IMG/VR virus record: IMGVR_UViG_3300032007_000058
Span: 21,941 to 85,940 of that record
Source of the DNA: a virus
Taxonomy: Duplodnaviria > Caudoviricetes
Strand: one strand, 5' to 3'
Length of the DNA: 64,000 bases
Shown here: one piece after another, positions 1-64,000 of the stretch
Layout: the number at the start of each line of letters is the position of its first letter
Numbering within the stretch: the stretch's first letter is position 1
The notes under the pieces: generated by a model
Told to the model about the DNA's origin: nothing
Seen by the model: the letters and a program-made list of their open reading frames with translations, nothing else
Databases searched by the model: none
Made by a program: the position numbers and the translations under genes

Positions 1-4
1 CTGG

Positions 5-451
5 GTGGAGCCGTCGGGGATCGCCTATACCGACAACCAGAGCGAGGAGTTTGCGGAGCTGTACCTTGCCCCCCTGTGCGATAAGATCGAGGCTAAGGCA
101 AAAGAGTGGGGCGAGGAGCTGGGCGAGAACTGGATGTTCGACGCCTGGCATGATACTGAGGATCCCGCCGAGGAGTGGAAGCCACAGGCGGAGGACTACG
201 GGGCCTTTTGCCAGGCCCTCGCCAACGCCAACGCTCCCAGCTTCTACGGGGGCGATGACAGGGAGAGTGCCGCCGGGGCGCTCTTTGAGGATCCCGGCGA
301 TAACGAGGACTTCCAGTGGTGGATCGAGACCGCCTGCTGCCCCGATGGGTGGGTAGGGAAGATCATCATTGAAGCCGCCCAGGATGCGGCTTATGACGAG
401 CTCCAGCGCCTCATGGAGGAGGCGGGCGAGGACGAGGAAGAGGAAGAGTAG
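5..451 (+). CDS. acidic hypothetical protein, probably 5'-truncated by the window edge
   Basis: Open frame from the window start to TAG 449-451; very Asp/Glu-rich; no recognisable motif. Confidence 0.6.
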   Translation: MEPSGIAYTDNQSEEFAELYLAPLCDKIEAKAKEWGEELGENWMFDAWHDTEDPAEEWKPQAEDYGAFCQALANANAPSFYGGDDRESAAGALFEDPGDNEDFQWWIETACCPDGWVGKIIIEAAQDAAYDELQRLMEEAGEDEEEEE

Positions 452-525
452 CGGGGGCTTGACGCCCCCCCTCTATACTCAAATATGGGGGGCGCAAGCC
501 CCGACAACCCAAGGAGGTAATAATC

Positions 526-939
526 ATGAAGTTTGTCCGTTACGGTGGCGCGAACAGTCAGGATAATGAGTTCTGTATCAAGAACTCTCAGGATTTTAAC
601 AAGCCCCCTGTCCGTCGTGGCATTTATGCTTTCCCCTTCGGGAAGACCGCCCGCCACCTCATCGAGTGGAAGTATGGGAATGATAATTCCACTCGTAACG
701 AGATCAGGGCCCTGCTGGCCCGCGATCGCCGTGATATCGAGTATCACGGCAACGTCTGGCACCATCTGGACCCCAGCGCTGAGAGCATGGGGACCGTTGG
801 CAGCTGGACGCTGGACCGCATCGACGTCTACGAGAAGAAGCTCCGCCGCCATATCGGACTCACGAAGTCTATCACGCTTCGTGATGGGACCCGTTTCAGC
901 AATTCCATCCTGGAGGTGTTCCTCCCCGGAAAGGTTTAA
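526..939 (+). CDS. hypothetical phage protein (137 aa)
   Basis: GGAGG RBS upstream of ATG; followed by a GC hairpin. Confidence 0.75.
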   Translation: MKFVRYGGANSQDNEFCIKNSQDFNKPPVRRGIYAFPFGKTARHLIEWKYGNDNSTRNEIRALLARDRRDIEYHGNVWHHLDPSAESMGTVGSWTLDRIDVYEKKLRRHIGLTKSITLRDGTRFSNSILEVFLPGKV

Positions 940-983
940 AAACTGGGGGCCTAGCGCCCCCTTATCCCCTAGGAGGTGAGACG

Positions 984-1115
984 ATGAGACCGCGCGTCAA
1001 AAACGATTCCTGGTGCTACACAGCATCACGTACGGCGGCGCGTCGCAAGGTGCGCCGCCTGTCGAACAAGCGCCATCGCCAGGGCGATAAGGCGCTGATC
1101 CGTAACGAAAGATAG
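984..1115 (+). CDS. small basic hypothetical protein (43 aa, MRPRVKNDSWCYTASRTAARRKVRRLSNKRHRQGDKALIRNER)
   Basis: AGGAGG RBS; fills the gap between neighbours; below the ORF-track cut-off, translated by hand. Confidence 0.5.
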   Translation: MRPRVKNDSWCYTASRTAARRKVRRLSNKRHRQGDKALIRNER

Positions 1116-1133
1116 ATAAAAGGAGGAGAAGCT

Positions 1134-1454
1134 ATGAAGATCGTGAATCGCACCCCGCACCCTGTCTCACTCTGTGACGCGGACGGGAATATCCTTCGCG
1201 TCATCGAGAGCGACGGCCAGCCCATCCGTCTGGCCGCGAAGACCGTCCCCGCCGGGGACTGGGGCGGCGTTCCCCTTTCCCGGACCAAGTTCGGGGAGCC
1301 CGTCGGGATGCCTGAGCCCGAGGAAGGGACGCTCTACATCGTGTCCCAGCTCGTAAAGAGCGCCTTCCCCGGGCGGAAGGACCTGGTGGTCCCCGCCGAG
1401 GTCGTGCGAGACGCCGAGGGGAAGATCCTCGGGTGCCGGTCCCTGGGGCTCTAG
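1134..1454 (+). CDS. conserved-looking phage hypothetical protein (N-x-T-P-H N-terminus, VRD..G...GC C-terminus)
   Basis: AAAGGAGG RBS; motif pattern resembles a widespread phage hypothetical family of unknown function. Confidence 0.75.
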   Translation: MKIVNRTPHPVSLCDADGNILRVIESDGQPIRLAAKTVPAGDWGGVPLSRTKFGEPVGMPEPEEGTLYIVSQLVKSAFPGRKDLVVPAEVVRDAEGKILGCRSLGL

Positions 1455-1603
1455 GAGCCCATGCGGTCATCCCCCATATCGTATCCTTGCCCCCGCATAT
1501 ACTGATAGACACACTGGGGGCAAGGCGTAACGCGCTTAGGGACTTGCATCCCATGCCGCATTTGATAAAATACAGGCAAGACCTATTTTTTGGGAGGGCA
1601 AGC

Positions 1604-1885
1604 ATGAACAAAGCGGAGTTGGTCACGGAGATCGCGGAGAAGTTGGACCTGAGCAAGAAGGATGTCGGGCGCGTGCTCGACGAGGCATTTGCCTCGATCG
1701 GGGACGTCCTGGCGAAGGGGGACAAGTGTACGTTCATCGGGTTCGGGACCTTCGAGGTCCGGGACAGGGCGGCACGCGAGGGGCGCAACCCCCAGGACCC
1801 CACGAAGACCATCCAGATCCCCGCGCGGAAGGTCCCGGCCTTCAAGCCCGGCAAGGAGCTCAAGGAGAAGGTCGGAGGGAAGTAG
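1604..1885 (+). CDS. hup: HU family DNA-binding protein (93 aa)
   Basis: MNKAELV..IAEK, GFGTFEVRDRAAREGRNPQ and IPARKVPAFKPGKELKEKV are HU/IHF signatures; true start is ATG 1604 after GGGAGG. Confidence 0.95.
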   Translation: MNKAELVTEIAEKLDLSKKDVGRVLDEAFASIGDVLAKGDKCTFIGFGTFEVRDRAAREGRNPQDPTKTIQIPARKVPAFKPGKELKEKVGGK

Positions 1886-1888
1886 GCG

Positions 1889-1913
1889 AAGGGCGGGCGA
1901 CCGCCCTTTTTTT
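1889..1913 (+). terminator. rho-independent terminator after HU
   Basis: AAGGGCGG-GCGA-CCGCCCTT followed by a T run. Confidence 0.85.
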
Positions 1914-1929
1914 GTTATAGGAGAAAGAC

Positions 1930-2256
1930 ATGGAGCCGAGGACGAACGGCTGGAAAGCTGCGCTGGACGCACTGGATGCTATCGCGAAGGGAGACAGGGC
2001 AGAGGATGTGCGCTTCGCCCTGGAACGCATCGCGCGGCTCATCGAAGCCTCCTCCCCCGAGGGGCTGAAGCTGACGGGCTGGCCCTGGGCGAAGTACGGG
2101 AAGGAACGTGTCTATATCCACGTCCTGGACGGGGACGGGCACTGCCTGGAAGATAGGATCTTCTGGGAGGCGGGGCGGCTGTACTGGCGATCCCAGCCGA
2201 GGGAAGCCCCGTGGTGGTGGCACCGCGTCTGGAGGGCATTAGCCTGCGTGAGTTGA
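1930..2256 (+). CDS. hypothetical protein; C-terminal domain similar to that of 4073..4921
   Basis: GGAG RBS; K.R.Y..V.D.DG...E.G..YW motif shared with the later ORF. Confidence 0.75.
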   Translation: MEPRTNGWKAALDALDAIAKGDRAEDVRFALERIARLIEASSPEGLKLTGWPWAKYGKERVYIHVLDGDGHCLEDRIFWEAGRLYWRSQPREAPWWWHRVWRALACVS

Positions 2257-2266
2257 GTTTCCCCTT

Positions 2267-2292
2267 GGGGTCCGAAAGGACCTTATTTTTTT
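2267..2292 (+). terminator. rho-independent terminator
   Basis: GGGGTCC-GAAA-GGACCTT followed by ATTTTTTT. Confidence 0.7.
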
Positions 2293-2315
2293 GACTTTTT
2301 CTTGATCTCCCCCCC

Positions 2316-2349
2316 TTGACATTATACTTGACAGCAAGTATAATGTAAA
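2316..2349 (+). promoter_or_regulatory. consensus sigma70 promoter inside a 12-bp inverted repeat (copy 1)
   Basis: TTGACA 2316-2321, 17-bp spacer, TATAAT 2339-2344; ACATTATACTTG-N4-CAAGTATAATGT palindrome; the minus strand reads TTTACA-17-TATAAT. Confidence 0.9.
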
Positions 2350-2400
2350 TATAAAGAAGGGGGCGGGGAACGAAGCCCCCGGAAAGAAGGAGGAGACGAA

Positions 2401-2553
2401 ATGACAAAGAAAGCCGAAGCGGCGGAGATGACGTGGATGGCATGGAGCTTGGCCTGGGACCTGAAGGCTTACGCCGGGACGGACGAGGAGAAGGCCCAGT
2501 ACGAAAGGGCCGCCTCCCTGATCCGGGAAGCCTACGAGACATTGAAAGCCTAG
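2401..2553 (+). CDS. small hypothetical protein (50 aa, MTKKAEAAEMTWMAWSLAWDLKAY...)
   Basis: AAGGAGGAG RBS directly downstream of the consensus promoter; translated by hand. Confidence 0.7.
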   Translation: MTKKAEAAEMTWMAWSLAWDLKAYAGTDEEKAQYERAASLIREAYETLKA

Positions 2554-2658
2554 CCCGCCGGCCAGGGCGAGCCAGGCAAAGGACAGCGGGGGGCCGGGCG
2601 GCCCCCCACCGAAATGATACCACAAGGCCCGCAGGAGCGGGCGGAAGGAGAGAGCAAA

Positions 2659-3063
2659 ATGAAGATGTCCAATATCGACGAGGGGAAAAAGATCTATGCG
2701 GGTATGGCCTGGTTGCACCAGAGCCCCCGTGAGGAGCGGAAGGAGCGCGAAAGCCTCCGGGGCGAGGAGTCGGAGCCCCTTCTGAAGGCGGCCTTCGGGG
2801 ACGCGGAGTATCGCCTGGACCACCTGGACGGCTACGTCCCTCCCCAGAACGGGATGGGCGTCGTCCTCGACAGCGGGGGGTACTACGAGCGGAAGTCGGT
2901 CATTCACAGCCGCTCGCTGGAGGGGCTGCGGGGCCTCCTGGAGATTTGGGGGGCGACGTTCGAGAAGGACGTCACCTCCGACGGGGAGATCCAGAAGTGG
3001 AGCTGCGGGATCCTCCGGACCTTCCCCGACTCCCGCGGGGAGTACGCGATGACCGTGAGGTAG
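2659..3063 (+). CDS. hypothetical protein
   Basis: GGAAGGAG RBS before ATG 2659, in frame with track ORF 2614..3063. Confidence 0.7.
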   Translation: MKMSNIDEGKKIYAGMAWLHQSPREERKERESLRGEESEPLLKAAFGDAEYRLDHLDGYVPPQNGMGVVLDSGGYYERKSVIHSRSLEGLRGLLEIWGATFEKDVTSDGEIQKWSCGILRTFPDSRGEYAMTVR

Positions 3064-3118
3064 AAGGACGGGGGGCCGAAAGGCCCCCTTGAAAAATAAT
3101 ACCAGAGGGGGGAAAACA

Positions 3119-3922
3119 ATGTATATATACGTTTGGCTCGACGGCGAGGCCGTCGGGTACAGTGATAGCTACATGGGAGCCACGGAGGAGATGAGTATCT
3201 TCAAGCCCTTTGGGTATCTCTACCTCTGCGAGAAGGACGCGGCCGGGGATGTGCAGTGGCTCCGCTGCAAGGCGTGGGACGAGTCCGGAGTCGATACCGC
3301 AGAGGAGGCGACGGCGCTCCTGAAGGAATATCTGGCCGCCGTGGCGGGCGTCTATGAGGCGATCCCTATCGTCTCCGAGGAGCGCCCCGAGCGCCCGGAG
3401 ACCACCGCGGGGGAGTGGACGCGGGAGAAGGTCATCGAGGTCATTCGGGACGAGATGCTCCGTCGCGGCGTCGTGGAGGAGGACCTGACAAAAGCCCTCC
3501 GGTTCGCCGTCATGTGGACGGAGAATATGGGGCTCAAAGTGGAGCTGGGGCGACAGTGGCTAGTCATCCTCCCCAGCACCACGGAGAAGGAGATACGGGG
3601 TATCGTCGGGCTCTACGCATGGGACGTCCGTCAGGGATGGAAGGCCGGGGATACCAAGACCTTACCTAAGACGCGCCAGCTTCAGGACGAGTTGAAGGAT
3701 TATGTCTCTACCGCCGAGGGCGCGGCGCTTCTTGGCTACGGGCAGGAGTACGTGAACCTCCTCTGCCGCCAGGGGAAGCTCCCGGGGGCAAAAAAAATCG
3801 GGACGAGCTGGATGATCCCGCGAAAAGCTATCGAGGGGTACGTCCCCGGCCCGCAGGGATTCGCGGCGCACCCGGAAAAAAATCCGAGGAAAAAGAAGGA
3901 GGATGGGGAGAAAATGCCGTAA
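3119..3922 (+). CDS. unknown N-terminal region fused to a C-terminal excisionase/MerR-like (HTH_17-type) DNA-binding domain
   Basis: C-terminal YVSTAEGAALLGYGQEYVNLLCRQGKLPGAKKIGTSWMIP matches the Xis-like HTH pattern. Confidence 0.75.
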   Translation: MYIYVWLDGEAVGYSDSYMGATEEMSIFKPFGYLYLCEKDAAGDVQWLRCKAWDESGVDTAEEATALLKEYLAAVAGVYEAIPIVSEERPERPETTAGEWTREKVIEVIRDEMLRRGVVEEDLTKALRFAVMWTENMGLKVELGRQWLVILPSTTEKEIRGIVGLYAWDVRQGWKAGDTKTLPKTRQLQDELKDYVSTAEGAALLGYGQEYVNLLCRQGKLPGAKKIGTSWMIPRKAIEGYVPGPQGFAAHPEKNPRKKKEDGEKMP

Positions 3923-3984
3923 AGTATTGCAAACAGGTATTTTATCGCCATTAAATTTTTTTCGATAGTTTTTGATCTCCCCCC

Positions 3985-4018
3985 TTGACATTATACTTGG
4001 CAGCAAGTATAATGTAAA
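3985..4018 (+). promoter_or_regulatory. consensus sigma70 promoter inside the same palindrome (copy 2)
   Basis: TTGACA 3985-3990, 17 bp, TATAAT 4008-4013; flanks (TTGATCTCCCCCC upstream, ATAAAGAAGGGGGC downstream) nearly identical to copy 1. Confidence 0.9.
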
Positions 4019-4072
4019 CATAAAGAAGGGGGCAGGAAACAAACAAGCCCCCGAGAAAGGGAGGAGAACAAA

Positions 4073-4921
4073 ATGATAATGAAGATGATCGACGCGAAGG
4101 CCCTGCTGGAGGAGAAGAAGATGGACGCCGCCACGATCCTCACCTCCCTCTCCATCGTGAGGATCCGGCGTCTCGCCTCCGAGATGGCCCTCCCCCTGGC
4201 CCGTGCCACCTGGCGGGGCCGCAAGGCCGAGATCATCGCCGCCTTCGTGGCGGGGATGGAGCAGGGGGAGGAGCATGGCACGTATATCCCGAGGGCGGTG
4301 CGTATCCTGGCCGCTCAGGGGGCTTACGAGAGCATCATCACCATCGGGGCACGGATGGTCGGGACCAATACCCGCCTCGGGGACGGCTTCTTCGACTTCG
4401 AGGATAGCCCCAAGGACGCCCAGGACGCCTTCTTCATGGAGGCTCTGGAGAAGAAGCTGGCCGACAGCGAGACGGATGTCCCCGCCGCCATCGCCCTGAT
4501 TGAGAAGGTGGCGAAGGAGCTCGTGACCTGCACCGAGGAGCGGAAGGCCCATGATTGGGTCGAGAAGTCTGCGACGGTGGACTACACCGCCGAGAACGCG
4601 GCCTGGCACGCGGCCCTGTCGGAGATGCGCCGCGTCATCGAGACCGTCCAGGAGGGCGGCGACTTCGTGAGGACCATCGCCCTGAAGCGGGCGGTGGGGA
4701 AGATCGATGCGGCCCCCATCGACGGCGGCTATATCGCTAGGGCGAAGCTCTGGCGCGGGAAGGGCAAGACCCGCATCTACGTGAACGTGTACGATGCGGA
4801 CGGGAAGCCCCAGCTTGCGACCCCCTACCTGGAGGATGGGGCTGTATACTGGCAGTATGGGGAGCCCCGTAAGCGCCCGGTCTGGGCGGAGTCGGTCATC
4901 GCCGCCATGATGGCGGTGTAG
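4073..4921 (+). CDS. hypothetical protein (282 aa)
   Basis: GGGAGGAG RBS after promoter copy 2; C-terminal domain similar to 1930..2256. Confidence 0.8.
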   Translation: MIMKMIDAKALLEEKKMDAATILTSLSIVRIRRLASEMALPLARATWRGRKAEIIAAFVAGMEQGEEHGTYIPRAVRILAAQGAYESIITIGARMVGTNTRLGDGFFDFEDSPKDAQDAFFMEALEKKLADSETDVPAAIALIEKVAKELVTCTEERKAHDWVEKSATVDYTAENAAWHAALSEMRRVIETVQEGGDFVRTIALKRAVGKIDAAPIDGGYIARAKLWRGKGKTRIYVNVYDADGKPQLATPYLEDGAVYWQYGEPRKRPVWAESVIAAMMAV

Positions 4922-5102
4922 GGAGAGGGATAGTTTATATCCGGATGGTCCGGGTATAATGAGGGATAAAGCGAGGGCCGGACGGCCATCCGGCCCCACG
5001 CCGAAAAGAGCCCCAACGTGGGTGAAGCACGGGGGCGGGGATATCTTACCGCCTCCAAGGAAAAAGCGCCAGAGCGGCGCGATACTTAAGGAGGAGAAGA
5101 AA

Positions 5103-5690
5103 ATGATCATCATCAAGAGGAACGACCACCAGCTGGATGGGAGGAACTGGGACTCGGACCCCCTGGCCCTGCTGTGCCTCCACGGGGAGAAATGGGCCGG
5201 GTGGGGAGAGGCCGAGAAGGCCCAGGCCCGGAAGGAGCTCTTCGACGGGATCCGGAACGGCGAGGAGACGTTCCTTGGATACTACGGGATGGGGCTCAGT
5301 GTGTACCCATCAGGTAGGGAAGGTGGGGAAATCCGCCTCGAAACACGCGAGGGGATCGGGGACGATATCGGCGTCCGGTACGACCAGAAGTACACCTACC
5401 GTGTCGTCGGCGACGGGGCGGATGTGGTCGAATACGACCGCGCCCTGGACGTCGAAGGGCGGAAGGCCCCCCACGATATCTGGCGCTACCTCGTGGAGGC
5501 TACGGGGCTCTACGTCGATGCCCCCTTGGTCGAGGGGGCGATAGACGACCTGTTGAATTGGTTCGACCTGGATGCGCTGGAACGGTGGCACGAGAGGGAG
5601 TCTCGTTCCACGAGCGGGATGCGCGGCCCCGGTATCCACTTCCTCCACGCCTTCGGGGAGCGGATGCGCAAAAGGCGCGAGGCGGCATAA
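5103..5690 (+). CDS. hypothetical protein
   Basis: AAGGAGGAG RBS before ATG 5103, in frame with track ORF 4959..5690. Confidence 0.75.
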   Translation: MIIIKRNDHQLDGRNWDSDPLALLCLHGEKWAGWGEAEKAQARKELFDGIRNGEETFLGYYGMGLSVYPSGREGGEIRLETREGIGDDIGVRYDQKYTYRVVGDGADVVEYDRALDVEGRKAPHDIWRYLVEATGLYVDAPLVEGAIDDLLNWFDLDALERWHERESRSTSGMRGPGIHFLHAFGERMRKRREAA

Positions 5691-5781
5691 CCGCCAGAGG
5701 AGAAAAGTATAAGGGGGGGGACGGGCGACCGTCCCCCACAGCAAAAGCGCCGGACCGGCGCACATCGAGGAGGAGAAAAAA

Positions 5782-6153
5782 ATGATAAAGTTTTCGAGCA
5801 TCGATAAAGCCTGTGGCGTCGCTGAGGAGCGGATCAGGGAGCGCCTGGGGGACCTCCCCACGACGAAGGGGTGCGAGGTGTTAGACGGCAGAAAGTATGG
5901 ATATACGAGCGCTCAGATCCTCTGGCACTTTATTGGCGGGGGTGCCGCATGGACGTGGGTAAATGTTACCCCTACGGGGGAGTGGGAATGGGACCATAGG
6001 GTGAACATCTGCTGCGCGGGCATGAGGGAGGGTATCCTTAACACGGCGACCGGGGAGTGGTGGTACATCCCTGAGCCCGATCCCGCTTCCGTGCACGCCG
6101 TAAACGCGGCGGGGCATAACTACTATAACCCCTTCGGGCTTATGGACCGCTAG
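5782..6153 (+). CDS. hypothetical protein (123 aa)
   Basis: GAGGAGGAG RBS; leader resembles that of 5103..5690. Confidence 0.75.
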   Translation: MIKFSSIDKACGVAEERIRERLGDLPTTKGCEVLDGRKYGYTSAQILWHFIGGGAAWTWVNVTPTGEWEWDHRVNICCAGMREGILNTATGEWWYIPEPDPASVHAVNAAGHNYYNPFGLMDR

Positions 6154-6217
6154 GGGGGGCAGGCTAGGGGGGGGACGGGCGACCGTCCCCTATAACTCTT
6201 TCTCGGGAGGTGTCTCT

Positions 6218-7849
6218 ATGCCGACGATATCGGAGAAGTACTTGGTCCAGCTCGCCGAGGCATTCCCTCGTGTGAAGAAGAGCACTAACACCAAGCGGAA
6301 CTGGATCTATGACGCCCACGTGGCATTGGCCGCCGCGATGCCGGACAGGATCCTTCCCCCGCACAAGTATAAGGAGGGCGTCCGTAAGGGCGTCTATATC
6401 GATACGCGCCGCAGGGGCGTTGTCGAATTTCTCCAGATGCCCTTCCTCTCGGATATCGCCTATATGTTGGCGAGCGACCTTCCTGATCGCGTCATAAGGG
6501 CGAAGAGCTGCGTCATCGACGCGCTCAAGGGCACGAACTTACATAAGCTCAACAGTCTCCTAGAGCAGGCCTTCTATTCCACTATGGCCCAGCTGACGAC
6601 CGTTATCCCCCCCGACGACTTGAAACATCCCTTCATGGCCTTAGCTGCGGCTTTCGCGGTGACATCCGTCTTCGCGAAGTTCTGCCTTGCCGCACAGACG
6701 GACCATATCTCCTTCACCTGGGGGACGGCCCACCTCTACGATCTTGTGCCTCGTCATGACGGGAACTATCCCCCCTCTCTAGAGACATTGAATGACATGT
6801 GCATCATCCAGACCTGTAATATCCTCTCATACATGGCAATGGTGGGAAGCGTCGAAGCTAGGCCGGAACTCTCGCCCCCCACCATCCTCGACGATGATGC
6901 GCTCCTGATCGATTCCTGGGGGGCGGGCTGGTTGATATGGCAGCTTCTTGAGATGCGGCGGAAATACCCGCCGTCCACCTGCAAGACACAGACGGAGGCG
7001 ATAGAACGGCTCTGCGTGCTGTTCACGACTTCGTTCACTTCTTGCGACCTGATCACTGGGACCTTCTTAGAGGGGATGCCCGCCGTGGACGGGCCTTCGG
7101 CGGATATCCGGGACGAAGTGATCACGGAGCGCCGATACTCCCTCTGGCCGGGGATAACGGATATCATCTGGAAGGAGGGGCGGCTCGAAAAGCTCACGCT
7201 CCTCGCTACGGAGCCGAAAGGGCATATCTTCTCCGTGCTACACGGGCGGATGGACCTATCCAGGGGCTACGGGGATTGGGCGGATGAGAAAGACGCCCCT
7301 GTCCGTCTTTTCGTAGAGGTCCCGTCTCTGGAGGATGAAGATGACTGGGCGCTCGCCAGGAAGAATGCGACGGACGGTCCCGATGAGCTCCTTATCCCCC
7401 TAGAGGTCATCCGGATGTGCTGCGTCCCCGCCGAGCAGAAGGCCCGGCGCGGGCGCGTCCCCTCGGGGTACGTCCAGACCCCGAAGAAGGCGAAGAAGGC
7501 GGATGCGGGACAGCCCCCCGCCGTCCGCGTAACCTACGTCCCCCGCGTGCAGTACCGACGGCCAGAGGGGGCGGCGGATAGCTCAGGCGGCGATGGAGAG
7601 GGCAGGACGGGGACGGGCCGGACACATGCCCTCCACCAGGTGGCGGGCTTCATCCGCCAGCTCCCGATCGACTGGAAGGCCTCGGAGACGGCCAGGCAGA
7701 ACGCGGAGGCCAGCGGGATCTCCCTGCCCGCGCACGGGGTCACCTTCGTCCGCCCCCATTCCAGAGGTGGCGGCGAAGATAAGGAGACGGCCCCGCGCCG
7801 CACGGTGAAGGTCCGACGGCCAAGTAGCTCGGACGAGGAAGGAGCTTGA
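6218..7849 (+). CDS. large hypothetical protein (543 aa) with a basic C-terminal H-x-V-x-G...VRPHxRG motif
   Basis: GGGAGG RBS; long ORF; C-terminal THALHQVAGFIRQL...TFVRPHSRGG. Confidence 0.8.
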   Translation: MPTISEKYLVQLAEAFPRVKKSTNTKRNWIYDAHVALAAAMPDRILPPHKYKEGVRKGVYIDTRRRGVVEFLQMPFLSDIAYMLASDLPDRVIRAKSCVIDALKGTNLHKLNSLLEQAFYSTMAQLTTVIPPDDLKHPFMALAAAFAVTSVFAKFCLAAQTDHISFTWGTAHLYDLVPRHDGNYPPSLETLNDMCIIQTCNILSYMAMVGSVEARPELSPPTILDDDALLIDSWGAGWLIWQLLEMRRKYPPSTCKTQTEAIERLCVLFTTSFTSCDLITGTFLEGMPAVDGPSADIRDEVITERRYSLWPGITDIIWKEGRLEKLTLLATEPKGHIFSVLHGRMDLSRGYGDWADEKDAPVRLFVEVPSLEDEDDWALARKNATDGPDELLIPLEVIRMCCVPAEQKARRGRVPSGYVQTPKKAKKADAGQPPAVRVTYVPRVQYRRPEGAADSSGGDGEGRTGTGRTHALHQVAGFIRQLPIDWKASETARQNAEASGISLPAHGVTFVRPHSRGGGEDKETAPRRTVKVRRPSSSDEEGA

Positions 7850-7852
7850 GAT

Positions 7853-9298
7853 ATGAAGGGCTTGCTATCGGGGCTGAAAGAGATGTTAGCCCGAAAAAAG
7901 CTGTTATCACGGGATGAGATCGCGGAGCTGCTGAACGTGAGCCAGGAGGCTTACGAGGCATTCGAGAAGGCGTATCGCGTTCACGCCTTCGATACGGGGC
8001 CCATGGTGTCGGACCGTCCCTTCGATGTTAGCGTTAGGGACCTAGCCGCCAGCCGCGATGGAGCGCCGGAGCCAGACGACGATACGCGGGCGCGCCTCGA
8101 CCGGATCGTCCAGCAGACCGTCGAGGAGCTAGACGCCCAGACCGCCGTGATGCGCTTCGTCGATGGTGATATGGTGGAGGAGCGCCCCGCCTTGCCAGAT
8201 GGGGGAGGAAGGGAGCGCTTGACGCCAGAGGATATCGAGGATATCCCGCTGGATCTGAGGCCACAGGTCTTAGGGGACTATATGTCGATACATTGCGGAG
8301 AGAGCACTCCCTCCGTCCTGTTCATGTATCGTGAATACCTGCGGGCCCAGTCTTCCCGCACCAGGATGATGTTCTATGGCAAATTTCGGCAGGGGCTGGA
8401 TATCCTCGACCTAGACCCGATCCTGTACGAGATGCTGAAGATGAACCCCAACAGTATGTCGAAATGGTTGCCCGCAGTAGCTAAGGCGAATAGTCGGGGG
8501 AGGGCCTTCAGGATACCTGACACGACGATCGCCGCCGTGCCGATCACGTTGCTACAATTATCGCGCATGGACTACGGCTGGCTAAACGACACGACGCTGA
8601 GGATCGTCGATGAGTACGCGCGGCGCGTGTTCGGCCTGGATGATAGGAAGGAGTACTTCGTGAAGACCGGGACATTCTCCTCGAAGTTCGACTTCAGGAA
8701 CGCGCGGGTGGGGGGGGACGAGGTGAAGGATCTTGGAGAGTACCTGATGTTCCTCTCGAATACAGCGGTGCTGATGGCCGGGCCGCTATCGACCCCGTGC
8801 ATCTATGGGGCCTCGACGACGAACGAGTGGGTGGTCCGAGAGTACGTCCCGGACGTCGAGGATGATCCGTGCATCTATAAGGGCTTGCCGCTGCGTACGG
8901 AGTACCGCGTATTCGTAGACGCGGACGACCGCGAGGTGTTGGGGATGTCGCCGTACTGGGAGCCTGAGATGCTGAAGGAGCGCTTCTCTACCGGTAGGGA
9001 CGCGAGCTCCCCGCATAGCATCCATGACTATATCATCATCCAGAAACATCAGGGCGTGATGATGGAGCGATACGAACGGAACAAGGATCGCGTGCGCGAG
9101 GGGATAGCGGCCATGCTCCAGTATCTAGACCTTAGGGGGCAATGGTCTATCGACATCATGCAGAACGGGGACGATCTGTGGCTGATCGACATGGGGCTGG
9201 CCGCCAATAGCGCCCTGAGGGAGTGCGTGCCGCCTGGGAAACTCAAGGCCCCCGACGAGGAATGGATACCGGCTTTGCCATTGACAAAAGGGGCATGA
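7853..9298 (+). CDS. ATP-grasp enzyme, CDC123/R2K-like
   Basis: FVKTGTFSSKF (two Lys), VVREYV, EYRVFV (Arg), SPYW, WSIDI and WLIDMG appear in ATP-grasp order. Confidence 0.7.
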   Translation: MKGLLSGLKEMLARKKLLSRDEIAELLNVSQEAYEAFEKAYRVHAFDTGPMVSDRPFDVSVRDLAASRDGAPEPDDDTRARLDRIVQQTVEELDAQTAVMRFVDGDMVEERPALPDGGGRERLTPEDIEDIPLDLRPQVLGDYMSIHCGESTPSVLFMYREYLRAQSSRTRMMFYGKFRQGLDILDLDPILYEMLKMNPNSMSKWLPAVAKANSRGRAFRIPDTTIAAVPITLLQLSRMDYGWLNDTTLRIVDEYARRVFGLDDRKEYFVKTGTFSSKFDFRNARVGGDEVKDLGEYLMFLSNTAVLMAGPLSTPCIYGASTTNEWVVREYVPDVEDDPCIYKGLPLRTEYRVFVDADDREVLGMSPYWEPEMLKERFSTGRDASSPHSIHDYIIIQKHQGVMMERYERNKDRVREGIAAMLQYLDLRGQWSIDIMQNGDDLWLIDMGLAANSALRECVPPGKLKAPDEEWIPALPLTKGA

Positions 9299-9308
9299 TC
9301 GATAAAAT
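9281..9308 (+). promoter_or_regulatory. putative sigma70 promoter for the small RHH gene
   Basis: TTGACA 9281-9286, 16 bp, TAAAAT 9303-9308; ATCGATAA occurs twice across it (possible operator). Confidence 0.55.
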
Positions 9309-9339
9309 GATAACTATCTATCGATAAGGGGAGGGGGAG

Positions 9340-9516
9340 ATGGATAAGAAAGAAAAGACGGTCCAGATGATCGTTCGTATCCCGGAGGGTATAGCGAGGG
9401 AGTTTAAGGCCTTATGCGCCCTGAAGGGGATGACGATCCAGGCCGTCTTAGCGCGCGTGATCAAGGAGTTTATCGAGAAAGAACGGGAAGAGAAGGAGCC
9501 CGAACGACCGACCTAG
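9340..9516 (+). CDS. ribbon-helix-helix (CopG/ParG-like) protein, 58 aa
   Basis: MDKKEKTVQMIVRIPEGIAREFKALCALKGMTIQAVLARVIKEFIEKE: beta strand then helix-G-turn-helix; translated by hand. Confidence 0.75.
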   Translation: MDKKEKTVQMIVRIPEGIAREFKALCALKGMTIQAVLARVIKEFIEKEREEKEPERPT

Positions 9517-9637
9517 CTTGGCGGCAAGACGGTCATCCGGGCAATGGAAAAGAGCCCCTAAAAGGGAGCCCCCTCACATGTCATAGTATAGCACGTGAGG
9601 GGCTTCCTTGGGCATGGGCTGTCAAGGAGGTCTTTTT

Positions 9638-9988
9638 ATGTCGGTCGATGCGGCGAAGTTCTTGGATCTGTTGGACGAGCGCGAGCAGGAGCTCATGCAG
9701 GCCTGCGTAGCGGCGGATAGGTCGGCATCTACCACGAAGATCTACGGATGCTACGAGGTGCGGCTGTGGGAGGATGGGACGGTCGAGACGATCTTCTGTC
9801 CCGGCGGGGATAAAGGGAAGGGGTACGTCGTCGCCGCCGTCTTCGAGGCCGAAGGCGAGGAAGCTATGACCGAGGAGCGATACGACCGCGAGGTCACCGC
9901 CGATGAGCTCCAGGAGTTCATCGCCTCGAAGCTTGAACAGTGCAGGTGCTACCTCCTGGACAAGATCGAGGCCCAAGAGGACGAGTGA
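9638..9988 (+). CDS. acidic hypothetical protein
   Basis: AAGGAGG RBS before ATG 9638. Confidence 0.7.
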   Translation: MSVDAAKFLDLLDEREQELMQACVAADRSASTTKIYGCYEVRLWEDGTVETIFCPGGDKGKGYVVAAVFEAEGEEAMTEERYDREVTADELQEFIASKLEQCRCYLLDKIEAQEDE

Positions 9989-9993
9989 GGACG

Positions 9994-10024
9994 AGGCCCG
10001 CCGGAGAGCGGGCCTTATTTTTTA
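9994..10024. terminator. terminator between the convergent accessory region and integrase
   Basis: AGGCCCGC-CGGAGA-GCGGGCCT followed by TATTTTTT; overlaps the integrase stop codon. Confidence 0.75.
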
Positions 10025-11247
10025 TCCAGCCGCTCCACCGCTCGGAGCTTGGCCTCTGGGGCCAGGTGGGCGTAGCGGAGGGTCATCTTCATATCCGCGT
10101 GCCCCAGGAGCTCACGGACGGTGTTCAGGTCCACGCCCGCCATGACCAGTCGCGACGCGAAGTCGTGGCGCATGTCGTGCCAGCGGAAATCTTCTATCCC
10201 CGCCCTCTTTATTAGCCCGTCCCAAGCGCTGCGACAGCCCCCCATCGGGCCGTCTCCCTGTGGAGAGGGGAAGACCGGGGCGTCCCCTTCCCCTTTCGTC
10301 TGGGCTCGCCACTTATCGAGCACCTCCTGGGCGGTCTTGTTGAGGGGGATCCGTATGGTCTTCCCGCTCTTCGAGGACGCCGCGCGGACGGTCAGCACTC
10401 CGTCCTGGATGTCACTCCAGCGCAGGGCCAGGAGCGAGCCGCGCCGGATGCCCGTGTTGAGGGAGAGGAGCACCATCGGCTTCAGGTGGTCGGCGAAGTC
10501 TTCCTTATCTATATGGGGGAGAGGATCCATGTGCCGCGCCTTGAGCCATTCGTTGTATCGTTCCCTGGCGGCGCGGAGCTCGGCCTCGCGCTCCTCCATC
10601 GCCTCGAATAGACGTTCCCTCTCATCGTCGGAGAGATAGCGGACGCGGCTGTCCGATTCGTCCCGTAGCGTCTCCAATCTCCCTAGTGGATAGGTATCGA
10701 TGATCTCCCGCTTGTAAGCCCAATTCAGGGCGGCTTTCAGGGCCGTGACCTTCCTATTTATAGTGGATGTCATCAACCCCCGCTTCCGGGCCGCCGTTCT
10801 CCAGGCCTCGACGTCGTGGAGAGAGAGCGTATCGAGGTCACGGTCCAACAGGGGGGCGAAGGCCGATCGGAGGAGGGCGAGCGTTTCGCCGCCGCTGCGG
10901 CGGTTCTCCAGCACCCACGGGCCATAGACGTTATCGAGGAAGGCCCCGAAGGACATCCGCTCTGGGCGCGACTCCTTCTGCCAGGGCTCCTCTCCCTTGG
11001 CGAGCGCGGTGAGGAACTCTGTCGCCGCCAGCCGGGCGTCCGGCAATGAGATTAGGTCAGCGTCCCCGATCTTATAGTGAGATGACTTTCCAGAGGCTTT
11101 CCTGTAAAATACATACCACGTCTTCTTGCCCTTCGCGCCGACGTAGAGCTGGAAGCCCCGTGTCTGGGCATCGGACCACCACGTCCCCTTGTCCCCATCG
11201 GGCTTGACGGAGAGCAGGAAGGACTGTGTGAATCGTACCTTTGGCAT
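10015..11247 (-). CDS. int: tyrosine integrase with N-terminal arm-binding domain
   Basis: Catalytic set TGIRRGS (R), WHDMRHDFAS (H-x-x-R), LLGH, RYAH (Y); N-terminal WWSD...GFQLYVGAKGKKTW arm-binding domain. Confidence 0.95.
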   Translation of the reverse strand: MPKVRFTQSFLLSVKPDGDKGTWWSDAQTRGFQLYVGAKGKKTWYVFYRKASGKSSHYKIGDADLISLPDARLAATEFLTALAKGEEPWQKESRPERMSFGAFLDNVYGPWVLENRRSGGETLALLRSAFAPLLDRDLDTLSLHDVEAWRTAARKRGLMTSTINRKVTALKAALNWAYKREIIDTYPLGRLETLRDESDSRVRYLSDDERERLFEAMEEREAELRAARERYNEWLKARHMDPLPHIDKEDFADHLKPMVLLSLNTGIRRGSLLALRWSDIQDGVLTVRAASSKSGKTIRIPLNKTAQEVLDKWRAQTKGEGDAPVFPSPQGDGPMGGCRSAWDGLIKRAGIEDFRWHDMRHDFASRLVMAGVDLNTVRELLGHADMKMTLRYAHLAPEAKLRAVERLDKK

Positions 11248-11420
11248 AAGGAGGCCTCCTTTCGTTAAAATCTTTGAAGCACCCTTGAAGCAATTATAGC
11301 ACGCTCGATATGATCCAGTATGATCCAGTAGAAAAGGGGAAGGGACCTAAGACACGTCTCTACATGGGATAACAAGAAAAAGGCTTATGGATAGCGGGCT
11401 CAGTAAAATCGTCTACGAGG

Positions 11421-11467
11421 CCTTGCCAAGGTTGGGGTCGCGGGTTCAAATCCCGTCTTCCGCTCCA
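11421..11467 (+). tRNA. 3' half only of tRNA-Gly(GCC), the att core; not a complete tRNA
   Basis: CC-TTGCCAA-GGTTG anticodon loop, T-arm GCGGGTTCAAATCCCGT, acceptor 3' strand CTTCCGC-T-CCA; the matching 5' strand and D-arm are absent. Confidence 0.9.
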
Positions 11468-11475
11468 ATATTTAT

Positions 11476-11510
11476 AAGGGCTGAGGGGGTTTCCTCCAAA
11501 GCCCTTTTTT
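11476..11510 (+). terminator. terminator that would follow the tRNA reconstituted on integration
   Basis: AAGGGCT...AGCCCTT stem followed by a T run. Confidence 0.7.
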
Positions 11511-11571
11511 CATACCTTGAAGCACCCTTGAAGCAAATCATGAGCTACCAGGAAGGGGGGAGGGGGTAACG

Positions 11572-12204
11572 ATGCGCGACCTAACGGGGCAGGTCTTCGG
11601 GCGACTCACAGTCATCGGCCTCGCACAGCCGAAGAATGGAAGGCGATATTGGCTATGCCGATGCGAGTGCGGTAATGAAAAGGCTATCGAGGGGACGTCA
11701 CTTGTAAGGGGCAAGTCTCAGAGCTGCGGATGTACGCGCCATGAGAAACTCAAAGACATGACAGGGCAGGTATTCGGGAAGTTGACGGTCATCGGGTATG
11801 AAGGATCAAAGGACGATAATTCCCTCTGGCGCTGTCGGTGCGAGTGCGGTAAGGAGACGGTCGTCTCTAGGAGCGCGTTATTGAGCGGATCGACTACGAG
11901 CTGCGGGGAGTTTAAATGTGGAGCATGGCGGGCCAAAGAAGAAGTCGATAGGAGCATTATCGGGAAACGCTTTGGCAGGCTCGTCGTAGTCGATTTCGTC
12001 GAGATGAGGGGCAGGAGGATAAGCTACTGGAAATGCCGATGTGACTGTGGCAACGAGAAGATAGTATCGCGGAACAGTCTCAGGAACGGGAAGACGAGGA
12101 GCTGTGGATGTCTTCGCAGGGAGATGATCAAGGGCATCGAGCCTGGGGTGGGGCGGTATGTCCTCCCTGAGCTAGAGAGACGGGACGAGGGAGGCGTGAG
12201 CTAG
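11572..12204 (+). CDS. Cys-rich repeat protein 1: three DLTGQxFGRLTV...WxCxCxCG...SCG(C) units, no nuclease module
   Basis: Three ~55-aa repeats of the type found at the N-terminus of phage HNH/AP2 proteins. Confidence 0.85.
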   Translation: MRDLTGQVFGRLTVIGLAQPKNGRRYWLCRCECGNEKAIEGTSLVRGKSQSCGCTRHEKLKDMTGQVFGKLTVIGYEGSKDDNSLWRCRCECGKETVVSRSALLSGSTTSCGEFKCGAWRAKEEVDRSIIGKRFGRLVVVDFVEMRGRRISYWKCRCDCGNEKIVSRNSLRNGKTRSCGCLRREMIKGIEPGVGRYVLPELERRDEGGVS

Positions 12205-12207
12205 GCC

Positions 12208-12870
12208 ATGCGGGATCTTACAGGACAAGTCTTCGGGCGGCTCACGGTGTTGGGGGCAGCGTACACGAAAGGCGGGAGGTCCTATTGGAAATGCCGCTGT
12301 GAATGTGGGACGGAAAAGGTCATAGCAAGGAGCGCCCTCGTAAGCGGGAGGACGCGGAGCTGCGGATGTTCGCGCCACGATAAGCGCCCCTATAGGATCA
12401 TAGACCTGACAGGACAGGTCTTTGGAAAGCTGACGGTCATAGAATTTGTAGCAAGGGACAAGGGCGCTACCTTTTGGCGTTGCCGCTGCGAGTGTGGGAA
12501 AGAAACGGTAGTGCGCAGAGAAGCCTTGCAGACCGGGGCGACAACGAGCTGTGGGAGTTTTTCATGTGGCGCATGGCGCGCTAGAGGGGAAATAGATACG
12601 ACTTTTATTGGCAAGCGGTTTGGGCGACTGGTCGTGATCGCCTTTGCTTGGCGGGATAAACGAAGGATGAGCCATTGGTTGTGTGAGTGCGATTGCGGCA
12701 ATAAAAAGGTGATAGCGCATAGCGGCCTCACAAGTGGCAGGACAAAAAGCTGTGGGTGCTTGCGCAAGAAAAAATATATAGACGTTCCGCCAGGGGTAGG
12801 CTTGTACGTCGCTCCTAAGCATACATCTGATGCAGAGCATGGAGGTACTGATGAAGGAGAAAAAGCATAA
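12208..12870 (+). CDS. Cys-rich repeat protein 2, full-length paralogue of protein 1
   Basis: Same three-unit order, same SCGxFxCGAWRA linker and PGVGxYV tail. Confidence 0.85.
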   Translation: MRDLTGQVFGRLTVLGAAYTKGGRSYWKCRCECGTEKVIARSALVSGRTRSCGCSRHDKRPYRIIDLTGQVFGKLTVIEFVARDKGATFWRCRCECGKETVVRREALQTGATTSCGSFSCGAWRARGEIDTTFIGKRFGRLVVIAFAWRDKRRMSHWLCECDCGNKKVIAHSGLTSGRTKSCGCLRKKKYIDVPPGVGLYVAPKHTSDAEHGGTDEGEKA

Positions 12871-15130
12871 TGACCTTACAGGGCAGGTATTCGGGCGGCT
12901 CACGGTCATCGGCTTTTCGCACGTAGGAGATGATGGAAGACTGCGGTATTGGGATTGTCAATGTGAGTGTGGCAATAGAAAAGCTATCCCTGAGATATCG
13001 CTGTTGAGCGGTAGTGCGAATAGCTGCGGATGCTTGAGGAAAGAAATAGCCGCAGAGCTGATGACGACGCATGGAGAGTCAAGGTCCCCTCTCTACAGGG
13101 TGTGGGCACGCTTAAAGAGCGTCTGTTACAACGAAAGCTATAAGGAGTACCCTAGCTATGGAGCAAAGGGGATAAAGGTCTGCGAGGCGTGGATGGGCTA
13201 TGAGGGCTTCCGTGCGTGGGCATATGAGAATGGGTATAGCCCAGATAAAAAGCTCAGACTGATGAGGATAGATACTGATGGAGACTTTACGCCTGGTAAC
13301 TGTAAATGGCAGGCCTCCAGCCCGCAGACGGATAAGGTAGAGGATATCCCGCGTAAAAAGAGATCGACAAGATCTGACCTAAAGGAGCAGGGAGGGGATG
13401 ATCATCAGGGGGATATCGTAGCGCCCCCACGCAATGACCTGACCGGGCAGACCTTCGGTCGGGTCACGGTGCTGGGCTTTTCCCATAAGAAGGGGAAGAT
13501 GCGATATTGGCTATGCCGCTGTGAGTGCGGGACCGAGAGGCCCTTCCCTGAGCGTGGGCTAGTGGAGGGCAAGACGAAGAGCTGCGGATGTATACGGAAA
13601 GAGCTCCCCTTGATGAAGGCCTCGAAGCATGGGGGCACAGGTAGCTTGCTCTATAACGTCTGGCACGCGCTCAAGGATGTCTGTCTCAACGAGAATAGCG
13701 GCGCGTATCATCGCTATGGGGCACGGGGGATAACGATCTGCGATGAGTGGCGCTATGATTTCGCCGTCTTTCGAGATTGGGCCTATGAGCATGGGTATAG
13801 CGTGTATCCCCCTGTCGTACTGAGGCGGCTCGATACGAGCGGGGACTTCGAGCCGGATAATTGTATGTGGTTACGTGTCAAAAAGTCCAAGAAGATAGCC
13901 TATCGGGGCGTGGAGCATACCGTCGCGGAATGGGCCAGGATCTTTGGCGTGGATAAGGGGACGTTGAGGCACAGGCTGAGGAATTGCGATCATGATCTGG
14001 CCGCCGCCTGCAAGGATCCTATCGGAAGGGATAAGAAGCAGATCGACCTCGATGCTTTGATCCCTGCACCTAAGAGCGGGGCAAGAAAGCCTAAGAAAAG
14101 ATGGGGAGACCTCACGGGACAGGTGTTTGGCCGTTTTACGGTGCTTGGATTCTCCCATAAAAAGGGGACCGTGAAATATTGGAGATGTCGGTGTGAGTGT
14201 GGAAATGAGAGGACCGTGGCGGCACAGTCCCTATTGAGCGGGGCGTCAAAGAGCTGCGGATGTCTGAGGTCTTTGCGGCGTAAGGACCTGACCGGACAGG
14301 TATTCGGCAAGCTAACGGTCTTAGGCTATGCTGGATCGAACGGCTTTGTGAGCCTTTGGCGCTGTCGGTGCGAATGTGGGAATGAGATCGTGCTCCCAAG
14401 GGGCTCATTGACGACTGGCGCAACGAGAAGCTGCGGATGTTTAAAGCGTGGCCCAAAGATGAAGGGGAAGGGCAAGATGGATATCATCGGGAAACGCTTT
14501 GGGCGGCTCACGGTGATAGCCTTCGATGGGATACGGGGGAGGAGAGCGAGCTATTGGCTTTGTCGTTGCGATTGCGGCAATGAGAAAGTTATCACACGTA
14601 GCAGCTTGATAAGCGGGAACACTAGGAGCTGCGGATGTCTGAAAAAAGAGGTCAATCCCACCATGACACATGGCGGCTCTAATACAAATCTCTATAGACG
14701 ATGGAATAGGGTAAGACACGATCCAAAGAGCACGATGTGCGATGAGTGGATGGAGTTTCCCGCCTTCAAAGATTGGGCCCTCGCTAACGGCTATGAGGAA
14801 GATAAGGAGCTATATCTCCACAGGAAAGTGCCACGTGAGGGATATACGCCTGAGAATTGCACATGGATCCCGCGTGGGGAGCATTTTAAAGGGGGGCACA
14901 ATAACGCAACGCGCAAAAAGTTAGCATACGGCGGATTGATGATGAAAACGACAGAGTGGGCCAAATTGCTTGGCGTTAGGAAGGAGGTCTTATATCAGAG
15001 GTTGTATAGATACGACAAGGACCTTGCGCGGGTCTGCAAAATCCCCTTCGATGGCAAGCAGGTAGACCTCGATACCATTGTCGAAGCGGAGAAAAAGCGG
15101 CTTGCGGGCAATGTTTTATCATTTCGGTGA
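12851..15130 (+). CDS. Cys-rich repeat protein 3: five repeats, three degenerate HNH-like modules, two HTH-like segments
   Basis: Modules HG...LY..W...(YG..GI..C).W..F..WA...GY...RxD..G.(F/Y).P.NC.W; HTH-like TVAEWARIFGVDKGTLRHRL and KTTEWAKLLGVRKEVLYQRL; ATG 12851 after GGAGG. Confidence 0.85.
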   Translation: MKEKKHNDLTGQVFGRLTVIGFSHVGDDGRLRYWDCQCECGNRKAIPEISLLSGSANSCGCLRKEIAAELMTTHGESRSPLYRVWARLKSVCYNESYKEYPSYGAKGIKVCEAWMGYEGFRAWAYENGYSPDKKLRLMRIDTDGDFTPGNCKWQASSPQTDKVEDIPRKKRSTRSDLKEQGGDDHQGDIVAPPRNDLTGQTFGRVTVLGFSHKKGKMRYWLCRCECGTERPFPERGLVEGKTKSCGCIRKELPLMKASKHGGTGSLLYNVWHALKDVCLNENSGAYHRYGARGITICDEWRYDFAVFRDWAYEHGYSVYPPVVLRRLDTSGDFEPDNCMWLRVKKSKKIAYRGVEHTVAEWARIFGVDKGTLRHRLRNCDHDLAAACKDPIGRDKKQIDLDALIPAPKSGARKPKKRWGDLTGQVFGRFTVLGFSHKKGTVKYWRCRCECGNERTVAAQSLLSGASKSCGCLRSLRRKDLTGQVFGKLTVLGYAGSNGFVSLWRCRCECGNEIVLPRGSLTTGATRSCGCLKRGPKMKGKGKMDIIGKRFGRLTVIAFDGIRGRRASYWLCRCDCGNEKVITRSSLISGNTRSCGCLKKEVNPTMTHGGSNTNLYRRWNRVRHDPKSTMCDEWMEFPAFKDWALANGYEEDKELYLHRKVPREGYTPENCTWIPRGEHFKGGHNNATRKKLAYGGLMMKTTEWAKLLGVRKEVLYQRLYRYDKDLARVCKIPFDGKQVDLDTIVEAEKKRLAGNVLSFR

Positions 15131-15147
15131 GGTCACCGAAATGATAA
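15116..15147. repeat. perfect 15-bp inverted repeat with a 2-nt centre
   Basis: TTATCATTTCGGTGA-GG-TCACCGAAATGATAA. Confidence 0.9.
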
Positions 15148-15150
15148 CGT

Positions 15151-15213
15151 GACGGCAAACAGGTAGACCTAGAGGCTATCGTCGCGGCTGAGAAAAAACG
15201 CCTCGGTGCATAA
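15151..15213 (+). pseudogene. orphan diverged copy of the 3' end of repeat protein 3
   Basis: Encodes DGKQVDLEAIVAAEKKRLGA-stop versus DGKQVDLDTIVEAEKKRLAG in the gene; in-frame stops immediately upstream. Confidence 0.75.
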
Positions 15214-15310
15214 AATTGCTATTTTAGATACATGGCTCAAAATGCGTAAACACAGGAGGGGGCTTGATATATGTGAAAAATAGGCTTATATGATTAGTTG
15301 CAGTAGGGAC

Positions 15311-15339
15311 TAGACATATTGCGTAGATGTTGCTATAAC
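15311..15339 (+). promoter_or_regulatory. sigma70 promoter with extended -10
   Basis: TAGACA 15311-15316, 17 bp, TG-C-TATAAC ending at 15339. Confidence 0.65.
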
Positions 15340-15344
15340 TAGAT

Positions 15345-15497
15345 AAAAGAGTGCTAGACGTCTCTCATCTTGCCGGAAGCGCGACGACTAGCACCTCAAA
15401 CAGGGGGCGCCCCCGATGGGGAGCGTCAGGCCCTTACCTGTGTATTTTAACCGAATGGGCAACTAGTCTCAATAGGCTAAATGCACGGGTAAGGGCC
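15345..15497 (+). ncRNA. candidate structured small RNA
   Basis: Three consecutive hairpins downstream of the promoter; the long third stem (15429-15497) needs two U-G pairs that form only on the + strand. Confidence 0.45.
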
Positions 15498-15524
15498 TCC
15501 CCCTGATATCGAGAGGAGGCCATC

Positions 15525-15809
15525 CTAGCTATCGCCACTTCCAATGTCAAGGGATACTGTCGGATAGCGCCTCTTTTTCTTGCGATAAAGGGCCTCTAGG
15601 TCCAGCCAATATCGCGCACAGATCCCGAAGATAGTTTCAAGCCGCATCGCGATATCTTCTGACAGAGCGATATCTCCCCGTATCAGCCTGACGATATCTC
15701 CCTCTGCCATCGACATTTGATCTGCTAGGTCCTTGCGGCTTATCCCCCTATCCTCGGCCTGTTCCTGTATCGTCCACCCAGGGGGGATAGCTATCGTCTT
15801 ATCTTCCAT
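15525..15809 (-). CDS. HigA-like XRE antitoxin (orphan)
   Basis: IAIPPGWTIQE..EDRGISRKDLA...LIRG...LSEDIAMRLETIFG...YWLDLEALY matches the HigA pattern. Confidence 0.85.
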   Translation of the reverse strand: MEDKTIAIPPGWTIQEQAEDRGISRKDLADQMSMAEGDIVRLIRGDIALSEDIAMRLETIFGICARYWLDLEALYRKKKRRYPTVSLDIGSGDS

Positions 15810-15815
15810 GCTAGT

Positions 15816-16439
15816 TCACTCCACCATAGGCAAGTCTCCAAAGATGGGCGGATAGAGATCTTTCAGCTTTGCTCCTACGAGCCCCATGACCTCGCGGATA
15901 GCGGGATCGGCGGCGGGGTTGATCCAGCGCTCCTTGAGGATATGCCGCCAGGCGCGAAGGTTGGCTGTCATGCCCAGCTTGGTAGCGGCGCAGTTGGGAA
16001 GCACCGAGCGGGCCTGTTGGGGCTTTACGCCGCTGGCAATCATGGCGTTGTAGATTTCCGCTGTTTTCCAGACTATGGACTTCCACCCAATAAAAGCCTC
16101 GTTGTCTAAGGCCGGGATGGGCGCAATAACCTGAAGGGCAGATTTGGACAAGTCCACGTAACGCTGAGATTGCTGAGAATAGGCTACGCCCACGCGGTGC
16201 CTGACGATCTGGTGCGATATCGACCGGGGTACGGTGAGCATGAAGGAGACGCAGACGTGCTCGATGACGCTCTCATGCCCGGATTGGACGAGCTTGCGGA
16301 TGAATGCATCACGGGCCTCTTTCGTCTCGGACATAGGGCTGTCGTAGCAGGTCCGGGCCATCGTCTCGATCTTCGTAAGGTCCGCGTCAGGGTCGACGGG
16401 GCCGATGAGCTGTGCGGCCATAGGGATGATCTCTATCAT
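15816..16439 (-). CDS. thyX: FAD-dependent thymidylate synthase ThyX
   Basis: GHESVIEH, RSISHQIVRHRVGVAYSQQSQRYV (RHR-x7-S), ARSVLP, NLRAWRH. Confidence 0.95.
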   Translation of the reverse strand: MIEIIPMAAQLIGPVDPDADLTKIETMARTCYDSPMSETKEARDAFIRKLVQSGHESVIEHVCVSFMLTVPRSISHQIVRHRVGVAYSQQSQRYVDLSKSALQVIAPIPALDNEAFIGWKSIVWKTAEIYNAMIASGVKPQQARSVLPNCAATKLGMTANLRAWRHILKERWINPAADPAIREVMGLVGAKLKDLYPPIFGDLPMVE

Positions 16440-16650
16440 GGTGTATCGCCTCCTTATATGGTATTATATTAGCAGCATAAGAGATAGGCTAGTAACGCTC
16501 GCTCGTGAAGGGATAAGGCTGGGTCCCCGGATGGGGGTAGGCGGAAGCGCCAAGGAGCCCATGCCCCTAGGGCGAGGAAGAGCCGAGATGATGTCTACCT
16601 GCTCCGGGCATCGCAGGCCGCCTATCCTTTGCCCCATTAATAAAGCATAG

Positions 16651-16835
16651 CCCCGTCCCTCGATAGAGGGGACGGGGCCGTCTTTTTAGAACATCCTTTC
16701 TTACTTATCTCAGGGAAAGAAGAAAGCCTCAGCCCCTCTCGACGTAGGCAGGGGGCGGCTCTTTAGGATATCCTTTCTTACTTCCCTTGAGGGAAGGAAG
16801 AAGATTCCCGCGCCTGTCGAGGGGGGCCGTCTCTT
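16651..16835 (-). repeat. three degenerate tandem terminator-like units, ~70-bp period
   Basis: Each unit is a GC hairpin with a TCGA core plus a pyrimidine/purine tract; ATCCTTTCTTACTT occurs twice; a related unit lies at ~17815-17855. Confidence 0.55.
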
Positions 16836-16950
16836 TCTGCAAGCATGGCCGGATCCCCCTCCATTGCAGAGAGACCTTGGGATAAAGTGGAGCCCCTATC
16901 CAGCCGTGGACGGGGGCTCCTGCTATCTGCGATCTGGAGTTGCAGAAAGG

Positions 16951-17676
16951 CTACGCGCCTTCCTTGTACTTCTTCACTGCCCGATAGACCTGTAGCTTGT
17001 TATAGAGGTCTTCGCGGTGCATGGCCTTTATGTCGGCATCCCACTCCTCATCGCTGCGCGTATCCATGACCCCGAGATCCGCCATGACATCATCGGCGCT
17101 CTTTAGGTGCTCCTTCCGTGCGTCCGGCGGGAGCTCCATGATCTTGTCCAGCTCCTTTCCCCGCCGTTCCAGTTCGTCCCGTTCCACCTCCATGTCAGCC
17201 TCTTCCATTCCCCAGAACGTCATCTCGTAGAGCAATGCCGCTAAGAGCTCGGCAGATCCCACGTCCTGGACGTTCCCATCGTCGAGATCGTATCCCATCA
17301 GCTCATCCCAAGATATGAAGTCGATAGCCCACGAGGTGGGGACGGACTTCATATATAGCAGGCGTTCTACGTCATCGTCGAAGAGGGCGGCGATATCCTC
17401 GATGCCGTCCATCTCAGGCATAGGGGCGAAGTCGTCTCTGATATCTTTCTTGGAGAATAGAGATACATCAGTCACGTATCTTCCATCGTACAGATATCGA
17501 TGCCCCAGGATGATATGCTGTCCGTCAGGCGCTATCGCCCGTCCCCTCAGATCCTCGATGAGGGATTGATAGCTATCGCGGGCAAGCCCCCTATCATCGA
17601 ACGCGCTATCACGGGCAGCTAGGGCCGCTAAGATGTCATCCATAGGGCAATTTTTCAGCAGGTCGCTGACGTTCAT
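16951..17676 (-). CDS. acidic protein resembling DUF6557
   Basis: WAIDFISWDELMG...ELLAALLYEMTFWG recalled as the DUF6557 pattern; GAGG RBS. Confidence 0.6.
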   Translation of the reverse strand: MNVSDLLKNCPMDDILAALAARDSAFDDRGLARDSYQSLIEDLRGRAIAPDGQHIILGHRYLYDGRYVTDVSLFSKKDIRDDFAPMPEMDGIEDIAALFDDDVERLLYMKSVPTSWAIDFISWDELMGYDLDDGNVQDVGSAELLAALLYEMTFWGMEEADMEVERDELERRGKELDKIMELPPDARKEHLKSADDVMADLGVMDTRSDEEWDADIKAMHREDLYNKLQVYRAVKKYKEGA

Positions 17677-17953
17677 CTCGAATGCCTCCTTATATCTAAA
17701 AGAGCATGATCTACCTTCCCGATGGAAAAGGGAATATGACCTTAGTCATAGACTGTATCTCCCTTTCCCTGTATATGACTTGTTCGAGGAAAGAAAGTGA
17801 GGAAAGGGGACGAGGAAAGAAGATCCCCGCGCCTCTACAGCGCGGGGGGCCGTCCAGACACAGCCGAACGGGGATCTCGATCTTGGTCCCCGCGCCAGTC
17901 TTTCGACCAGACCCCTTCAAAGAAGGGGCGAGCTCCGCAGGGATGCGTGAGTA

Positions 17954-18511
17954 TTATAGCATATCGAAGGGGACCGCGATGTTCCAGGGGATGTAACGCA
18001 GATCTCTCTGTTTGGCGATCCGGCCAAGGTCCACGATGTCCAAGGTCCCCGCTAGGATGACGGATAGGAAGGTCGGGGCCCCGTCTGCGTCCCTCTGGAT
18101 ATGTCCCATCCTGAGCATCGCCAGCAGATCTAGGAAGGGCTGATGCACCGTTTCGTCGTCTGCCCCGTCGAGGATCAGGACGATGGGGATAGGGGACGCG
18201 GCGCACCATCGGCGCAAGGTCTGGAACATCTCCATAAGGTCGGACTGGCGCTCTATACAGTCCCGCAACTGCCCCGCTATATCTTCCGGGACGTCTGCCC
18301 CTTGGAGGATAAGGCGAGAGATGGCTTGGGCGAAGGCCGTTTCTTCCTGTAGGCTATCGGAGGGGATGGACTGGAGATCGATAGACAGGATAAGGCAGGC
18401 GGCCCCCAGGGACTTAGAGAGGGCCGCCGTGACGTGCTGTCTTGGGGCGCGGATGATGAGGTATTGTCCTTCCTTTACCATCTCCTCGATATGGGGCAAG
18501 GTCTTTTCCAT
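17954..18511 (-). CDS. N-terminal fragment of an AAA_35-like ATPase with destroyed Walker motifs
   Basis: YLIIRAPRQHVTAAL where the family has YF.I..PRQYGKTT; LILDGAD for Walker B; downstream FLDLLA.LR, PTFLSVILAG..D and PWNIA..F retained; C-terminal half absent. Confidence 0.7.
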   Translation of the reverse strand: MEKTLPHIEEMVKEGQYLIIRAPRQHVTAALSKSLGAACLILSIDLQSIPSDSLQEETAFAQAISRLILQGADVPEDIAGQLRDCIERQSDLMEMFQTLRRWCAASPIPIVLILDGADDETVHQPFLDLLAMLRMGHIQRDADGAPTFLSVILAGTLDIVDLGRIAKQRDLRYIPWNIAVPFDML

Positions 18512-18514
18512 AGT

Positions 18515-19045
18515 TCAAAAAATAGTAGACTCTTTCCTAAATAGCGACGAGGCCGAAGTAAGAAGATCCCTTAAGCTAAGGCCGGATGTATTCCCTATAG
18601 GCGATCTCTGAGAAGAAGATTGTCTAAGCAACGCATAGATGAAATGAAGGAAGGATCGAGTATGATAGGCAGCATAGATGCAGTTTAACATATCGTTGAC
18701 GACTCCCTTCAAAGGGGCTGGCAATCCTTCTAAAAAAGATATCGCATTTTGCTTAGAGTTAAGGATAGGAGAGGAAAAAGTCAAGTTGAATAACGTCTCC
18801 CTATCTAGCTTTTCTAGAGGGAGTTTGCCATCCACATAAGGATAAAAACGGCTTAAAAACCTTTCAAGAGGCTTCAAGTCGTTCTTCCCCTCCATATCGT
18901 ATCGCTGCGCTTTATGGACTAAAGCAACAAGGATAGTTATAGCCCGTGAATAAAAATAGAACTTCAGAGCCTGAAAATATCCCACAGCGCGTGTGATGAT
19001 CATCGTTACTAGCAAGAGTACGACAATATAGGAGAGACCGTTCAT
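18515..19045 (-). CDS. membrane-anchored hypothetical protein, AT-rich
   Basis: N-terminal hydrophobic segments; start overlaps the upstream stop. Confidence 0.7.
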   Translation of the reverse strand: MNGLSYIVVLLLVTMIITRAVGYFQALKFYFYSRAITILVALVHKAQRYDMEGKNDLKPLERFLSRFYPYVDGKLPLEKLDRETLFNLTFSSPILNSKQNAISFLEGLPAPLKGVVNDMLNCIYAAYHTRSFLHFIYALLRQSSSQRSPIGNTSGLSLRDLLTSASSLFRKESTIF

Positions 19046-19392
19046 TCCTTTTCACCTTCTTTTATGCCCACATCCTCTTTATTATAAGAAAAATGCTCTA
19101 GCTCCAGAAGTGCCATTTTTACACATTCCTTGATATCGTCTCGCCTTTCTTGAGTTGATCTAAGCAAGACTAGCTCGTAGAAATGGCGACTTGATAGAAA
19201 TATCGACCTTACAACAAAAGCTATCATTACCGCTATGATGATACCCGGAATCACCCACGGACCATAGGGTGTTTTTGTTAATTCCAGAATGATTTTGCCT
19301 ATCCCCTCAAGAAAGGATGTCCAGCTTATAGCTAACCCTACCATCAACCCTAACAAGAAGAAGAAAGAGGATTTAAGGAAACGTGTCTTCAT
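19042..19392 (-). CDS. two-TM hypothetical membrane protein, AT-rich
   Basis: FFFLLGLMVGLAISW and WVIPGIIIAVMIAFVV hydrophobic helices; GGAG RBS. Confidence 0.7.
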   Translation of the reverse strand: MKTRFLKSSFFFLLGLMVGLAISWTSFLEGIGKIILELTKTPYGPWVIPGIIIAVMIAFVVRSIFLSSRHFYELVLLRSTQERRDDIKECVKMALLELEHFSYNKEDVGIKEGEKE

Positions 19393-19520
19393 TCTCTCTC
19401 ACCATCTCCTCGATAGTGGCGGGACCTCTCTGTCCCATCTACCTAGCCCCTGTCTTGTGTCGTGTCCACTTTACGCAAGCCGGTTTGTGTAAAGTAAAAC
19501 GAGATCTGCTTTACACAAGC

Positions 19521-20084
19521 CTATCGCTGCCACATTCCCCTCTCCCCTTCCCGTGCGTCGCGTTCGAGGTAGACGAATAGGTTCGCGTAACGGGCATTGG
19601 GCTGGATGGTCATGACCTGCCCGTACCCCTCGCTCAGGATGCGTGCGTTGAGCATCTTATCCATGACCTCCCCTTCATCGTCTAAGTCCTCCGGTTCTTC
19701 TAGCCAGACGTAGGCCAGGAGGCGGCGATACCTGTCTCGGATCCCGACGTCGGTCTGTAGCCAGACCTCGCGATATGGGGGGAGTGCCGCTTCGGTGTAT
19801 GCGCTGGCTTCGGGACCGTAGTACTGGACATCCTTCTGGGGGTGGACCGTCTCAGGCGTATCCACCCCAAGAAAACGGACGCGCTCTCGTACATCATGCC
19901 CCTCATCGAGATGGACGAGGAAGATACAGGTATCCCCGTCGACCACGCGCTGGACCTCCGCCCTATAGAGTGTGTTAGGGCGAAATTCGGGGAGCGGGGC
20001 GGCGAGGGATGGGGCGGGGAGAGATAGGGCTAGGACCGTAAGAGAAACGGCCAAAACTAAAAACACGTAGGGCCATCTTCTCAT
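19521..20084 (-). CDS. secreted thermonuclease (SNase family)
   Basis: RVVDGDT, RVRFLGVDTPET, DRYRRLLAYVW, AR..ERGMW; Sec-type signal MRRWPYVFLVLAVSLTVLALSLPAPSLA. Confidence 0.92.
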   Translation of the reverse strand: MRRWPYVFLVLAVSLTVLALSLPAPSLAAPLPEFRPNTLYRAEVQRVVDGDTCIFLVHLDEGHDVRERVRFLGVDTPETVHPQKDVQYYGPEASAYTEAALPPYREVWLQTDVGIRDRYRRLLAYVWLEEPEDLDDEGEVMDKMLNARILSEGYGQVMTIQPNARYANLFVYLERDAREGERGMWQR

Positions 20085-20104
20085 CGATATCTCTCCCTTC
20101 AATA

Positions 20105-21238
20105 TCACGCATCTGTATCGTTATGGGGGCTCTCTTCCTCCACTACGTCGGGCTCCTTCATATCGGCTAAGGCGGCTCCCTTGTCGCTTAGGAGCCCATC
20201 TATCCGGGATAAGAGTTCATCCGCATGGGAATAGATATCATCCAAGGTCTTGATGGCTACTTTGCTCTCGCCTATCCCAAGGTACTTATTAGCCGTACTG
20301 AAGTAGAGGCGGCAAATGACTTTCATCCTGCTATTATCGAGGAGGACGTTGCAATAGGTCTGGGTCTCACGCACGGATAGCCGCGAGACGTCGAGCTTTA
20401 CGCGCAGTATCGCCTTGATGATGCTGAACGCATCGAGCTCTTCCTGAGAGGGCTCGGTCTTGACCTGTCCCTCAGCGTTCTCCTCGGGCGGCGTAGCCGC
20501 TTCTGCGGGATTCGTGGATGCCTGCTCCTCGGAGAGCGCAGAGGCCAGGCGGTCACTGACCCTATCGCTGATGAACTGCGTCAGGGCCTTCTTGGTGATG
20601 ACCTTGAATTTCTCTCGGGTATTTTCTGTCAGGCGTCCGTTGAATACCTGTGAGGCCATATGGCGCACGAAATCCTCCGACGGCTCGGCGAGCTGTTCCA
20701 TGAGGTAGAGCTTCATTGCCCCCGTGTACTTTAGCTCAGACGCGGTAGAGGTTATCTCCTCGATCGTGAATGCCGTCTTAGTGAATTTCTTTAACTCGCG
20801 TACGATCTGCTCGCTGATATTGCAGATCGAGAACTGGAGGAAAGGCTTTTGGTCCATGATATTGGCCTGGTCCAGATCGGTGTAGAAACGGTATTCATGT
20901 CCGTTCGTTAGGATCCCGATCGTCGCCGGGGTGGTATTGAAGTACCGAAGGAGCTGCCCTTCTTTGGAGACGTCGAGCGCGTCGCCGCTCCATTTCGCCT
21001 CGATGAGCATGATAGGCTTGCCATCCTTCAAAATGGCGTAGTCTACCTTTTCCCCTTTTTTCGTCCCCACATCAGCCGTGAACTCCGGGACGACTTCGGT
21101 GGGGTCAAAGACGTTGTACCCAAGGGCGCTGATGAAAGGAAGGATGAGCGCGGTCTTAGTGGCCTCTTCCGTCTGGATCATGTCCTTGCGTTCCGAATAG
21201 ACCTTTGCCAACTGCTGGATCTGCTCGATCAATTCCAT
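20105..21238 (-). CDS. HsdR_N-domain (type I restriction enzyme N-terminal PD-(D/E)XK) protein
   Basis: TEEATKTALILPFISALGY, EVVPEF..DVGTKKGEKVDYAI, MLIEAK; no helicase motifs. Confidence 0.88.
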   Translation of the reverse strand: MELIEQIQQLAKVYSERKDMIQTEEATKTALILPFISALGYNVFDPTEVVPEFTADVGTKKGEKVDYAILKDGKPIMLIEAKWSGDALDVSKEGQLLRYFNTTPATIGILTNGHEYRFYTDLDQANIMDQKPFLQFSICNISEQIVRELKKFTKTAFTIEEITSTASELKYTGAMKLYLMEQLAEPSEDFVRHMASQVFNGRLTENTREKFKVITKKALTQFISDRVSDRLASALSEEQASTNPAEAATPPEENAEGQVKTEPSQEELDAFSIIKAILRVKLDVSRLSVRETQTYCNVLLDNSRMKVICRLYFSTANKYLGIGESKVAIKTLDDIYSHADELLSRIDGLLSDKGAALADMKEPDVVEEESPHNDTDA

Positions 21239-21327
21239 GTCGATGACGCTCCTTTCATGTGTAGAACGGGCCTTTATCGAGGGGAGGAGACATTATCTCG
21301 GACGCCTCGACGCTCACATCCTAATGG

Positions 21328-21930
21328 TTATCCGTAGATAGAAGACCGATGGATGAAATCAGGTACGACCCCTAGCATCTTTCCAAGGAGACAAAGGTCG
21401 TCGAGATCATCGTTGGGAACAAAGATATCGTCATAATCCTTGTTGGACGCGTGGAGGCGGATCCCATCTTTCTCAAAGATCACACCGCGCAGGAGCATCT
21501 TTCCTTTATAAAGAAAGATCCCTATGTCCCCGTTGTTGGGGCGGATATCCGCGATAAGGATCTTATTCCCGCTATAGACGAATGGCTCCATACTATCCCC
21601 TTCAGAGGTGATGATATGATACCCGCCATCGCCGACCTGCCATGAATACCCCATAAGAACTTTCTTCTCGATCGGCCATGCCCCTATCTCTTGCCATATG
21701 ACCTCATCTGGATAGATATTACCTGGGCCACAACATACCTTGACCTCGGTCGAGACTATGGGCACCAATCCCATCTCGTCGTCAGCGAGGCGGACGTTGG
21801 ATTCAAAACTTGGCTCCGGTCTTGCGGTCGTAGCATGGGATAGCTGTCCCTGCCCTGTTTCGTTGGACTCGCCGCTTAGATAGGCAATAGAAGTATTCAA
21901 GATATTGGCGATCTCACGTGTGAGTTCCAT
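21328..21930 (-). CDS. CI-like repressor (S24 peptidase domain) lacking most of its N-terminal HTH
   Basis: CCG.G cleavage-site region, GDSMEP serine motif, LHASNKDY; the upstream RWESGERVPD HTH remnant is cut by an in-frame TAG at 21961-21963. Confidence 0.8.
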   Translation of the reverse strand: MELTREIANILNTSIAYLSGESNETGQGQLSHATTARPEPSFESNVRLADDEMGLVPIVSTEVKVCCGPGNIYPDEVIWQEIGAWPIEKKVLMGYSWQVGDGGYHIITSEGDSMEPFVYSGNKILIADIRPNNGDIGIFLYKGKMLLRGVIFEKDGIRLHASNKDYDDIFVPNDDLDDLCLLGKMLGVVPDFIHRSSIYG

Positions 21931-21989
21931 ATCAGGGACACGCTCTCCTGACTCCCAACGCTACAGTCATAAAAAGTATAGATTCCCTC

Positions 21990-22017
21990 TTGACTAGACT
22001 GTTTGGTCTTATATAAT
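21990..22017 (+). promoter_or_regulatory. rightward early (PR-like) promoter
   Basis: TTGACT 21990-21995, 16 bp, TATAAT 22012-22017; GACTGT/ACAGTC/GACAGT half-site-like motifs nearby. Confidence 0.7.
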
Positions 22018-22045
22018 TATGACAGTTTATGCTTTGTAGGACCTA

Positions 22046-22537
22046 ATGGACCTAAAGGGAGTGATCAAGGTGCAGAGAGGAGGCGTATTTCAAAGACGGC
22101 TCCGGGGATTGAGAAAAAAAATGGGACTGACCCAGGAAGACCTGGGGAGGCTTGTAATGGTCTCAGTCAAGACTATCCAACGATGGGAGGATGGGACTCG
22201 CTCCCCGCGTGCGGATGAGCTCACGAGGCTAGCCGTCGTTCTGAATGTCCCCGAAATAGCGTTTTTTGAGGGGGCTAATGAAGGTATAAAAGAATTCAAG
22301 CTAATTCTCGACAAGGAGGGGGAGTGTTCTTTGGATATGGTGAACATGAGCGCTACGGCGCCCGATGCGAAGGTAATGGTCGTCAGTGGGGATCGCATCG
22401 CGATCCAGACAAACTTAAAGACGGTGGGGATGACGAAGGACGCCGCGTACAAGGCGATGATCGAGACATTCAACGAGACATTCGAAGACGCCTGGGCGCA
22501 GCAGGAGAAGTGGCGCGAGAGGAAGTCGCAGGGTTAG
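22046..22537 (+). CDS. Cro-like XRE HTH protein with C-terminal extension (alternative GTG start 22061)
   Basis: RLRGLRKKMGLTQEDLGRLVMVSVKTIQRWEDGTRSP; divergent from the CI-like gene. Confidence 0.9.
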   Translation: MDLKGVIKVQRGGVFQRRLRGLRKKMGLTQEDLGRLVMVSVKTIQRWEDGTRSPRADELTRLAVVLNVPEIAFFEGANEGIKEFKLILDKEGECSLDMVNMSATAPDAKVMVVSGDRIAIQTNLKTVGMTKDAAYKAMIETFNETFEDAWAQQEKWRERKSQG

Positions 22538-22574
22538 TCCCCTGCGCTGACTCGCCCCCTTCAGAGGAGGGGAT

Positions 22575-22922
22575 ATGAGGAGGATCGACATGGAGACAAG
22601 GAAAAGGAGGCGGGCGCTTACCCCTAAGGCGAAAGGGGAGAGGGAGGCGGAGGTATTAGCGCCATTGACACCGCGTCTCCTGACCGATGAAGGGGCAGCG
22701 CGTTATTTAGGGGTCGGTGTGGCTTTGCTCCGACAGATGCGTACCGAAACGCCACTGCGTTTCACGGAGGAGACTTGGGCGGCCGCCCTGGAGAAGAACG
22801 ATATCGCCCCGATCCCCTTCCTGAAGATCGGGCGCTCTATCCGATACGATGTCCGTGCCCTGGACGACTGGATCAGCCGCCAGAGGGTCATCGGGCAACT
22901 ACCACAGGCGAAGGAGGCGTGA
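22575..22922 (+). CDS. excisionase-like HTH protein
   Basis: LLTDEGAARYLGVG and PFLKIGRSIRYDVRALDDWI. Confidence 0.75.
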   Translation: MRRIDMETRKRRRALTPKAKGEREAEVLAPLTPRLLTDEGAARYLGVGVALLRQMRTETPLRFTEETWAAALEKNDIAPIPFLKIGRSIRYDVRALDDWISRQRVIGQLPQAKEA

Positions 22923-22923
22923 T

Positions 22924-23064
22924 ATGTTCGCGTTTTTTAAGAGGTTGCGGGAGCGCCGTCGGGCGCGTCTGAAGGAGCGGGTCCAGAGCATCATCCTCTG
23001 CGACCGGCTGTTATCCTCGGGGACTCTTATGAGGACGTGGCGGAGAAGGGGGGGGCATAGATAG
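22924..23064 (+). CDS. small basic hypothetical protein (46 aa)
   Basis: GGAGG RBS; MFAFFKRLRERRRARLKE; similar in style to 25279..25386. Confidence 0.55.
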   Translation: MFAFFKRLRERRRARLKERVQSIILCDRLLSSGTLMRTWRRRGGHR

Positions 23065-23177
23065 AGCAATAGCCAACGTTGAGACCCAAAGGTCAAATAA
23101 GGCAAGCGCTGAGTCGCGGCTTGGCTAGTCAAGGTATGTCTAGGCAAGTCATGGATCCTGGGAAAGGAGGAGATGGT

Positions 23178-23294
23178 ATGCAGCGCGAGGAGAGAGAGAT
23201 GGACCTGAGCTGGCCGGTCATTTCCGATGAGGCTTCCGAGTCCGACCTGGTGAGAGCCGTCATCCTGGACCAGTTCAGCGAGGAGAGGGAGTAA
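23178..23294 (+). CDS. small hypothetical protein (38 aa)
   Basis: AAAGGAGG RBS. Confidence 0.5.
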   Translation: MQREEREMDLSWPVISDEASESDLVRAVILDQFSEERE

Positions 23295-23297
23295 GGC

Positions 23298-23462
23298 ATG
23301 GCGGAGAAGCGCTACTCCTTGCGTGTCGTCCTAGACAAGGCGACGCATCAGGCCCTTCTGGAAAGGGCTGGGCTGCTCAACAGTACGGTGGAGGAGGAGG
23401 CCTACCACGCGATCAGAGCATCGCTGAGGAGGCGGCTCGTGCGAAAGGAGGACGATAACTGA
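23298..23462 (+). CDS. ribbon-helix-helix-like protein (54 aa)
   Basis: YSLRVVLDKATHQALLERAGLLNSTVEEEAYHAIRASL; translated by hand. Confidence 0.6.
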   Translation: MAEKRYSLRVVLDKATHQALLERAGLLNSTVEEEAYHAIRASLRRRLVRKEDDN

Positions 23463-23824
23463 TGGCCCTCGTACCGGACGCGGCGCTGGCCGCCGAGATC
23501 CGCGCCCTTCGGAAGGAGCCGACCCCGGACCGCCGGACGAAGATCCGGAAGGCGGGGCAGACGCTCCGGTCGGTGCCCCTGGAGGGCGGGCTCGACGAGC
23601 TCCTCCGGGAGCACGAGCGGGCCGCCGTGGCAGTCCTGGTGGCGGGCTCGCTCATCGCGGACCGCTGGAGCCACACGGCGAAAGCCCTGGCCTGGGCCTA
23701 CGCAGTCATGGATCTCTATCGGGACGACGCGCAATTCCCGGAGGCCGTGAGCCCCAGCTTCCACCCCACGTATCTATGGCATTTCATCGAGCCCTTCGCG
23801 CGGATGGCGGGGGAGGAGAAGTGA
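23462..23824 (+). CDS. hypothetical protein (120 aa)
   Basis: TGATG coupling to the upstream gene; GGAGG RBS. Confidence 0.7.
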   Translation: MALVPDAALAAEIRALRKEPTPDRRTKIRKAGQTLRSVPLEGGLDELLREHERAAVAVLVAGSLIADRWSHTAKALAWAYAVMDLYRDDAQFPEAVSPSFHPTYLWHFIEPFARMAGEEK

Positions 23825-23825
23825 C

Positions 23826-23950
23826 GTGATCGCCTGGGACTTCCTGCTACTGTGCGCGTGTTTCTTCATCGAATATGGATGGGACTGATGTGGGTGCTAT
23901 TGGTCGTCGCTATCGTGTGGGTGCTTCTGTTCTATGACGGGAGAAGGTGA
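23826..23950 (+). CDS. two coupled 20-aa hydrophobic micro-ORFs (23826-23888 and 23888-23950)
   Basis: MIAWDFLLLCACFFIEYGWD and MWVLLVVAIVWVLLFYDGRR, joined by TGATG; GGAGG upstream. Confidence 0.4.
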
Positions 23951-24163
23951 ATGTGCATGAGGGGAAAGGGGCGGAAGAAGTTATGGCATATATGCATATC
24001 TTCTTTAAAAGACGAAGATATCGCTAAGCTCAAGGCATTAGCGAAGCAGGAGCATCGGAGCATCTCTAACTTTGTCACGCACATCTTGCTCGAATACCTC
24101 AAGAAGCATAAGAGGCGTTTTGTAGGTGGTGGAGAGGAGGAGAGGGATGAGCTCATCGGATGA
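23951..24163 (+). CDS. ribbon-helix-helix protein
   Basis: ISSLKDEDIAKLKALAKQEHRSISNFVTHILLEYL. Confidence 0.75.
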   Translation: MCMRGKGRKKLWHICISSLKDEDIAKLKALAKQEHRSISNFVTHILLEYLKKHKRRFVGGGEEERDELIG

Positions 24164-24440
24164 GCGTAAGGCGTGGCGGGATTTTGTCGAGGTGTTAGGG
24201 GGCTCCGGCCAGCAGTCGAAGGCAGCGGGCAATAGGCGGAGCTCGTTCGGCCTGCGGGGGTTATCTCCCACCGTCAAGAAGCACAGATTCGAGCCCGGCA
24301 AGAAGTACGTGATCGGAGAGGAGCGGGTGAAGTATCTCCGCAAAGAAGGGGAGCATCACGTTTTCGTCTCCGTGTCGGGTGGCTGGCGGACGAGCTGGAC
24401 GGACATGCAGTTGGCAGGCGAGGAGGTGAGGAATGGATAA
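24147..24440 (+). CDS. hypothetical protein sharing a domain with the C-terminus of 27741..28424
   Basis: H.F..G..Y...LR.E...HVF....GGW...TD.Q pattern in both. Confidence 0.7.
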   Translation: MSSSDERKAWRDFVEVLGGSGQQSKAAGNRRSSFGLRGLSPTVKKHRFEPGKKYVIGEERVKYLRKEGEHHVFVSVSGGWRTSWTDMQLAGEEVRNG

Positions 24441-24477
24441 GTAAGTACACACTAAAGCGAAAGGGGGCGATGGGGCG

Positions 24478-24639
24478 ATGAGGAGGACACGGAAGTACGG
24501 GAGGTCCATCAGCGCCAGGATGGGATACGAGATGGAGCTCTACCTGCGGGCGAAGGCCGAGGCGCGGGGCGAGAGCGTGGGCGAGATGATCCGCCGCGCG
24601 GTCGCTAAGGACATGAGAGAGAAGATGAGGGATGAGTAG
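24478..24639 (+). CDS. ribbon-helix-helix protein (53 aa)
   Basis: RSISARMGYEMELYLRAKAEARGESVGEMIRRAVAKDM; translated by hand. Confidence 0.7.
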   Translation: MRRTRKYGRSISARMGYEMELYLRAKAEARGESVGEMIRRAVAKDMREKMRDE

Positions 24640-24641
24640 GC

Positions 24642-24947
24642 ATGGCGAAGACGTCGAAGTATCCGGAGAAGGTATGCTTCTCCATGCCGTCGTGGATGTA
24701 TGAGAGGGTCGTTCACGTTGCAGATCAGAATGGCATATCCATCGCCGAGATCGGACGCAGGGCGCTGAAAGCGTTCCTTAGACAAGATCCGGGGAGTATG
24801 GGGATGGGGAAGAGCCTTGTGAGGACCTCCTTCATGATCCCTCATAGGATGAAGAAGAATCTGATCTGTACAGCGGAGTCGGCGAACGTGACCGAGCCCG
24901 AGCTGGTCCGGCGTGCGCTGGCGCGATATCTAGGGAGGTGGAACTAG
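24642..24947 (+). CDS. tandem double ribbon-helix-helix protein
   Basis: VCFSMPSWMYERV...GISIAEIGRRALKAFL and TSFMIPHRMKKNL...VTEPELVRRALARYL. Confidence 0.75.
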   Translation: MAKTSKYPEKVCFSMPSWMYERVVHVADQNGISIAEIGRRALKAFLRQDPGSMGMGKSLVRTSFMIPHRMKKNLICTAESANVTEPELVRRALARYLGRWN

Positions 24948-24949
24948 AC

Positions 24950-25213
24950 ATGATGAGCGCGATGGAGATGAGATCCTTGCGGCGGGCGATCGCGTGGGTG
25001 CTGGACCCGGAAAGGCTGCTGGAGGAGAGGGAGATCTGCGATGTGCAGTGCTACGGGTGCGAGCATGAGGGGAAGGACGGCTGCCTCGTCAACGTGCTGG
25101 CGTGGGAGGATGGGTGCGAGCGGAAGTGGCTCTGGGACGACATCTGCAAGATCTTCGAGGACGCAGCCGTCCAGGTCGAGGATCTGCTGGAGCAGGCGGG
25201 GTGTCTGGATTGA
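24950..25213 (+). CDS. Cys-containing hypothetical protein
   Basis: GGAGG RBS; C-x3-C-x2-C-x7-C cluster. Confidence 0.65.
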   Translation: MMSAMEMRSLRRAIAWVLDPERLLEEREICDVQCYGCEHEGKDGCLVNVLAWEDGCERKWLWDDICKIFEDAAVQVEDLLEQAGCLD

Positions 25214-25278
25214 TCGAGCCCCAGCGGGGAGGGGCTCGACCGAAAAGTAGGACTATAAGAGGATAAGGTGAGGATACC

Positions 25279-25386
25279 ATGAAAAGGCTCATAACGCAAT
25301 GGTTGGAGGCTCGGAAGGCTAGGAAGGCCGAGAGGACGCGGCGTAGGCTCCATCTCGTCGTCGCATTGGATAGGGGGGATGAGTGA
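25279..25386 (+). CDS. small basic hypothetical protein (35 aa)
   Basis: GAGG RBS; stop overlaps the exonuclease start. Confidence 0.5.
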   Translation: MKRLITQWLEARKARKAERTRRRLHLVVALDRGDE

Positions 25387-26117
25387 TGTCGAAAGTAGAG
25401 GCGAAGGTGGCGAAGAAGGCGAAGGCCCATAGGCGGTATCGCCTGGCGGACGGTACGCCCGTTCCCGGCGTGACTACAGTGCTGGGCGTGATCAATAAGC
25501 CCGCGCTGGTGAAGTGGGCTAATAACCTGGGGCTCCAAGGGATCGATAGCAGCGCCTACGTGGATGAGACGGCCCGCGTGGGGACCTTGGGGCACGAGAT
25601 GATCCAGGAGTACCTCGGCGGCCCGGCTTGGGACCGTGGGGCTTGGGACGCGGGGCAAGTAGACCTGGCCGAGAACGCGGTCTTGAGCTTCTTCGAGTGG
25701 GAGCGGCAGACGGGGTATCGGATGCAGACGATCCATATCGAGCTTCCCCTTGTCAGCGAGATCAACCGCTACGGCGGGACGATCGACTGGTACGGCGAGA
25801 TCGGCGGTCAGCGCTGGCTGGTGGACATAAAGACGTCGAAGGGGCTCTGGCCGGAGCACGTGTACCAGGTAGCGGCCTATTGGATGATGCTCCAGGAGAA
25901 CGGGCTCCCCGTGGACGGGGTACGCCTCCTTCGGGTAGGGCGCACCGAGGACGAGGGGTTTGACGACCACGTTATCGACGTCCCGAAGCTCAACGTGGCT
26001 TATAACGTGTTCATGTCCGCCTTGATGCTCTATCGGGCGAAGGCGGAGTTTGAACGGTACGAGAAGGCTGAGAAGATCGAGACCGCCCCAGAGAGGGCGA
26101 AGAAAGAGGTGGCATGA
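25383..26117 (+). CDS. PD-(D/E)XK exonuclease (recombination Exo partner)
   Basis: PGVTTVL, GTLGHEMI, YGGTIDW, LVDIKTS, QVAAY. Confidence 0.85.
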   Translation: MMSKVEAKVAKKAKAHRRYRLADGTPVPGVTTVLGVINKPALVKWANNLGLQGIDSSAYVDETARVGTLGHEMIQEYLGGPAWDRGAWDAGQVDLAENAVLSFFEWERQTGYRMQTIHIELPLVSEINRYGGTIDWYGEIGGQRWLVDIKTSKGLWPEHVYQVAAYWMMLQENGLPVDGVRLLRVGRTEDEGFDDHVIDVPKLNVAYNVFMSALMLYRAKAEFERYEKAEKIETAPERAKKEVA

Positions 26118-26118
26118 G

Positions 26119-27213
26119 ATGACGACGGCGATAGCGAACGTGGCCCCCCAGGAAGGGACGATGTACCAGTGGACGCCGGAGCAGGTGGAGACCATCAAGA
26201 GGACCGTGGCGAAGGACGCCTCGGGGCCTGAGCTGGAGATGTTCCTGCACCTGAGCCGGACCTACGGGCTGGACCCATTCGCGAAGGAGATCTGGTTCAT
26301 CAAGATGGACCGGACCCCCACGATCTTCACCTCCCGCGATGGGTATCTGAAGATCGCTAACCGCGACCCCCACTTCCAGGGGATGGAGGCGGATGTGGTT
26401 TACGAGGGCGACTCTTTCAGGAAGACGAAAGACGGCGTAGATCACGTTTACGGCGTAAGGGACAGGGGACAGCCTATTGGGGCGTATTGCTTCGTACATC
26501 GGGATGATAGGGATTACCCGACGTATATCTACGCCCCCTTCAAGGACTACAACAAAGGCGGCAACTGGAACAAGTACCCCCACGCCATGATCCTCAAGGT
26601 AGCCGAGGCCCAGGCCCTCAAGCGGGCGTTCTGTATCAGCGGCCTGGTCACGCGCGAGGAGATCGAGGAGGAGCCCGAGGAGCAGCGCCCTGTGACTAGG
26701 AGGGCGGCGGCTCCGGCTCCACAGAGCGCGGAGATGGACAGGAAGTCTGGGCTGTGGCACAGGCTCCTGGACGCCTTCGATGGAGATGTGGACGCGGCGA
26801 AGGCCCTGGCCCTGAAGGTCACGGGCGGGCGTGGCTCGAAGGAGTGGACGGAGGCGGATATGTCCGCTCTTGAAGAGGCGATCGATGGGCTCACCGTGCC
26901 CCAGCCGCAGGAAGTGGGGACCATCATCCCGGAGATGCTCCCCCTCGACGAACCTCCCGCCCAGGACGCCGCCGCTCCTATCGAGCCCGAGGTGGTCGAG
27001 GAGGAGCCTGAGACGCCGGAGGATAGGATGCGTGCAGAGATACAGGAGCTCCTCGGATCCGGCGGTCTGGACCTCTCCTTGCCAGAGCGAGAGCAATTCG
27101 TCTGGGAGCGGACGAAGAAGACGGATCTGAAGGCCCTGTCCATGGGGGAGCTGTCGAAGGTAGCCAGGGACGCGCGGGGGCAGTTAGAGAAGCGCGCCAA
27201 AGTCGAGGAGTGA
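26119..27213 (+). CDS. bet: Bet/RecT-family single-strand annealing protein
   Basis: ELEMFLHLSRTYGLDPFAKEIWFIK, TSRDGYLKIA, W.K.PHAMILKVAEAQALKRAF. Confidence 0.9.
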   Translation: MTTAIANVAPQEGTMYQWTPEQVETIKRTVAKDASGPELEMFLHLSRTYGLDPFAKEIWFIKMDRTPTIFTSRDGYLKIANRDPHFQGMEADVVYEGDSFRKTKDGVDHVYGVRDRGQPIGAYCFVHRDDRDYPTYIYAPFKDYNKGGNWNKYPHAMILKVAEAQALKRAFCISGLVTREEIEEEPEEQRPVTRRAAAPAPQSAEMDRKSGLWHRLLDAFDGDVDAAKALALKVTGGRGSKEWTEADMSALEEAIDGLTVPQPQEVGTIIPEMLPLDEPPAQDAAAPIEPEVVEEEPETPEDRMRAEIQELLGSGGLDLSLPEREQFVWERTKKTDLKALSMGELSKVARDARGQLEKRAKVEE

Positions 27214-27222
27214 TAAAGAACC

Positions 27223-27723
27223 ATGGCGACAGGGTTGAATCAAGTGACGTGCCTTGGGGGGCTGACGAAGGACCCCGAAGTGCAGCAAGGGCGTGACGGG
27301 GGATCTGCGTGGCTGCGCTTCTCCCTGGCCTGTGGCCGTAATGCGAAAGATAGGGACGGGCAGTGGCGCGAGGAGACGGACTATGTGCCCTGCATCGCTT
27401 TTGGACGCACGGCGGAGAATATCGAGAAACACTGCGTCAAGGGCACGCGGATCCTCGTGATGGGGAGCCTGAAGAACAAGGAATATAAGACCAGGGACGG
27501 CGAGAGGCGCTGGGATACGCGCGTCTATGTGTCGTCGTTCTGCTTCGCTGGCGGGAAGAGGAAAGACGACGACAGGGGCTACGACGATAGCCGCAGGGAC
27601 GCGCCACCGCCTCGGGGCAAGGAAGATGAATTCCCCTCGGACTTCAGCGAGTACGAGGGCGGCGGATTCTCCTTTCGCGAAGGCCCACAGGTGAACGGCG
27701 AGGAAGTGGAGATCCCATTTTGA
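27223..27723 (+). CDS. ssb: single-stranded DNA-binding protein
   Basis: LNQVTCLGGLTKDPE, TDYVPCIAFGRTAE, acidic tail ending EIPF. Confidence 0.92.
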   Translation: MATGLNQVTCLGGLTKDPEVQQGRDGGSAWLRFSLACGRNAKDRDGQWREETDYVPCIAFGRTAENIEKHCVKGTRILVMGSLKNKEYKTRDGERRWDTRVYVSSFCFAGGKRKDDDRGYDDSRRDAPPPRGKEDEFPSDFSEYEGGGFSFREGPQVNGEEVEIPF

Positions 27724-27740
27724 GAGAGGGGGTGCAGGGC

Positions 27741-28424
27741 ATGATCTTCGGGAAAGAGATCCGGGCGCGGCGTCTGGAGCTGGGGCTATCACAGCCAGCG
27801 CTGGAGCGCCTGTCGGGTGTGGGCTACCGTGTCATCTCGAGTATCGAGAGCGGGGTACGCTTTGGCTCCTATGAGTCCCGGCTCGCCCTGGCTCGTGCCC
27901 TGGCCCTGGATGAAGCCGCGATGGTGGAGGGGGCTGACTCCCACGAGTTCGCTCCGATAGGCTCCGGCGAGAAACTTCGGGCGCGGCGGGAGGAGCTAGA
28001 GCTCTCGATCGCAGAGCTGGCGCGGATAGCCGGGACGAACGAGGAGACCATCTCTAAGGCCGAGAGAGGCAAGACTAGACCTTTATTATCGACCTGGACT
28101 CGCTTAGAGAAGGCCTTGCTCCGATACGCCAGTGCGATAGGGGGATCCTCTAGTGTTATATCCACGCGTCCCTACGTGTACCGTTATAAAGGGAAGGTCC
28201 TAGCGCATTCCTTCACGGAGGGGCAGGCGTACATCTTCGTCCTGCGGCGGGGGCGGGCAGATGCGATGGGGCCTTTCCATATCTCGAATACACGGCGCTT
28301 CGTGTTCCTGCGGGACGAGCCGGGGCAGGGCTGCCTGCTCCACGTGTTCCGCCATCACGAGGGCGGCTGGCTGGAGACCTTCACCGACGCGCAGTGTAGC
28401 GATTACAAGATCTCGGAGGTGTAG
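27741..28424 (+). CDS. double XRE-HTH protein with a C-terminal accessory domain
   Basis: Two HTH units (IRARRLELGLSQPALERLSGV; LRARREELELSIAELARIAGT). Confidence 0.85.
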   Translation: MIFGKEIRARRLELGLSQPALERLSGVGYRVISSIESGVRFGSYESRLALARALALDEAAMVEGADSHEFAPIGSGEKLRARREELELSIAELARIAGTNEETISKAERGKTRPLLSTWTRLEKALLRYASAIGGSSSVISTRPYVYRYKGKVLAHSFTEGQAYIFVLRRGRADAMGPFHISNTRRFVFLRDEPGQGCLLHVFRHHEGGWLETFTDAQCSDYKISEV

Positions 28425-28426
28425 AG

Positions 28427-29023
28427 ATGGCAAAGGAGAAAGAGGACTGGGGGCGGCGGCTCCTGGCGTTCTATAGCCCGTATCCCGGCGCGGGAAAGAC
28501 CACGGCGGCGCGGCGGGCGCTCGACGGGCGACGATGCAAAAAGTACCGCATCGCCTTCGCCGACCCGCTATACGACATCGTGGCCAGCATCAGCGCCCAC
28601 CTGGGGCTGGCGGCGAAGCACGGCGAGCTGCGGGACAGGAAGGACGAGCCCCTGCCCGAGCTGGGCGGCGCGTCGGTCCGGGACCTCCTGATCGGATTCG
28701 GCGCGAAGGGCCGCGAGATCTTCCCCGACCTCTGGGTGGAGTTCATGCGCGGGCGGCTGGGCAACTTCTCGCGCATCGGGGAGACGTGGATCGCCATCGA
28801 CGACCTGCGTTTCCCCAACGAGTACGCGATGCTCCGGGAGGAGGGCGCGAAGATCGTGCGCGTCACGGTGCCGGGCCGCGAGATCGTCCCATCCGAGACG
28901 GAGGCCCTTCTGGAGGGTTTCGCCTTCGACGCGGAGCTGGTGAATCTCCAGGAGGACATGCGCACCTTCGATGCCCAGGTGGACGTCCTCTGCCGCGACC
29001 TGTTCCCGGAGGCCGGGGCGTGA
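28427..29023 (+). CDS. deoxynucleoside monophosphate kinase
   Basis: GAGKTT Walker A, IAFADPL, RDLLIGFG, DLWV, IDDLRFPNEY. Confidence 0.88.
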   Translation: MAKEKEDWGRRLLAFYSPYPGAGKTTAARRALDGRRCKKYRIAFADPLYDIVASISAHLGLAAKHGELRDRKDEPLPELGGASVRDLLIGFGAKGREIFPDLWVEFMRGRLGNFSRIGETWIAIDDLRFPNEYAMLREEGAKIVRVTVPGREIVPSETEALLEGFAFDAELVNLQEDMRTFDAQVDVLCRDLFPEAGA

Positions 29024-29340
29024 CCGGGGCGGCACCGAGGGACTGGACGCTCCGTGGGCTCATGGACGCCATCGAGCGCTGGAAGCCCGACAAGGACCGC
29101 CCGAAGGAGGACGCGCTGGCATTGCTACTCCTCACGACGATCGCGGGGGTCTTCCTCGCCGCCGATGGGGAAAAGGTGCAGTACAAGGAGCGGACGCGCG
29201 ACGTGGGGCACGTCGACGGCTTCCTGGTGAACCGCTACCGGCGTATGGAAGTGATGGGCGTCCCCTTCGAGGCGATGGGATTCACGGAGGCCGAGAAGGC
29301 CCAGATCCGGGACTGGTACGAGATGGAGGGAGATGCATGA
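29020..29340 (+). CDS. hypothetical protein (GTG start)
   Basis: GTGA overlap with the kinase stop; GGAGG RBS; 3' part of track ORF 28534..29340. Confidence 0.6.
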   Translation: MTGAAPRDWTLRGLMDAIERWKPDKDRPKEDALALLLLTTIAGVFLAADGEKVQYKERTRDVGHVDGFLVNRYRRMEVMGVPFEAMGFTEAEKAQIRDWYEMEGDA

Positions 29341-29657
29341 GATCCATCGAGGGCAAGATGCCCAAGGGCATCAAGAAGGGCGCGGCGCGGTGCTCCATCT
29401 GCAAGGAGCCTATCCCCGCGGGCATCCGCATCCGCGCGGCGATCGAGCGGGACCGGGACGACCCGGACGGGCCGCCCGTGATATCCCCGGTCCATCCGGC
29501 CTGCCTGGCCCAGTACCTCCGGCGGCATCCGGACTGGACGGACCACCGGGACGATCCGGGGGCCCTCCCCGACGCGCTGGTGCGGCGGTTCTGGGTGGAC
29601 CTGGGCCGGAGGAAGGGCTGGGGCGATTTTATCGAGCGGGCGCTGCCGCTCTGTTAG
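29337..29657 (+). CDS. putative zinc-finger protein (CxxC...HxxC)
   Basis: RCSICKEPI...VHPACL; ATGA overlap. Confidence 0.65.
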   Translation: MRSIEGKMPKGIKKGAARCSICKEPIPAGIRIRAAIERDRDDPDGPPVISPVHPACLAQYLRRHPDWTDHRDDPGALPDALVRRFWVDLGRRKGWGDFIERALPLC

Positions 29658-29667
29658 GAGGATGCGT

Positions 29668-29823
29668 ATGGACAGGCCAAAGCCAAAGGGCGAGAAGCGC
29701 AAGGTGGTGGGCGTCGCTATGCCGGAAGACGTCTACCGCGCGATATGCGACAAGGCGGTGAAGGAGCATCGGAGCGTGTCCAACCTGATCGCCCACATCC
29801 TGGCCACATCGGTCGAGCGGTGA
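29668..29823 (+). CDS. ribbon-helix-helix protein (51 aa)
   Basis: KVVGVAMPEDVYRAICDKAVKEHRSVSNLIAHIL; resembles 23951..24163; AGGAGG RBS; translated by hand. Confidence 0.75.
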   Translation: MDRPKPKGEKRKVVGVAMPEDVYRAICDKAVKEHRSVSNLIAHILATSVER

Positions 29824-29844
29824 CGCCACCGAGATATAGGAGGA

Positions 29845-30174
29845 ATGCACATGAACATGGCGAAGCTCCAGAGGGAGATACACGAGAACGCCGTCGCCCA
29901 CGGATGGTGGGACGAGCCCCGGACTTTCGGCGACGTCATCGCGCTGTGCCACAGCGAGCTGTCCGAGGCGCTGGAGGCGCACCGGAACGGCGAGGCGATG
30001 GCCTGGACGAACGAGGCCGGGAAGCCCGAGGGCGTGGCCGTGGAGATGGCGGACTGCATCATCCGCATCCTCGACTGGGCGGGGCACGAGGGGATGGACA
30101 TGGAGACGCTCGTGTGGAGGAAGCACGAGTACAACAAGACGCGCCCGTACCGGCACGGAGGGAAGGCGCTATGA
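29845..30174 (+). CDS. MazG-like nucleotide pyrophosphohydrolase
   Basis: HSELSEALEA, EMADCIIRILD, K..YNKTRPYRHGGK. Confidence 0.88.
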   Translation: MHMNMAKLQREIHENAVAHGWWDEPRTFGDVIALCHSELSEALEAHRNGEAMAWTNEAGKPEGVAVEMADCIIRILDWAGHEGMDMETLVWRKHEYNKTRPYRHGGKAL

Positions 30175-30190
30175 CTGGGGGCAAGGCGCT

Positions 30191-30394
30191 GTGATGGGCG
30201 AGCGAATCATCAGGAACGCGGCCAGGTGCAACCACTGCGGGGACATCATCGAGAGCAAGCACAGGCACGATTTTAAATCATGTTCTTGCGGGCGGATTTT
30301 TGTGGACGGCGGGCATTGTTACCTGCGATGGGGCGCTATGCGTATGGATGATTTCACGGACCTGTCAGAGGTTGAGGAGGTAGACGATGAGTGA
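30191..30394 (+). CDS. small zinc-ribbon phage protein
   Basis: NAARCNHCGDIIES.HRHDF..CSCG...VDGG. Confidence 0.8.
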   Translation: MMGERIIRNAARCNHCGDIIESKHRHDFKSCSCGRIFVDGGHCYLRWGAMRMDDFTDLSEVEEVDDE

Positions 30395-30686
30395 AAAATT
30401 GAAACCCTGTCCATTCTGTGGCGGGGATGCTGAGTTTAAAGAAGACATCTATGTCCAAGACGGTGACAAAGGCAGCTATGCGAAAGTCTCGTGTTCCAGA
30501 TGTTTGGCATGTATATCAGATGGCGGACAGTGGTTCGATCAAGAGTCGCACGATCTCATGAAGAACAGTGTTATCGAGGATTGGCAACGACGCGCAGATA
30601 AGGAGCTGGAAAAGGTGACGATGTTCTTAAATCGTCTGCACAAAGCAGTTGATAAAGCTGTCATGATCGTAGAAGAGTGGCTATAG
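30387..30686 (+). CDS. Lar-like restriction alleviation protein 1
   Basis: LKPCPFCGG...VSCSRC. Confidence 0.8.
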   Translation: MSEKLKPCPFCGGDAEFKEDIYVQDGDKGSYAKVSCSRCLACISDGGQWFDQESHDLMKNSVIEDWQRRADKELEKVTMFLNRLHKAVDKAVMIVEEWL

Positions 30687-30698
30687 GAGGCCCCATCG

Positions 30699-30893
30699 AT
30701 GAGTAAAGAGCTTGATCCATGCCCCAGGTGCGGGACCAGGAGATGGCTGAAGGAGGTCTGCTACGACACCATCCCCACCCAGCGCTTCTATACGATCCGA
30801 TGTGACAAGTGCAAGCTGGAGGGATGGATAACTGGAAGCCATGAGGAAGCTATATTCGAGTGGAATTGGGGGATGGCCCATGGCGGTTATTGA
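30699..30893 (+). CDS. Lar-like protein 2
   Basis: LDPCPRCG...IRCDKC...EAIFEWN. Confidence 0.75.
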   Translation: MSKELDPCPRCGTRRWLKEVCYDTIPTQRFYTIRCDKCKLEGWITGSHEEAIFEWNWGMAHGGY

Positions 30894-31230
30894 ACTTAGG
30901 CCTTGCACGTTCTGCGGCGGGGAGGCCGAGATGGAGATGGACGAGGCCGGGCTGCATCTGGTGCGGTGCCAGGAGTGCGCGATGGCGACGCCCCCGGAAT
31001 ATCGCCCGGACCAGGCGGTGGCGGACTGGAACGCGATGTGGGACGGGGCCCTGAAACCCTGCCCCTTCTGCGGCGAGGATGCGATCGCCGCGTATGACAG
31101 CCGGGGGCTGCCCTGCGTCATGTGCAGGCGGTGCGCATGCCGTACCGCCCCGTGCATCGGGGAGCCCAGCCCGGAGGCGAACCTGAAGGCCGCCCGCGCC
31201 GCCTGGAACAGGAGGGCGTGCGATGCGTGA
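30880..31230 (+). CDS. Lar-like protein 3 (two fused Lar domains)
   Basis: LRPCTFCGG...VRCQEC...AVADWN followed by LKPCPFCG...VMCRRC...AARAAWNRR. Confidence 0.8.
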   Translation: MAVIELRPCTFCGGEAEMEMDEAGLHLVRCQECAMATPPEYRPDQAVADWNAMWDGALKPCPFCGEDAIAAYDSRGLPCVMCRRCACRTAPCIGEPSPEANLKAARAAWNRRACDA

Positions 31231-31399
31231 GGAGCTGAAGCCCTGCCCGTTCTGCGGCAGCTCGAACGTCCGCTTCTATGAGAGGCGGGGGGCGTACCAG
31301 GCGGCTTGCATGGATTGCGAGGCCCGCGCCCAGTACGCCTACTCCAGGAAGGAGGCCGTCTCCAATTGGAACAGGAGGGCTGGAAATGAGAACGAGTAG
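31223..31399 (+). CDS. Lar-like protein 4 (58 aa, not in the ORF track)
   Basis: MREELKPCPFCGSSNVRF...ACMDCEA...EAVSNWNRR; translated by hand. Confidence 0.8.
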   Translation: MREELKPCPFCGSSNVRFYERRGAYQAACMDCEARAQYAYSRKEAVSNWNRRAGNENE

Positions 31400-31664
31400 A
31401 AAGCTGAAGCCGTGCCCACTTGACGACATAATTTCCGCTAGGGAGTACATCGAATTGGAGCCCTGCCCGTTCTGCGGGAGCTCGAATCTTTACCTCGGCG
31501 AACTCAACGGCCCGCTTGAAGACGGGATGACGGTTTACGTCCGTTGCCTGGATTGCGGGGCGACGATCGAGGGCGAGGGCGTCCATCCCGAGGACGAGAC
31601 GCGCCGGGGGCTGGCGACGCGGGACGCGGCGGCGCGGTGGAATAAGCGTGAGTGGAAGAGATGA
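31386..31664 (+). CDS. Lar-like protein 5
   Basis: LKPCPL false start, then LEPCPFCGSSNL...VRCLDCGA...AAARWNKR. Confidence 0.8.
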   Translation: MRTSRKLKPCPLDDIISAREYIELEPCPFCGSSNLYLGELNGPLEDGMTVYVRCLDCGATIEGEGVHPEDETRRGLATRDAAARWNKREWKR

Positions 31665-31948
31665 GCAGCTACACGTCCGGGCCGTGGCGGGTCGGCCCCC
31701 CGATCTTTGATGGCGATGTCATCTTCGCCCCGCCTCAGACCGAGGGGCGCAGAAACGAGGTCGTCGCCATGGGGATTTTAAACAAGGCCGACGCCCGATT
31801 GATCGCCGCCGCGCCAGATCTGTTGAGGCTTTTGAGGATCGCTTACGACGATCTCCGCGAGCTCGGGTTTTGTACCGTATTGCCCGAGATCGATGAGATC
31901 CTTACGAGGATCGAGGGCAAAGAAGGGAAGGATCTAAATGAGCCTTGA
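31661..31948 (+). CDS. phage hypothetical protein of the GPW...ARLIAAAPDL type
   Basis: TSGPWRV...ADARLIAAAPDLL. Confidence 0.8.
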   Translation: MSSYTSGPWRVGPPIFDGDVIFAPPQTEGRRNEVVAMGILNKADARLIAAAPDLLRLLRIAYDDLRELGFCTVLPEIDEILTRIEGKEGKDLNEP

Positions 31949-32249
31949 GCCAGAGGGCGGCCCGTGGAACATTTACCCGCTTGAGGACGGGGATGAGCTG
32001 CTTGACGCCCATAACGATATCCTCTTGAAGTTTCCTGTAGGTATCGAGCCAAAAACAAAGCGGGCGATAGTCGCTGTGCCAGAGCTTTTAGATGAGCTGC
32101 ACGCCCTTTTGGACTATATGCCTTATGTCCCTGCTTACCAGTGTTACAAAGGTCCGGGCGAGACGTGGGACGATGCCATACGGGCCCATGAGGACGTCGA
32201 GCGTGTGCTGGCGTTATTGAGGCGTATCTATGGCGAGGAGAAGGCATGA
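31938..32249 (+). CDS. diverged paralogue of the preceding gene
   Basis: GGPWNI...KRAIVAVPELL. Confidence 0.7.
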   Translation: MSLEPEGGPWNIYPLEDGDELLDAHNDILLKFPVGIEPKTKRAIVAVPELLDELHALLDYMPYVPAYQCYKGPGETWDDAIRAHEDVERVLALLRRIYGEEKA

Positions 32250-32324
32250 GCGAGGCCCCCGCGCCAACGGGGGCCCCGCATGAGACATACCGAAGCATAT
32301 CACCTATAGAGGAGAGTATAGCAC

Positions 32325-33938
32325 ATGATAAGACTGGAAGGAAGCATCGACTATTACCCGACCCCCGCCGCGTTCCTTGAGGATATCACTCGGGGGCTGG
32401 ACTGGAAGATGGTCGGCTCTGCCTTGGAGCCTTCGGCCGGGAAGGGGGATATCGCGGAGTTCCTGCTGCGCAAGATGGAGCCGCGATACTGGTATGGGGT
32501 CAAGGAGCGGACGGTGGATATCGACTGCATCGAGATCGAGCCGGACCTGCGCTCCATCCTGATCGGGAAGGGCTTTCGCGTAGTGCATGACGACTTCCTG
32601 ACGCTCCATACCTACAAGCACTACAGCCTGATCCTGATGAACCCGCCATTCTCCGAGGGGGCGAAACATCTCCTGAAGGCTATCGAGGTCCAGTCCGTCT
32701 CTGGGGGAGATATCATCTGCATCTTGAACGCGGAGACGCTGCGGAACGCATACACGAACGAGCGTGGATCGCTCCTGAGAAAGCTGGACGCGATGGGGGC
32801 GGATATCGAGTATCACGAGGGCGCGTTCTCTCACGCGGAGCGCCCTACGGATGTCGATGTCGCCGTCGTGAAGGTAACGGTCCCCGCGCCGGTGCGGAGG
32901 AGCACGGTCTTCGACACGCTGCGCGAAAAGAAGTACGAGGAGATCCAGCGGGAGATGGAGGAGCGCGAACTGGCCCCATCAGATATCGTGTCCGCCTATG
33001 TCGCCCAGTACGACCGGGAGGTCGAGTGGGGGCTGCGGCTCTGGGACGAGTTTCAGATCATGCGGGGCGGGGCGTTGAAGCGGACGACTCCGATCTCGAT
33101 ATGCATCGCGAACGGGTACAACGACAAGGAGGATTTTGGCATCAACGCCTACGTGCAGGCGGTGCGGCGGAAGTATTGGGATACGCTATTCAAGACGCCG
33201 CAGCTTACGGACAAGATGACGTCTAATCTGAGGAGCGAGTATCTGTCGCAGGTAGATACCTTCGTGGGGTACGACTTCTCCTATTTCAACGTCAAGACAG
33301 TCATGGCCGATATCGCTAAGAATCTGACATCGGGCGTGGAGGAGTGCATCCTGCGGCTCTTCGACCAACTCTCGGCGGACCACGCCTGGGAGCCTGGAAC
33401 GCAGAACAACGTCCACTATTACGATGGCTGGGCGACCAATAAGAGCTGGTATATCAACAAGCGGGTGGTCCTGGCATCGATGAGGACGTGGGACGACACC
33501 TTCAAGAGATACAGCTTTGATTACGGCGTGCGTGAGAAGCTGGCGGATATCGAGAAGGCGTTGAACTACCTGGATAGCGGTCGGACGGATGAGATCGACC
33601 TGGAGGCGCGGCTCCAAGCGGCCCAGGAGGCCCAGCGGGTCAGGGACGTGGACCTAAAGTATTTCAAGGCTACGTTCTATAAGAAGGGGACCTGTCATAT
33701 CGAATTTAAGGATGAGCGGCTCCTTAAGAAGCTCAACATCTTCGGGAGCCAGCGCAAGGGTTGGCTCCCCAGCGGCTACGGCAGGCGGCGCTATGCGGAT
33801 ATGTCGAAGGAGGAGCAGCATGTCATCGATTCCTTCGAGGGGGCTGCGGCCTACGAGCGGACGGTGAGCGATGCGGGATACTTCCTGTTCAACGCGGCGC
33901 GGGCTATCCCGATGCTCCAGGGGGCGACTACGGCATGA
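32325..33938 (+). CDS. N6-adenine-type DNA methyltransferase with a DUF4942-like C-terminal region
   Basis: YYPTP, LEPSAGKG (motif I), CIEIEP, DDFL, ILMNPPF (motif IV); C-terminal YFKATFYKKGTCHIEF. Confidence 0.85.
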   Translation: MIRLEGSIDYYPTPAAFLEDITRGLDWKMVGSALEPSAGKGDIAEFLLRKMEPRYWYGVKERTVDIDCIEIEPDLRSILIGKGFRVVHDDFLTLHTYKHYSLILMNPPFSEGAKHLLKAIEVQSVSGGDIICILNAETLRNAYTNERGSLLRKLDAMGADIEYHEGAFSHAERPTDVDVAVVKVTVPAPVRRSTVFDTLREKKYEEIQREMEERELAPSDIVSAYVAQYDREVEWGLRLWDEFQIMRGGALKRTTPISICIANGYNDKEDFGINAYVQAVRRKYWDTLFKTPQLTDKMTSNLRSEYLSQVDTFVGYDFSYFNVKTVMADIAKNLTSGVEECILRLFDQLSADHAWEPGTQNNVHYYDGWATNKSWYINKRVVLASMRTWDDTFKRYSFDYGVREKLADIEKALNYLDSGRTDEIDLEARLQAAQEAQRVRDVDLKYFKATFYKKGTCHIEFKDERLLKKLNIFGSQRKGWLPSGYGRRRYADMSKEEQHVIDSFEGAAAYERTVSDAGYFLFNAARAIPMLQGATTA

Positions 33939-34120
33939 CGGGCGACGAGAGCGTGGAGCTAGAGGGGCGCTTTGTGGTCTTGACGAAGGCTCTGTGGCGG
34001 GTGCTGGAGGAGACCTCCGAAGCGCAGGTATGTCACCCATCGGCGCTGATGGAGATATTGCTCTGGCGGGGGATAAGAAGGATGCAAAAGGAGGGACACG
34101 ATGGCTCTATCGAGGAATAG
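33935..34120 (+). CDS. small hypothetical protein
   Basis: ATGA overlap with the methyltransferase stop. Confidence 0.5.
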   Translation: MTGDESVELEGRFVVLTKALWRVLEETSEAQVCHPSALMEILLWRGIRRMQKEGHDGSIEE

Positions 34121-34262
34121 GCGGATCCGCGAGTTGATCGTGAAACAGGAGGAGCTTCGCCAGCGCGCCGCGTGGGCGCAGGGCGAGGAGCGGATAAGGC
34201 TCCTAGACGAACTAGAGGAGATCGGTGGGCAGTTGGACGTTATGAAAGGAGGACGCAGATGA
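34101..34262 (+). CDS. small coiled-coil hypothetical protein (53 aa)
   Basis: AAGGAGG RBS; translated by hand. Confidence 0.55.
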   Translation: MALSRNRRIRELIVKQEELRQRAAWAQGEERIRLLDELEEIGGQLDVMKGGRR

Positions 34263-34891
34263 TGCGTAATGAGGACTTGCCGGGCGCGCGAGAGTTCCGC
34301 TGCCCCGTGGACGGACGCACGAAGAAGACGGATATAGAGGTATCCGCGATGGTCTTATTAGGGTGCAAGAGGTGTATGTCGTACCAGAGCAAGACCTGCT
34401 CCGGCCCGGAGGTCGTGGGGGAGGCGAAGGAGACGAAGCCCATGCCGCCCTTGCCTCCCTTCATAGAGAAGCTGGAGGAGATGGCGAGGGAGATGCCTAC
34501 GCCGAAGGGAGAGGATCTCCGGCCTGGTCGCAAGATCAAGGCGAAGCCTGGGTCCAAGCCCCAAGGGCGTAAGCCGGAGGCCGCCCCGGAGCCCCCCGCC
34601 GCCCCCTCGGAGACGACGCCCACGGGGCAGGACGTGCGGGAATGCCGCGCAGCGATCATGGGGCTCATCGAGGAGGCCTTGAGAATGAAGGATATCCGCA
34701 CGGTCCGTATCGACGAGATGGTGAGGACCTTACGCGAGGAGCTGTTCGCCGCGAAGGCCGCCGGGGTAGGTTGGAGGAAGTTAGCCGCCTGTCTGCGCCA
34801 GTACGGCTACGCCATCAGCGAGAACTCGCTGAAGCGTGGGCTGGAGCGAGCCAAAGCGAAGGAGGAGAACGGGGATGGCGGGAAAGCCTAG
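34259..34891 (+). CDS. hypothetical protein: Cys N-terminus, Pro/Lys linker, HTH-like C-terminus
   Basis: AAAGGAGG RBS; GVGWRKLAACLRQYGYAISENSLKR. Confidence 0.65.
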   Translation: MMRNEDLPGAREFRCPVDGRTKKTDIEVSAMVLLGCKRCMSYQSKTCSGPEVVGEAKETKPMPPLPPFIEKLEEMAREMPTPKGEDLRPGRKIKAKPGSKPQGRKPEAAPEPPAAPSETTPTGQDVRECRAAIMGLIEEALRMKDIRTVRIDEMVRTLREELFAAKAAGVGWRKLAACLRQYGYAISENSLKRGLERAKAKEENGDGGKA

Positions 34892-35204
34892 GCCGTCGGT
34901 GTATCCGGAGGTAATAGGGAGTAAGATCCCGCTACAGATGAGGGTGCAGCTATTGCTCCATTTGAAGCGGAAGGGGAGGACGCTCAACGATGTCGCGCGG
35001 GATGCGTTGGATGCGTACCTAAAAAGCGAGATCGAGGAGGCAAAGTGGAGAGACCCAAATACGGAGAATATCAAGGTCAGGATCACGGCGGATATGAGAT
35101 CCGACGTTATACACGCGGCAGCGAAGGCGGCTATCAGCGAGGCAGAGCTGCTCCGTCGTGCGATCGGGGCGTACCTGGAGACGACAGAATGGGTTGCCCG
35201 GTAA
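34875..35204 (+). CDS. tandem double ribbon-helix-helix protein
   Basis: IGSKIPLQMRVQL...GRTLNDVARDALDAYL and IKVRITADMRSDV...ISEAELLRRAIGAYL. Confidence 0.75.
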   Translation: MAGKPRPSVYPEVIGSKIPLQMRVQLLLHLKRKGRTLNDVARDALDAYLKSEIEEAKWRDPNTENIKVRITADMRSDVIHAAAKAAISEAELLRRAIGAYLETTEWVAR

Positions 35205-35282
35205 GGAAAAGGATAATAAAAGTCAAACATTTTAAACACTGATAGGTCTATAGCATTGGGTAGTATGTAGGAGGCGTGAAAG

Positions 35283-36413
35283 ATGGCATGGATCGAAGCC
35301 CATCAGGGGCTTGCGCAACACCCAAAGACGAAACGCATGGCCCGGATGCTGGGCATCTCGACAGCCGAGGCTATCGGGCATCTGTTCATGCTCTGGTGGT
35401 GGGGCATGGACTACGCTCAGGATGGGGATCTGTCGAAGTACGATGAACTTGACATCGCTGACGCCGCGCAATGGACCGGTGACGCAAAGGCATTTATCGA
35501 CGCCTTGAAAAATTGCGGACCTGGGGATTCTTCGGGCTTCATCGACGAGCACGACGGGAGGGTATCCCTTCACGATTGGGACGCATACGCGGGACGCCTC
35601 TTTAACATCCGCGAGCAGAATCGGGAGAGGCAGGCGAGGCATAAAGAGCAAAAAAAGATCGAGGCCGCGCGTGAGCAACGGGATAGTGACGCGGATATAA
35701 CAGACGGGTCACGCGTTAGTAACGCGTCGGTAACGCGTGAGCAACGGGACGATAACGCACAGGTAACGCGTTATAAAAGCGTTAGTAACGCGCCGGTAAC
35801 GCGTATACATAACATAACCAACATAACAGAACAGAACAAGACAGAACAAGACCTACAAGACCTACCCCCCCCTACCCCCCCCGCCGGGGGGAGCCCCCCC
35901 GAGGGGGACTCGCAGGCGTCATCGGGAGGCCCCGAAAGCCCCCCTAGCTCCGTAGGGGGCGAGGCAGGGAACGGGCAGGGCTGCACGCTCTCGCAGGTGA
36001 TCCGGCTCTGGAACGAGGAGCTAGGGCCTCTCGGGTTCCCGAAGGTCGCGAAGGGGACGCCCGCGCGGGACAGGTGCTTCAGCGCGCGCGTCGGGGAACA
36101 GGCAGAGCGGAGAGACCTGGAGTGGTGGCGGGAGCGTATCGCCCAGCTCGCCGCGTCGGACTTCATGCGCTCATCGGCCAGAGATAAGGCCAACTGGCTC
36201 AACTTCGACTGGCTGCTGAACGAGAGCAACCTCGTGAAGGTCGTCGAAGGGCGCTACGCGAACGGTAAGAGCCTGCCCGCTAGGAGCGGGGGGGCAAGGT
36301 CTTCGCCGCCAAGCGCCCGGGATGCCCCGATGACCTACGAGGAGGCCGTCGCAAAGTTCCGAGGTAGCAGTACCGCTGTGGACGTGGAATATATCGACGT
36401 CGAGGAGGGATGA
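35283..36413 (+). CDS. phage replication initiator (replisome organiser)
   Basis: MAWIEAH...HPKT...GHLFMLWWW N-domain; internal iteron repeats; C-terminal NFDWLL..SNLVKVVEGRY. Confidence 0.85.
   Translation: MAWIEAHQGLAQHPKTKRMARMLGISTAEAIGHLFMLWWWGMDYAQDGDLSKYDELDIADAAQWTGDAKAFIDALKNCGPGDSSGFIDEHDGRVSLHDWDAYAGRLFNIREQNRERQARHKEQKKIEAAREQRDSDADITDGSRVSNASVTREQRDDNAQVTRYKSVSNAPVTRIHNITNITEQNKTEQDLQDLPPPTPPAGGSPPEGDSQASSGGPESPPSSVGGEAGNGQGCTLSQVIRLWNEELGPLGFPKVAKGTPARDRCFSARVGEQAERRDLEWWRERIAQLAASDFMRSSARDKANWLNFDWLLNESNLVKVVEGRYANGKSLPARSGGARSSPPSARDAPMTYEEAVAKFRGSSTAVDVEYIDVEEG
35713..35860. other. probable replication origin (iterons inside the initiator gene)
   Basis: GTAACGCG at 35719, 35730, 35763, 35785 and 35796, followed by an A/C-rich low-complexity tract. 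Confidence 0.7.
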
Positions 36414-37066
36414 CCATGCGGAAGGACGAATTCAACGCATTTCGAGAGCTCATGTCCCGAGCGGCGGATATCACCGTCATGCCCAACGGGAAGGACCTGG
36501 AGCGCGTCACGCTGGCGCTGTTCGAGGGGCTGGAATCGTATCCGTTCGTGGACGTGGCCGAGGCCGTGGCGGCCTATTGCCGGTCTGAGCGATTCTTCCC
36601 GATGCTGGCGGATATCGTGGAGCGCATCGAGGGCAAGGGCAGTGACAAGGGGCTCCTAGCTTGGAGCATGGTCCTGAAGGCCGTGGCCCGCTATGGGCAC
36701 TGGGAGTCCGTGCGCTTCCCGGACCCGACGATCCACTGGGCCGTGGCGCACATGGGGGGATGGCGGCACTTATCGCCCCGCATCACGGACGATAACGAGC
36801 GTTTCCTGGCGCAGGACTTCGCTCGCTGGTACGCCATAGGCGAGCGGGCGATATCGGCGGGCGAGGAGCCCCCAGCCTACCTCGTGGGCGAACACGAGGC
36901 GGACAACAGGGCACGGGGCTACGCCATGCGTGGGATCCGTGACGTGGAGACAGGGCGTATCCTGCCAAGCGGGGAGGCTCCAGCTCTGGGGGCGTCCACG
37001 GCGCAAGCCAAGCCATTGATCCAGCTCGTAGCTGGCGGGATGGACGCCCGAGAGGCCGTGCGATGA
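36410..37066 (+). CDS. helicase loader-like protein resembling DUF6475
   Basis: FFPMLADI, AW..VLKAV..YG...SV.F.DP.IH..V..MGGW; directly after the initiator. Confidence 0.75.
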   Translation: MTMRKDEFNAFRELMSRAADITVMPNGKDLERVTLALFEGLESYPFVDVAEAVAAYCRSERFFPMLADIVERIEGKGSDKGLLAWSMVLKAVARYGHWESVRFPDPTIHWAVAHMGGWRHLSPRITDDNERFLAQDFARWYAIGERAISAGEEPPAYLVGEHEADNRARGYAMRGIRDVETGRILPSGEAPALGASTAQAKPLIQLVAGGMDAREAVR

Positions 37067-37440
37067 AGACGCTATTGAGCGTCACTCTGGCCGGGCTGCC
37101 CCCGACGGTCAATCACCTGTACCGGACATCGCCTCGGGGCTTCCGGTACAAGACCAAGGCTGGGAAGGTCTGGCAGGAGGACACGGCCCTGATACTCCGG
37201 ACGGCGTGGGGGGGCAAGCCGCCGCTGGGCAAGGAGGACGGCATCTTCGTGCAGGTCTTGTTCATGATGGGCAACGAGCGGGCCTGGGATATGGACAACC
37301 GGATCAAGGCCCTACAGGACTGCCTCCAGATGGCGGGCATCGTCCGTGACGACCGGGAGATAGACCACCTCTGGGTCGACCGGGAGAGGGGACTGGCGAC
37401 CGACGCCACCAAGGTCTCTGTGGGGACGGTGGCTGGCTGA
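37063..37440 (+). CDS. rusA: RusA-family Holliday junction resolvase
   Basis: PPTVNHLY, DMDNRIKALQDCL, GIVRDDREI. Confidence 0.9.
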   Translation: MKTLLSVTLAGLPPTVNHLYRTSPRGFRYKTKAGKVWQEDTALILRTAWGGKPPLGKEDGIFVQVLFMMGNERAWDMDNRIKALQDCLQMAGIVRDDREIDHLWVDRERGLATDATKVSVGTVAG

Positions 37441-37454
37441 TGGGGGGCGAAGGT

Positions 37455-37964
37455 ATGTCCGAGCATGACCTGGTTCTGGCCGAAGATACGCGGGCGTCCT
37501 CTACGCCCATCAAGGACCGTCCCTACTGGCCCTTCCGCTTCGCGGAGCGGTGTCTGTACGAGTTCCACGAGAATGCCGCCAGGCTGGATATCCTGCGTGA
37601 GGACCTAAAGGTCCTGGATTCGACGACCTCCGCAGCGGTCCCGAAATATGACCCGCTCTCGATACACGGCGGGGGACCGTCGGATAACGTCTCGGCCCGG
37701 CTGGAGCGCATCGAGAAGCTGGAGGAGGATATCAAGCGGCTGGATCGGCGCGTCAGCCCCATCCAGAGGCTCATCGATGACCTGGGGGCTCCCTACGTCC
37801 TGGACGATTCCCCGAAGGCCGAGATGTTCAAGATCTTGGAGCTATATTACTTCGGCAATAACGTCTGGACCACCGTAGCCAGGGAGCTCCACATGGCGAA
37901 GCGCACGTTCTTCCGGAAGCGCGAGGATCTGGTCCGGTTAGCCATCCGCTACATGGGGCTCTGA
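37455..37964 (+). CDS. ArpU/RinA-like late transcriptional activator
   Basis: Coiled N-terminus and C-terminal LELYYF..NVWTTVARELHMAKRTFFRKR HTH; last gene before the late operon. Confidence 0.75.
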   Translation: MSEHDLVLAEDTRASSTPIKDRPYWPFRFAERCLYEFHENAARLDILREDLKVLDSTTSAAVPKYDPLSIHGGGPSDNVSARLERIEKLEEDIKRLDRRVSPIQRLIDDLGAPYVLDDSPKAEMFKILELYYFGNNVWTTVARELHMAKRTFFRKREDLVRLAIRYMGL

Positions 37965-37970
37965 TCCATG

Positions 37971-38035
37971 TGGCACTAATTTGGCACTGGCGTGGCACTG
38001 GCGTGGCACTGATATCCGTTTTCCTGTGGTATCAT
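37971..38035 (+). promoter_or_regulatory. late promoter: four phased TGGCACT repeats plus an extended -10
   Basis: TGGCACT at 37971, 37982, 37993 and 38004 (exact 11-bp period); TG-G-TATCAT 38027-38035; no consensus -35. Confidence 0.75.
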
Positions 38036-38140
38036 CATAGCGTCGAATAGCGCGAGAAAGACATCTCTCATGATCTCCTCGATGGGGGCGTCCTGTATAC
38101 GGACGCCCTTTATCTTTATGCGCGGAAAGGGAAAGACATC

Positions 38141-38758
38141 ATGCCGAACGACAATATCAGCATCGCAGGGACGGTCAAGGTCCTGCCCGTAAAGGACCTG
38201 AAGGGGTACGAGAAGAATCCCCGCAAGAACGATAACGCGGTGGAGGCCGTAGCGAACAGCATCAGGGAGTTCGGTTTCAAGGTCCCTGTCATCGTCGACA
38301 AGGACAACGTGATCGTCGCCGGACATACGCGCATAAAGGCCGCCAAGCAGCTTGGCCTGACGGAGGTCCCCGTCATCGTCGCCGATGACCTGACGCCGGA
38401 ACAAGTCAAGGCCTTCCGCCTAGCCGATAACAAGGTCGCCGGGCTCGCGGGCTGGGATTGGGACATGCTCGCAGCCGAGATGGACGCTATCACCGATATC
38501 GACATGGGGCTCTTCTCGTTCGACGCCATCCCCACGAGCGAGGAGATCGAGTCCTTCTTCGAGCCTATCCCCTCCTCGCAGGACGGGGAAGGGACGCCTG
38601 CCCCCAACACAGCGCCAGGGGAGCCGGACGCTCCAAGGGGAGAGGCCCCGGCGCGTCAGGTCGAACGGGTCTCGTCCGTGGATAGCGGGGAAGCGTCGTA
38701 TCTCAGGATCACTTGCCCGCACTGCGGGGAGACGATCGTGCTGAACGACGGCGCATGA
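38141..38758 (+). CDS. ParB/Srx-like N-terminal domain protein with a C-terminal CPHCG zinc knuckle
   Basis: YEKNPRKND, SIREFGF..PVIVD, IVAGHTR..AA..LG..EVPV, RLADNK. Confidence 0.9.
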   Translation: MPNDNISIAGTVKVLPVKDLKGYEKNPRKNDNAVEAVANSIREFGFKVPVIVDKDNVIVAGHTRIKAAKQLGLTEVPVIVADDLTPEQVKAFRLADNKVAGLAGWDWDMLAAEMDAITDIDMGLFSFDAIPTSEEIESFFEPIPSSQDGEGTPAPNTAPGEPDAPRGEAPARQVERVSSVDSGEASYLRITCPHCGETIVLNDGA

Positions 38759-39606
38759 AGATCTATCTCGTTGGCGGGCATGGCAACATCGAGCGTATCG
38801 AGCCCCCGGTCTCGCCACAGGACCTAAAACGCCTCAACTGCCTTGTGAGCATGATCGCCTTCAGGCGCTTCAGGTACGCCCCGCATGAGTTCAAGAGCTT
38901 CATGCTCGATAGCGGGGCTTTCTCGTTCCTGCGTGGCGCCTCGGATGCGCCGGACTGGGACAAGTACCTCGACCGATACATCGCCTGCATCAACGAGAAC
39001 GCTATCGACCTGTTCTTCGAGCTGGATATCGACCCCCTCGTCGGGTACGAGAAAGTCAAGGAGTTTAGGGCACGCCTGGTGCGAGAGACGGGTAAATTTC
39101 CCATCCCCGTATGGCATAAGTCCAGGGGGAGGGACGAATGGCTCCGCATGTGCAGCGAGTATCCCTACGTCGCCATCGGGGGCTTCGCCATAAAGGTCTT
39201 CAAGCCGTCGGAATTCCGCTTCATCCCCTACCTCCTCGACGAGGCGCATAAGCGCGGGGCGAAGGTCCATGGGCTCGGGTTCACTTGGCTGCGGCTGCTC
39301 GACAAGTACCCCTTCGATAGCGTCGACTCCAACAGTTGGACGGCTGGGAGCATGTACGGGAATATCTACAAGTTCCACAACGGGCAGATGAAGCTCTTGG
39401 GGCGCTCTAATCGGGACGGCAGGGGCAGAGGTAAGGGGCACGAGCTGCACCGCAATAATTTCTACGAGTGGCTGAGATACGCCGAGTACATGGAGGCAAA
39501 ATACAGCGATGAGAAAGATCGTCCACAGGGTCGAGGACGGTATGGACAGGCAGGATATCCTCTGCACGACGTACCAGATGCGCAATTTCTACACGCAGTT
39601 CCATGA
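38755..39606 (+). CDS. TGT-fold DpdA-like 7-deazaguanine transglycosylase (putative DNA-acting)
   Basis: FMLDSGAFSF, FELDID, IPVWH, YVAIGG, VHGLG, FDSVDSNSW: TGT/DpdA-type motif order; no CxCxxC zinc site of the tRNA-acting TGT; next to a YhhQ gene. Confidence 0.75.
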   Translation: MKIYLVGGHGNIERIEPPVSPQDLKRLNCLVSMIAFRRFRYAPHEFKSFMLDSGAFSFLRGASDAPDWDKYLDRYIACINENAIDLFFELDIDPLVGYEKVKEFRARLVRETGKFPIPVWHKSRGRDEWLRMCSEYPYVAIGGFAIKVFKPSEFRFIPYLLDEAHKRGAKVHGLGFTWLRLLDKYPFDSVDSNSWTAGSMYGNIYKFHNGQMKLLGRSNRDGRGRGKGHELHRNNFYEWLRYAEYMEAKYSDEKDRPQGRGRYGQAGYPLHDVPDAQFLHAVP

Positions 39607-40327
39607 CGGCTTCTTCAGCAACCTCGACGTCATGAACTACATCCAGCACTACCGGGCGGCGCAGATGGCGAAGAAGGGCGATAACGTCGTGGACGTCTGC
39701 TGTGGGCGCTCGCTGATGCTCCCGCTCCTCCGCTACCACGCGAAGGACATCGCCAGCTATACGGGCGTCGATATCTCGAAGGCGAATATCGGCGAGGCGA
39801 TGCGGGGCTGTGTCAAGAAGGACCTGAAGCCCCAGGACCTCGCATCCTACTACCCCTTCAAGGTCGCCTGGAAGCTAGGGAACGTTGCGGAGATGAGCAA
39901 GGTCATCCCTGAAGGGTCCGCCGACCTCGTGATCTATACATCGGCGATCGAGCATATGCACCCGGATGACGGGCGCAAGAGCCTGGAGGAATGCGCGAAG
40001 ATCATGAAGCCTGGGGCGACGATGATCCTGTCCTGTCCCAATACCCCTGGCAATGGCTACGACGCGCAATATCGAGCCCACGTCTACGAGTGGGGATACG
40101 ACGAGCTCAAGGTGGCGCTTGAGGAGATCGGGCTCAGGGTAGAGCAGGAGGTCGGCCTCGTGCTTGGAGCTAAGGAGATGGACGAGCTCTATGCCGCCCA
40201 GCCCGAGGACGTGAGGCAGTTCTACGCGAGGATGAAGGGATACCTGCCCATGCCCTGGCTGTCGGTAGTGATGGCGGTCCCATTCCCCAAAGCGTCCAAG
40301 GAGCTCTTATTCATCGTGAGGAGGTAA
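39509..40327 (+). CDS. class I SAM-dependent methyltransferase (small-molecule type)
   Basis: VVDVCCG motif I, YTGVDIS, ADLVIYTSAIEH, MKPGATMILSCPN; no DPPY/NPPF or PC motif. Confidence 0.85.
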   Translation: MRKIVHRVEDGMDRQDILCTTYQMRNFYTQFHDGFFSNLDVMNYIQHYRAAQMAKKGDNVVDVCCGRSLMLPLLRYHAKDIASYTGVDISKANIGEAMRGCVKKDLKPQDLASYYPFKVAWKLGNVAEMSKVIPEGSADLVIYTSAIEHMHPDDGRKSLEECAKIMKPGATMILSCPNTPGNGYDAQYRAHVYEWGYDELKVALEEIGLRVEQEVGLVLGAKEMDELYAAQPEDVRQFYARMKGYLPMPWLSVVMAVPFPKASKELLFIVRR

Positions 40328-40337
40328 CGCGCCCCTG

Positions 40338-41024
40338 GTGGGCAAAGGAAACATGAGCAAGACAGATAACAACTTAGCGATATTGACGGTCCTGTTCGTC
40401 GTGAGCCTCGTCATCTCGAACGTGGTCACGGCGAAGCTGTTTTATACCGGTGTCCCCCTGTGGGGGGAGGTGGTGGTCCTGCCAGGGGCCGTCGTCTGCT
40501 ACGCGCTGACGTTCCTGTGCACTGATATCATTGGCGAGATCTGGGGCAAGGCAGCGGCGAGCCGTGCGGTAGTCTACGGCTTCATCGGCCAGGTAGCGGC
40601 GTCCCTGATGATCCTGTTCACCCAGATGCTCCCCACCGTCAGCCCAGAGCTCCAGGCGGCCTATGACACCCTCCTGGGGCAGAACCACATCTTCGTCTTC
40701 GGCTCGCTGGTCGCCTACTTCGCGTCGCAGCTCTGGGACGTGTATATCTTCCACGCCATACGCGAACGGTGGCTGTCGAGGCGTGGGACCACATCGGCGC
40801 GGTGGATCTGGAACAACGTAAGCACGATGACCAGCCAGCTCATCGACACGGTCCTCTTCGCGGGCATCTCGTTCGGCATCGGCTTCGGCTGGCTGTTCGA
40901 TCCGCATATGCGAGGGGCGCTCCTCTCGATGATGGCCGGGCAGTACGTCTTTAAATTCCTGCTGGCGGCGCTGGATACGCCGTTCTTCATGTTCTTCACC
41001 AGGGGCACAGAGGCGCTATCGTAG
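40338..41024 (+). CDS. yhhQ: YhhQ/VUT-family queuosine-precursor (preQ0/preQ1) transporter
   Basis: SNVVTAK, YALTFLCTDIIGEIWG, GSLVAYFASQLWDV, NNVST..SQLIDT, KFLLAALDTPF; multi-TM. Confidence 0.92.
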   Translation: MGKGNMSKTDNNLAILTVLFVVSLVISNVVTAKLFYTGVPLWGEVVVLPGAVVCYALTFLCTDIIGEIWGKAAASRAVVYGFIGQVAASLMILFTQMLPTVSPELQAAYDTLLGQNHIFVFGSLVAYFASQLWDVYIFHAIRERWLSRRGTTSARWIWNNVSTMTSQLIDTVLFAGISFGIGFGWLFDPHMRGALLSMMAGQYVFKFLLAALDTPFFMFFTRGTEALS

Positions 41025-41089
41025 CGTGCCCAGGGCAGTACTAGGGGGGCCGGTAGGTAGAGCTTGAGTGGGGAGCGAGGTGAGAGGAT

Positions 41090-41542
41090 ATGGCGAAGAG
41101 GGGACGGCCTAGGAAAGAGTTCGATCGAAAGCTATTCGAGTCGCTCTGTGGGCTCCAGTGTACGCTCGATGAAATAGCCTCGGTATTCAGTTGCGATAAC
41201 AAGACTGTGGAACAATGGTGTAAACGTGAGTACGGCAAGAATTTCTCCGAGATTTTTAGGGAAAAGAGGAATATCGGCAAAATATCGCTCAGGCGGGCAC
41301 AATGGAGATTGGCGGAGAAGTCCCCTGCTATGGCTATCTTCCTCGGCAAGAACTTCCTGGGGCAGACCGATAAGCAGGACGTAGAGGTCTCTGGCCCTAA
41401 TAACGCCCCAGTCGTCATGAAGCACCAATACGACCTGAGCGGGCTCTCCATGGGCGAGATAATGACTCTGGAGGCGATCCTGTCTAAAGTAGAGAGCAAT
41501 AAGGCGGGGGGCGTCAAGGATGGACCTACCCAGCCTGAGTGA
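41090..41542 (+). CDS. terS: terminase small subunit
   Basis: GRPRK, HTH, GKISLRRAQW, AIFLGKNFLGQ; precedes terL. Confidence 0.85.
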   Translation: MAKRGRPRKEFDRKLFESLCGLQCTLDEIASVFSCDNKTVEQWCKREYGKNFSEIFREKRNIGKISLRRAQWRLAEKSPAMAIFLGKNFLGQTDKQDVEVSGPNNAPVVMKHQYDLSGLSMGEIMTLEAILSKVESNKAGGVKDGPTQPE

Positions 41543-42971
41543 GGTACGAGCCTGGAAGCGGGAGCTGGCCTGCAAAGATTATGGAGCTTACGTCGAGCTG
41601 GTCCATCGCGGGCGCTGGAGACGGGCAAGACATCTCGACCTGTTATGCAGCCTCCTTAGATCCGTCGAGGATGGGACAATTCCGCGACTTATGGTCTCGA
41701 TGCCTCCGCGCCATGGCAAGTCTATGGCGGTGACAGAGACCTTCCCGAGCTGGTTCTTGGGGAAGCAGCCGGACCGTCGCGTCATCGAAGTTAGCTATGG
41801 CGATAAATTCGCTCAGAAATTCGGGCGCGCCAATCGCCGTAAGATCGACGAATTTGGGATGGAGCTCTTTGGCGTTTCCATATCCAGCGATAACGCCTCA
41901 GTGACGAACTGGGGGATCAAGGGGCGTGCTGGGGGTATGATATCAGCCGGGGTCGGTGGGGGCATCACCGGGGAGGGGGCGGACCTGCTTATCATCGACG
42001 ACCCCATCAAGAACCGCAAGGAGGCGGAGTCCCTGACCTACCGCGAGACCTTATGGGCGGAATGGCAAGACACTTTGATGTCGCGCCTCCACCCAGGTGG
42101 GCGGGTCGTGATCATCATGACCCGTTGGCACGAGGACGACCTCGTGGGACGGCTCTTGGCACAGAACGCGACGCATGGGTGGCGAGTGGTCAACCTCCCC
42201 GCCCTGGCGGACGAGAGGGAGCCAGATATCCTGGGACGGAGGCCTGGCGAAGCGCTCTGGCCGGAGCATGGGTTCGATGAGACATGGGCCGAGGAGATGA
42301 AGGGAAGGGTCGGGACCCGTACTTGGGAGAGCCTTTACCAAGGCCATCCTACGCCACAGGATGGCGGGCTCTTCCGCACATCCACGTTCCGGCGCTTCCG
42401 TGCGGCGGGGACGTGCTACCGGCTTCTCACGCCCGAGGGCGAGAGGATCTACGACCATTCCCAGTGCCGCGTGTTCCAGACCTGCGATGTGGCGGGGAGC
42501 AGGAAGAGTAGTGCGGACTATTTCGTCCTTGGGACCTTTGCCCTGACGCCAGGCGGCGATATCCTCGTGCTAGAGATACTGCGGGAGCGGCTGGAGGGGC
42601 CGGACCAGCCCATCCTGATACGCCGCAAGTTCCAGGAGTGGAAGCCAGCCATGATCGGGATCGAATCGGCGAATATGGGACTGACGCTCTATCAGCAGGT
42701 CGTCCGCGATGGCCTGCCGGTGATCGGATTACGCCCAGATACGGACAAGTACACACGGGCTATCCCTGCTGCGGCGCGGTACGAGGCTGGGGCGATCTAT
42801 CACAGGGAGAATGCCCCGTGGGCGAACGACCTGGAGGCGGAGCTCATCGCCTTCCCCAACGGGGCTCATGACGACCAGGTGGATGTCATCGCCTATGCCG
42901 CGTTCATCCAGGCCTGGGGATATCTCGACGCGATGGAGAAAAAGAGCGACCGCGCTTTTGTCTTAGGATAG
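41520..42971 (+). CDS. terL: terminase large subunit
   Basis: MPPRHGKS Walker A, LIIDDPIK Walker B, CDVA, HDDQVD nuclease motifs. Confidence 0.95.
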   Translation: MDLPSLSEVRAWKRELACKDYGAYVELVHRGRWRRARHLDLLCSLLRSVEDGTIPRLMVSMPPRHGKSMAVTETFPSWFLGKQPDRRVIEVSYGDKFAQKFGRANRRKIDEFGMELFGVSISSDNASVTNWGIKGRAGGMISAGVGGGITGEGADLLIIDDPIKNRKEAESLTYRETLWAEWQDTLMSRLHPGGRVVIIMTRWHEDDLVGRLLAQNATHGWRVVNLPALADEREPDILGRRPGEALWPEHGFDETWAEEMKGRVGTRTWESLYQGHPTPQDGGLFRTSTFRRFRAAGTCYRLLTPEGERIYDHSQCRVFQTCDVAGSRKSSADYFVLGTFALTPGGDILVLEILRERLEGPDQPILIRRKFQEWKPAMIGIESANMGLTLYQQVVRDGLPVIGLRPDTDKYTRAIPAAARYEAGAIYHRENAPWANDLEAELIAFPNGAHDDQVDVIAYAAFIQAWGYLDAMEKKSDRAFVLG

Positions 42972-42992
42972 GTCTGGATAGGAGAGATAAAG

Positions 42993-44681
42993 ATGGGCGA
43001 CGAGTTGAACTTCCCCGGCGGGCGGGCCTTCGTGGTGAAGGCGGGGGATGGCAAAGCCCCTGTCAGCATGAAGATGGAGCAGGACCCCTTTGCCGCATAC
43101 TATGGCGATGGGATACTTGAGCCCCCCTACGATCTGGGCTATCTGGCGCGTCTGCCTGAATGCTCCAATATCCTCTCTCAGTGTGTCGAGGCGATGGAAG
43201 TGAATATCGACGGTTTTGGGTTCGGGCTGGATCCTATCGGCGGGGCTGATCCGGAAGGTGACGGAGTACCGATCGAAGCCGCCGAGGCAGAGCGCAAGGC
43301 CATCCTGCACTTCTTCGAGTTTTGTAATCCCGACATGCCCTACTCGCAGCTCCGCCGCAGGGTGAGGCGCGACCTAGAGACCTTGGGCAACGGCTATTGG
43401 GAGATCATACGGGACGGCAAGGGCGATATCGCCTGGATCGAACATATCGAAGGGCATACCATGCGCCTGACCCGCCTCGACGATGAGTATACGCCCGTCA
43501 CCCTCCTCATTAGAGACGACGAGAGCAATGAGCTGCGTCCTTATGAACACCGCAAGCGCTTCCGGCGCTTCGTCCAGATACGGGATGGGCTGAAGGTCTA
43601 TTTCAAGGAGTTCGGAGACCCGCGTCTCATCGACGCGCGGACGGGGCGCTTACGCGGCGAGGAGGAAGTGGGGGAGTTCACGCCCGCAACGGAGGTCATC
43701 CACTTCCGGTTCTACTCGCCCAGTTCCCCTTATGGCGTCCCCCGATGGATCGGGAACCTTCTGGCGGTCCTGGGCTCGCGTCAAGCCGAAGAGGTCAATT
43801 ATGAGTACTTCGAGAACAACACCATCCCCCCCCTGGCGCTGCTCGTTGCCGGGACGCTTGGGGAGAAAACGGTCGAGAGGATAGAGGATTTCATACATGA
43901 CCACATGCGGGGGCGTCAGAGCTTCAACAAGATGCTGGTCATCGAGGCTTCCCCCGCTGGGACCATCGTGCCCGGAATGACGGCTGCACCCAAGACGTCG
44001 ATCCAGTTCCAGCACCTCAGTGACGCGCAGCAGAAGGACAGCCTCTTTGACAATTACGACCGGACGAACAGGGAGAAGATACGCTCCTCCTTCCGGCTCC
44101 CGCCGATCTTCGTCGGCTTGACCAGCGACTACACGCGGGCGACGGCGCGGGAATCCCGCGAGGTAGCAGAGGAGCAGGTCTTCGCCCCAGAACGCGGAGA
44201 CCACGATTTTATCATCAACCGTGTGCTATTCCCGGCGATGGGGGTGCGGTACTGGAAGTATCGCAGCCTTGCCCCTACGTCGAACGACTCGGAGATCATG
44301 GCGGGCGTACTGGACTCCTTCTGCCGCTGTGGGATGACGGTCCGCGAGGCACGGGACGAGATATCCCGTCTGCTCAACAGGCCATTAACGACGCCCGAGG
44401 GGGAGGAGCCGGAATGGCTGGACCTGCCCATGTCCATCTACCTCGCTCAGCTCCAGCACGGAGGGGGAGAGGGCGAGCCGGGGCCGCAGGGCGAGCTGAT
44501 CCAGAAGGGGGCTCCCGACAGGGAAGCGCTTTTTTTGCGGGCTTTGACCGGGATCGAGAAGGCATTGGAGGAGGAGCACGAGCATGGCGACGATACTGAC
44601 GAGCCTGACCCCAGCGGCACGGCGAGAGGCCTGGCTGAGGCTCGACCATATCCTCCACATGCTGCCCATAGCGAAGGCTAA
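42993..44681 (+). CDS. portal protein (PBSX-like)
   Basis: GNGYWEIIRD, FKEFGD, EVIHF, YGVPRW, FRLPPIFVG. Confidence 0.9.
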   Translation: MGDELNFPGGRAFVVKAGDGKAPVSMKMEQDPFAAYYGDGILEPPYDLGYLARLPECSNILSQCVEAMEVNIDGFGFGLDPIGGADPEGDGVPIEAAEAERKAILHFFEFCNPDMPYSQLRRRVRRDLETLGNGYWEIIRDGKGDIAWIEHIEGHTMRLTRLDDEYTPVTLLIRDDESNELRPYEHRKRFRRFVQIRDGLKVYFKEFGDPRLIDARTGRLRGEEEVGEFTPATEVIHFRFYSPSSPYGVPRWIGNLLAVLGSRQAEEVNYEYFENNTIPPLALLVAGTLGEKTVERIEDFIHDHMRGRQSFNKMLVIEASPAGTIVPGMTAAPKTSIQFQHLSDAQQKDSLFDNYDRTNREKIRSSFRLPPIFVGLTSDYTRATARESREVAEEQVFAPERGDHDFIINRVLFPAMGVRYWKYRSLAPTSNDSEIMAGVLDSFCRCGMTVREARDEISRLLNRPLTTPEGEEPEWLDLPMSIYLAQLQHGGGEGEPGPQGELIQKGAPDREALFLRALTGIEKALEEEHEHGDDTDEPDPSGTARGLAEARPYPPHAAHSEG

Positions 44682-46041
44682 GGGTAAGACGCGGGAAAAG
44701 TTTCTCGGGATGGAGCGTGACCTTGCCCGAGATCTGCTCAGGCTATGGCTCGATACCTGCGCCAAGGCGCTGAAGGGGATATTCCAGGACATCCCCGACT
44801 TCACCTCCAAGGAGGCGATGGAGCTCCTTCAGCAGTCCCTTGCGGACCTCCTCGGCCCGGCCTTCGGCAGCTCGCCGGAGGCGCAGGGAGTCATGAAATG
44901 GGGCGTCCAACGCGCCTACCGCGCTGCAAAGTCTCAGTTCATCATGCCGGTCCCAGAGAAGGGGAAAGCGTCGCCCCCCCTCTCCCTGCCCGACCATCGG
45001 GCCATCAGTGTACTGACGCGGCATAACTGCTTCTGGCTGGGGGAGCGGTACGGCAAGGCCATCCGGCCAAAGATCGCCAAGCTCGCTCAGGAGGCCCTGG
45101 ATGAAGGCCTGGGGCGGGATCAACTGGCCGAATTATTAAGAAGGGGGCTAGGCGAAGCTGCGCCAGGAGGGTATACTTATTGGGATGTCGTAGCTTCGTC
45201 GGCTATCGTCCGTGCCCGCTCCTTCGGGACGGTCTCCGGCATGGAGGAGGCCGGGATCACGGAGTACGAGATCCTGGCCATGGGCGATGAGCGCATGTGC
45301 CCGATTTGCGGGGCTTTGAATGGCACAGTATTCAGCGTGGCAGAGACCCGAAAAGTGGTTAATAAGGCGCTAGATATTACCGACCCCAAGAAGTTTAAGG
45401 AGACTATGCCGTGGCATAAGGGCTCGCCTCTTGGGCAGTCCATATCCAGACTTACGGCAAATGGGCAGAGCCTTCCGCCTTTTCACGGACGCTGCCGCTG
45501 TACGATGGTCGTGGCAAGCGAGAGCTCGATCGAGCAATACGGCAACACGATTGAAGAAAGAGCCCTGCATATCAACGAGTTCAATAAGGCGCAGAAAATA
45601 CAGTTGTTATCTGAGCTTGCCGATATCAGGGGAGTAAGCTATACTAAAGATAAGCTGAGGTCTGGGGAGGATATCTATAAGGATGATGGTGGATATTTCA
45701 TCTATCCTCTCAATAATGGCTTTGCTGGGGAGATAAGAGAGACTGTCCTCCGTCCACGCCATAACGGAGAAGCGGTACTAATTGACCTGATTGACAGGTA
45801 TGGAGATATAGGCGGGCGCTATTTTTCCCCCGCCGGTACACCAATTGAGAAAAGGGCTTTACCTAGTATATCGCGAAAGGAATCTTTGTATCACAAGTAT
45901 AGGGTTTTGGCCCCATTGCGGGTCAAAATGGGGATCGTCGCCGGATGGTTTGAACAACCTGGGGGTGGCATCCAGTACATGACAGAAAAGATCGTAAGGG
46001 AATTATTGGCTGATGGGGATTTAGAGGAGGTATCCGAGTAA
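44584..46041 (+). CDS. MuF head morphogenesis protein fused to a C-terminal TNT (NAD+ glycohydrolase) toxin domain
   Basis: MuF CPICG...PPFHGRCRC, then YP.NNGF, IDRYG..GGRYFSPAGTP.EKRALP, WFEQPGGGIQY; AT-richer after ~45510. Confidence 0.88.
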   Translation: MATILTSLTPAARREAWLRLDHILHMLPIAKAKGKTREKFLGMERDLARDLLRLWLDTCAKALKGIFQDIPDFTSKEAMELLQQSLADLLGPAFGSSPEAQGVMKWGVQRAYRAAKSQFIMPVPEKGKASPPLSLPDHRAISVLTRHNCFWLGERYGKAIRPKIAKLAQEALDEGLGRDQLAELLRRGLGEAAPGGYTYWDVVASSAIVRARSFGTVSGMEEAGITEYEILAMGDERMCPICGALNGTVFSVAETRKVVNKALDITDPKKFKETMPWHKGSPLGQSISRLTANGQSLPPFHGRCRCTMVVASESSIEQYGNTIEERALHINEFNKAQKIQLLSELADIRGVSYTKDKLRSGEDIYKDDGGYFIYPLNNGFAGEIRETVLRPRHNGEAVLIDLIDRYGDIGGRYFSPAGTPIEKRALPSISRKESLYHKYRVLAPLRVKMGIVAGWFEQPGGGIQYMTEKIVRELLADGDLEEVSE

Positions 46042-46346
46042 TGGGGTATGTCCAGAGGCTTGCGGAAATAGCAGTGAAAGAACTTGGGGATAGGCATCTT
46101 TACTGCATCAGCGATGAAAATGATAATATTATCGCCGGGAATGGGGCTTGTGAGTGCTATTTACGACCGGCAAGAACTGGTGGTTGGCACGCTGTCATTC
46201 AAGAGTTCGGGCGCGGTACTATCTATGAGGATCACCAACTTAACACCGAGCGCGAGGCCTGCGTCAAGTTCATCGAGATGACCGAGGAATATTATCACCT
46301 GAGCAACTATCTCAGCGAGTTTGAGGAGCCGAGGAAGACGGCATAA
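46041..46346 (+). CDS. putative immunity protein for the TNT domain
   Basis: TAATG-coupled small acidic ORF; W..V..E.GRG...EREAC pattern seen in TNT-linked immunity proteins. Confidence 0.7.
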   Translation: MGYVQRLAEIAVKELGDRHLYCISDENDNIIAGNGACECYLRPARTGGWHAVIQEFGRGTIYEDHQLNTEREACVKFIEMTEEYYHLSNYLSEFEEPRKTA

Positions 46347-46436
46347 CAGTAATCCCCACGCGGTGGCTACTATAGGCTCTAAGCATTGAGTATCTACCTT
46401 GTACTATAATCTACTGGCGATGGGGGGGGAGAGAGT

Positions 46437-46970
46437 ATGCCAAACTGTTTGCAAAAGTTTATTTACAACGCTTCTTTAGCATCTCCTTTATTGCTTAGTA
46501 TCGCGCTTGTTTGGTGCTTTCACGAGAAAACTTATTTTGTTCCGATATTATGTGGTGGTATAGCTGCTCTCCTCGTGGGGACCATGTTAGTGTCATTTTT
46601 ATATGCGAAGAAACATTTGGCGCCGATAAAAATACAAGTGGCGAATATTTCTCCCTATGACGGTTGGATTCCAATGTGTACTATTTGCTACATACTTCCA
46701 TTTTTCGCTATAATGAAGGAGAATGGTATAGTAGGCCCCCTGATTTTGGGAGTTATATTCGTGTTTATGGCACTTTACGTTAATACCCCTGCCCCAAATA
46801 TAATTTTGGCTTGTATGAAGTATCATTTTTACTCAGCGAATACGGAAAATGGGATTACGGGGTATCTCGTCATCAGTAAACGCAAATTAAGAAAAAAACA
46901 AGATTTAGCTTTGGTGAAGCGGATTTTTGAATTTCTATTATTGGACATAGAGGAGAAAAGCAATGTTTGA
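46437..46970 (+). CDS. KwaA-like four-TM membrane protein (Kiwa defence system)
   Basis: Four hydrophobic helices, CYILPF, PNIILACMKYHFY, YLVIS; strongly AT-rich; start of the next ORF overlaps its stop. Confidence 0.55.
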   Translation: MPNCLQKFIYNASLASPLLLSIALVWCFHEKTYFVPILCGGIAALLVGTMLVSFLYAKKHLAPIKIQVANISPYDGWIPMCTICYILPFFAIMKENGIVGPLILGVIFVFMALYVNTPAPNIILACMKYHFYSANTENGITGYLVISKRKLRKKQDLALVKRIFEFLLLDIEEKSNV

Positions 46971-47103
46971 AAATACTTCTGTTCTAATTATGACAGAATC
47001 AGGGAGTATTTCACGCCTTGAGATTGACGCAGCTACGCAAGTAGAGATATGCAATAGCTTTTCTGAAGCGAGAGATCGCCTTATTGCTGATAAAACAGAA
47101 TAA
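46963..47103 (+). pseudogene. truncated KwaB (DUF4868)-like fragment, 46 aa
   Basis: AGGAG RBS; MFENTSVLIMTESGSISRLEIDAATQVEICNSFSEARDRLIADKTE, then TAA. Confidence 0.45.
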
Positions 47104-47162
47104 GTATTATCATCTGGGGAAGTATCTTGATGAGTTTCGAGAGGGATAAGGTGGAATAGATG

Positions 47163-47188
47163 GAGAGCCCCCTGGTGGGGGCTCTTTT
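47163..47188 (+). terminator. rho-independent terminator closing the AT-rich insert
   Basis: GAGAGCCCC-loop-GGGGCTCT followed by TTT. Confidence 0.7.
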
Positions 47189-47209
47189 GATAGCTTGGAG
47201 GTGCGTCCT

Positions 47210-47308
47210 ATGACGATTCTAGAGTTTATATGCCTGATCGTCATCCACGACCTTATCATCCTGTATGGTCTCATGCGTCACGATCAGGATGAGGACCGTT
47301 GTCGATAG
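47210..47308 (+). CDS. 32-aa hydrophobic peptide
   Basis: GGAGG RBS; MTILEFICLIVIHDLIILYGLMRHDQDEDRCR. Confidence 0.5.
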   Translation: MTILEFICLIVIHDLIILYGLMRHDQDEDRCR

Positions 47309-47343
47309 ACGTCAGTATCTACACAAGTGATGAGGTGGAGAAG

Positions 47344-47547
47344 ATGATAGCCTTGATATGTTCAGCGATCAGCGTAGCGGTGTCGCTCCTCTCTTTAGTG
47401 CTGGTATTCGTCGCCGTTGCGCCTCAGTCGCCGATGATCGCCGCCGCCGGTATCATAGCGCTCGCGAACCTGGTGGTCCTATCCGCAGTGCCTACTTACG
47501 TCGTTTGGCGAGAAGTGTCTAAAGGGCTAAGGGAGGAAGAGCGTTGA
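47344..47547 (+). CDS. small two-TM protein
   Basis: GAGGTGGAG RBS; two long hydrophobic runs and a charged tail. Confidence 0.6.
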   Translation: MIALICSAISVAVSLLSLVLVFVAVAPQSPMIAAAGIIALANLVVLSAVPTYVVWREVSKGLREEER

Positions 47548-47590
47548 CCGGGCATCCCCCTTTGCCTGTTCGATTTTTTGGTGGGAAGGG

Positions 47591-47809
47591 ATGGCAATGA
47601 AAGTATTATTTATAACGTCGGCGGTATTATTGTTAAGCTGCATTCAGCCAGCGATGGTATTCCATTTGGCTTATACATGGTTCGAGCCGCATGATTTTCG
47701 CTGGTGGTTCATGGTGGTCCCGGCGGTCCAGCTCTTTCTTCTGGGGCCGATCATCAGCCTTGTCGTCTGTTATTCATTTTTCTTGACGTGGATCAGAGAG
47801 ATATCATGA
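47591..47809 (+). CDS. small two-TM protein
   Basis: GGGAAGG RBS; two hydrophobic runs. Confidence 0.55.
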   Translation: MAMKVLFITSAVLLLSCIQPAMVFHLAYTWFEPHDFRWWFMVVPAVQLFLLGPIISLVVCYSFFLTWIREIS

Positions 47810-47966
47810 CTGTGACTGACGAGATGCAGGAAGAACGTCTGCTGAAACGCAATGGAGAGGGGTATAGCCTCACAGAGCAGGGCGTTGAAAAACTGTCCGA
47901 GGGAGTATCTGGATGACTTTGAGGAGAAATAGATAGCGTAAATGAGAGATGGGGGGGGGTGAAGGG

Positions 47967-48473
47967 ATGTTTGCCGACGCATTTGATATCTATATGAGTC
48001 CTGGGGAGTTGAGAAAGATGGCGGGGCAAACGGTCCCCCCATTCGATTCCTTGAAGATCGCAAATATGATGGATATCGAAGTCTTTACCACGAACTTTGG
48101 GGCAGAAGATGGTGAGGATGTATCAGGCAGTGTCATTATCGAGGATGAAAGGCCTGTCATCTATGTGGCAAAGAGGCATCCAAGGGTGCGTCAGAGGTTC
48201 ACGATCGCCCATGAGCTAGGGCACGTAGCGTTGGGGCATCTCGATGGCCGTGATGGAGAGCTTATCGACGACGCAAAGCGGATACGTTCGGTAATGTGGA
48301 ACAAGGAGGAGCGCGAGGCTAATGCCTTTGCGATGGAGCTCCTTATGCCCATTTGGGGGGTCAGGGAAGCAATAGCTGCTGGTATCAGAACGATCGATGA
48401 GTTGTCTATACTGTTCGATGTATCCCAGCAGGCCATGTCTATCAGGATCGAGCGCTTGAGGAGCAGATATTGA
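47967..48473 (+). CDS. ImmA/IrrE-family metallopeptidase
   Basis: RQRFTIAHELGH (HEXXH), EREANAFAMELLMP. Confidence 0.9.
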   Translation: MFADAFDIYMSPGELRKMAGQTVPPFDSLKIANMMDIEVFTTNFGAEDGEDVSGSVIIEDERPVIYVAKRHPRVRQRFTIAHELGHVALGHLDGRDGELIDDAKRIRSVMWNKEEREANAFAMELLMPIWGVREAIAAGIRTIDELSILFDVSQQAMSIRIERLRSRY

Positions 48474-48573
48474 TCATGGATGGGAGACCCCGAAAGGGGA
48501 CGCCGACCGATCTAGAGCCTTGATAGACGGATCTTGCAAGCCGTTGAGAAACTGTCTGAAAGCGAAAGGATGC

Positions 48574-48597
48574 CTGAGAGGGCGTCCTTTTTTTATG
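48574..48597 (+). terminator. rho-independent terminator
   Basis: AAAGGATGCC-loop-GGCGTCCTTT followed by a T run. Confidence 0.65.
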
Positions 48598-48713
48598 ATG
48601 AGAAGGAGAAGTGACATGCCGGGTATCATAAAGCTGATGTGCGAGGCATATCAGAGGGTATTCCCGAATAATGCCATGGAGCCCAGCGGCGGCGATCACA
48701 CCAGGGGGCATAC

Positions 48714-49094
48714 ATGGAGCTGACCTTGGAGCAGTTGCAGGGGCTCTGCCGGGAATGGCAGGAGCGGCTTGGGCTGGGGCACTGGGAAATTGGGCTGTCG
48801 ATCACAAGGGCTCAGAGTATGCCGAAAAAGGATGTCACGGCGGCGATCAACTTTGATATCACAAATGAGTATGCGCTCATCGATATCCTTGACCCAATAG
48901 ATCAGCCTAAGGGGCCATTCGAGCAGGATATGGAGGTAAGCCTCGTCCATGAGCTCCTACATATCCCGATGCGTTATATCGTGGATCCCGTTGACGACAC
49001 ATTAGAGGACATACTCATGGAGGCGTTCATCAACCGGCTGGCCCGCGTCCTGGTAAGGCTGAAGCGGGAAGGGGCGAAGGATGAGCGGGCTTAG
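48714..49094 (+). CDS. HEXXH-containing phage protein
   Basis: WQERLGLGHWEI, SLVHELLH. Confidence 0.75.
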   Translation: MELTLEQLQGLCREWQERLGLGHWEIGLSITRAQSMPKKDVTAAINFDITNEYALIDILDPIDQPKGPFEQDMEVSLVHELLHIPMRYIVDPVDDTLEDILMEAFINRLARVLVRLKREGAKDERA

Positions 49095-49112
49095 ACGAAA
49101 GGAGAGATACAT

Positions 49113-49424
49113 ATGATCGTGCGAGCGGATGGCAGAGAGACGGTATCCGAGCGGATGATGAAGTTGAGCGGGAAAGCGCGGCTGTTGGCCTGCGAGGTGG
49201 TCGTGGACATCCTCAAACGTGTCAGGGGCGGGGCCGCTACCGAGGGCGATAGGGAGGTCCTGGCTATCCTGTGGGATGGCGTCAGGCGGGAGACATACGA
49301 CATGGGGGACGCGGCGGAAGATCTCGATGAGACCTACGAGCCCGACGCCCCCGACGAGGCGGAGCTCAGGGAGGCCGTCGAGCGCCTGGGGGACGCGCTG
49401 GGGAAGGTATTGAGCGATGGATAG
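49113..49424 (+). CDS. acidic hypothetical protein
   Basis: AAAGGAG RBS. Confidence 0.6.
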   Translation: MIVRADGRETVSERMMKLSGKARLLACEVVVDILKRVRGGAATEGDREVLAILWDGVRRETYDMGDAAEDLDETYEPDAPDEAELREAVERLGDALGKVLSDG

Positions 49425-49638
49425 CGATGTCCAGGAGAAGGCGGAGGCGCTGAAGCGGGCGTTAGGCGATCCGCCGTGGCTCCAGAGCATCGGCGTCGGG
49501 GAGCTCGGGGGGGACCCCGCGATCTTCGTGTACGTCAGCGGACGGATGCCGAAAGGGGCTATCCCGGAGTTCTGGCGCGGCGTGAGCGTTTGGCCGAGGC
49601 GGATCGGGAATACCCGGCCTGCTGGGGAGGAGGCATAG
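49417..49638 (+). CDS. hypothetical protein
   Basis: Start overlaps the upstream stop; GGGAAGG RBS. Confidence 0.55.
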   Translation: MDSDVQEKAEALKRALGDPPWLQSIGVGELGGDPAIFVYVSGRMPKGAIPEFWRGVSVWPRRIGNTRPAGEEA

Positions 49639-49673
49639 CTATGTCTAGAAAGAGCGGGAGGAGATGATCATAT

Positions 49674-50060
49674 TTGGTGAAGGTGACGACGGAACACATC
49701 GTTGAGTTCAAGAAGTCCGACGACGTGAAGCAGATCGTCTACGGCGAGGTCTACAAGCCCGACTGCCGCGATAGCGACGGCAACTGGATGAGCCGCGAGA
49801 CCATCGAGAAGATGGCCCACGAGTTTATGGAGGGGCTGCGCAATACGCGGATTAACAAGGGGCACGCAGGGCCGAAGGACAAAGGGGCGGTGGTGGAATC
49901 CTTCATCGCCAGGGATAGCGACCCGGACTATGCGCCGGGCTCCTGGGTGGTGGGCGTCCACGTGCCGGATAAGGAGGTCTGGAAGCAGGTGACCGACGGT
50001 ATCTTGACCGGGTTCTCCATCGAGGGCACGGCGACTTTGATCGAGGAGGGGAGCGCATGA
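49674..50060 (+). CDS. XkdF-like prohead serine protease
   Basis: IVYGEVYKP..RDSDG, AHEFM, VVESFIA, GSW, TGFSIEG. Confidence 0.85.
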   Translation: MVKVTTEHIVEFKKSDDVKQIVYGEVYKPDCRDSDGNWMSRETIEKMAHEFMEGLRNTRINKGHAGPKDKGAVVESFIARDSDPDYAPGSWVVGVHVPDKEVWKQVTDGILTGFSIEGTATLIEEGSA

Positions 50061-50995
50061 GCAGACCGGAAAGGCCCGGGGAGCTCCAGGATGTCACGGT
50101 GGATGCTATCAGCCTCGTGACGAAGGCAGCCAACGGGGAGCGTTTCAAGGTCTTCAAATCGGACAAGGGGGCAGAGCCCGAGCCCTCGACGAAGGCCGAT
50201 GAGAGGACGATGACGGATGAGCACAGCAGCACGGTCCCCGAGGACGTCCAGAAGAACGAGCGGGGGCTTTTAGATTCTATGCGGGCGGTCTTCAAGGCGC
50301 TCGTAGGGATCGACGGCGCTGACGTCCGGAAGGGCGACGTGGCGGACATCTACGCGGCGCAGGAGAAGGGGCGGAAGCTGAACGACGCCATCGAGGCCCT
50401 GTACAAGGGGCTTGGGCGCAGCCGATGGGGCGACGGTGACGATGGAGCGGAAACGAGCCTGGCGGCGATCAGGAAGGCTTTGTCGGACTTTCAGAAGATA
50501 GCGGAGGATATCCTGCTCGGCACTGATGAAGACGTGAAGAAGGCCGTCGCTGAGGTCGGTGTCGAGAAGTCTGGGCGCAAGATATCGGGGCCGAGGTTGG
50601 CGAGGCTCAAGGAGATGTACGCGATATTAGGTCACCTCATCGAGGAGACCGATCAGGAAGGAGATGTAGAGGAAGTGAACAAAGAGGACATCACGAAGGT
50701 CGTCAAGGAGAGCCTTGATGAGGCACTGAAGCCGATCTCCGAGCGGCTGGATAAGCTGGAGAAGGCGGAGGAGGAGGCCGCACCTGCGGCAGAGCCCCAG
50801 GACGGGGCGAAGGATACGGGGACGGATGCTGGGACGCCGGACGTCGGTGAGGTCGTGAAGGCCGCGTTAGAGGAGGCATTGGCCCCCTTTACCGCGCGTC
50901 TTGAGAAGGTGGAGAAGGCGCGGGGCTTTTCCAACAGGGTCCCCGAGGAAGCCGTCCAGAAGGACGACGACGGGTTCTGGGACGGGTTGTTCTAG
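50057..50995 (+). CDS. capsid scaffolding protein (XkdF C-terminal-like)
   Basis: ISLVTKAANG..F...K, GRKISG.RL, acidic coiled segments; between protease and capsid genes. Confidence 0.75.
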   Translation: MSRPERPGELQDVTVDAISLVTKAANGERFKVFKSDKGAEPEPSTKADERTMTDEHSSTVPEDVQKNERGLLDSMRAVFKALVGIDGADVRKGDVADIYAAQEKGRKLNDAIEALYKGLGRSRWGDGDDGAETSLAAIRKALSDFQKIAEDILLGTDEDVKKAVAEVGVEKSGRKISGPRLARLKEMYAILGHLIEETDQEGDVEEVNKEDITKVVKESLDEALKPISERLDKLEKAEEEAAPAAEPQDGAKDTGTDAGTPDVGEVVKAALEEALAPFTARLEKVEKARGFSNRVPEEAVQKDDDGFWDGLF

Positions 50996-51026
50996 CTCTG
51001 ACAGATGAGATAGGAGGGCGATAGAG

Positions 51027-51980
51027 ATGAGGAGCAACAGGCAGATGATGAAGGATGCCGTCACCACCGACGCGATCACGGGGACGGGGAAGGGGGGCCT
51101 CCTCAACCCGGAGCAGGCGAGGAAGTTCATCAGCTACATGACCGACGATACGGCGTTTCTGAAGGACACGCGGCTGGAGCGGATGGACACGTATGAGAAG
51201 CAGCTCGATTTCCTGCTGATCGGTAGCCGCCTTATCAGGAAGGCCACCGAGGGGCAGGCCCCCAGCGAGCTGGCCGGGGCCGAATTTCGGCGCAAAGAGC
51301 TTCGGTCCGTGAAGGTGCGCCTCGCCGCCGATATCACCACCGAGTTCGCCGAGGATAATATCGAGCGAAAAGAGGGGCAGGACCGGATCGCCCGGGAGCT
51401 GGCCCAGCAGTTTGGCAACGATCTCGCCGACCTGATGCTGAACGGGGATACTGCGGCTTCGGGGTCGGATGCCTCCTTCCTCACCATCGGCGATGGGATC
51501 ATCAAGCAGGCGAAGAGCAGCACGGAGACCCATAAGGTGAACACCACCGGGAAGACGGACTACAAGGGCGACATCTTCCCCGCGATGCTCTCCGCTATGC
51601 CCAACAAGTTCAAGCGCGATAGGGCGAACATGCGTTTCTACTGTTCCAGCACCGTCGCGGACGCCTACATCATGAGCCTCACCAGCCGCCTCACGGAGAT
51701 GGGTGATAACATCCTCGTCAACGGCAATCTGGTAAAGTTCCTGGGGATCCAGCTCTTCCCGGTGGAGTACATGCCGGATGACGTGATCATCCTGACGAAC
51801 CGGCTCAACCTCGTCAGCGGCGTCCAGCGCGACATGAAGGTCTACAGCCAGTTCAACCAGCGCAAGGACCTGACGGAGTACACCATGTACATGCGCCTGG
51901 ACCCCGGCAAGATCGTCTGGGATGACGCGCTCGTCATCGCCTATCCGGTCACGGCGGCGTCTGGGGGCGGCGGTGACTAG
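51027..51980 (+). CDS. major capsid protein (HK97 fold, XkdG-like)
   Basis: GGLLNPEQARKFI, FAEDNIE, QFGNDLADLMLNGD; position after the scaffold gene. Confidence 0.9.
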   Translation: MRSNRQMMKDAVTTDAITGTGKGGLLNPEQARKFISYMTDDTAFLKDTRLERMDTYEKQLDFLLIGSRLIRKATEGQAPSELAGAEFRRKELRSVKVRLAADITTEFAEDNIERKEGQDRIARELAQQFGNDLADLMLNGDTAASGSDASFLTIGDGIIKQAKSSTETHKVNTTGKTDYKGDIFPAMLSAMPNKFKRDRANMRFYCSSTVADAYIMSLTSRLTEMGDNILVNGNLVKFLGIQLFPVEYMPDDVIILTNRLNLVSGVQRDMKVYSQFNQRKDLTEYTMYMRLDPGKIVWDDALVIAYPVTAASGGGGD

Positions 51981-51982
51981 TC

Positions 51983-52249
51983 ATGGCACAGCCGGGACGC
52001 AGGAGGCGCGAGGAGGAGCCGCACCCCATACCTAACGAGGAGCTTACGGCAACCGATGAGGGCGCGGCGAAGGAGCCTGAGCCCATGACGGCCCCCACGA
52101 GGAAGAGCGTAACGCTCGTCCTCACGGGGGCCGGTTCATATACCGTCCCAGGCAGCCCCCTCGGGACGGTCCGCAAGGGGCAGCCCTTCGACGTGGACGA
52201 GGGGACGGCAAAGGAGCTCCTGGGGACGGGATTTTTCAAGGAGGCGTGA
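51983..52249 (+). CDS. small head-associated hypothetical protein
   Basis: Directly after the capsid gene; G.PF.V...AKELL..G.F motif. Confidence 0.65.
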   Translation: MAQPGRRRREEEPHPIPNEELTATDEGAAKEPEPMTAPTRKSVTLVLTGAGSYTVPGSPLGTVRKGQPFDVDEGTAKELLGTGFFKEA

Positions 52250-52252
52250 GCT

Positions 52253-52891
52253 ATGTACTGCTCCATCGAGGATATCCGGGCCGAGGGCGTGACGGAGGAG
52301 CAGGCGAACGACGCACGGCTCTCAGAGCTCATCGCGCTGGCCTGCGGGTATATCGACCGGATGACGGGGCAGTGGTTCGAGCCGAGGGAAAAGACGTTGC
52401 GGCTGGATGGGACGGGGGGGGAGACACTACCCCTCCCGCTCTTCTTGATCCGCGCCAGCTCCGTGAAGGCCGATGGGACGGAGATATCGGACTACGTGCT
52501 CTACGACCGTATCGGGGCGGAGGATGACAGAAGCTACCCCAGGATGAAGCGCAAGGTCCGCTGGCCCAAGGGGGACCTCAACATCGAGATAGCGGGGCTA
52601 TGGGGCTACGTGGATGAGGACGGGGAGGGCGGATACGTCACACCGCCCCTCATCCGGCGGGCCGCGATGAAGCTGGCGCTCTATAGCTTTCCCAGCCTGG
52701 GCGACGCCGAGGCGCAGGAGGAGAGGAATATGCGTTGGGCGATGCTCAAGGAGACGACGGACGGGCATAGCTACGAGCTATCCGCCGACGTGCTCGCGGC
52801 GATGGCGGAAGGGGCCGTGACCGGGGACGTGGAGATCGACCAGATCCTCAGGCAGTACGCGGCCTCGCGGGTCAGGATGGGCGTCGCATGA
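52253..52891 (+). CDS. head-tail adaptor protein
   Basis: MYCSIEDIR, IDRMTGQWFEP, P.LIRRAAMKL; synteny. Confidence 0.75.
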   Translation: MYCSIEDIRAEGVTEEQANDARLSELIALACGYIDRMTGQWFEPREKTLRLDGTGGETLPLPLFLIRASSVKADGTEISDYVLYDRIGAEDDRSYPRMKRKVRWPKGDLNIEIAGLWGYVDEDGEGGYVTPPLIRRAAMKLALYSFPSLGDAEAQEERNMRWAMLKETTDGHSYELSADVLAAMAEGAVTGDVEIDQILRQYAASRVRMGVA

Positions 52892-53262
52892 GGCCCCGCC
52901 TGATACATCCCCGCCGCGTCCTGCTCTACCGCCGCAGGGCGACGGAGATCGATCCTGAGTTCGGCCCTACGGGGGAGATCGAGTGGGAGGATCCTATCGC
53001 CCTCCAAGGGCAGGTGAAGTACAACAGATACCAACAGGTCGTCCCTGTCGGGAGCGGGAACGATCCTGCCAGTGATGGGCATGTCGTATTCCACTCCGAG
53101 GACTGGGTATCTTCCGGTGGGAAGGTCGGCGACGAGATGGAGCTTGTTGTCGACTTCGTAGGGCCGTCTCGGCTGGTCGTGATCGAGGTGCGCCCCGCCG
53201 CGCACTACCGGGGGATCCATTGGCACGTCCATGTCCATTTCACGAGGAAGAGGGCTGGATAG
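52888..53262 (+). CDS. head closure protein
   Basis: Synteny and beta-rich composition. Confidence 0.65.
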   Translation: MRPRLIHPRRVLLYRRRATEIDPEFGPTGEIEWEDPIALQGQVKYNRYQQVVPVGSGNDPASDGHVVFHSEDWVSSGGKVGDEMELVVDFVGPSRLVVIEVRPAAHYRGIHWHVHVHFTRKRAG

Positions 53263-53264
53263 AT

Positions 53265-53804
53265 ATGAGCAGCGGGCTTGAGGGAGATTGGGACAAGCTG
53301 AACGGCCTCTTAGATCCCGCGAGGATGAAGGCGAAGCTGGATGTAGCCGCAAAGAAGGTCGGTGTCCACGGGGCCTCTGCGGTCAAGCGAGGCATCGTCA
53401 GCGGGGCCCCCGGCGGGGAGAAGTTCGCCCCATTGAGCCCCGTGACGATAGCCCATAAGGGATCCAGCAAGCCCCTCATCGATAAGGGAGACCTAGTGGG
53501 GAGCGTTACCTACGCCACGCCGGACACGAACACGGTCTTCATCGGCGTCCGAAAGAGCGCGAAGGGCAAGGATGGCGTAGGTTTGGCGAACGTCGCGGCG
53601 GTCCATGAGTTTGGCTGTACGGTCCCCGTCACGCCTAAGATGCGGGCGTACCTGCACCACGAGGGGATACACCTCAAGGCCTCGACGCAGTACATCAACA
53701 TCCCCCCGCGCCCCTTCCTGCGTCCGACGCTGAAGGATCCGAAATTCCGTGAGAAGGTGGCGGAGATCTATAAGGCCGCTATAAAGGAGGCGTTCGCGCC
53801 ATGA
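53265..53804 (+). CDS. neck/virion morphogenesis protein (HK97 gp10/Mu gpG-like)
   Basis: APLSP.T...KGSSKPLID.G.L, A.VHEFG, IPPRPFL.P. Confidence 0.85.
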   Translation: MSSGLEGDWDKLNGLLDPARMKAKLDVAAKKVGVHGASAVKRGIVSGAPGGEKFAPLSPVTIAHKGSSKPLIDKGDLVGSVTYATPDTNTVFIGVRKSAKGKDGVGLANVAAVHEFGCTVPVTPKMRAYLHHEGIHLKASTQYINIPPRPFLRPTLKDPKFREKVAEIYKAAIKEAFAP

Positions 53805-53811
53805 TGCTGAG

Positions 53812-54363
53812 ATGATCGTGGAGACGACGCGGGCGCTGGTCCGGCTGTTTAAGAGCATCGAGCCCAATACGCACTTGAGCGCGGGCAGCATCGTTGAGCT
53901 GGCGAGGCTCCCCGCCGTCGTCCTGAGCGGGCCTGTAGCCGTTGAGAAGAAGCGCCTGGCGCGGGACGCGGAACGGCTGACAGCGATAGACATGGAGGAG
54001 ATGGAGGCGGCCCGCGAGGTCCCCCCGCGCTGGTACGACCTCCAGTTCGACGTAGCCCTCTCGTGCAGGTCGACGCTGGAACTCGTGGAGATGATGGAAA
54101 GGTGCAGCCGTCTCGTCCAGGCGTCCCCCCTCCTGACCGCCGAAGGCGGGGGGCGGGTCCGGCGGTATGTCTGGGCCTGGAGGACGCCGCCTGGCGTCCG
54201 TGACGCCCCGGACATCTCACAGGTGGCCGAAGGGCGTGGGGAACTGGCCGTATTCGACGTGGAAGCCTATAGCGGGCTTCGGGAGATATCCCCGTTGATC
54301 CGCGTGGTAGATATTGGTATCGAGTCCCCTGACGGGACGGACGAAGTGAAGATCGGAGAGTGA
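53812..54363 (+). CDS. tail terminator-like protein
   Basis: Synteny before the sheath gene. Confidence 0.6.
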   Translation: MIVETTRALVRLFKSIEPNTHLSAGSIVELARLPAVVLSGPVAVEKKRLARDAERLTAIDMEEMEAAREVPPRWYDLQFDVALSCRSTLELVEMMERCSRLVQASPLLTAEGGGRVRRYVWAWRTPPGVRDAPDISQVAEGRGELAVFDVEAYSGLREISPLIRVVDIGIESPDGTDEVKIGE

Positions 54364-54367
54364 GGAG

Positions 54368-54613
54368 ATGGCGAAGAAGAACACAGCCCCTGTCCTGCTG
54401 ATACGCAACCTGGCGGACGGGCCTAGGGACTACCCATTGAAGGATGGGAGCAGCGTCTACCTGCCCCCGCGCGGGAAACCCGTCCATTGGGCAGAGGTGC
54501 AAGAGGATGTGCTCAGTGACGCCCTGGCCCGCGCCGAGCGGAAGGGGCTCATCGAGGTGAAGAGGGGCGCGGTCGAGGCCGAGCCTGACGGGGCGAAGGA
54601 GGCGAACGGGTAA
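54368..54613 (+). CDS. small hypothetical tail-region protein
   Basis: GAGGAG RBS; TAATG coupling to the sheath gene. Confidence 0.65.
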   Translation: MAKKNTAPVLLIRNLADGPRDYPLKDGSSVYLPPRGKPVHWAEVQEDVLSDALARAERKGLIEVKRGAVEAEPDGAKEANG

Positions 54614-56187
54614 TGGGCTTTGGACTGCCAAGGGTCATCGTGAGCGAGAAGGACGCGAGCTACTACGTCGACACGCTCATCAAAGGTATATCCTGCGTGT
54701 CCGGCATCACGGAGAAGGGACCGGTCGGGACGCCGCAGCTCATCAGCTCCGCGATGCAGTTTGAGCGCGTCTTCGGTCACGACCTGAAGACGTCCGACTT
54801 CCCGCTCCTTGCCAAGCGTGCGCTCGCCTACGGCGCGGTGCTCTGGGTATCGCGCGTGGCCCACTATAGCGACATAACGGACGTGGCGACGTTGACGGCG
54901 CGCGGGGCGTCCGTAGAGCTGAAGGACCGCGCCGAGACGCCCGTAGCGACTCTGAAGGTCACGGCGAGCTCGCCGGGGACCTGGGGCAATGGTCTGAAGG
55001 TGAGGATATCAGATAGCTCCATGGACTCTGGGGCACTCTTCACCGTTGAGATTGTCGAGGGGGACGATGTGGTGGAGACGTTGCCTGACCTATCGATGGA
55101 CGACGACAGCGATAGTTACGTCGAGAAGCAGAAGAGCGCCTACATCGTACTCACGGACCTGGCGAGCACGTCCGGGGCGAAGATAGACCGCCCCGCGCTG
55201 GGGACGTTCCCCCTGACCGGGGGGAACGACGGGCTGACTGGGATCTGCGACGCGGACTACATCGGGAGCGCAACGAACGGGACCGGCCTCCATGCCTTCG
55301 ACGACATCACTGATGCGGTGCAGCTCGCCGTCCCCGGCGTATCCTCCCCGGCGGTCATCTCCGCTGGCCTGGGGTACTGCGAGAACAGGGGGGACCTGCT
55401 CTTCGTGACGGAAACGCCCTTCGACCTCGCGGCCCAGGAGGCGGTGGATTTTCGGCTGGGGAAGGGGACCTATAGCCATGCGCCTTTCGTATCGAATTAC
55501 GGGGCGATGTACTGGCCCAAGCTGAAGATCTATGACGTGGCGCAGCAGAAGGAGCGCCTGGTCTCCCCCGTCGGGGACGTGCTGGGCGTCATGTCGGTGA
55601 ATGACTGGACGGAGAATGAGTCCTACGTTCCGGCGGGCATGAGGCGGGGGCGCATCCTGAACGCCCTTGGGGTGGATGTCAACGTTGGGGGGCGGGGACG
55701 TCTCGGGGAGGGCAACTACCTCTGCGAGAATCAGGTCGACCCCATCTGTGTGTTCGATGATACGGGCCCCGTCGTCTGGGGTGCGCAGACGCTCCAGCGG
55801 CAGGCGTCGCTCCTGCGGGAGGTCAACGTCCGCAGGATGTTGATCGTCGTGAAGAAGACGCTTGCCGCTTACGCGCGGGCCTTCATCCACCAGCCCAACG
55901 ATCCGCGCACCTGGCGGGAGTTCTACCGTGGGCTGGAGCCGAAGTTCCGCGAGTGGAAGGCAGAGCGTTGGTTCTACGACTATCGCATCTTCTGCGACCA
56001 GGACGCCAATAGCCTTGAGGAGGCCAAGCTGAACATCCCCGAGAGCGTGCAGCGCGGGGAGTTCAAGTGTTTGACGTTCATCAAGCCGGTCGTCGGGATC
56101 AAGTGGGTGTTGCTCGACGCGGTGATCACGCGCCTGGACGCCAACTTCAGCGAATCCCTGACCGACGTCCTTGGCATCACGGCATAA
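54613..56187 (+). CDS. contractile tail sheath protein
   Basis: GITEKGPVG.P.LI.S, S.G.WGN, GGNDG, AMYWP, VVWGAQT, VNVRR. Confidence 0.95.
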   Translation: MGFGLPRVIVSEKDASYYVDTLIKGISCVSGITEKGPVGTPQLISSAMQFERVFGHDLKTSDFPLLAKRALAYGAVLWVSRVAHYSDITDVATLTARGASVELKDRAETPVATLKVTASSPGTWGNGLKVRISDSSMDSGALFTVEIVEGDDVVETLPDLSMDDDSDSYVEKQKSAYIVLTDLASTSGAKIDRPALGTFPLTGGNDGLTGICDADYIGSATNGTGLHAFDDITDAVQLAVPGVSSPAVISAGLGYCENRGDLLFVTETPFDLAAQEAVDFRLGKGTYSHAPFVSNYGAMYWPKLKIYDVAQQKERLVSPVGDVLGVMSVNDWTENESYVPAGMRRGRILNALGVDVNVGGRGRLGEGNYLCENQVDPICVFDDTGPVVWGAQTLQRQASLLREVNVRRMLIVVKKTLAAYARAFIHQPNDPRTWREFYRGLEPKFREWKAERWFYDYRIFCDQDANSLEEAKLNIPESVQRGEFKCLTFIKPVVGIKWVLLDAVITRLDANFSESLTDVLGITA

Positions 56188-56201
56188 GGAGGGGGAGAGG
56201 T

Positions 56202-56672
56202 ATGGGACTTGTGGCGACTTTCCCTGGCAACCCTCGCCAGAAGCATCAGTTCCTAGTGAGGGTGGACGGGATAGAGAGCGCGTGGTTCGAGAAGGCGACC
56301 TTGCCAGAGAAAGAGGTCGAGGTCGACGAGTTCAACCCTGCCGGAAGCGTCCGTCCGACAAAATTTGCGGGGCGGGCGAAGTTTAGTGATTGCACGTTGG
56401 AGAAGGGGATGATGGCCGACGGGGCCGATCTGACCGCGTGGAACTGGCTGACTTCGGCCAACGATACGCAAGCGGGAGAGCTGGGCGATCCCTCGACCTA
56501 TCGGAAGGACATCGAGGTGTGCCACGTTGACCGCGTGGGCAACGTGATCCAGACCTGGAAGATGAAGGAGACCTTCTGCTCCAAGATATCTTGGGGCGAT
56601 AACGAGGGCGGGAGTAGCGATCACGTCATCGAGACACTGACGCTGACCGTCGGGGACCTTGAGGTGCTGTAG
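56202..56672 (+). CDS. tail tube protein (T4 gp19-like)
   Basis: P..K..F.V.VDG, K.AGR.KF...TLEKG, W........C..I. Confidence 0.9.
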   Translation: MGLVATFPGNPRQKHQFLVRVDGIESAWFEKATLPEKEVEVDEFNPAGSVRPTKFAGRAKFSDCTLEKGMMADGADLTAWNWLTSANDTQAGELGDPSTYRKDIEVCHVDRVGNVIQTWKMKETFCSKISWGDNEGGSSDHVIETLTLTVGDLEVL

Positions 56673-56736
56673 AGGGTAGTAGCGCCGCCGTCAGGCGACG
56701 GCGGCGCGCCCAGCTTTGGCGATAGGAGGATAGGAT

Positions 56737-57477
56737 ATGGCAAAGCGTGAGACCGTTGGGGACGTGATAGGCTTCGAGCTGCCATCCGGCGTTCCCGTTG
56801 AGATACAGGAGATCACGGCGGAGGCGGAGCGCTGGCTCACCGACAAGCAGGCGATGAAGTCCGGGAAAGGGCTGAACAAGTTTATCCTTAAGGCGCTCGT
56901 CTCTTATGACGGCAAGCCCCTCCCCGAGAACGAGGGGGAGGCCATGGCCTTCTTGTCGGACATGCGCACCGGCGACCGGAACTACCTTATCTTGCGCATC
57001 CGTATGCAGAGCTACGGCGATGAGATGGTCTTTAACCATAAGTGCCCAAAGTGTGGTAAGACCTCGGGGTATCAGGTCAACTTCCAGCAGTTGCTCGACG
57101 ACGGGACCTTGAAGGTCTATCCCTACCGTGAGGACGTCCCCGTCACGGTGGAGACGCGGGGCGGAACGGCTGAAGTCGATTACATGACTGGGCGGACGGA
57201 GCAGTGGTTGGCGCAGCAGAAGGAGCTCGATACGATCCATTTCGCCATGGCGGCCTGTAAGTCCTTCAACGGCCATGCCCCGACCTACAAGGAGTTCGAG
57301 GGGCTCTTCGCGAAGGATATCAGCAAGATCAGGTTGGCCTTCATGGATCTAAAGGGCGGGCTGGACGCGCGTATCGAGCTGGATTGTCCTAAATGCGATA
57401 GCAGCTACGATGTGCTGCTCTATAGCATCGACGATTTTTTTACCCCGTTGACTACCTCGGCGACTATTGGCCTGTAG
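56737..57477 (+). CDS. tail assembly chaperone (gpG-like)
   Basis: GDRNYLILRIR..SYG, CPKCG; between tube and tape measure genes. Confidence 0.85.
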   Translation: MAKRETVGDVIGFELPSGVPVEIQEITAEAERWLTDKQAMKSGKGLNKFILKALVSYDGKPLPENEGEAMAFLSDMRTGDRNYLILRIRMQSYGDEMVFNHKCPKCGKTSGYQVNFQQLLDDGTLKVYPYREDVPVTVETRGGTAEVDYMTGRTEQWLAQQKELDTIHFAMAACKSFNGHAPTYKEFEGLFAKDISKIRLAFMDLKGGLDARIELDCPKCDSSYDVLLYSIDDFFTPLTTSATIGL

Positions 57478-57629
57478 ATGAGGCCGTATTCTTCCTCGCC
57501 AAGGGCCTGGGCTGGGGATACCGCGAGATCATGGGCATGTCCAGCGGTGAGCGCCTTTGGTACGTCGATCGCCTAAGGCGTCAGATCGAGTATGAGAACA
57601 GTGAGATAGAGAAGGCGCGGAGGAGGTGA
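57435..57629 (+). other. -1 programmed frameshift site T TTT TTT and gpT-like extension
   Basis: Seven T at 57435-57441; the -1 frame is open to TGA 57627-57629 (FFYPVDYLGDYWPVDEAVFFLAKGLGWGYREIMGMSSGERLWYVDRL...). Confidence 0.8.
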
Positions 57630-57633
57630 GGGC

Positions 57634-60363
57634 ATGGATATGGCGATGGGAGCCATGGGGCTGGGCATCATCCTGACACTCAGGGACCAGGCGTCTAACG
57701 GCATCGATAAGATACGCGAAAAGATGACGGGGCTCCAGGGTGTCTCCGAACAGATGACGAAGCGCTTCGACGCCGGGGTGAAACAGATGATGGGCGGCCT
57801 CGGTGCGATGATGATGGGCGGCAAGATGTTGAGCGCCGTGAATAACACCGTCGGGGTATCCGTGACCGTGGCGGCGAGCTTCGAGCAGGCGATGGCCCGC
57901 GTCCAGGCCGTATCCGGGGCGACGAGGGCAGAGTTTGAGAAGCTCCAGGCCCAGGCCAAGCAGCTTGGGCGCGACACCCAATTTTCGGCCTCGCAGGTCG
58001 CAAGCGCTCAAGAGCTTCTGGCCCGCGCGGGATTTAAGGTGGAAGAGGGGAATAACCAGATCATCGCGGCCATGCCTGGGTTGTTGAATATGGCCGCTGC
58101 GGAGGGGATGGGGCTGGCCGAGGCTGCGGACATCGCCGCCGGAACGCTGCGGGGCTTTGGGATGGAGGCGAACGAGATGGATCGCGTCGCCAATGCCTTA
58201 GCTAAGGGCTCTGCTTCCGCGAATGTCTCCATCGCGACCATCGGAGAAGCGCTTAGGAACGTAGCGCCTGACGCTAATGCTCTTGGGCTTAGCCTGGAGG
58301 AGACGATCGCCATCATCGGCAAGATGGGCGACTCCGCGATAAAAGGCGGACGGGCAGGCACGGCGCTTTCCTCGATCATGAGCAAGATATCTGCCCCAAC
58401 GTCGAAGGCCCAGAAGGCCTTAGCCAGCCTCGGCGTCACGACGACGACTTCATCAGGGGACCTTCTAGAAGTCCCGGAGATATTGGACAATATTTCAAAA
58501 GCCATGAAGGAAAAGGGGCTTGGCACGGCGCAAAAACAGGAGATCCTTAAAGATCTGTTCGGGCTGACATCAAAGACCGAGGCGCAGGTCATATTGAACG
58601 CTATCGATGATGGGGGCCTGAAGGAACTGACAGAAAAAATCAGGAATGCAGGCGACGCCGCCGGGGATATGTCAAAGGTAATGAACGATACGCTCCAGGG
58701 CTCCATACTGAGGCTGGAGTCCGCGTCCGAGGGGCTACGTATCGCCATCGGCGATATTTTTAAAGATGCTTATCGATGGGCCATCGACAAGCTGGCGGAT
58801 CTCAAGGGCTGGCTAACGGGGCTGATCGAGTCCTTCCCCCTTCTATCGAAGCTGATCATCGGCGGGGTCGGCGCGTTGGTCACCTTCGCTGGAGTGGTAC
58901 TTATCCTCAGCGGCGCGGTCATGGCGGTATATGGCGGGTTCAAGATGTGGGTATTCGCGAAGCCGCTGATCATGGCAGCCCTCACTGCTATAAAGACACA
59001 GGCCGTGGCGGCAATAGCGGCGCTCAAGGCCGCATCTGCCCCCCTCCTCCTGCTCATCGGTCTTGGAGCGGCGCTCTACGCGGCCTGGAAGTCAAATTTC
59101 GGCGGGATCCGCGATATGCTCACGGCTATCACGGAGGGGTTCAGCATGGCCGTATCCGCTGATGAGAAGGGGGTTACCCGCGTCAGCAGGGAGACGGCGG
59201 ACCGCCTCAAGAAGGCCGGTATCTGGGACTTCGCCGTGACGATGGGGAAAGTGTTCTATCGCCTTCGGGAGATGTGGGCGGGCTTTAAAGAGGGGTTCAT
59301 GGAGACCGTCGAAAAGATACGAGAGGGGCTTAGGATCATGTCCGATAAGTTGTCAGAGTTCCTGAGACCTGGGCGCAAGTTCCTAGAATGGCTAGGGATC
59401 CTGGACCCGCTCTCGAAGTCGTCATCCGATACGTGGCGCGAGTGGGGGAATACCTTAGGGAAATGGGTCCCCCTGATCATTGCCGCTATTGCGGCCCTGA
59501 AGGGGGCGAGCGTCGTGGCCGGTATCCTTCAGGGGATCGCTGGGGCTATCGGGTTGGTGAACGCCGCGATAGCCGCCAATCCGATAGGCATGATCTTCCT
59601 TCTCACCGTTGGGGCGATAACGCTGATGTCGATGTACTGGGACGACTTTGGAAAAGTCGTCAAGAACGTGCTCATCAGTATAGGAGATATCGTCTGGGGC
59701 GTGATCGATACCATCGTCGGGTTCTTCAAGTTTGGGATCGCCCTTATCACGGGCGATTGGAAGGGGCTTGCGGATGCTATCGAGCATATATTCAAAGGGC
59801 TCGTCGGAGTCGTGAAGGGTATCCTAGACACGATATGGGGCCTTATAAGCCCGATCATCGATGGGGTGAGCTGGGTATTGGAGGCTCTTGGGTTCATCTC
59901 ACCAGAGACGCACGAGGTGATCAAGAACGCTCTCAGCAACGAGCCAAGCGCGGATATCACGGAGTATGAGCATCTGAAGAAAGCCTACGAAGCCAAGGGA
60001 TTCGTCTTCGACGATAAGGGCAATGTAAAAAAACTGCCAGCCGACATGTATATGCTGGATATTATGCAGCAGGAGGGCGCGAAAGAGGAGGCGGCCCGCC
60101 GCCTTAAAGAGGCGAAGGCCGCTATGCCTGCCATGCCCGTCCTCGCGCAGCAGTCCCAGACACAAGCCGTAGCCGCAGGACAGGCGACGGCCCAGGCCGT
60201 GGCTGGCGCTCCTGGGAAGCCGCTCCAGGTGAAGAACAACGTAAATATGGTCGTACAGCCCACGACTACGGATGTCGTCCTGGATAGCGAGAAGCTAGGC
60301 GAGATAATGACGCGATATGAGGCCCATCAGCTCGCGCGTGAAGGGTATGCGGTGACGCAATGA
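57634..60363 (+). CDS. tape measure protein (TP901-type core)
   Basis: FEQAMARVQAVSGAT, GRDTQFSASQVA.AQ..LARAG; Ala/Gly-rich helical repeats. Confidence 0.95.
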   Translation: MDMAMGAMGLGIILTLRDQASNGIDKIREKMTGLQGVSEQMTKRFDAGVKQMMGGLGAMMMGGKMLSAVNNTVGVSVTVAASFEQAMARVQAVSGATRAEFEKLQAQAKQLGRDTQFSASQVASAQELLARAGFKVEEGNNQIIAAMPGLLNMAAAEGMGLAEAADIAAGTLRGFGMEANEMDRVANALAKGSASANVSIATIGEALRNVAPDANALGLSLEETIAIIGKMGDSAIKGGRAGTALSSIMSKISAPTSKAQKALASLGVTTTTSSGDLLEVPEILDNISKAMKEKGLGTAQKQEILKDLFGLTSKTEAQVILNAIDDGGLKELTEKIRNAGDAAGDMSKVMNDTLQGSILRLESASEGLRIAIGDIFKDAYRWAIDKLADLKGWLTGLIESFPLLSKLIIGGVGALVTFAGVVLILSGAVMAVYGGFKMWVFAKPLIMAALTAIKTQAVAAIAALKAASAPLLLLIGLGAALYAAWKSNFGGIRDMLTAITEGFSMAVSADEKGVTRVSRETADRLKKAGIWDFAVTMGKVFYRLREMWAGFKEGFMETVEKIREGLRIMSDKLSEFLRPGRKFLEWLGILDPLSKSSSDTWREWGNTLGKWVPLIIAAIAALKGASVVAGILQGIAGAIGLVNAAIAANPIGMIFLLTVGAITLMSMYWDDFGKVVKNVLISIGDIVWGVIDTIVGFFKFGIALITGDWKGLADAIEHIFKGLVGVVKGILDTIWGLISPIIDGVSWVLEALGFISPETHEVIKNALSNEPSADITEYEHLKKAYEAKGFVFDDKGNVKKLPADMYMLDIMQQEGAKEEAARRLKEAKAAMPAMPVLAQQSQTQAVAAGQATAQAVAGAPGKPLQVKNNVNMVVQPTTTDVVLDSEKLGEIMTRYEAHQLAREGYAVTQ

Positions 60364-60824
60364 GGACGGAAGATCAGGGAGTCCTCGTCGACCGGGGCAG
60401 CGGAGTTCGTGTCAAGTTCGATCTGAACCCTGAGATATTCCAGGACGAGAAGACAACGGAGCTGGCAAGTATTGGTATCCCAGGGATGAGCCACCCGAAG
60501 ATGCAGTTCACAGGGGGAGGGGAGCGGATGCTCTCCTTTTCTATCTTCCTGCACTATGGGGCGACGGGGGACGTCCCAGGGGCGATAAGGACGTTGCAGT
60601 CCTGGCAATACCCAGAGTACAGCGGGGGGCGGTTGACGAAGCCCCCAGCAAAGCTCCTTCTGGTATTTGGAGATACCTGGCCTGATGAGCAATGGGCGTT
60701 GCGCTCGTGCAGCGTAACGCGCCAGCGATTCAACAAGGATCTGGCGTGTACGTTCGCTGAAGTAGCGGTCGAGCTGGTCCAGATCATCGAGACCTCGGTC
60801 GACGCACGGGAGGTGAGGGGATGA
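60360..60824 (+). CDS. tail tube initiator/baseplate-proximal protein
   Basis: FDLNPE, QF.GG..R.LSF, PP.K.LL.FG; synteny. Confidence 0.75.
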   Translation: MRTEDQGVLVDRGSGVRVKFDLNPEIFQDEKTTELASIGIPGMSHPKMQFTGGGERMLSFSIFLHYGATGDVPGAIRTLQSWQYPEYSGGRLTKPPAKLLLVFGDTWPDEQWALRSCSVTRQRFNKDLACTFAEVAVELVQIIETSVDAREVRG

Positions 60825-61120
60825 TCGATCCAACGAGCCGCTACAACTATTCGGTCCTGTATCGAGACAAAAGAGGCGGGGACTTCTGGGGGACGAGACA
60901 GCCCATCCGGCTCAAACGTCACTCCTCCGATAGCTATCATCAGGTCACGGACGCAGACAGCAAGCGGATAGACCTCATCGCGTGGAGATATTATGGGGAC
61001 GTGCGGCTCTGGTGGGTCATCGCCGAGGTGAACGAGATCGGGGACCCGCTGGAGATCCCGGTAGGGACACGCCTACGTATCCCATCTTACGAGCGGGTAC
61101 AGATGAAGGTGGTGAGGTGA
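60821..61120 (+). CDS. LysM/gpX-like baseplate protein
   Basis: RIDLIAWRYYGD..LWWVIAEVN...DPL..P.GT.LRIP. Confidence 0.85.
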   Translation: MIDPTSRYNYSVLYRDKRGGDFWGTRQPIRLKRHSSDSYHQVTDADSKRIDLIAWRYYGDVRLWWVIAEVNEIGDPLEIPVGTRLRIPSYERVQMKVVR

Positions 61121-62295
61121 TGGATACCTACGCACCGATGGTCATCATCGAGGTTGGCGGGGCGACGCTCCCGCGCGATATCAGCGAACACATCACGTCC
61201 TTCTCCTACGAGGACCACGAGGACAAGATGGACGAGATGAAGGTGACTATCGTTGATATGGCGCTCTCCTTCGTGGACGACGAGCAGCTCCAAGAAGGCA
61301 AGGAGATCCGCGCTCGGTGGGGGTATATCGGGAACCTATCGCCTGCGCGGATCTGTACGATAAAGGAGATACGATACCAGTTCGGCGAGGATGGTGTCGT
61401 GAAGCTCGACGTGACTGCGTTGGATAAGCGTCACAAGCTCACAGGGCGCTCCTCGCGGACCTGTTGGAAAGATAGTCCGATAGAGAACGTTGTTTCTCAT
61501 ATCGCGACAAAACATGGGCTCGAACCGGTGATCGATATCCCAAACGATAGGATACGGGAATATATCACCGAAGGGGGCAAGAACGACCTAGAGTTTTTGA
61601 AAGAGCTTGCGGAGGATACGGGTTGTTCTGTGTGGGTATACAACGAAGAGCTCCACTTTGAGCCTAATCAGTTGACCGCCCCTGTGATGAGCTTTAGATA
61701 TCGCGAGGAGCGCGACGGATATCTTATAGGTTTTTCGGCTACAAGCAAAGCAGAAGAGGGGAAGGGGACAGGTGGCGAGACGGAGACGTCTGGGATAGAC
61801 CCGATGACTAAGGAGCCCTTCAAGACGCGTAGCAGCGCTGATGATGTTACGGTAAATCTTGGCAATCAACGCGTAGAGAACGAGACACGATATAAGCCAT
61901 CTGATGATGAGACGGGGCGGGCTATCCCCAGCCCAGCCCCTATGGCGGGGATAGCAAAACAGGAAGGGGCTGGGAAGGTCCAAACTGGGGCCATGAAGGT
62001 CGTCGAGGGGACGGCGAAGACGATAGGGATCCCTTCTTTAGAGGCAAAGGACACGATCACGCTAGAGAACGTAGGGGCAAAATTTAGCGGTCTATGGCGC
62101 GTGAAACGGGTGAAACACGATATATCGCGGAGTGGATACACTTGCGACTTGACGCTCTGTAAGAGCGACCATAATCACGGGGGGGGGCAGCGGGGAGCGG
62201 CCCCTAAGGCGCAGAGGGGTGGTAGCCATGCTACAAGTGCTGGAGAAGCGAAAAAGTCCCTGCCGCCGTATATCGAACAAGACTTAAAGAATTAG
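61120..62295 (+). CDS. baseplate hub protein (gpD/late control D-like)
   Basis: ITSFSYEDHED..D, WGY, DLEFL..LA, G...V..VKH.I. Confidence 0.85.
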   Translation: MDTYAPMVIIEVGGATLPRDISEHITSFSYEDHEDKMDEMKVTIVDMALSFVDDEQLQEGKEIRARWGYIGNLSPARICTIKEIRYQFGEDGVVKLDVTALDKRHKLTGRSSRTCWKDSPIENVVSHIATKHGLEPVIDIPNDRIREYITEGGKNDLEFLKELAEDTGCSVWVYNEELHFEPNQLTAPVMSFRYREERDGYLIGFSATSKAEEGKGTGGETETSGIDPMTKEPFKTRSSADDVTVNLGNQRVENETRYKPSDDETGRAIPSPAPMAGIAKQEGAGKVQTGAMKVVEGTAKTIGIPSLEAKDTITLENVGAKFSGLWRVKRVKHDISRSGYTCDLTLCKSDHNHGGGQRGAAPKAQRGGSHATSAGEAKKSLPPYIEQDLKN

Positions 62296-62300
62296 ATCAG

Positions 62301-62936
62301 GTGAGCGAGATGAGCAGACCCAGTAACGGGCTCGAGTTGGCGGGGAAGCACCGCGCCATCGTCGAAGATAATGATGACCCCATAAAACTAGGGCGATTGA
62401 AGGTGCGCATCCAGGCTGCATATGGAGCACAGCCATTGGAGAAGCTGCCTTGGGCTTGGCCCTGTCTTCCGTATGGCGGGATGCCGCAAACGGGGCTCTT
62501 TGCTATCCCAGATATCGGGTCGGGCGTATGGGTAGAGTTCCTCTGGAAAGACGGGCGGCCGGATACGACTTACCCCGTATGGACAGGGACTTGGCTCGCG
62601 GAAGATGAGACGCCTATCGAGGCGATAGGCCCCAAGGATCCTGTGCCGGGTGATGAGAAGGTCGTATCAAAACAGGTCTACCGCTATAAGGTCTTTAAGA
62701 CCACCGCAGGACACTCCATAACGCTCTGCGATCTCCCAGGTAAGGAGAGCGTGACGATAGAGCATGGGACGAAAGGGGCGATCATCCACATGGACAAGGA
62801 AGGGAATATCTCTATCTGTGGGCCAAAGAAGATCGCTATAGACGCAGGGGAAGAGCTTCTGCTCCGCGCGCCGCATATTCGGCAAGAGCGCGATGAGGGA
62901 AGCGCTGGGAGATACGACGATGTGGATCGGTCCTAG
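62301..62936 (+). CDS. baseplate spike protein (gpV/gp5 OB-fold)
   Basis: A.V.DN.DP.KLGR.KV, WA.P, P..G..VWVEF, PVW.G. Confidence 0.88.
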   Translation: MSEMSRPSNGLELAGKHRAIVEDNDDPIKLGRLKVRIQAAYGAQPLEKLPWAWPCLPYGGMPQTGLFAIPDIGSGVWVEFLWKDGRPDTTYPVWTGTWLAEDETPIEAIGPKDPVPGDEKVVSKQVYRYKVFKTTAGHSITLCDLPGKESVTIEHGTKGAIIHMDKEGNISICGPKKIAIDAGEELLLRAPHIRQERDEGSAGRYDDVDRS

Positions 62937-63318
62937 CTATCCTTTCCGTATCGGCGAGCGTGGGCTATTTAAGGATGGCACTGATATCGCTTTGATCGAG
63001 GGGAACATCTTGCAGATATTGGGGACTAGGAAGGGGGAGCGCGTGATGCTCCCCCTTTTTGGGTCGCGGATAATGGACTACATCTATGATCCGCTCGACC
63101 ATGTGACCTGTGCCCTTATCCGCTTTGAGCTCATCGATGCGATCAAGATGTGGGAACCGCGCGTCGTCCTGGACCAACAGAGGACGATGGTGACCCCATA
63201 CCCATCCGAGTTTCGTGTCATCGCTGATATGCGCTATTGGTTAAAGCCGCATGGAGACGCACGCCCCTTAGCTATCGAGATCAGCCGGAGCGGAGGTATC
63301 AGCTTATGGCAGGATTGA
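62920..63318 (+). CDS. baseplate wedge protein (gp25/gpW-like)
   Basis: ILGTRKGERVMLPLFGS, AIKMWEPRV. Confidence 0.88.
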   Translation: MWIGPSYPFRIGERGLFKDGTDIALIEGNILQILGTRKGERVMLPLFGSRIMDYIYDPLDHVTCALIRFELIDAIKMWEPRVVLDQQRTMVTPYPSEFRVIADMRYWLKPHGDARPLAIEISRSGGISLWQD

Positions 63319-64000
63319 CCCGTTTTCAATATGTAGATAAAGACCATGCGGGGATCGTGAGCGATTGTATCGCTCGCATAAAGGAGACTTATGGCGAGTC
63401 TCGGTGGAACGATTTTGAAGAGGATAGCTCTGGGGTCATGCTGCTAGAGGCATTTGCCTACGTAGTGGATCTATTGCTATTCTATCTTGACCACCAAGCG
63501 AACGAGACCTATCTTCCCACAGCGACAGAACGCCAAAACATGATAAACATAGCGAAACTCGTCGGGTACAAAGTTTCTGCTGCGCAACCGGCGTCTGTAG
63601 ATATTACCTTCGCGGTAGAAGAGCCTCATGGATACGATGTCACGATCCCTGCTAAGACGCGTATCGAGACATCGGACGGCATAGTATTCGAGACACGTGA
63701 GGTAGCGGTCATCTCTGCCGGGGAGCGTTCAGTCTCAGTCGGTGCTGTAGAGGGAGAGACATTTGAGGATGTCGTAGGGGTCTCTGATGGAGAGCCAGAT
63801 CAGGAGTTCTACCTTCCGCGCGCAGGCATTATCGAGTTGGTGGAGCTTGACGTGGGGGGGCATGTATGGGGGCTGGTAGATAGTATCGCCGATGCACTCC
63901 CGAAGGATATGGTGTTCATGGCTGACCTCGACGCCTGGGGGCGTGTACGTTTGATATTTGGGGATGGGCAGAACGGGCGCATCCCGCGCAGGGACGACAA
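63306..64000 (+). CDS. baseplate J-like protein, 3'-truncated by the window
   Basis: Translated by hand from ATG 63306: WNDFEEDSSGVMLLEAFAYVVDLLLFYLDHQANETYLPTATERQNMINIAKLVGY; no stop before the window end. Confidence 0.85.
   Translation, partial: MAGLTRFQYVDKDHAGIVSDCIARIKETYGESRWNDFEEDSSGVMLLEAFAYVVDLLLFYLDHQANETYLPTATERQNMINIAKLVGYKVSAAQPASVDITFAVEEPHGYDVTIPAKTRIETSDGIVFETREVAVISAGERSVSVGAVEGETFEDVVGVSDGEPDQEFYLPRAGIIELVELDVGGHVWGLVDSIADALPKDMVFMADLDAWGRVRLIFGDGQNGRIPRRDD

Follow-up and report, generated by a model that had tools for sequence, protein, structure and literature searches.

The window that we analyzed, 64,000 nucleotides of a Caudoviricetes virus (IMG/VR record IMGVR_UViG_3300032007_000058, positions 21,941 to 85,940), carries three co-directional phage genes that together encode 11 copies of a cysteine-rich CapR zinc module of ∼52 amino acids. 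The open reading frames, at positions 11572-12204 (gene 1, 210 amino acids), 12208-12870 (gene 2, 220 amino acids), and 12830/12851-15130 (gene 3, 766/759 amino acids), are all intact on the plus strand and are either separated by 3 nt or overlapping. A strong GGAGG Shine-Dalgarno sequence lies upstream of each gene, and that of gene 3 matches the ATG at 12851. A public gene call, P0121, also begins at 12851; it was considered as an orthologue of gene 3 and rejected, because it is the gene of the window itself, as called from M8. The count of 3+3+5 units in the original prediction was exact: regular-expression searches and MAFFT alignment recovered 11 units, all of the form W-x-C-x-C-x-C-G ... 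S-C-G-C. No extra copies turned up elsewhere in the window with a hidden Markov model of the unit, nor were units outside the trio found by a protein search of the whole 85.9-kb phage record. The trio proteins are strongly basic (pI 9.4-9.6; 9.4 for gene 1 and 9.6 for gene 2), and the GC3 of their genes is 0.56-0.67, compared with 0.77-0.80 in genes nearby. PHROG 374 matched all three proteins far beyond chance (E = 2.4e-61 for gene 1, and 7e-59 and 1e-183 for the others). Promoter matches were near the shuffled expectation (6 versus 3.7), and none is claimed; a terminator scan of 11200-15600 returned none, and no recognized anti-defense or acr gene was identified adjoining the array.

Divergent from the array lies a tyrosine integrase gene (10015-11247, minus strand; Pfam Phage_integrase, E = 1.3e-27) whose product has an N-terminal arm-binding domain (Arm-DNA-bind_3, E = 5.9e-12). 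Between the integrase gene and gene 1, an attP core at 11421-11468 (plus strand, oriented toward gene 1 and 104 bp from it) consists of the 3′ 48 nt of a tRNA-Gly(GCC) gene. Thus, the placement of the array next to attP was borne out, the core being 100% identical over 48 nt to the tRNA-Gly(GCC) of many Synergistaceae/Fretibacterium contigs. The host of the phage is probably a member of the Synergistota. Perfect 20-nt direct repeats on the plus strand lie on both sides of the core, with a left copy (TTGAAGCACCCTTGAAGCAA) at 11274-11293 and a right copy, 100% identical to it, at 11517-11536, 36 nt upstream of gene 1; these are probable arm-type Int sites of attP. ARAGORN found no complete tRNA in the window, and an Rfam scan of 11000-15800 gave only a sub-threshold tmRNA-like match, located on the tRNA fragment. 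When the unit model was run on 120 host loci around tRNA-Gly(GCC) in search of an integrated relative, no CapR gene was found.

Genes 1 and 2 are paralogues made of CapR units only. Their units A, B, and C occupy 11578-11733, 11755-11910, and 11953-12111 in gene 1 and 12214-12369, 12403-12558, and 12601-12759 in gene 2 (all plus strand). Beyond the third unit there are only tails of ∼30 amino acids and no nuclease module, in agreement with the claim that neither gene encodes a nuclease. Gene 3 (12851-15130) opens with two A-type units, at 12872-13033 and 13436-13591, and carries an A-B-C cassette as its units 3 to 5 (14108-14263, 14285-14440, and 14480-14638; overall 14108-14638). The proposal that the three unit types form an ordered triplet was upheld for type C and not for type B as a clade. 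C units, with the motif IIGKRFGRL, share 55-70% identity among themselves versus ∼45% with other types, and those of genes 1 and 2 and their orthologues form one clade with support of 99/95. B units share 60-65% identity and a GKLTV motif, and the tree does not resolve them as a single clade. The linkers in A-(7-11 amino acids)-B-(13-14 amino acids)-C have matching lengths in genes 1, 2, and 3 and in the orthologues.

What family do these units belong to? Membership in the CapR homology domain (Pfam PF21817) is assigned transitively, through homologues, because the trio's own proteins do not reach the Pfam model: searches of the trio proteins gave no CapR match at an E value of ≤0.1, and a search of the model against the six-frame translation of the phage record gave none at ≤10. 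On PF21817 (cutoff, 24.2 bits), two homologues that carry the trio's unit clear the threshold, P0057 with 48 bits and P0077 with 45. In both, the match falls exactly on the trio-type unit, and P0057 matches gene 1 with an E value of 2e-54. The CapR domain is defined as a unit of about 50-67 amino acids in which β strands are flanked by two conserved cysteine clusters; all 11 units carry WxCxCxCG...SCG(C), and all five cysteine positions are invariant across 35 homologues. According to the original prediction, one or two copies at the N terminus of phage HNH/AP2 proteins are the norm; this did not hold, as the closest homologues have 3-6 units, the best 120 homologues of gene 1 mostly have 4-5, and single proteins with 7-11 units exist.

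AlphaFold2 models predicted an independent β-rich domain for each unit (pLDDT, >90). Foldseek searches of PDB with both models returned nothing at an E value of ≤0.001, a phmmer search of gene 3 against PDB sequences gave no match, and NCBIfam gave nothing. In a wide VIA-align search, Z scores were ≤5 throughout and all within the range expected by chance; within that range, the units resembled Tudor/SH3/KOW barrels (Z, 4-5) and the tails resembled UBA/EF-Ts. Because such barrels bind protein or RNA, and because a disordered tail motif, (E/P)PG(V/I)GxY, is conserved in genes 1 and 2 and their orthologues (PGVGxY in the short tail of gene 1), one could suppose that the zinc modules have a protein-binding or decoy role, with host proteins or nucleic-acid sensors as their partners instead of specific DNA. 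We regard this as very improbable: the structural matches lie in the chance range, the trio proteins carry the strong basic charge noted above, and the CapR-domain proteins that have been characterized all bind DNA.

In gene 3, the CapR units are accompanied by three modules at the position of an HNH domain (N1 to N3) and two helix-turn-helix (HTH) tails. N1 (amino acids 69-161; 13034-13312) reads LRLMRID and lacks the EQxxN segment; N2 (amino acids 255-350; 13592-13879) reads VVLRRLD, with the EQxxN segment deleted; and the truncated N3 (amino acids 604-680; 14639-14869) reads LYLHRKV and also lacks the central Y-x-x-YGxRGI segment. An HTH/NUMOD-like tail follows the second module (amino acids 356-397; 13895-14020), with three helices in the AlphaFold2 model and relatives that match HTH_psq, HTH_30, and I-HmuI_NUMOD-like. 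A second HTH-like tail follows the third module (amino acids 698-745; 14921-15064) and was assigned from its similarity to the first and from the family consensus (all features on the plus strand). As predicted, all three modules have lost the acidic residue of the family, with M145 (LMRID), R332 (LRRLD), and H664 (LHRKV) at a position that is D or E in 57 of 57 relatives.

The order of parts in gene 3, binding modules followed by an HNH-position module and an HTH tail, is that of HNH-AP2/I-HmuI-type modular HNH homing endonucleases (HNH_3, PF13392, with NUMOD/HTH tails), and the N-family consensus DRIDxxGxYxPxNCRW...EQxxN parallels DHIDxxxxNNxxxNL...EN of HNH_3. However, where HNH_3 has its catalytic histidine, at the end of the first β strand, the N family has arginine: R146, R333, and R665 in gene 3, and likewise an arginine in 57 of 57 relatives. 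The gene 3 copies additionally lack the acidic and Asn-bearing segments. The description of these modules as degenerate HNH domains was therefore right about the acidic residue and understated the case, since the whole family is already without the HNH histidine. The HNH combination (PF13392 and PF01844) of a metal-ligand Asp before the His and an Asn in the next helix is absent from gene 3, and no HNH, GIY-YIG/T5orf172, or AP2 Pfam match was found in any trio protein (E ≤ 0.1). When the module alignment was compared with the HNH_3-bearing homologue P0090 by hhalign, only the CapR units aligned, so homology between N and HNH_3 is at the level of motifs only. N2 is modeled with confidence (pLDDT, 92.5) as a helix-loop-helix-β hairpin, unlike the sheet plus helix of AP2; nor is N an AP2 domain by another name, since a Vagococcus plasmid gene has CapR, N, and a separate canonical AP2 side by side. 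As to the β-β-α-metal fold of HNH enzymes, the closest PDB match of the N module was PacI (Z, 4.6; 68 residues aligned), again within the chance range. PacI is a His-Me-finger (HNH-type) nuclease with an atypical active site, and for this reason gene 3 may retain residual nuclease activity.

Two related phage contigs carry orthologues of the array in which both the gene order and the degenerate state are as in the window. These orthologues are 65-74% identical to the array proteins. Gene 1 and its orthologue in contig L002 are 73% identical with saturated dS, and gene 2 and its L002 orthologue are 71% identical with a dN/dS of 0.12-0.19. For gene 3 and its orthologue P0123, units 3-5 are 75-81% identical to units 2-4 of P0123, and N1 is 67% identical to its counterpart, which reads LRLVRLD; the N3 equivalent in P0123 reads LYLHRKD. 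Saturation of synonymous sites left most pairs without a dS value from NG86 or YN00, and dN and differences at fourfold sites were used instead. Across gene 1 and the gene 3 segments, N1 and N3 included, dN was 0.13-0.42 with dS saturated, and 57-63% of fourfold sites within identical codons differed (gene 1 versus its L002 orthologue and both gene 3 segments versus P0123). A blastn search with the 3.6-kb region found no match in 50,697 phage records. The selection that had been proposed for the array is confirmed by the orthologue comparisons, with dN/dS of about 0.1-0.2 or saturated dS. Decaying selfish debris is ruled out, because the orthologues keep their order and degenerate state at these values.

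Could gene 3 instead be a free-standing homing endonuclease that is active, or was so until recently, with genes 1 and 2 as duplicated DNA-binding fragments of no use to the phage? Modular homing endonucleases typically have this layout of CapR, N, and HTH, the annotation of relatives in 870 phage records is HNH endonuclease, and the nearest Atlas clusters contain NUMOD1, NUMOD3, and I-HmuI_NUMOD-like domains. Module content is also variable: P0123 lacks the middle module of gene 3, and contig L003 lacks genes 1 and 2. However, genes 1 and 2 and the degenerate modules N1 and N3 have dN/dS values well under 1, at a divergence that saturates synonymous sites. The invariant acidic residue is gone from all three modules and the catalytic histidine from the whole family, the position of the array is kept in related phages, and no conserved gene is interrupted. 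These data make it quite unlikely that the present genes are purely selfish elements.

The position of the array suggests a different role, in which the proteins would serve the phage itself by controlling integration, excision, or the lysogeny switch, acting as architectural or directionality factors at att or as regulators of int. At three independent loci, the array adjoins an integrase gene. The distance from the int stop codon to the start of an array gene is 4 nt in L002 and L003/L004, and given this spacing the array gene is probably co-transcribed with int; one of the 20-nt repeats around attP lies just before gene 1. Arrays beside integrases, which the original prediction proposed to look for, occur as the orthologues directly after int in L002 and L003/L004; genes 1 and 2 are absent from L003. 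However, the integrase of the related phages is only 23% identical to that of the window, and L003 has a P4-like integrase and no tRNA-Gly att, while the array proteins remain conserved at the identities given above; an att-specific binder would be expected to co-vary with att. The arm-binding domain of Int itself accounts for the repeats, and the known directionality factors are small and have a single domain. Because relatives conserve the array genes but not the integrase module, the role in att recombination raised in the original prediction is unlikely, and we consider regulation of integration or lysogeny improbable in general.

Nuclease-free proteins built from this module have been described. 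CapR of the Vibrio cholerae PLE satellite is a repressor without a nuclease whose module derives from the DNA-binding regions of homing endonucleases, and its cysteine mutants lose DNA binding (Netter et al. 2021, PMC8096241). The trio likewise uses a cysteine-cluster, zinc-type module without a nuclease, and gene 1 homologues score above the Pfam CapR cutoff on this unit. CapR, however, has a single CxxC...CxC domain and resides in a satellite, whereas genes 1 and 2 and the five-unit fusion belong to a temperate Synergistaceae phage and use three typed CxCxC...CxC units in fixed order. According to a recent preprint (Sanderson et al. 2026, bioRxiv 10.64898/2026.02.23.707548), CasPR repressors (CapR plus AP2, with or without HTH) silence CRISPR-Cas by binding inside cas genes. 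They are reported to be prophage accessory genes active in lysogeny whose products bind ∼30-bp sites as monomers, lose activity upon Cys-to-Ser mutation (CasPRIB1 behaving as Zn dependent), and require the AP2 domain; versions with several CapR domains also occur, the HTH tails can be dispensable, and high-confidence homologues are mainly in Bacillota. With these repressors, the trio shares the absence of a nuclease and the cysteine spacing, CxCxC-18-CxC corresponding to C33/35/37/56/58. It differs in having no AP2 (gene 3 has the His-less HNH-position modules instead, and genes 1 and 2 contain no domain other than CapR units), a probable Synergistota host, and no recognized neighboring acr genes. 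The position beside attP is compatible with an acr-locus type of placement and is not diagnostic of it. The annotation of Listeria phage A118 contains no CasPR candidate. Lastly, T5orf172/GIY-YIG homing endonucleases carry tandem CapR/DUF723/DUF4397 fingers, with up to six reported, and recombination duplicates and reshuffles these CapR-type finger repeats (Barth et al. 2023, PMC10448857). The trio also has tandem zinc DNA-binding modules but no T5orf172 or other nuclease domain, and its arrays occupy a stable locus where purifying selection acts, whereas T5orf172 arrays lie at recombination boundaries.

On the basis of these comparisons, we think it reasonably likely that the trio encodes nuclease-free, sequence-specific DNA binders built from homing-endonuclease CapR zinc modules, probably repressors. 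The original idea of domesticated homing-endonuclease parts survives in this form, as zinc-module binders under selection like the published CapR/CasPR class; its suggestions that such arrays are exceptional and that they act on att do not. The modules would derive from the parts of phage homing endonucleases that recognize DNA, each unit forming a small β-rich domain whose cysteine cluster presumably ligates Zn. Strings of units would read a long composite DNA site, with the conserved A-B-C cassette of all three proteins as the recognition part, extended in gene 3 by modules that are probably catalytically dead and by HTH tails. The genes would form a compositionally distinct accessory operon beside the integration module of a temperate Synergistaceae phage. 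By analogy, we infer that the proteins bind zinc, bind DNA, and repress: since CapR and CasPRs have been shown to act in this way, transcriptional repression or a roadblock at chosen targets, predicted to include host defense genes or rival mobile elements, is their most likely role. A bolder possibility, which we hold to be doubtful, is that the trio is a silencing battery of the lysogenic phase, with each nuclease-dead multi-CapR binder aimed at a different defense or rival gene. If true, the CasPR strategy would reach past Bacillota and would not be confined to the CapR plus AP2 format, and A-B-C would be a portable recognition cassette with one typed module per sub-site, possibly a "CapR code" open to decoding and re-engineering.

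The CapR class is already described, and the three-gene arrangement is an unusual variant that adds an informative case to a phenomenon already known. Among the uncharacterized DNA-recognition parts of phage genomes, CapR-type zinc modules rank with the most abundant (about 125,000 clusters at 50% identity match one gene 3 module), and tests so far cover only CapR and a few CasPRs. The trio offers a natural experiment, in which one ordered three-unit cassette occurs in three proteins, with and without dead nuclease-type modules, and with orthologues for comparison. Knowledge of the sites that its proteins bind would relate unit type and order to DNA sequence, and would bear on whether phages outside Bacillota generally use such arrays for repression.

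Three intact ORFs lie next to one another on the same strand: gene 1 (11572-12204), gene 2 (12208-12870) and gene 3 (12830-15130). All three have a GGAGG Shine-Dalgarno sequence upstream; in gene 3 it suits an ATG at 12851, where a public gene call also starts. The predicted array of 3+3+5 Cys-rich units was confirmed by a motif scan and alignment, which found exactly 11 units of ~52 aa each, all with the pattern DLTGxxFGxLTV...WxCxCxCG...SCGC. No further copy was found in the window by a unit HMM, or outside genes 1-3 in the whole 85.9-kb virus record by protein search. The encoded proteins are basic (pI 9.4-9.6). A GC3 of 0.56-0.67, versus 0.77-0.80 in neighboring genes, marks the trio as a compositionally distinct accessory cluster. 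Overall GC drops to 0.52-0.55 at 12001-16000, a dip that spans the array genes and the stretch up to the ThyX gene, compared to ~0.59-0.66 over most of the window.

To which family do the units belong? Neither Pfam nor NCBIfam matched the array proteins, and the Pfam CapR model PF21817 gave no match when run on the window's own sequence. PHROG 374, labeled "HNH endonuclease," matches genes 1-3 at E 2e-61 to 1e-183. PF21817 scores two homologues of gene 1 (P0057 and P0077; E about 1e-54) at 48 and 45 bits (cutoff, 24.2 bits), and the match falls exactly on the repeated unit. Because the model reaches these homologues and not the window, membership in the CapR family is transitive; on this sequence comparison, we consider it solid. 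Each unit was modeled confidently (AF2) as an independent beta-rich domain, and structure searches with these models returned no convincing match among solved structures. CapR is a repressor of the PLE satellite that originated in homing-endonuclease DNA-binding domains, and its Cys mutants no longer bind DNA (PMC8096241). The CasPR preprint (bioRxiv 10.64898/2026.02.23.707548) describes phage DNA-binding anti-CRISPRs made of CapR and AP2 domains; in some of them, CapR is present more than once and HTH tails occur that are dispensable. In that account, C33, C35, C37, C56, and C58 are universally conserved, Cys-to-Ser mutation abolishes activity, purification behaves as Zn dependent, and a CasPRIB1 monomer occupies a 30-bp site. 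The Cys spacing of CasPRs is identical to that of our units.

Gene 3 also carries three modules at the HNH position (N1, N2, and N3). Alignment with 57 relatives gave the consensus HGxxxTRLYxIWxxMKxRC...YxxYGGRGIxVCxEW..F..F..WA..NGY...LTIDRIDxNGNYxPxNCRW.T.KEQxNN, the end of which parallels HNH_3 (DHIDxxxxNNxxxNL...EN). The position of the HNH_3 catalytic His is occupied by Arg in 57/57 relatives, which sets the whole N family apart from canonical HNH. One residue earlier, all 57 have D or E, and the three modules of gene 3 have Met145, Arg332, and His664, so that each has lost the acidic residue, as predicted. The EQxxN segment is missing from N1 and N2, and the central YGGRGI segment from N3. 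In an AF2 model of unit 2, N2, and its tail (mean pLDDT, 92.5), a helix-loop-helix and a beta hairpin are seen, along with a tail of three helices; the closest PDB match of the N part was the HNH enzyme PacI (Z 4.6, within the chance range). Atlas neighbors of N carry domains of the NUMOD type, characteristic of homing endonucleases; with scores below 0.9, this serves as a lead only. The possibility that N is an AP2 domain was ruled out by a Vagococcus plasmid gene that has CapR, N, and a separate canonical AP2. This Vagococcus fluvialis gene (NZ_CP081460.1; locus L210, 1456-2158) is split by a frameshift, and the record annotates no more than the C-terminal 74 aa, under the name "AP2 domain-containing protein."

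Are these genes maintained? In the related phage contig L002, a P4-type integrase is followed after 4 nt by orthologues of gene 1 (73% identity) and then gene 2 (71%). In two further related phages with a ThyX region in common (L003 and L004), an integrase of the L002 type ends 4 nt upstream of P0123, an orthologue of gene 3 (462 aa) without the middle module and last tail. P0123 retains LRLVRLD and LYLHRKD, the same nonacidic state as gene 3. L003 and L004 (ENA metagenome scaffolds) represent a temperate phage that shares a ThyX/PAPS-reductase/S24-repressor backbone with the window and has a different P4-type integrase, a single array gene, two tRNA-Thr genes, and a gene with an ASCH domain. 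This shows that the integration module has been swapped and that array content varies. Selection on the repeats had been predicted, and dN/dS favors function: gene 2 gave 0.12-0.19 against its orthologue, and gene 1 and each gene 3 segment gave dN of 0.13-0.42 with saturated dS. Among fourfold sites in identical codons, 57-63% are different in gene 1 and in the two gene 3 segments, and a smaller share (39/82) in gene 2. N1 and N3 are 67% and 52% identical to their orthologues. The low dN/dS, dS saturation, and fourfold differences indicate that purifying selection maintains these genes, dead modules included.

The proposed A-B-C order of units is supported by the identity matrix and was borne out in part by a tree. 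C units (IIGKRFGRL) are 55-70% identical among themselves and ~45% to other units, and B units (GKLTV) share 60-65% mutual identity. The tree, which also included orthologous units, groups the C units of genes 1 and 2 with those of their orthologues (99/95 support), and the A+B set splits from C units at 92/84; B units were just partly resolved, because the alignment has 52 columns. Every cassette keeps constant linker lengths, A-(7-11 aa)-B-(13-14 aa)-C. In genes 1 and 2, the last Cys of the B unit (11899-11925 and 12547-12573) is displaced by four residues (SCGxFxCG, not SCGC), whereas the B unit of gene 3 retains SCGC; both L002 orthologues have the cassette and the shifted Cys. Genes 1 and 2 and both orthologues also share a low-confidence C-terminal tail with a conserved (E/P/A)PG(V/I)GxY motif (window, 12112-12201 and 12760-12867; L002, 1180-1285 and 1830-1929), which might be a protein-interaction peptide.

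The original prediction held that the unit normally occurs once or twice, making the array exceptional. Our searches contradict this. More than 6,600 proteins match gene 1 at E<=1e-5 among just 8,000 scored candidates, and the best 120 mostly have four (n=63) or five (n=39) units, the others having three (n=15), six (n=2), or one (n=1). With one module of gene 3 as query, 124,837 clusters (50% identity) match at E<=1e-3; the best 150 include proteins made of 7-11 units alone, as well as others that have two or three N modules. C-terminal partners among relatives include canonical AP2, HNH_3, HNH_2, and HTH_psq, and CapR-only proteins are found elsewhere too. Tandem array genes are uncommon: few of 80 IMG/VR loci have two unit-bearing ORFs, and directly adjacent pairs look like split genes. 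The CapR + N + HTH module is also carried, always annotated as hypothetical, by ~105 Klebsiella plasmids (~105-116 kb) in the plasmid collection, Bacillus cereus-group plasmids (52-62 kb), and Clostridioides difficile plasmids (~48-57 kb), which are probably phage-plasmids.

Beside the array, 11421-11468 exactly matches the 3'-terminal 48 nt of tRNA-Gly(GCC) from many MAGs of Synergistaceae and Fretibacterium, and no complete tRNA lies within the window. Perfect 20-nt direct repeats, each with two CTTGAAGCA half-sites, flank this 48-bp core at 11274-11293 and 11517-11536, and two tandem copies of TATGATCCAG lie at 11309-11328; these are probably arm-type sites for the tyrosine integrase (Int), which carries an arm-binding domain. 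Together, these features identify the predicted attP (11274-11536), and the tRNA sequence suggests that the host is probably a member of the Synergistaceae. In the integrated state, the reconstituted tRNA-Gly would be aimed into gene 1. Directly after the core, we read an imperfect GC-rich hairpin, AAGGGCTGAGG...CCTCCAAAGCCCTT, with a T-run (~11476-11509), which was missed by a consensus terminator scan; it may stop the tRNA-Gly transcript in the lysogen and insulate gene 1 from read-through. Could the array act on att recombination, as had been suggested? Int is just 23% identical to the L003 integrase, and L003 has no tRNA-Gly fragment. Thus, the integration module was exchanged while the array genes stayed, which speaks against a role that depends on one specific att site. 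The position fits an integrase-adjacent accessory site, which in temperate phages often holds lysogeny-expressed genes; in Listeria phage A118, acr genes adjoin int.

Genes 1-3 are best read as domesticated, nuclease-free CapR-array putative DNA binders that probably act as repressors. The idea of homing-endonuclease parts domesticated into zinc-array DNA binders was right in spirit, but the class is already published, as are T5orf172 homing endonucleases with repeated CapR/DUF723/DUF4397 fingers (PMC10448857). The novelty lies in how the parts are put together: two CapR-only triplet genes that are conserved, the fusion in gene 3 of three CapR/dead-HNH-position/HTH modules, a typed and ordered cassette, and a location outside Bacillota.

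Follow-up and report, generated by a model that had tools for sequence, protein, structure and literature searches.

A probable salvage-type cassette for 7-deazaguanine modification of DNA in a cattle-gut phage

The source phage, a cattle-gut phage, is represented by an 85,940-base record, of which a 64,000-nucleotide stretch (the window) was analysed and supplies the coordinates used here. Four plus-strand genes at 38141-41024 encode a ParB-like protein, a DpdA-family transglycosylase, a class I SAM methyltransferase (MT), and an importer of the Vut_1/YhhQ type. With a regulator gene upstream and terS/terL downstream, this cassette opens the block of packaging and structural genes. The features of the region are as follows.

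37440..37964, + strand: regulator gene, possibly a late activator from its context (phrog_36 "transcriptional regulator", 8.1e-15)
37971..38010, + strand: four direct TGGCACT repeats with an 11-nt period, read from the sequence
38084..38119, + strand: GC-rich hairpin followed by a T-rich run, a terminator-like site 22 nt before the ParB start
38141..38758, + strand: ParB/Srx-fold protein, 205 aa (ParB_N 9.8e-10; phrog_620 1.8e-55)
38755..39606, + strand: DpdA-family DNA-guanine transglycosylase, 283 aa (phrog_887 3.4e-44)
39509..40327, + strand: class I SAM methyltransferase (MT), 272 aa (Methyltransf_23 1.9e-13)
40338..41024, + strand: Vut_1/YhhQ (COG1738) queuosine-precursor importer, 228 aa (PF02592 2.4e-41; TIGR00697 5.4e-35)
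41090-41542, + strand: terS (terS and terL rest together on phrog_309 3.1e-10, Terminase_6N 5.5e-18 and phrog_38 2.1e-105)
41520-42971, + strand: terL, completing the terS/terL block at 41090..42971

An earlier sequence-only reading of this DNA had described four overlapping or adjacent genes between a late promoter and terS. All four are present on the plus strand where it put them, and ahead of terS, but the late promoter is not shown; upstream are the TGGCACT repeats and the hairpin with its T-run. The repeats sit in the 176-nt gap preceding the ParB gene and are a possible regulator-binding or promoter element, a function that is inferred. The hairpin resembles a terminator or anti-termination site; this is weak evidence, because terminator-like sites in the region are no more numerous than in shuffled sequences. 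The regulator gene had no Pfam match. An Rfam scan of positions 36000-43000 gave only two matches (E 0.37 and 0.93), both far below the gathering scores, and no preQ1 riboswitch ahead of the importer gene. Among sequencing runs, the full locus was found only in a bovine gut metagenome, the probable source sample, and no RNA run containing it was among those listed. All 85.9 kb of the record are phage sequence, and tail genes occur at either end; there is thus no host flank from which the host of the phage could be deduced.

The dpdA gene begins with an ATG at 38755 that overlaps the stop codon of the ParB gene as ATGA, and the catalytic core of its product spans approximately residues 1-255. 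The protein had no Pfam match, PF01702 (TGT) matched neither it nor anything else in the whole record, and sequence and profile searches of the PDB returned nothing at E<=1. In tblastn searches it aligned with the DpdA of phage 9g (4e-8, 28% identity over 69% of the query) and with phages phiFN37 (1e-29) and BCD7 (6e-20). Five residues, D52, H121, H172, D191 and W195, are invariant with 9g DpdA, and D52 (in LDSGAF), D191 (in DS..W) and both histidines are also invariant across 31 DpdA homologues. From the order and spacing of these motifs, without a residue-level superposition, we infer that D52 and D191 correspond to Asp95 (acid/base) and Asp256 (nucleophile) of S. Montevideo DpdA. The AF2 model (pLDDT 84) has a TGT-type (beta/alpha)8 barrel that aligns with bacterial, human and archaeal TGTs with VIA-align Z-scores of 15.3-15.7 over 242-247 residues, and Foldseek also lists the bacterial DpdA 7ui4. 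The CxCxxC zinc site is absent, only three scattered cysteines being present, and the protein is basic (pI ~9). Homology to 9g, the invariant aspartates, the fold and the missing zinc site support the earlier assignment as DpdA-like and not a tRNA TGT. The protein has thousands of metagenomic relatives. As a single query it found none in viral contigs; the 80 viral loci referred to below as DpdA-query loci were found with an alignment as query. On a DpdA tree, the window protein occupies a long, unresolved branch.

That the TGT-like enzyme acts on tRNA, and that the cassette is an auxiliary metabolic module for tRNA or host queuosine salvage, seems to us extremely unlikely. PHROG and GenBank do annotate such genes as "queuine tRNA-ribosyltransferase", and YhhQ and QueT are transporters of the kind that hosts use for queuosine salvage. 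However, the enzyme is a minimal TIM barrel with neither a zinc site nor an extra RNA-binding domain, it is homologous to the DpdA of 9g, a phage shown to have dG+ DNA, and it comes coupled with a ParB-fold protein. Its relatives, moreover, adjoin DUF6884, reported as a domain of the DNA-acting DpdC, and the hosts already have a full-length TGT. Insertion of a 7-deazaguanine into DNA is most likely the role of the window DpdA, although this function is inferred and has no chemical evidence behind it.

The ParB-like protein matches only ParB_N and parB-type models in profile searches. Its G61-x-x-R64-x-x-A67 (GxxRxxA) motif and a C-terminal CPHCG are kept in 24 homologues encoded upstream of dpdA, and the ParB GxxRxxA motif has been described as analogous to the DGQQR of DpdB (PMC10164549). 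It is acidic (pI 4.5), contains an acidic linker and is far smaller than DpdB; it does not show the DndB/DGQ(Q/H)R-type domain and C-terminal SspE-like helical domain that orthology would require. We propose that it is an NTPase partner of DpdA, a predicted analogue of DpdB and not an orthologue, since it has 205 aa, matches ParB_N only and carries GHTR instead of DGQQR. The accessory role suggested for it earlier gains support from this parallel, from the retained nucleotide-binding motif and from its co-conservation with DpdA, but has not been shown chemically.

An alternative explanation is that the gene is part of a packaging or late module, encoding a ParB-type nuclease next to terminase, and lies beside dpdA by position only. 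ParB-like genes are common near phage terminase genes in general, ParB-like domains also occur at the N terminus of phage DNA methyltransferases (phrog_498, phrog_940), and the characterised phage 9g has no ParB gene adjoining dpdA. Against this, the same orthologue, alignable over its full length, precedes DpdA in about 70 of the 80 viral loci, and nearly every complete locus has a ParB gene ahead of DpdA. The two remain adjacent in a locus of permuted gene order (L165) and in one from a metagenome-assembled genome (MAG) labelled Bathyarchaeia (L183), and their genes share the ATGA overlap in the window. We therefore consider mere proximity improbable.

The MT open reading frame and dpdA share 98 nt, at the dpdA tail that is poorly modelled, an overlap supported by conservation of the MT N terminus from the first methionine. 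Pfam matches are limited to Methyltransf_23/11/25/31/12. The glycine-rich motif I (VVDVCCGRS) is conserved and the fold is Rossmann-like, of class I, with Foldseek matches at E 7e-13 to RebM and others. The top matches are natural-product methyltransferases, and the resemblance to generic small-molecule methyltransferases gives no clue to the substrate. In the ESM Atlas, likewise, the clusters retrieved were all of generic class I methyltransferases, most of them viral. As the sequence-only reading had held, catalytic motifs of DNA methyltransferases are lacking: a regular-expression search found neither [DNS]PP[YFW] nor PC(Q) as motif IV, and no DNA methyltransferase is among the fold matches listed. 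The sequence is also without the CxxxCxxCC cysteine motif, and the protein does not belong to DUF3109 (DpdM).

This MT family is an undescribed, new part of the cassette. It comprises 749 clusters at E<1e-5, most members being 61-82% identical (66-82% for the 120 listed). Failure of MT to be co-conserved with the cassette had been named in advance as grounds for rejecting the idea, and the opposite was observed. DpdA is encoded immediately upstream in at least 76 of the 80 viral loci found with MT as query, and, beyond the window, about 90 loci of phages and prophages have MT beside DpdA. The association survives rearrangement, a 46%-identical MT occurring in the permuted order queD-E-folE-MT-dpdA-parB, and extends down to 35% identity, as distant homologues (35-46%) adjoin DpdA in three loci; contigs of MAGs labelled Bathyarchaeia and Pseudomonadota have such pairs. 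Homologues of 27-34% identity belong to other nucleotide-metabolism clusters without DpdA, and cultured phages in GenBank have no close homologue, the best being 28% identical. We rejected the notion that MT-linked DpdAs form one clade, as would be expected from co-evolution of specificity; the DpdA tree needs about seven changes, so MT moves between DpdA lineages.

The importer scores 142 bits with PF02592 (cut-off 27.2) and 121 bits with the TIGR00697 equivalog (cut-off 50.95), but only 30 bits with the E. coli-type PRK11212 (cut-off 252), and a crude scan detects hydrophobic segments. Its substrate could be preQ0, preQ1, 7-carboxy-7-deazaguanine (CDG) or queuine, and transport itself is inferred. 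The earlier claim that no biosynthesis gene occurs in the window extends to the full 85,940-base record, in which no QueC, QueD, QueE, FolE, DUF6884 or QueF-like gene was found. Because CheckV rates the record only 72% complete, the presence of a que gene in the remainder of the phage genome is not fully excluded.

In relatives, the supply genes are interchangeable. Across the 80 DpdA-query loci, the slot after DpdA holds YhhQ alone, DUF6884 with YhhQ, a QueF-L-like protein with YhhQ, QueC and YhhQ with or without the QueF-L-like protein, queC-D-E-folE, or sets containing MT. DUF6884 is reported to be a domain of DpdC, which acts on preQ0-DNA (PMC10164549). The importer position is filled by queC-queD-queE-folE, as in the fecal phage MT835752, by YhhQ, or by QueT, an unrelated transporter of queuosine precursors; this agrees with the salvage proposed by the sequence-only reading but does not show it chemically. 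Loci found with MT have the architectures MT-X113-QueT, MT-X113-YhhQ, MT-QueT and MT-queD-queE-folE, the last in at least 15 loci. None of the 10 MT-phage genomes with a completeness of at least 91% has queC, and folE-queD-queE with neither queC nor a QueF-like gene is seen in at least 15 MT loci and five complete genomes.

Nearly identical phages differ in whether they carry a DpdA+QueC or a DpdA+MT unit. Strict mutual exclusion of MT and QueC was nonetheless rejected, as one locus from a MAG labelled Izemoplasmatales (L182) has MT together with queC-queD-queE-folE. The nearest relative of the window DpdA-MT pair (L175; DpdA 76% and MT 82% identical) has queD-queE-folE, without queC, where the window has YhhQ. 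The expectation that importer and folE/queD/queE had been exchanged precisely within a conserved backbone was not borne out by this comparison, because the two loci have only the ParB end, DpdA and MT in common and their downstream genes are unrelated. Downstream of MT, most MT loci encode a small QueF-like T-fold protein (TIGR03139 QueF-II 7.5e-5) and then an importer. This protein aligns best with the archaeosine synthase QueF-L (5jyx) and, on our reading of the alignment, is without the NADPH-binding motif of true QueF. What it does beside MT is unclear, as it fits neither a CDG nor a preQ1 model neatly.

The sequence-only reading had called for a check of hosts for que genes. In four Faecalibacterium and Gemmiger genomes with MT prophages, TGT is present (1e-156), QueC matches are only marginal (21-24 bits) and QueF was not found. 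Hosts of related prophages thus have TGT and no real QueC or QueF, while the host of the window phage is unknown. A complete F. prausnitzii isolate genome carries such a prophage.

We judge it probable that these genes form a salvage-type 7-deazaguanine DNA-modification cassette, with the caveat that the mechanism is inferred and no chemical evidence exists. The Vut_1/YhhQ permease would import a 7-deazaguanine base (preQ0, preQ1 or CDG) into the infected cell, where DpdA would exchange guanines of the phage DNA for it by a TGT-type double-displacement mechanism, with Asp52 as the putative acid/base and Asp191 as the putative nucleophile. The co-translated ParB-fold protein may assist DpdA on DNA in a nucleotide-dependent way, in the manner of DpdB, the ParB-superfamily ATPase that partners bacterial DpdA. 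MT would yield a methylated derivative of the deazaguanine, acting on the free base or on the base already inserted. The predicted benefit is phage DNA shielded from restriction in hosts unable to make preQ0. That modification occurs at packaging time is inferred from gene position alone.

The substrate of MT is unresolved. The carboxyl group of CDG, giving a methyl ester, is slightly favoured because MT phages carry folE/queD/queE and almost never queC, and because known hosts of the family are without QueC; N-methylation of preQ1, or methylation of another atom, is not excluded. Tentatively, MT might make an undescribed DNA base, either a CDG methyl ester (with CDG imported or produced via folE/queD/queE) or, with the QueF-L-like protein, a methylated amide or amidine. 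The sequence-only reading had expected a methyl-preQ1-type or new base; of these, methyl-preQ1 proved no better supported than a CDG-derived product, and a new base is not excluded.

A second route would have MT N-methylate preQ1, free or in DNA, to give mdPreQ1, making it a non-homologous replacement of DpdM (DUF3109) supplied by an importer of preQ1 or preQ0. mdPreQ1 is already known from phage DNA, where a dedicated methylase produces it (PMC10516641). The combination of MT, QueF-like T-fold protein and importer in most loci could mean preQ0 -> preQ1 -> mPreQ1, and hosts with TGT but without QueC and QueF must use imported preQ1-type bases, so preQ1 may be the available base. However, a protein nearest to QueF-L and lacking the NADPH-binding motif may not make preQ1, and for MT phages with folE-queD-queE only, preQ1 is unreachable without host QueC and QueF, neither of which the known hosts possess. 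On balance, we find the preQ1 route unlikely.

MT could also act on DNA itself, methylating the target guanine (e.g. at N7) to labilise it for DpdA or adding an independent second mark. MT pairs with at least five DpdA lineages and every supply mode and is more conserved than DpdA, which fits a constant substrate such as DNA guanine; several members give weak Pfam matches to mRNA cap guanine-N7 methyltransferase, and 2hv9 is a Foldseek match. The absence of motif IV, a family pI of 5.6-9.4 that is not consistently basic, the natural-product enzymes among the top fold matches, and the fact that most DpdA modules function without MT all speak against DNA as the substrate, which we regard as very unlikely.

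Phage 7-deazaguanine DNA modifications are anti-restriction devices. To our knowledge, every characterised system makes its precursor itself or depends on host preQ0, and we know of no hypermodifying methylase other than DpdM. Modules of this kind form a very large group in gut and rumen phages that is essentially unstudied, and they depart from characterised systems in the small ParB-fold partner of DpdA, the importers that replace biosynthesis genes, and the MT family, which adjoins DpdA in almost all close members examined. The wide recurrence of that family beside DpdA raises the possibility that it produces a DNA base so far undescribed. If so, the list of natural DNA modifications would grow and an enzyme for DNA labelling would be gained. 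Many phages and prophages of Faecalibacterium and related gut bacteria would then carry a new base obtained from scavenged precursors, in hosts unable to make preQ0, and would compete for the queuosine-precursor pool of the gut. Since F. prausnitzii, a key human commensal, has such a prophage in a complete isolate genome, the question is directly testable.

Several known systems resemble the cassette in part. The Queuovirinae, with Enterobacteria phages 9g and CAjan, carry DpdA1 clusters and are associated with dG+ and dPreQ0 (PMC6884629, PMC7544227). Their DpdA is homologous to that of the window, with DSGAF and DS..W invariant in 9g, and replaces guanine in DNA with a 7-deazaguanine, the purpose inferred for the window as well; CAjan also encodes YhhQ, although there it is dispensable. 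Unlike the window, they synthesise their own preQ0 (folE, queD, queE, and queC or Gat-QueC) and possess neither a ParB gene next to dpdA nor a class I methyltransferase. DpdA/DpdB/DpdC of Salmonella Montevideo (PMC10164549) also combine a transglycosylase with a ParB-superfamily nucleotide-binding partner, and phage modules related to that of the window carry DUF6884, the reported DpdC domain, along with YhhQ. The window differs in having MT where relatives have DpdC, in lacking the dpdD-K restriction genes and in its location in a phage late operon.

DpdM is, as MT may be, a methyltransferase dedicated to a DpdA pathway that yields a methylated deazaguanine in DNA. The two are unrelated, since DpdM is a DUF3109 metalloprotein with CxxxCxxCC and MT a Rossmann-fold class I SAM methyltransferase; DpdM is known as a dPreQ1 methylase, and the gene partners of MT suggest CDG at least as much as preQ1. 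Phages without queC that stop at CDG are known in Campylobacter phage CP220 (dADG) and Cellulophaga phage phiST (dDG), which use DpdA3 (PMC10516641). They share folE-queD-queE without queC beside DpdA with the MT-queD-queE-folE relatives, but rely on DpdA3 with DpdL or other enzymes, and no class I methyltransferase or ParB partner has been reported for them; in the window, an importer replaces folE/queD/queE. The backbone and gene order of the window module recur, as ParB-DpdA-DUF6884-YhhQ, in Fusobacterium phage phiFN37 (OR492271) and in further phages, cultured or deposited, where they are annotated but unstudied; the phiFN37 DpdA is 33% identical to that of the window, and DUF6884 fills the slot that MT occupies here.

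All four cassette genes were found where an earlier, sequence-only reading had placed them; they lie on the + strand, with terS and then terL downstream.

Genes of the cassette (window positions)
38141-38758, +, ParB_N protein
38755-39606, +, TGT-like (DpdA-like) protein; true start at ATG 38755, in an ATGA overlap with the ParB stop
39509-40327, +, class I SAM methyltransferase (MT)
40338-41024, +, Vut_1/YhhQ permease

The N terminus of the MT is conserved from the first Met onward in all homologues, and thus its gene begins within dpdA and shares 98 nt with the end of that gene; the DpdA tail under this overlap has a pLDDT below 50 in the predicted model. The 85,940-base IMG/VR record, which probably comes from a bovine gut metagenome, carries phage genes throughout and tail genes at both ends. 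Its start holds baseplate and tail genes in continuation of those at the window's end, which suggests the circularly permuted genome of a temperate phage and not a prophage flanked by host DNA. Neither QueC, QueD, QueE, FolE, DUF6884 nor a QueF-like protein was found in this whole record (72% complete by CheckV), in keeping with the earlier remark that biosynthesis genes are absent from the window.

Several other features of the phage were observed. The early region encodes a tyrosine integrase and an HsdR_N-type-domain protein (window 10015-11247 and 20105-21238, both -). The gap that separates the ParB gene from the phrog_36 regulator gene holds four exact copies of TGGCACT with an 11-nt period (window 37971-38010), followed by a GC-rich hairpin with a T-run (window 38084-38119); the repeats might bind an activator of the late operon, and the hairpin might act as its terminator or anti-termination site. 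Outside the window, the record encodes an SNF2-type helicase and then a PAPS-reductase/DUF3440 protein (L173:16422-19042). A PAPS reductase also adjoins a ParB-like gene in Fusobacterium phage phiFN37 (L002:1-1491), and this seems to be a gene pair, of unknown role, that recurs in phages.

Several results agree that the TGT-like protein is a DpdA-family enzyme, though its subfamily was not placed. It is not recognized by Pfam and matches PHROG 887 (3.4e-44), while tblastn matched 216 phage records, including Bacillus phage BCD7 and phiFN37, and the characterised phage 9g DpdA (28% identity, 4e-8). Its AlphaFold model (pLDDT 84) aligns with bacterial, human and archaeal TGTs across ~245 residues (Z 15.3-15.7), and bacterial DpdA 7ui4 is among its Foldseek matches. 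Asp 52 (LDSGAF), His 121, His 172, Asp 191 (DS..W) and Trp 195 are invariant in the family and in 9g DpdA, and the order and spacing of Asp 52 and Asp 191 agree with the catalytic pair Asp95/Asp256 of Salmonella DpdA. The PHROG match, the 9g homology, the TGT fold and these catalytic residues bear out the initial label 'DpdA-like'. The protein is basic and its sequence lacks the CxCxxC zinc site. At cluster level it has 3,822 relatives (E<1e-5), and no Pfam domain is recorded for any of them.

Among 80 viral loci retrieved with the DpdA alignment as query, a counterpart of the window's ParB-like protein is encoded directly upstream of DpdA in nearly all complete cases, and these proteins can be aligned over their full length at 35-55% identity. 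The ParB-like gene still adjoins dpdA in a locus with permuted gene order (L165) and on contig L183, which comes from a MAG with the label Bathyarchaeia. The ParB nucleotide-binding motif GxxRxxA is retained (Gly 61, Arg 64, Ala 67), and a C-terminal CPHCG is invariant. Bacterial DpdA requires DpdB, a ParB-superfamily ATPase (PMC10164549), whereas the window's protein is much smaller and matches ParB_N models only. By analogy, we read it as a putative DpdB analogue, not an orthologue; the accessory role proposed for it is backed by co-conservation and the retained motif, but partner function is suggested only by comparison with DpdB.

The slot that follows dpdA and precedes the terminase genes is occupied in these loci by interchangeable gene sets: YhhQ alone; DUF6884 with YhhQ; a ~100-residue T-fold protein, here X113, with YhhQ; QueC with or without X113, plus YhhQ; queC-queD-queE-folE; or sets containing the MT. 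The commonest MT architecture uses QueT as its importer, and QueT is unrelated to YhhQ. One slot can therefore hold either of two non-homologous queuosine-precursor transporters or the genes of preQ0 biosynthesis. This exchange is the strongest evidence, albeit comparative only, that DpdA receives its base through the window's importer, and it supports the salvage reading, an importer instead of biosynthesis.

DUF6884 is the reported domain of DpdC, which turns preQ0-DNA into ADG-DNA, so many of these phages have their own form of dpdA/dpdC, in which the partner is a ParB-fold protein. In several phages (L002:5736-6170, L006:6903-7313, L008, L029, L032) DUF6884 separates dpdA from yhhQ, among them the cultured phiFN37, an arrangement that predicts dADG from salvaged preQ0. 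Some modules encode a 108-residue phosphoribosyltransferase-domain protein between queC and queD, or a 70-77-residue YgjV-like membrane protein between dpdA and yhhQ (L014:6262-6588; L026:5625-5837; L062:1196-1429). X113 (e.g., L005:6740-7081, L057:2782-3087, L178:4731-5141), absent from the window, is acidic, with invariant Cys, Glu and His; its closest match is the archaeosine synthase QueF-L (5jyx, E 0.008), and it has no QueF NADPH motif. It was only ever seen with an importer, placed after QueC, after the MT or alone, and may convert the nitrile of salvaged preQ0.

The MT is the new element of the cassette and its most interesting part. The family comprises 749 clusters (E<1e-5), some of which hold hundreds to thousands of sequences; the 120 listed share 66-82% identity with the MT of the window. 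No paper describing it was found in a literature search, and no close copy in cultured phages. When the MT served as query, at least 76 of the 80 viral loci retrieved had DpdA encoded immediately upstream, with no DpdA match in the remainder. Lack of co-conservation would have refuted the earlier proposal; the linkage held.

MT architectures
ParB-DpdA-MT-X113-QueT (51/80 loci)
ParB-DpdA-MT-X113-YhhQ
ParB-DpdA-MT-QueT
DpdA-MT-queD-queE-folE
ParB-DpdA-MT-YhhQ (the window's own)

The linkage survives rearrangement (L165, MT 46% identical), and homologues at 35-46% identity remain DpdA-linked on contigs of Bathyarchaeia- and Pseudomonadota-labelled MAGs. MT-linked enzymes occupy at least five lineages on the DpdA tree, so the MT counts as a mobile add-on. 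On the Bathyarchaeia contig, which is 3.5 kb long (L183:162-3223), an MT (46% identity) and a ParB_N protein are encoded after two DpdA homologues in tandem. Homologues at 27-34% identity occur in other nucleotide-metabolism clusters, beside thymidylate-kinase-like genes in Stenotrophomonas phage AXL3 (L172:4854-5678) and Ktedonobacteria (L185:3953-4756). The AXL3 gene also adjoins thymidylate-synthase-like, dCMP deaminase and hydrolase genes, and these clusters may represent another nucleotide or DNA hypermodification pathway.

MT prophages were found in Faecalibacterium and Gemmiger MAGs and in one complete genome, that of Faecalibacterium prausnitzii strain 2 (NZ_CP186691.1), where the cassette, at about 2.349-2.358 Mb, reads ParB-DpdA-MT-QueF-L-like-QueT. 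All four genomes encode a full TGT (~1e-156), their QueC matches are marginal only (21-24 bits, proteins of 376-643 residues), and QueF was not found in any of them. This supports a module that works where the host cannot make the precursor, as the sequence-only reading had supposed, although the window phage's own host is unidentified.

The MT resembles small-molecule methyltransferases (RebM, MitM, NNMT, BioC) and a cap guanine-N7 enzyme, a fold that does not point to a substrate. A carboxy-deazaguanine (CDG) ester-type product is a tentative possibility resting on comparative evidence. In its favour, MT-queD-queE-folE occurs without queC in 15 or more loci and in every complete genome (5 of 5), and queC is absent from 10 of 10 near-complete MT genomes overall; two phages with flanks 84-96% identical in nucleotide sequence differ by DpdA+QueC versus DpdA+MT; and the DpdA-MT pair most closely related to the window's is accompanied by queD-queE-folE in place of YhhQ. 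Moreover, CDG made in main-clade hosts could not reach preQ0, because they lack QueC and QueF. Against it, MT and queC occur together in one locus, and X113, whose best alignment to QueF-L conserves the catalytic Cys, has no clear role in such a scheme. Methylated dPreQ1 (mdPreQ1) as the product is rated only slightly less likely; gene linkage ties the MT to DpdA but leaves the methyl-preQ1 identity first proposed unresolved. The MT is unrelated to DpdM, the known dPreQ1 methylase, which is a DUF3109 protein. Action on DNA guanine seems improbable; DNA-MTase motif IV was not found in the MT sequence, as noted before. The rest of the probability falls to methylation of another atom, or to no deazaguanine link at all.

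At the level of comparative genomics, the interpretation as a putative salvage cassette is supported. The cassette is a variant of the known DpdA-type system, and its novelty lies chiefly in the DpdA-linked MT family.
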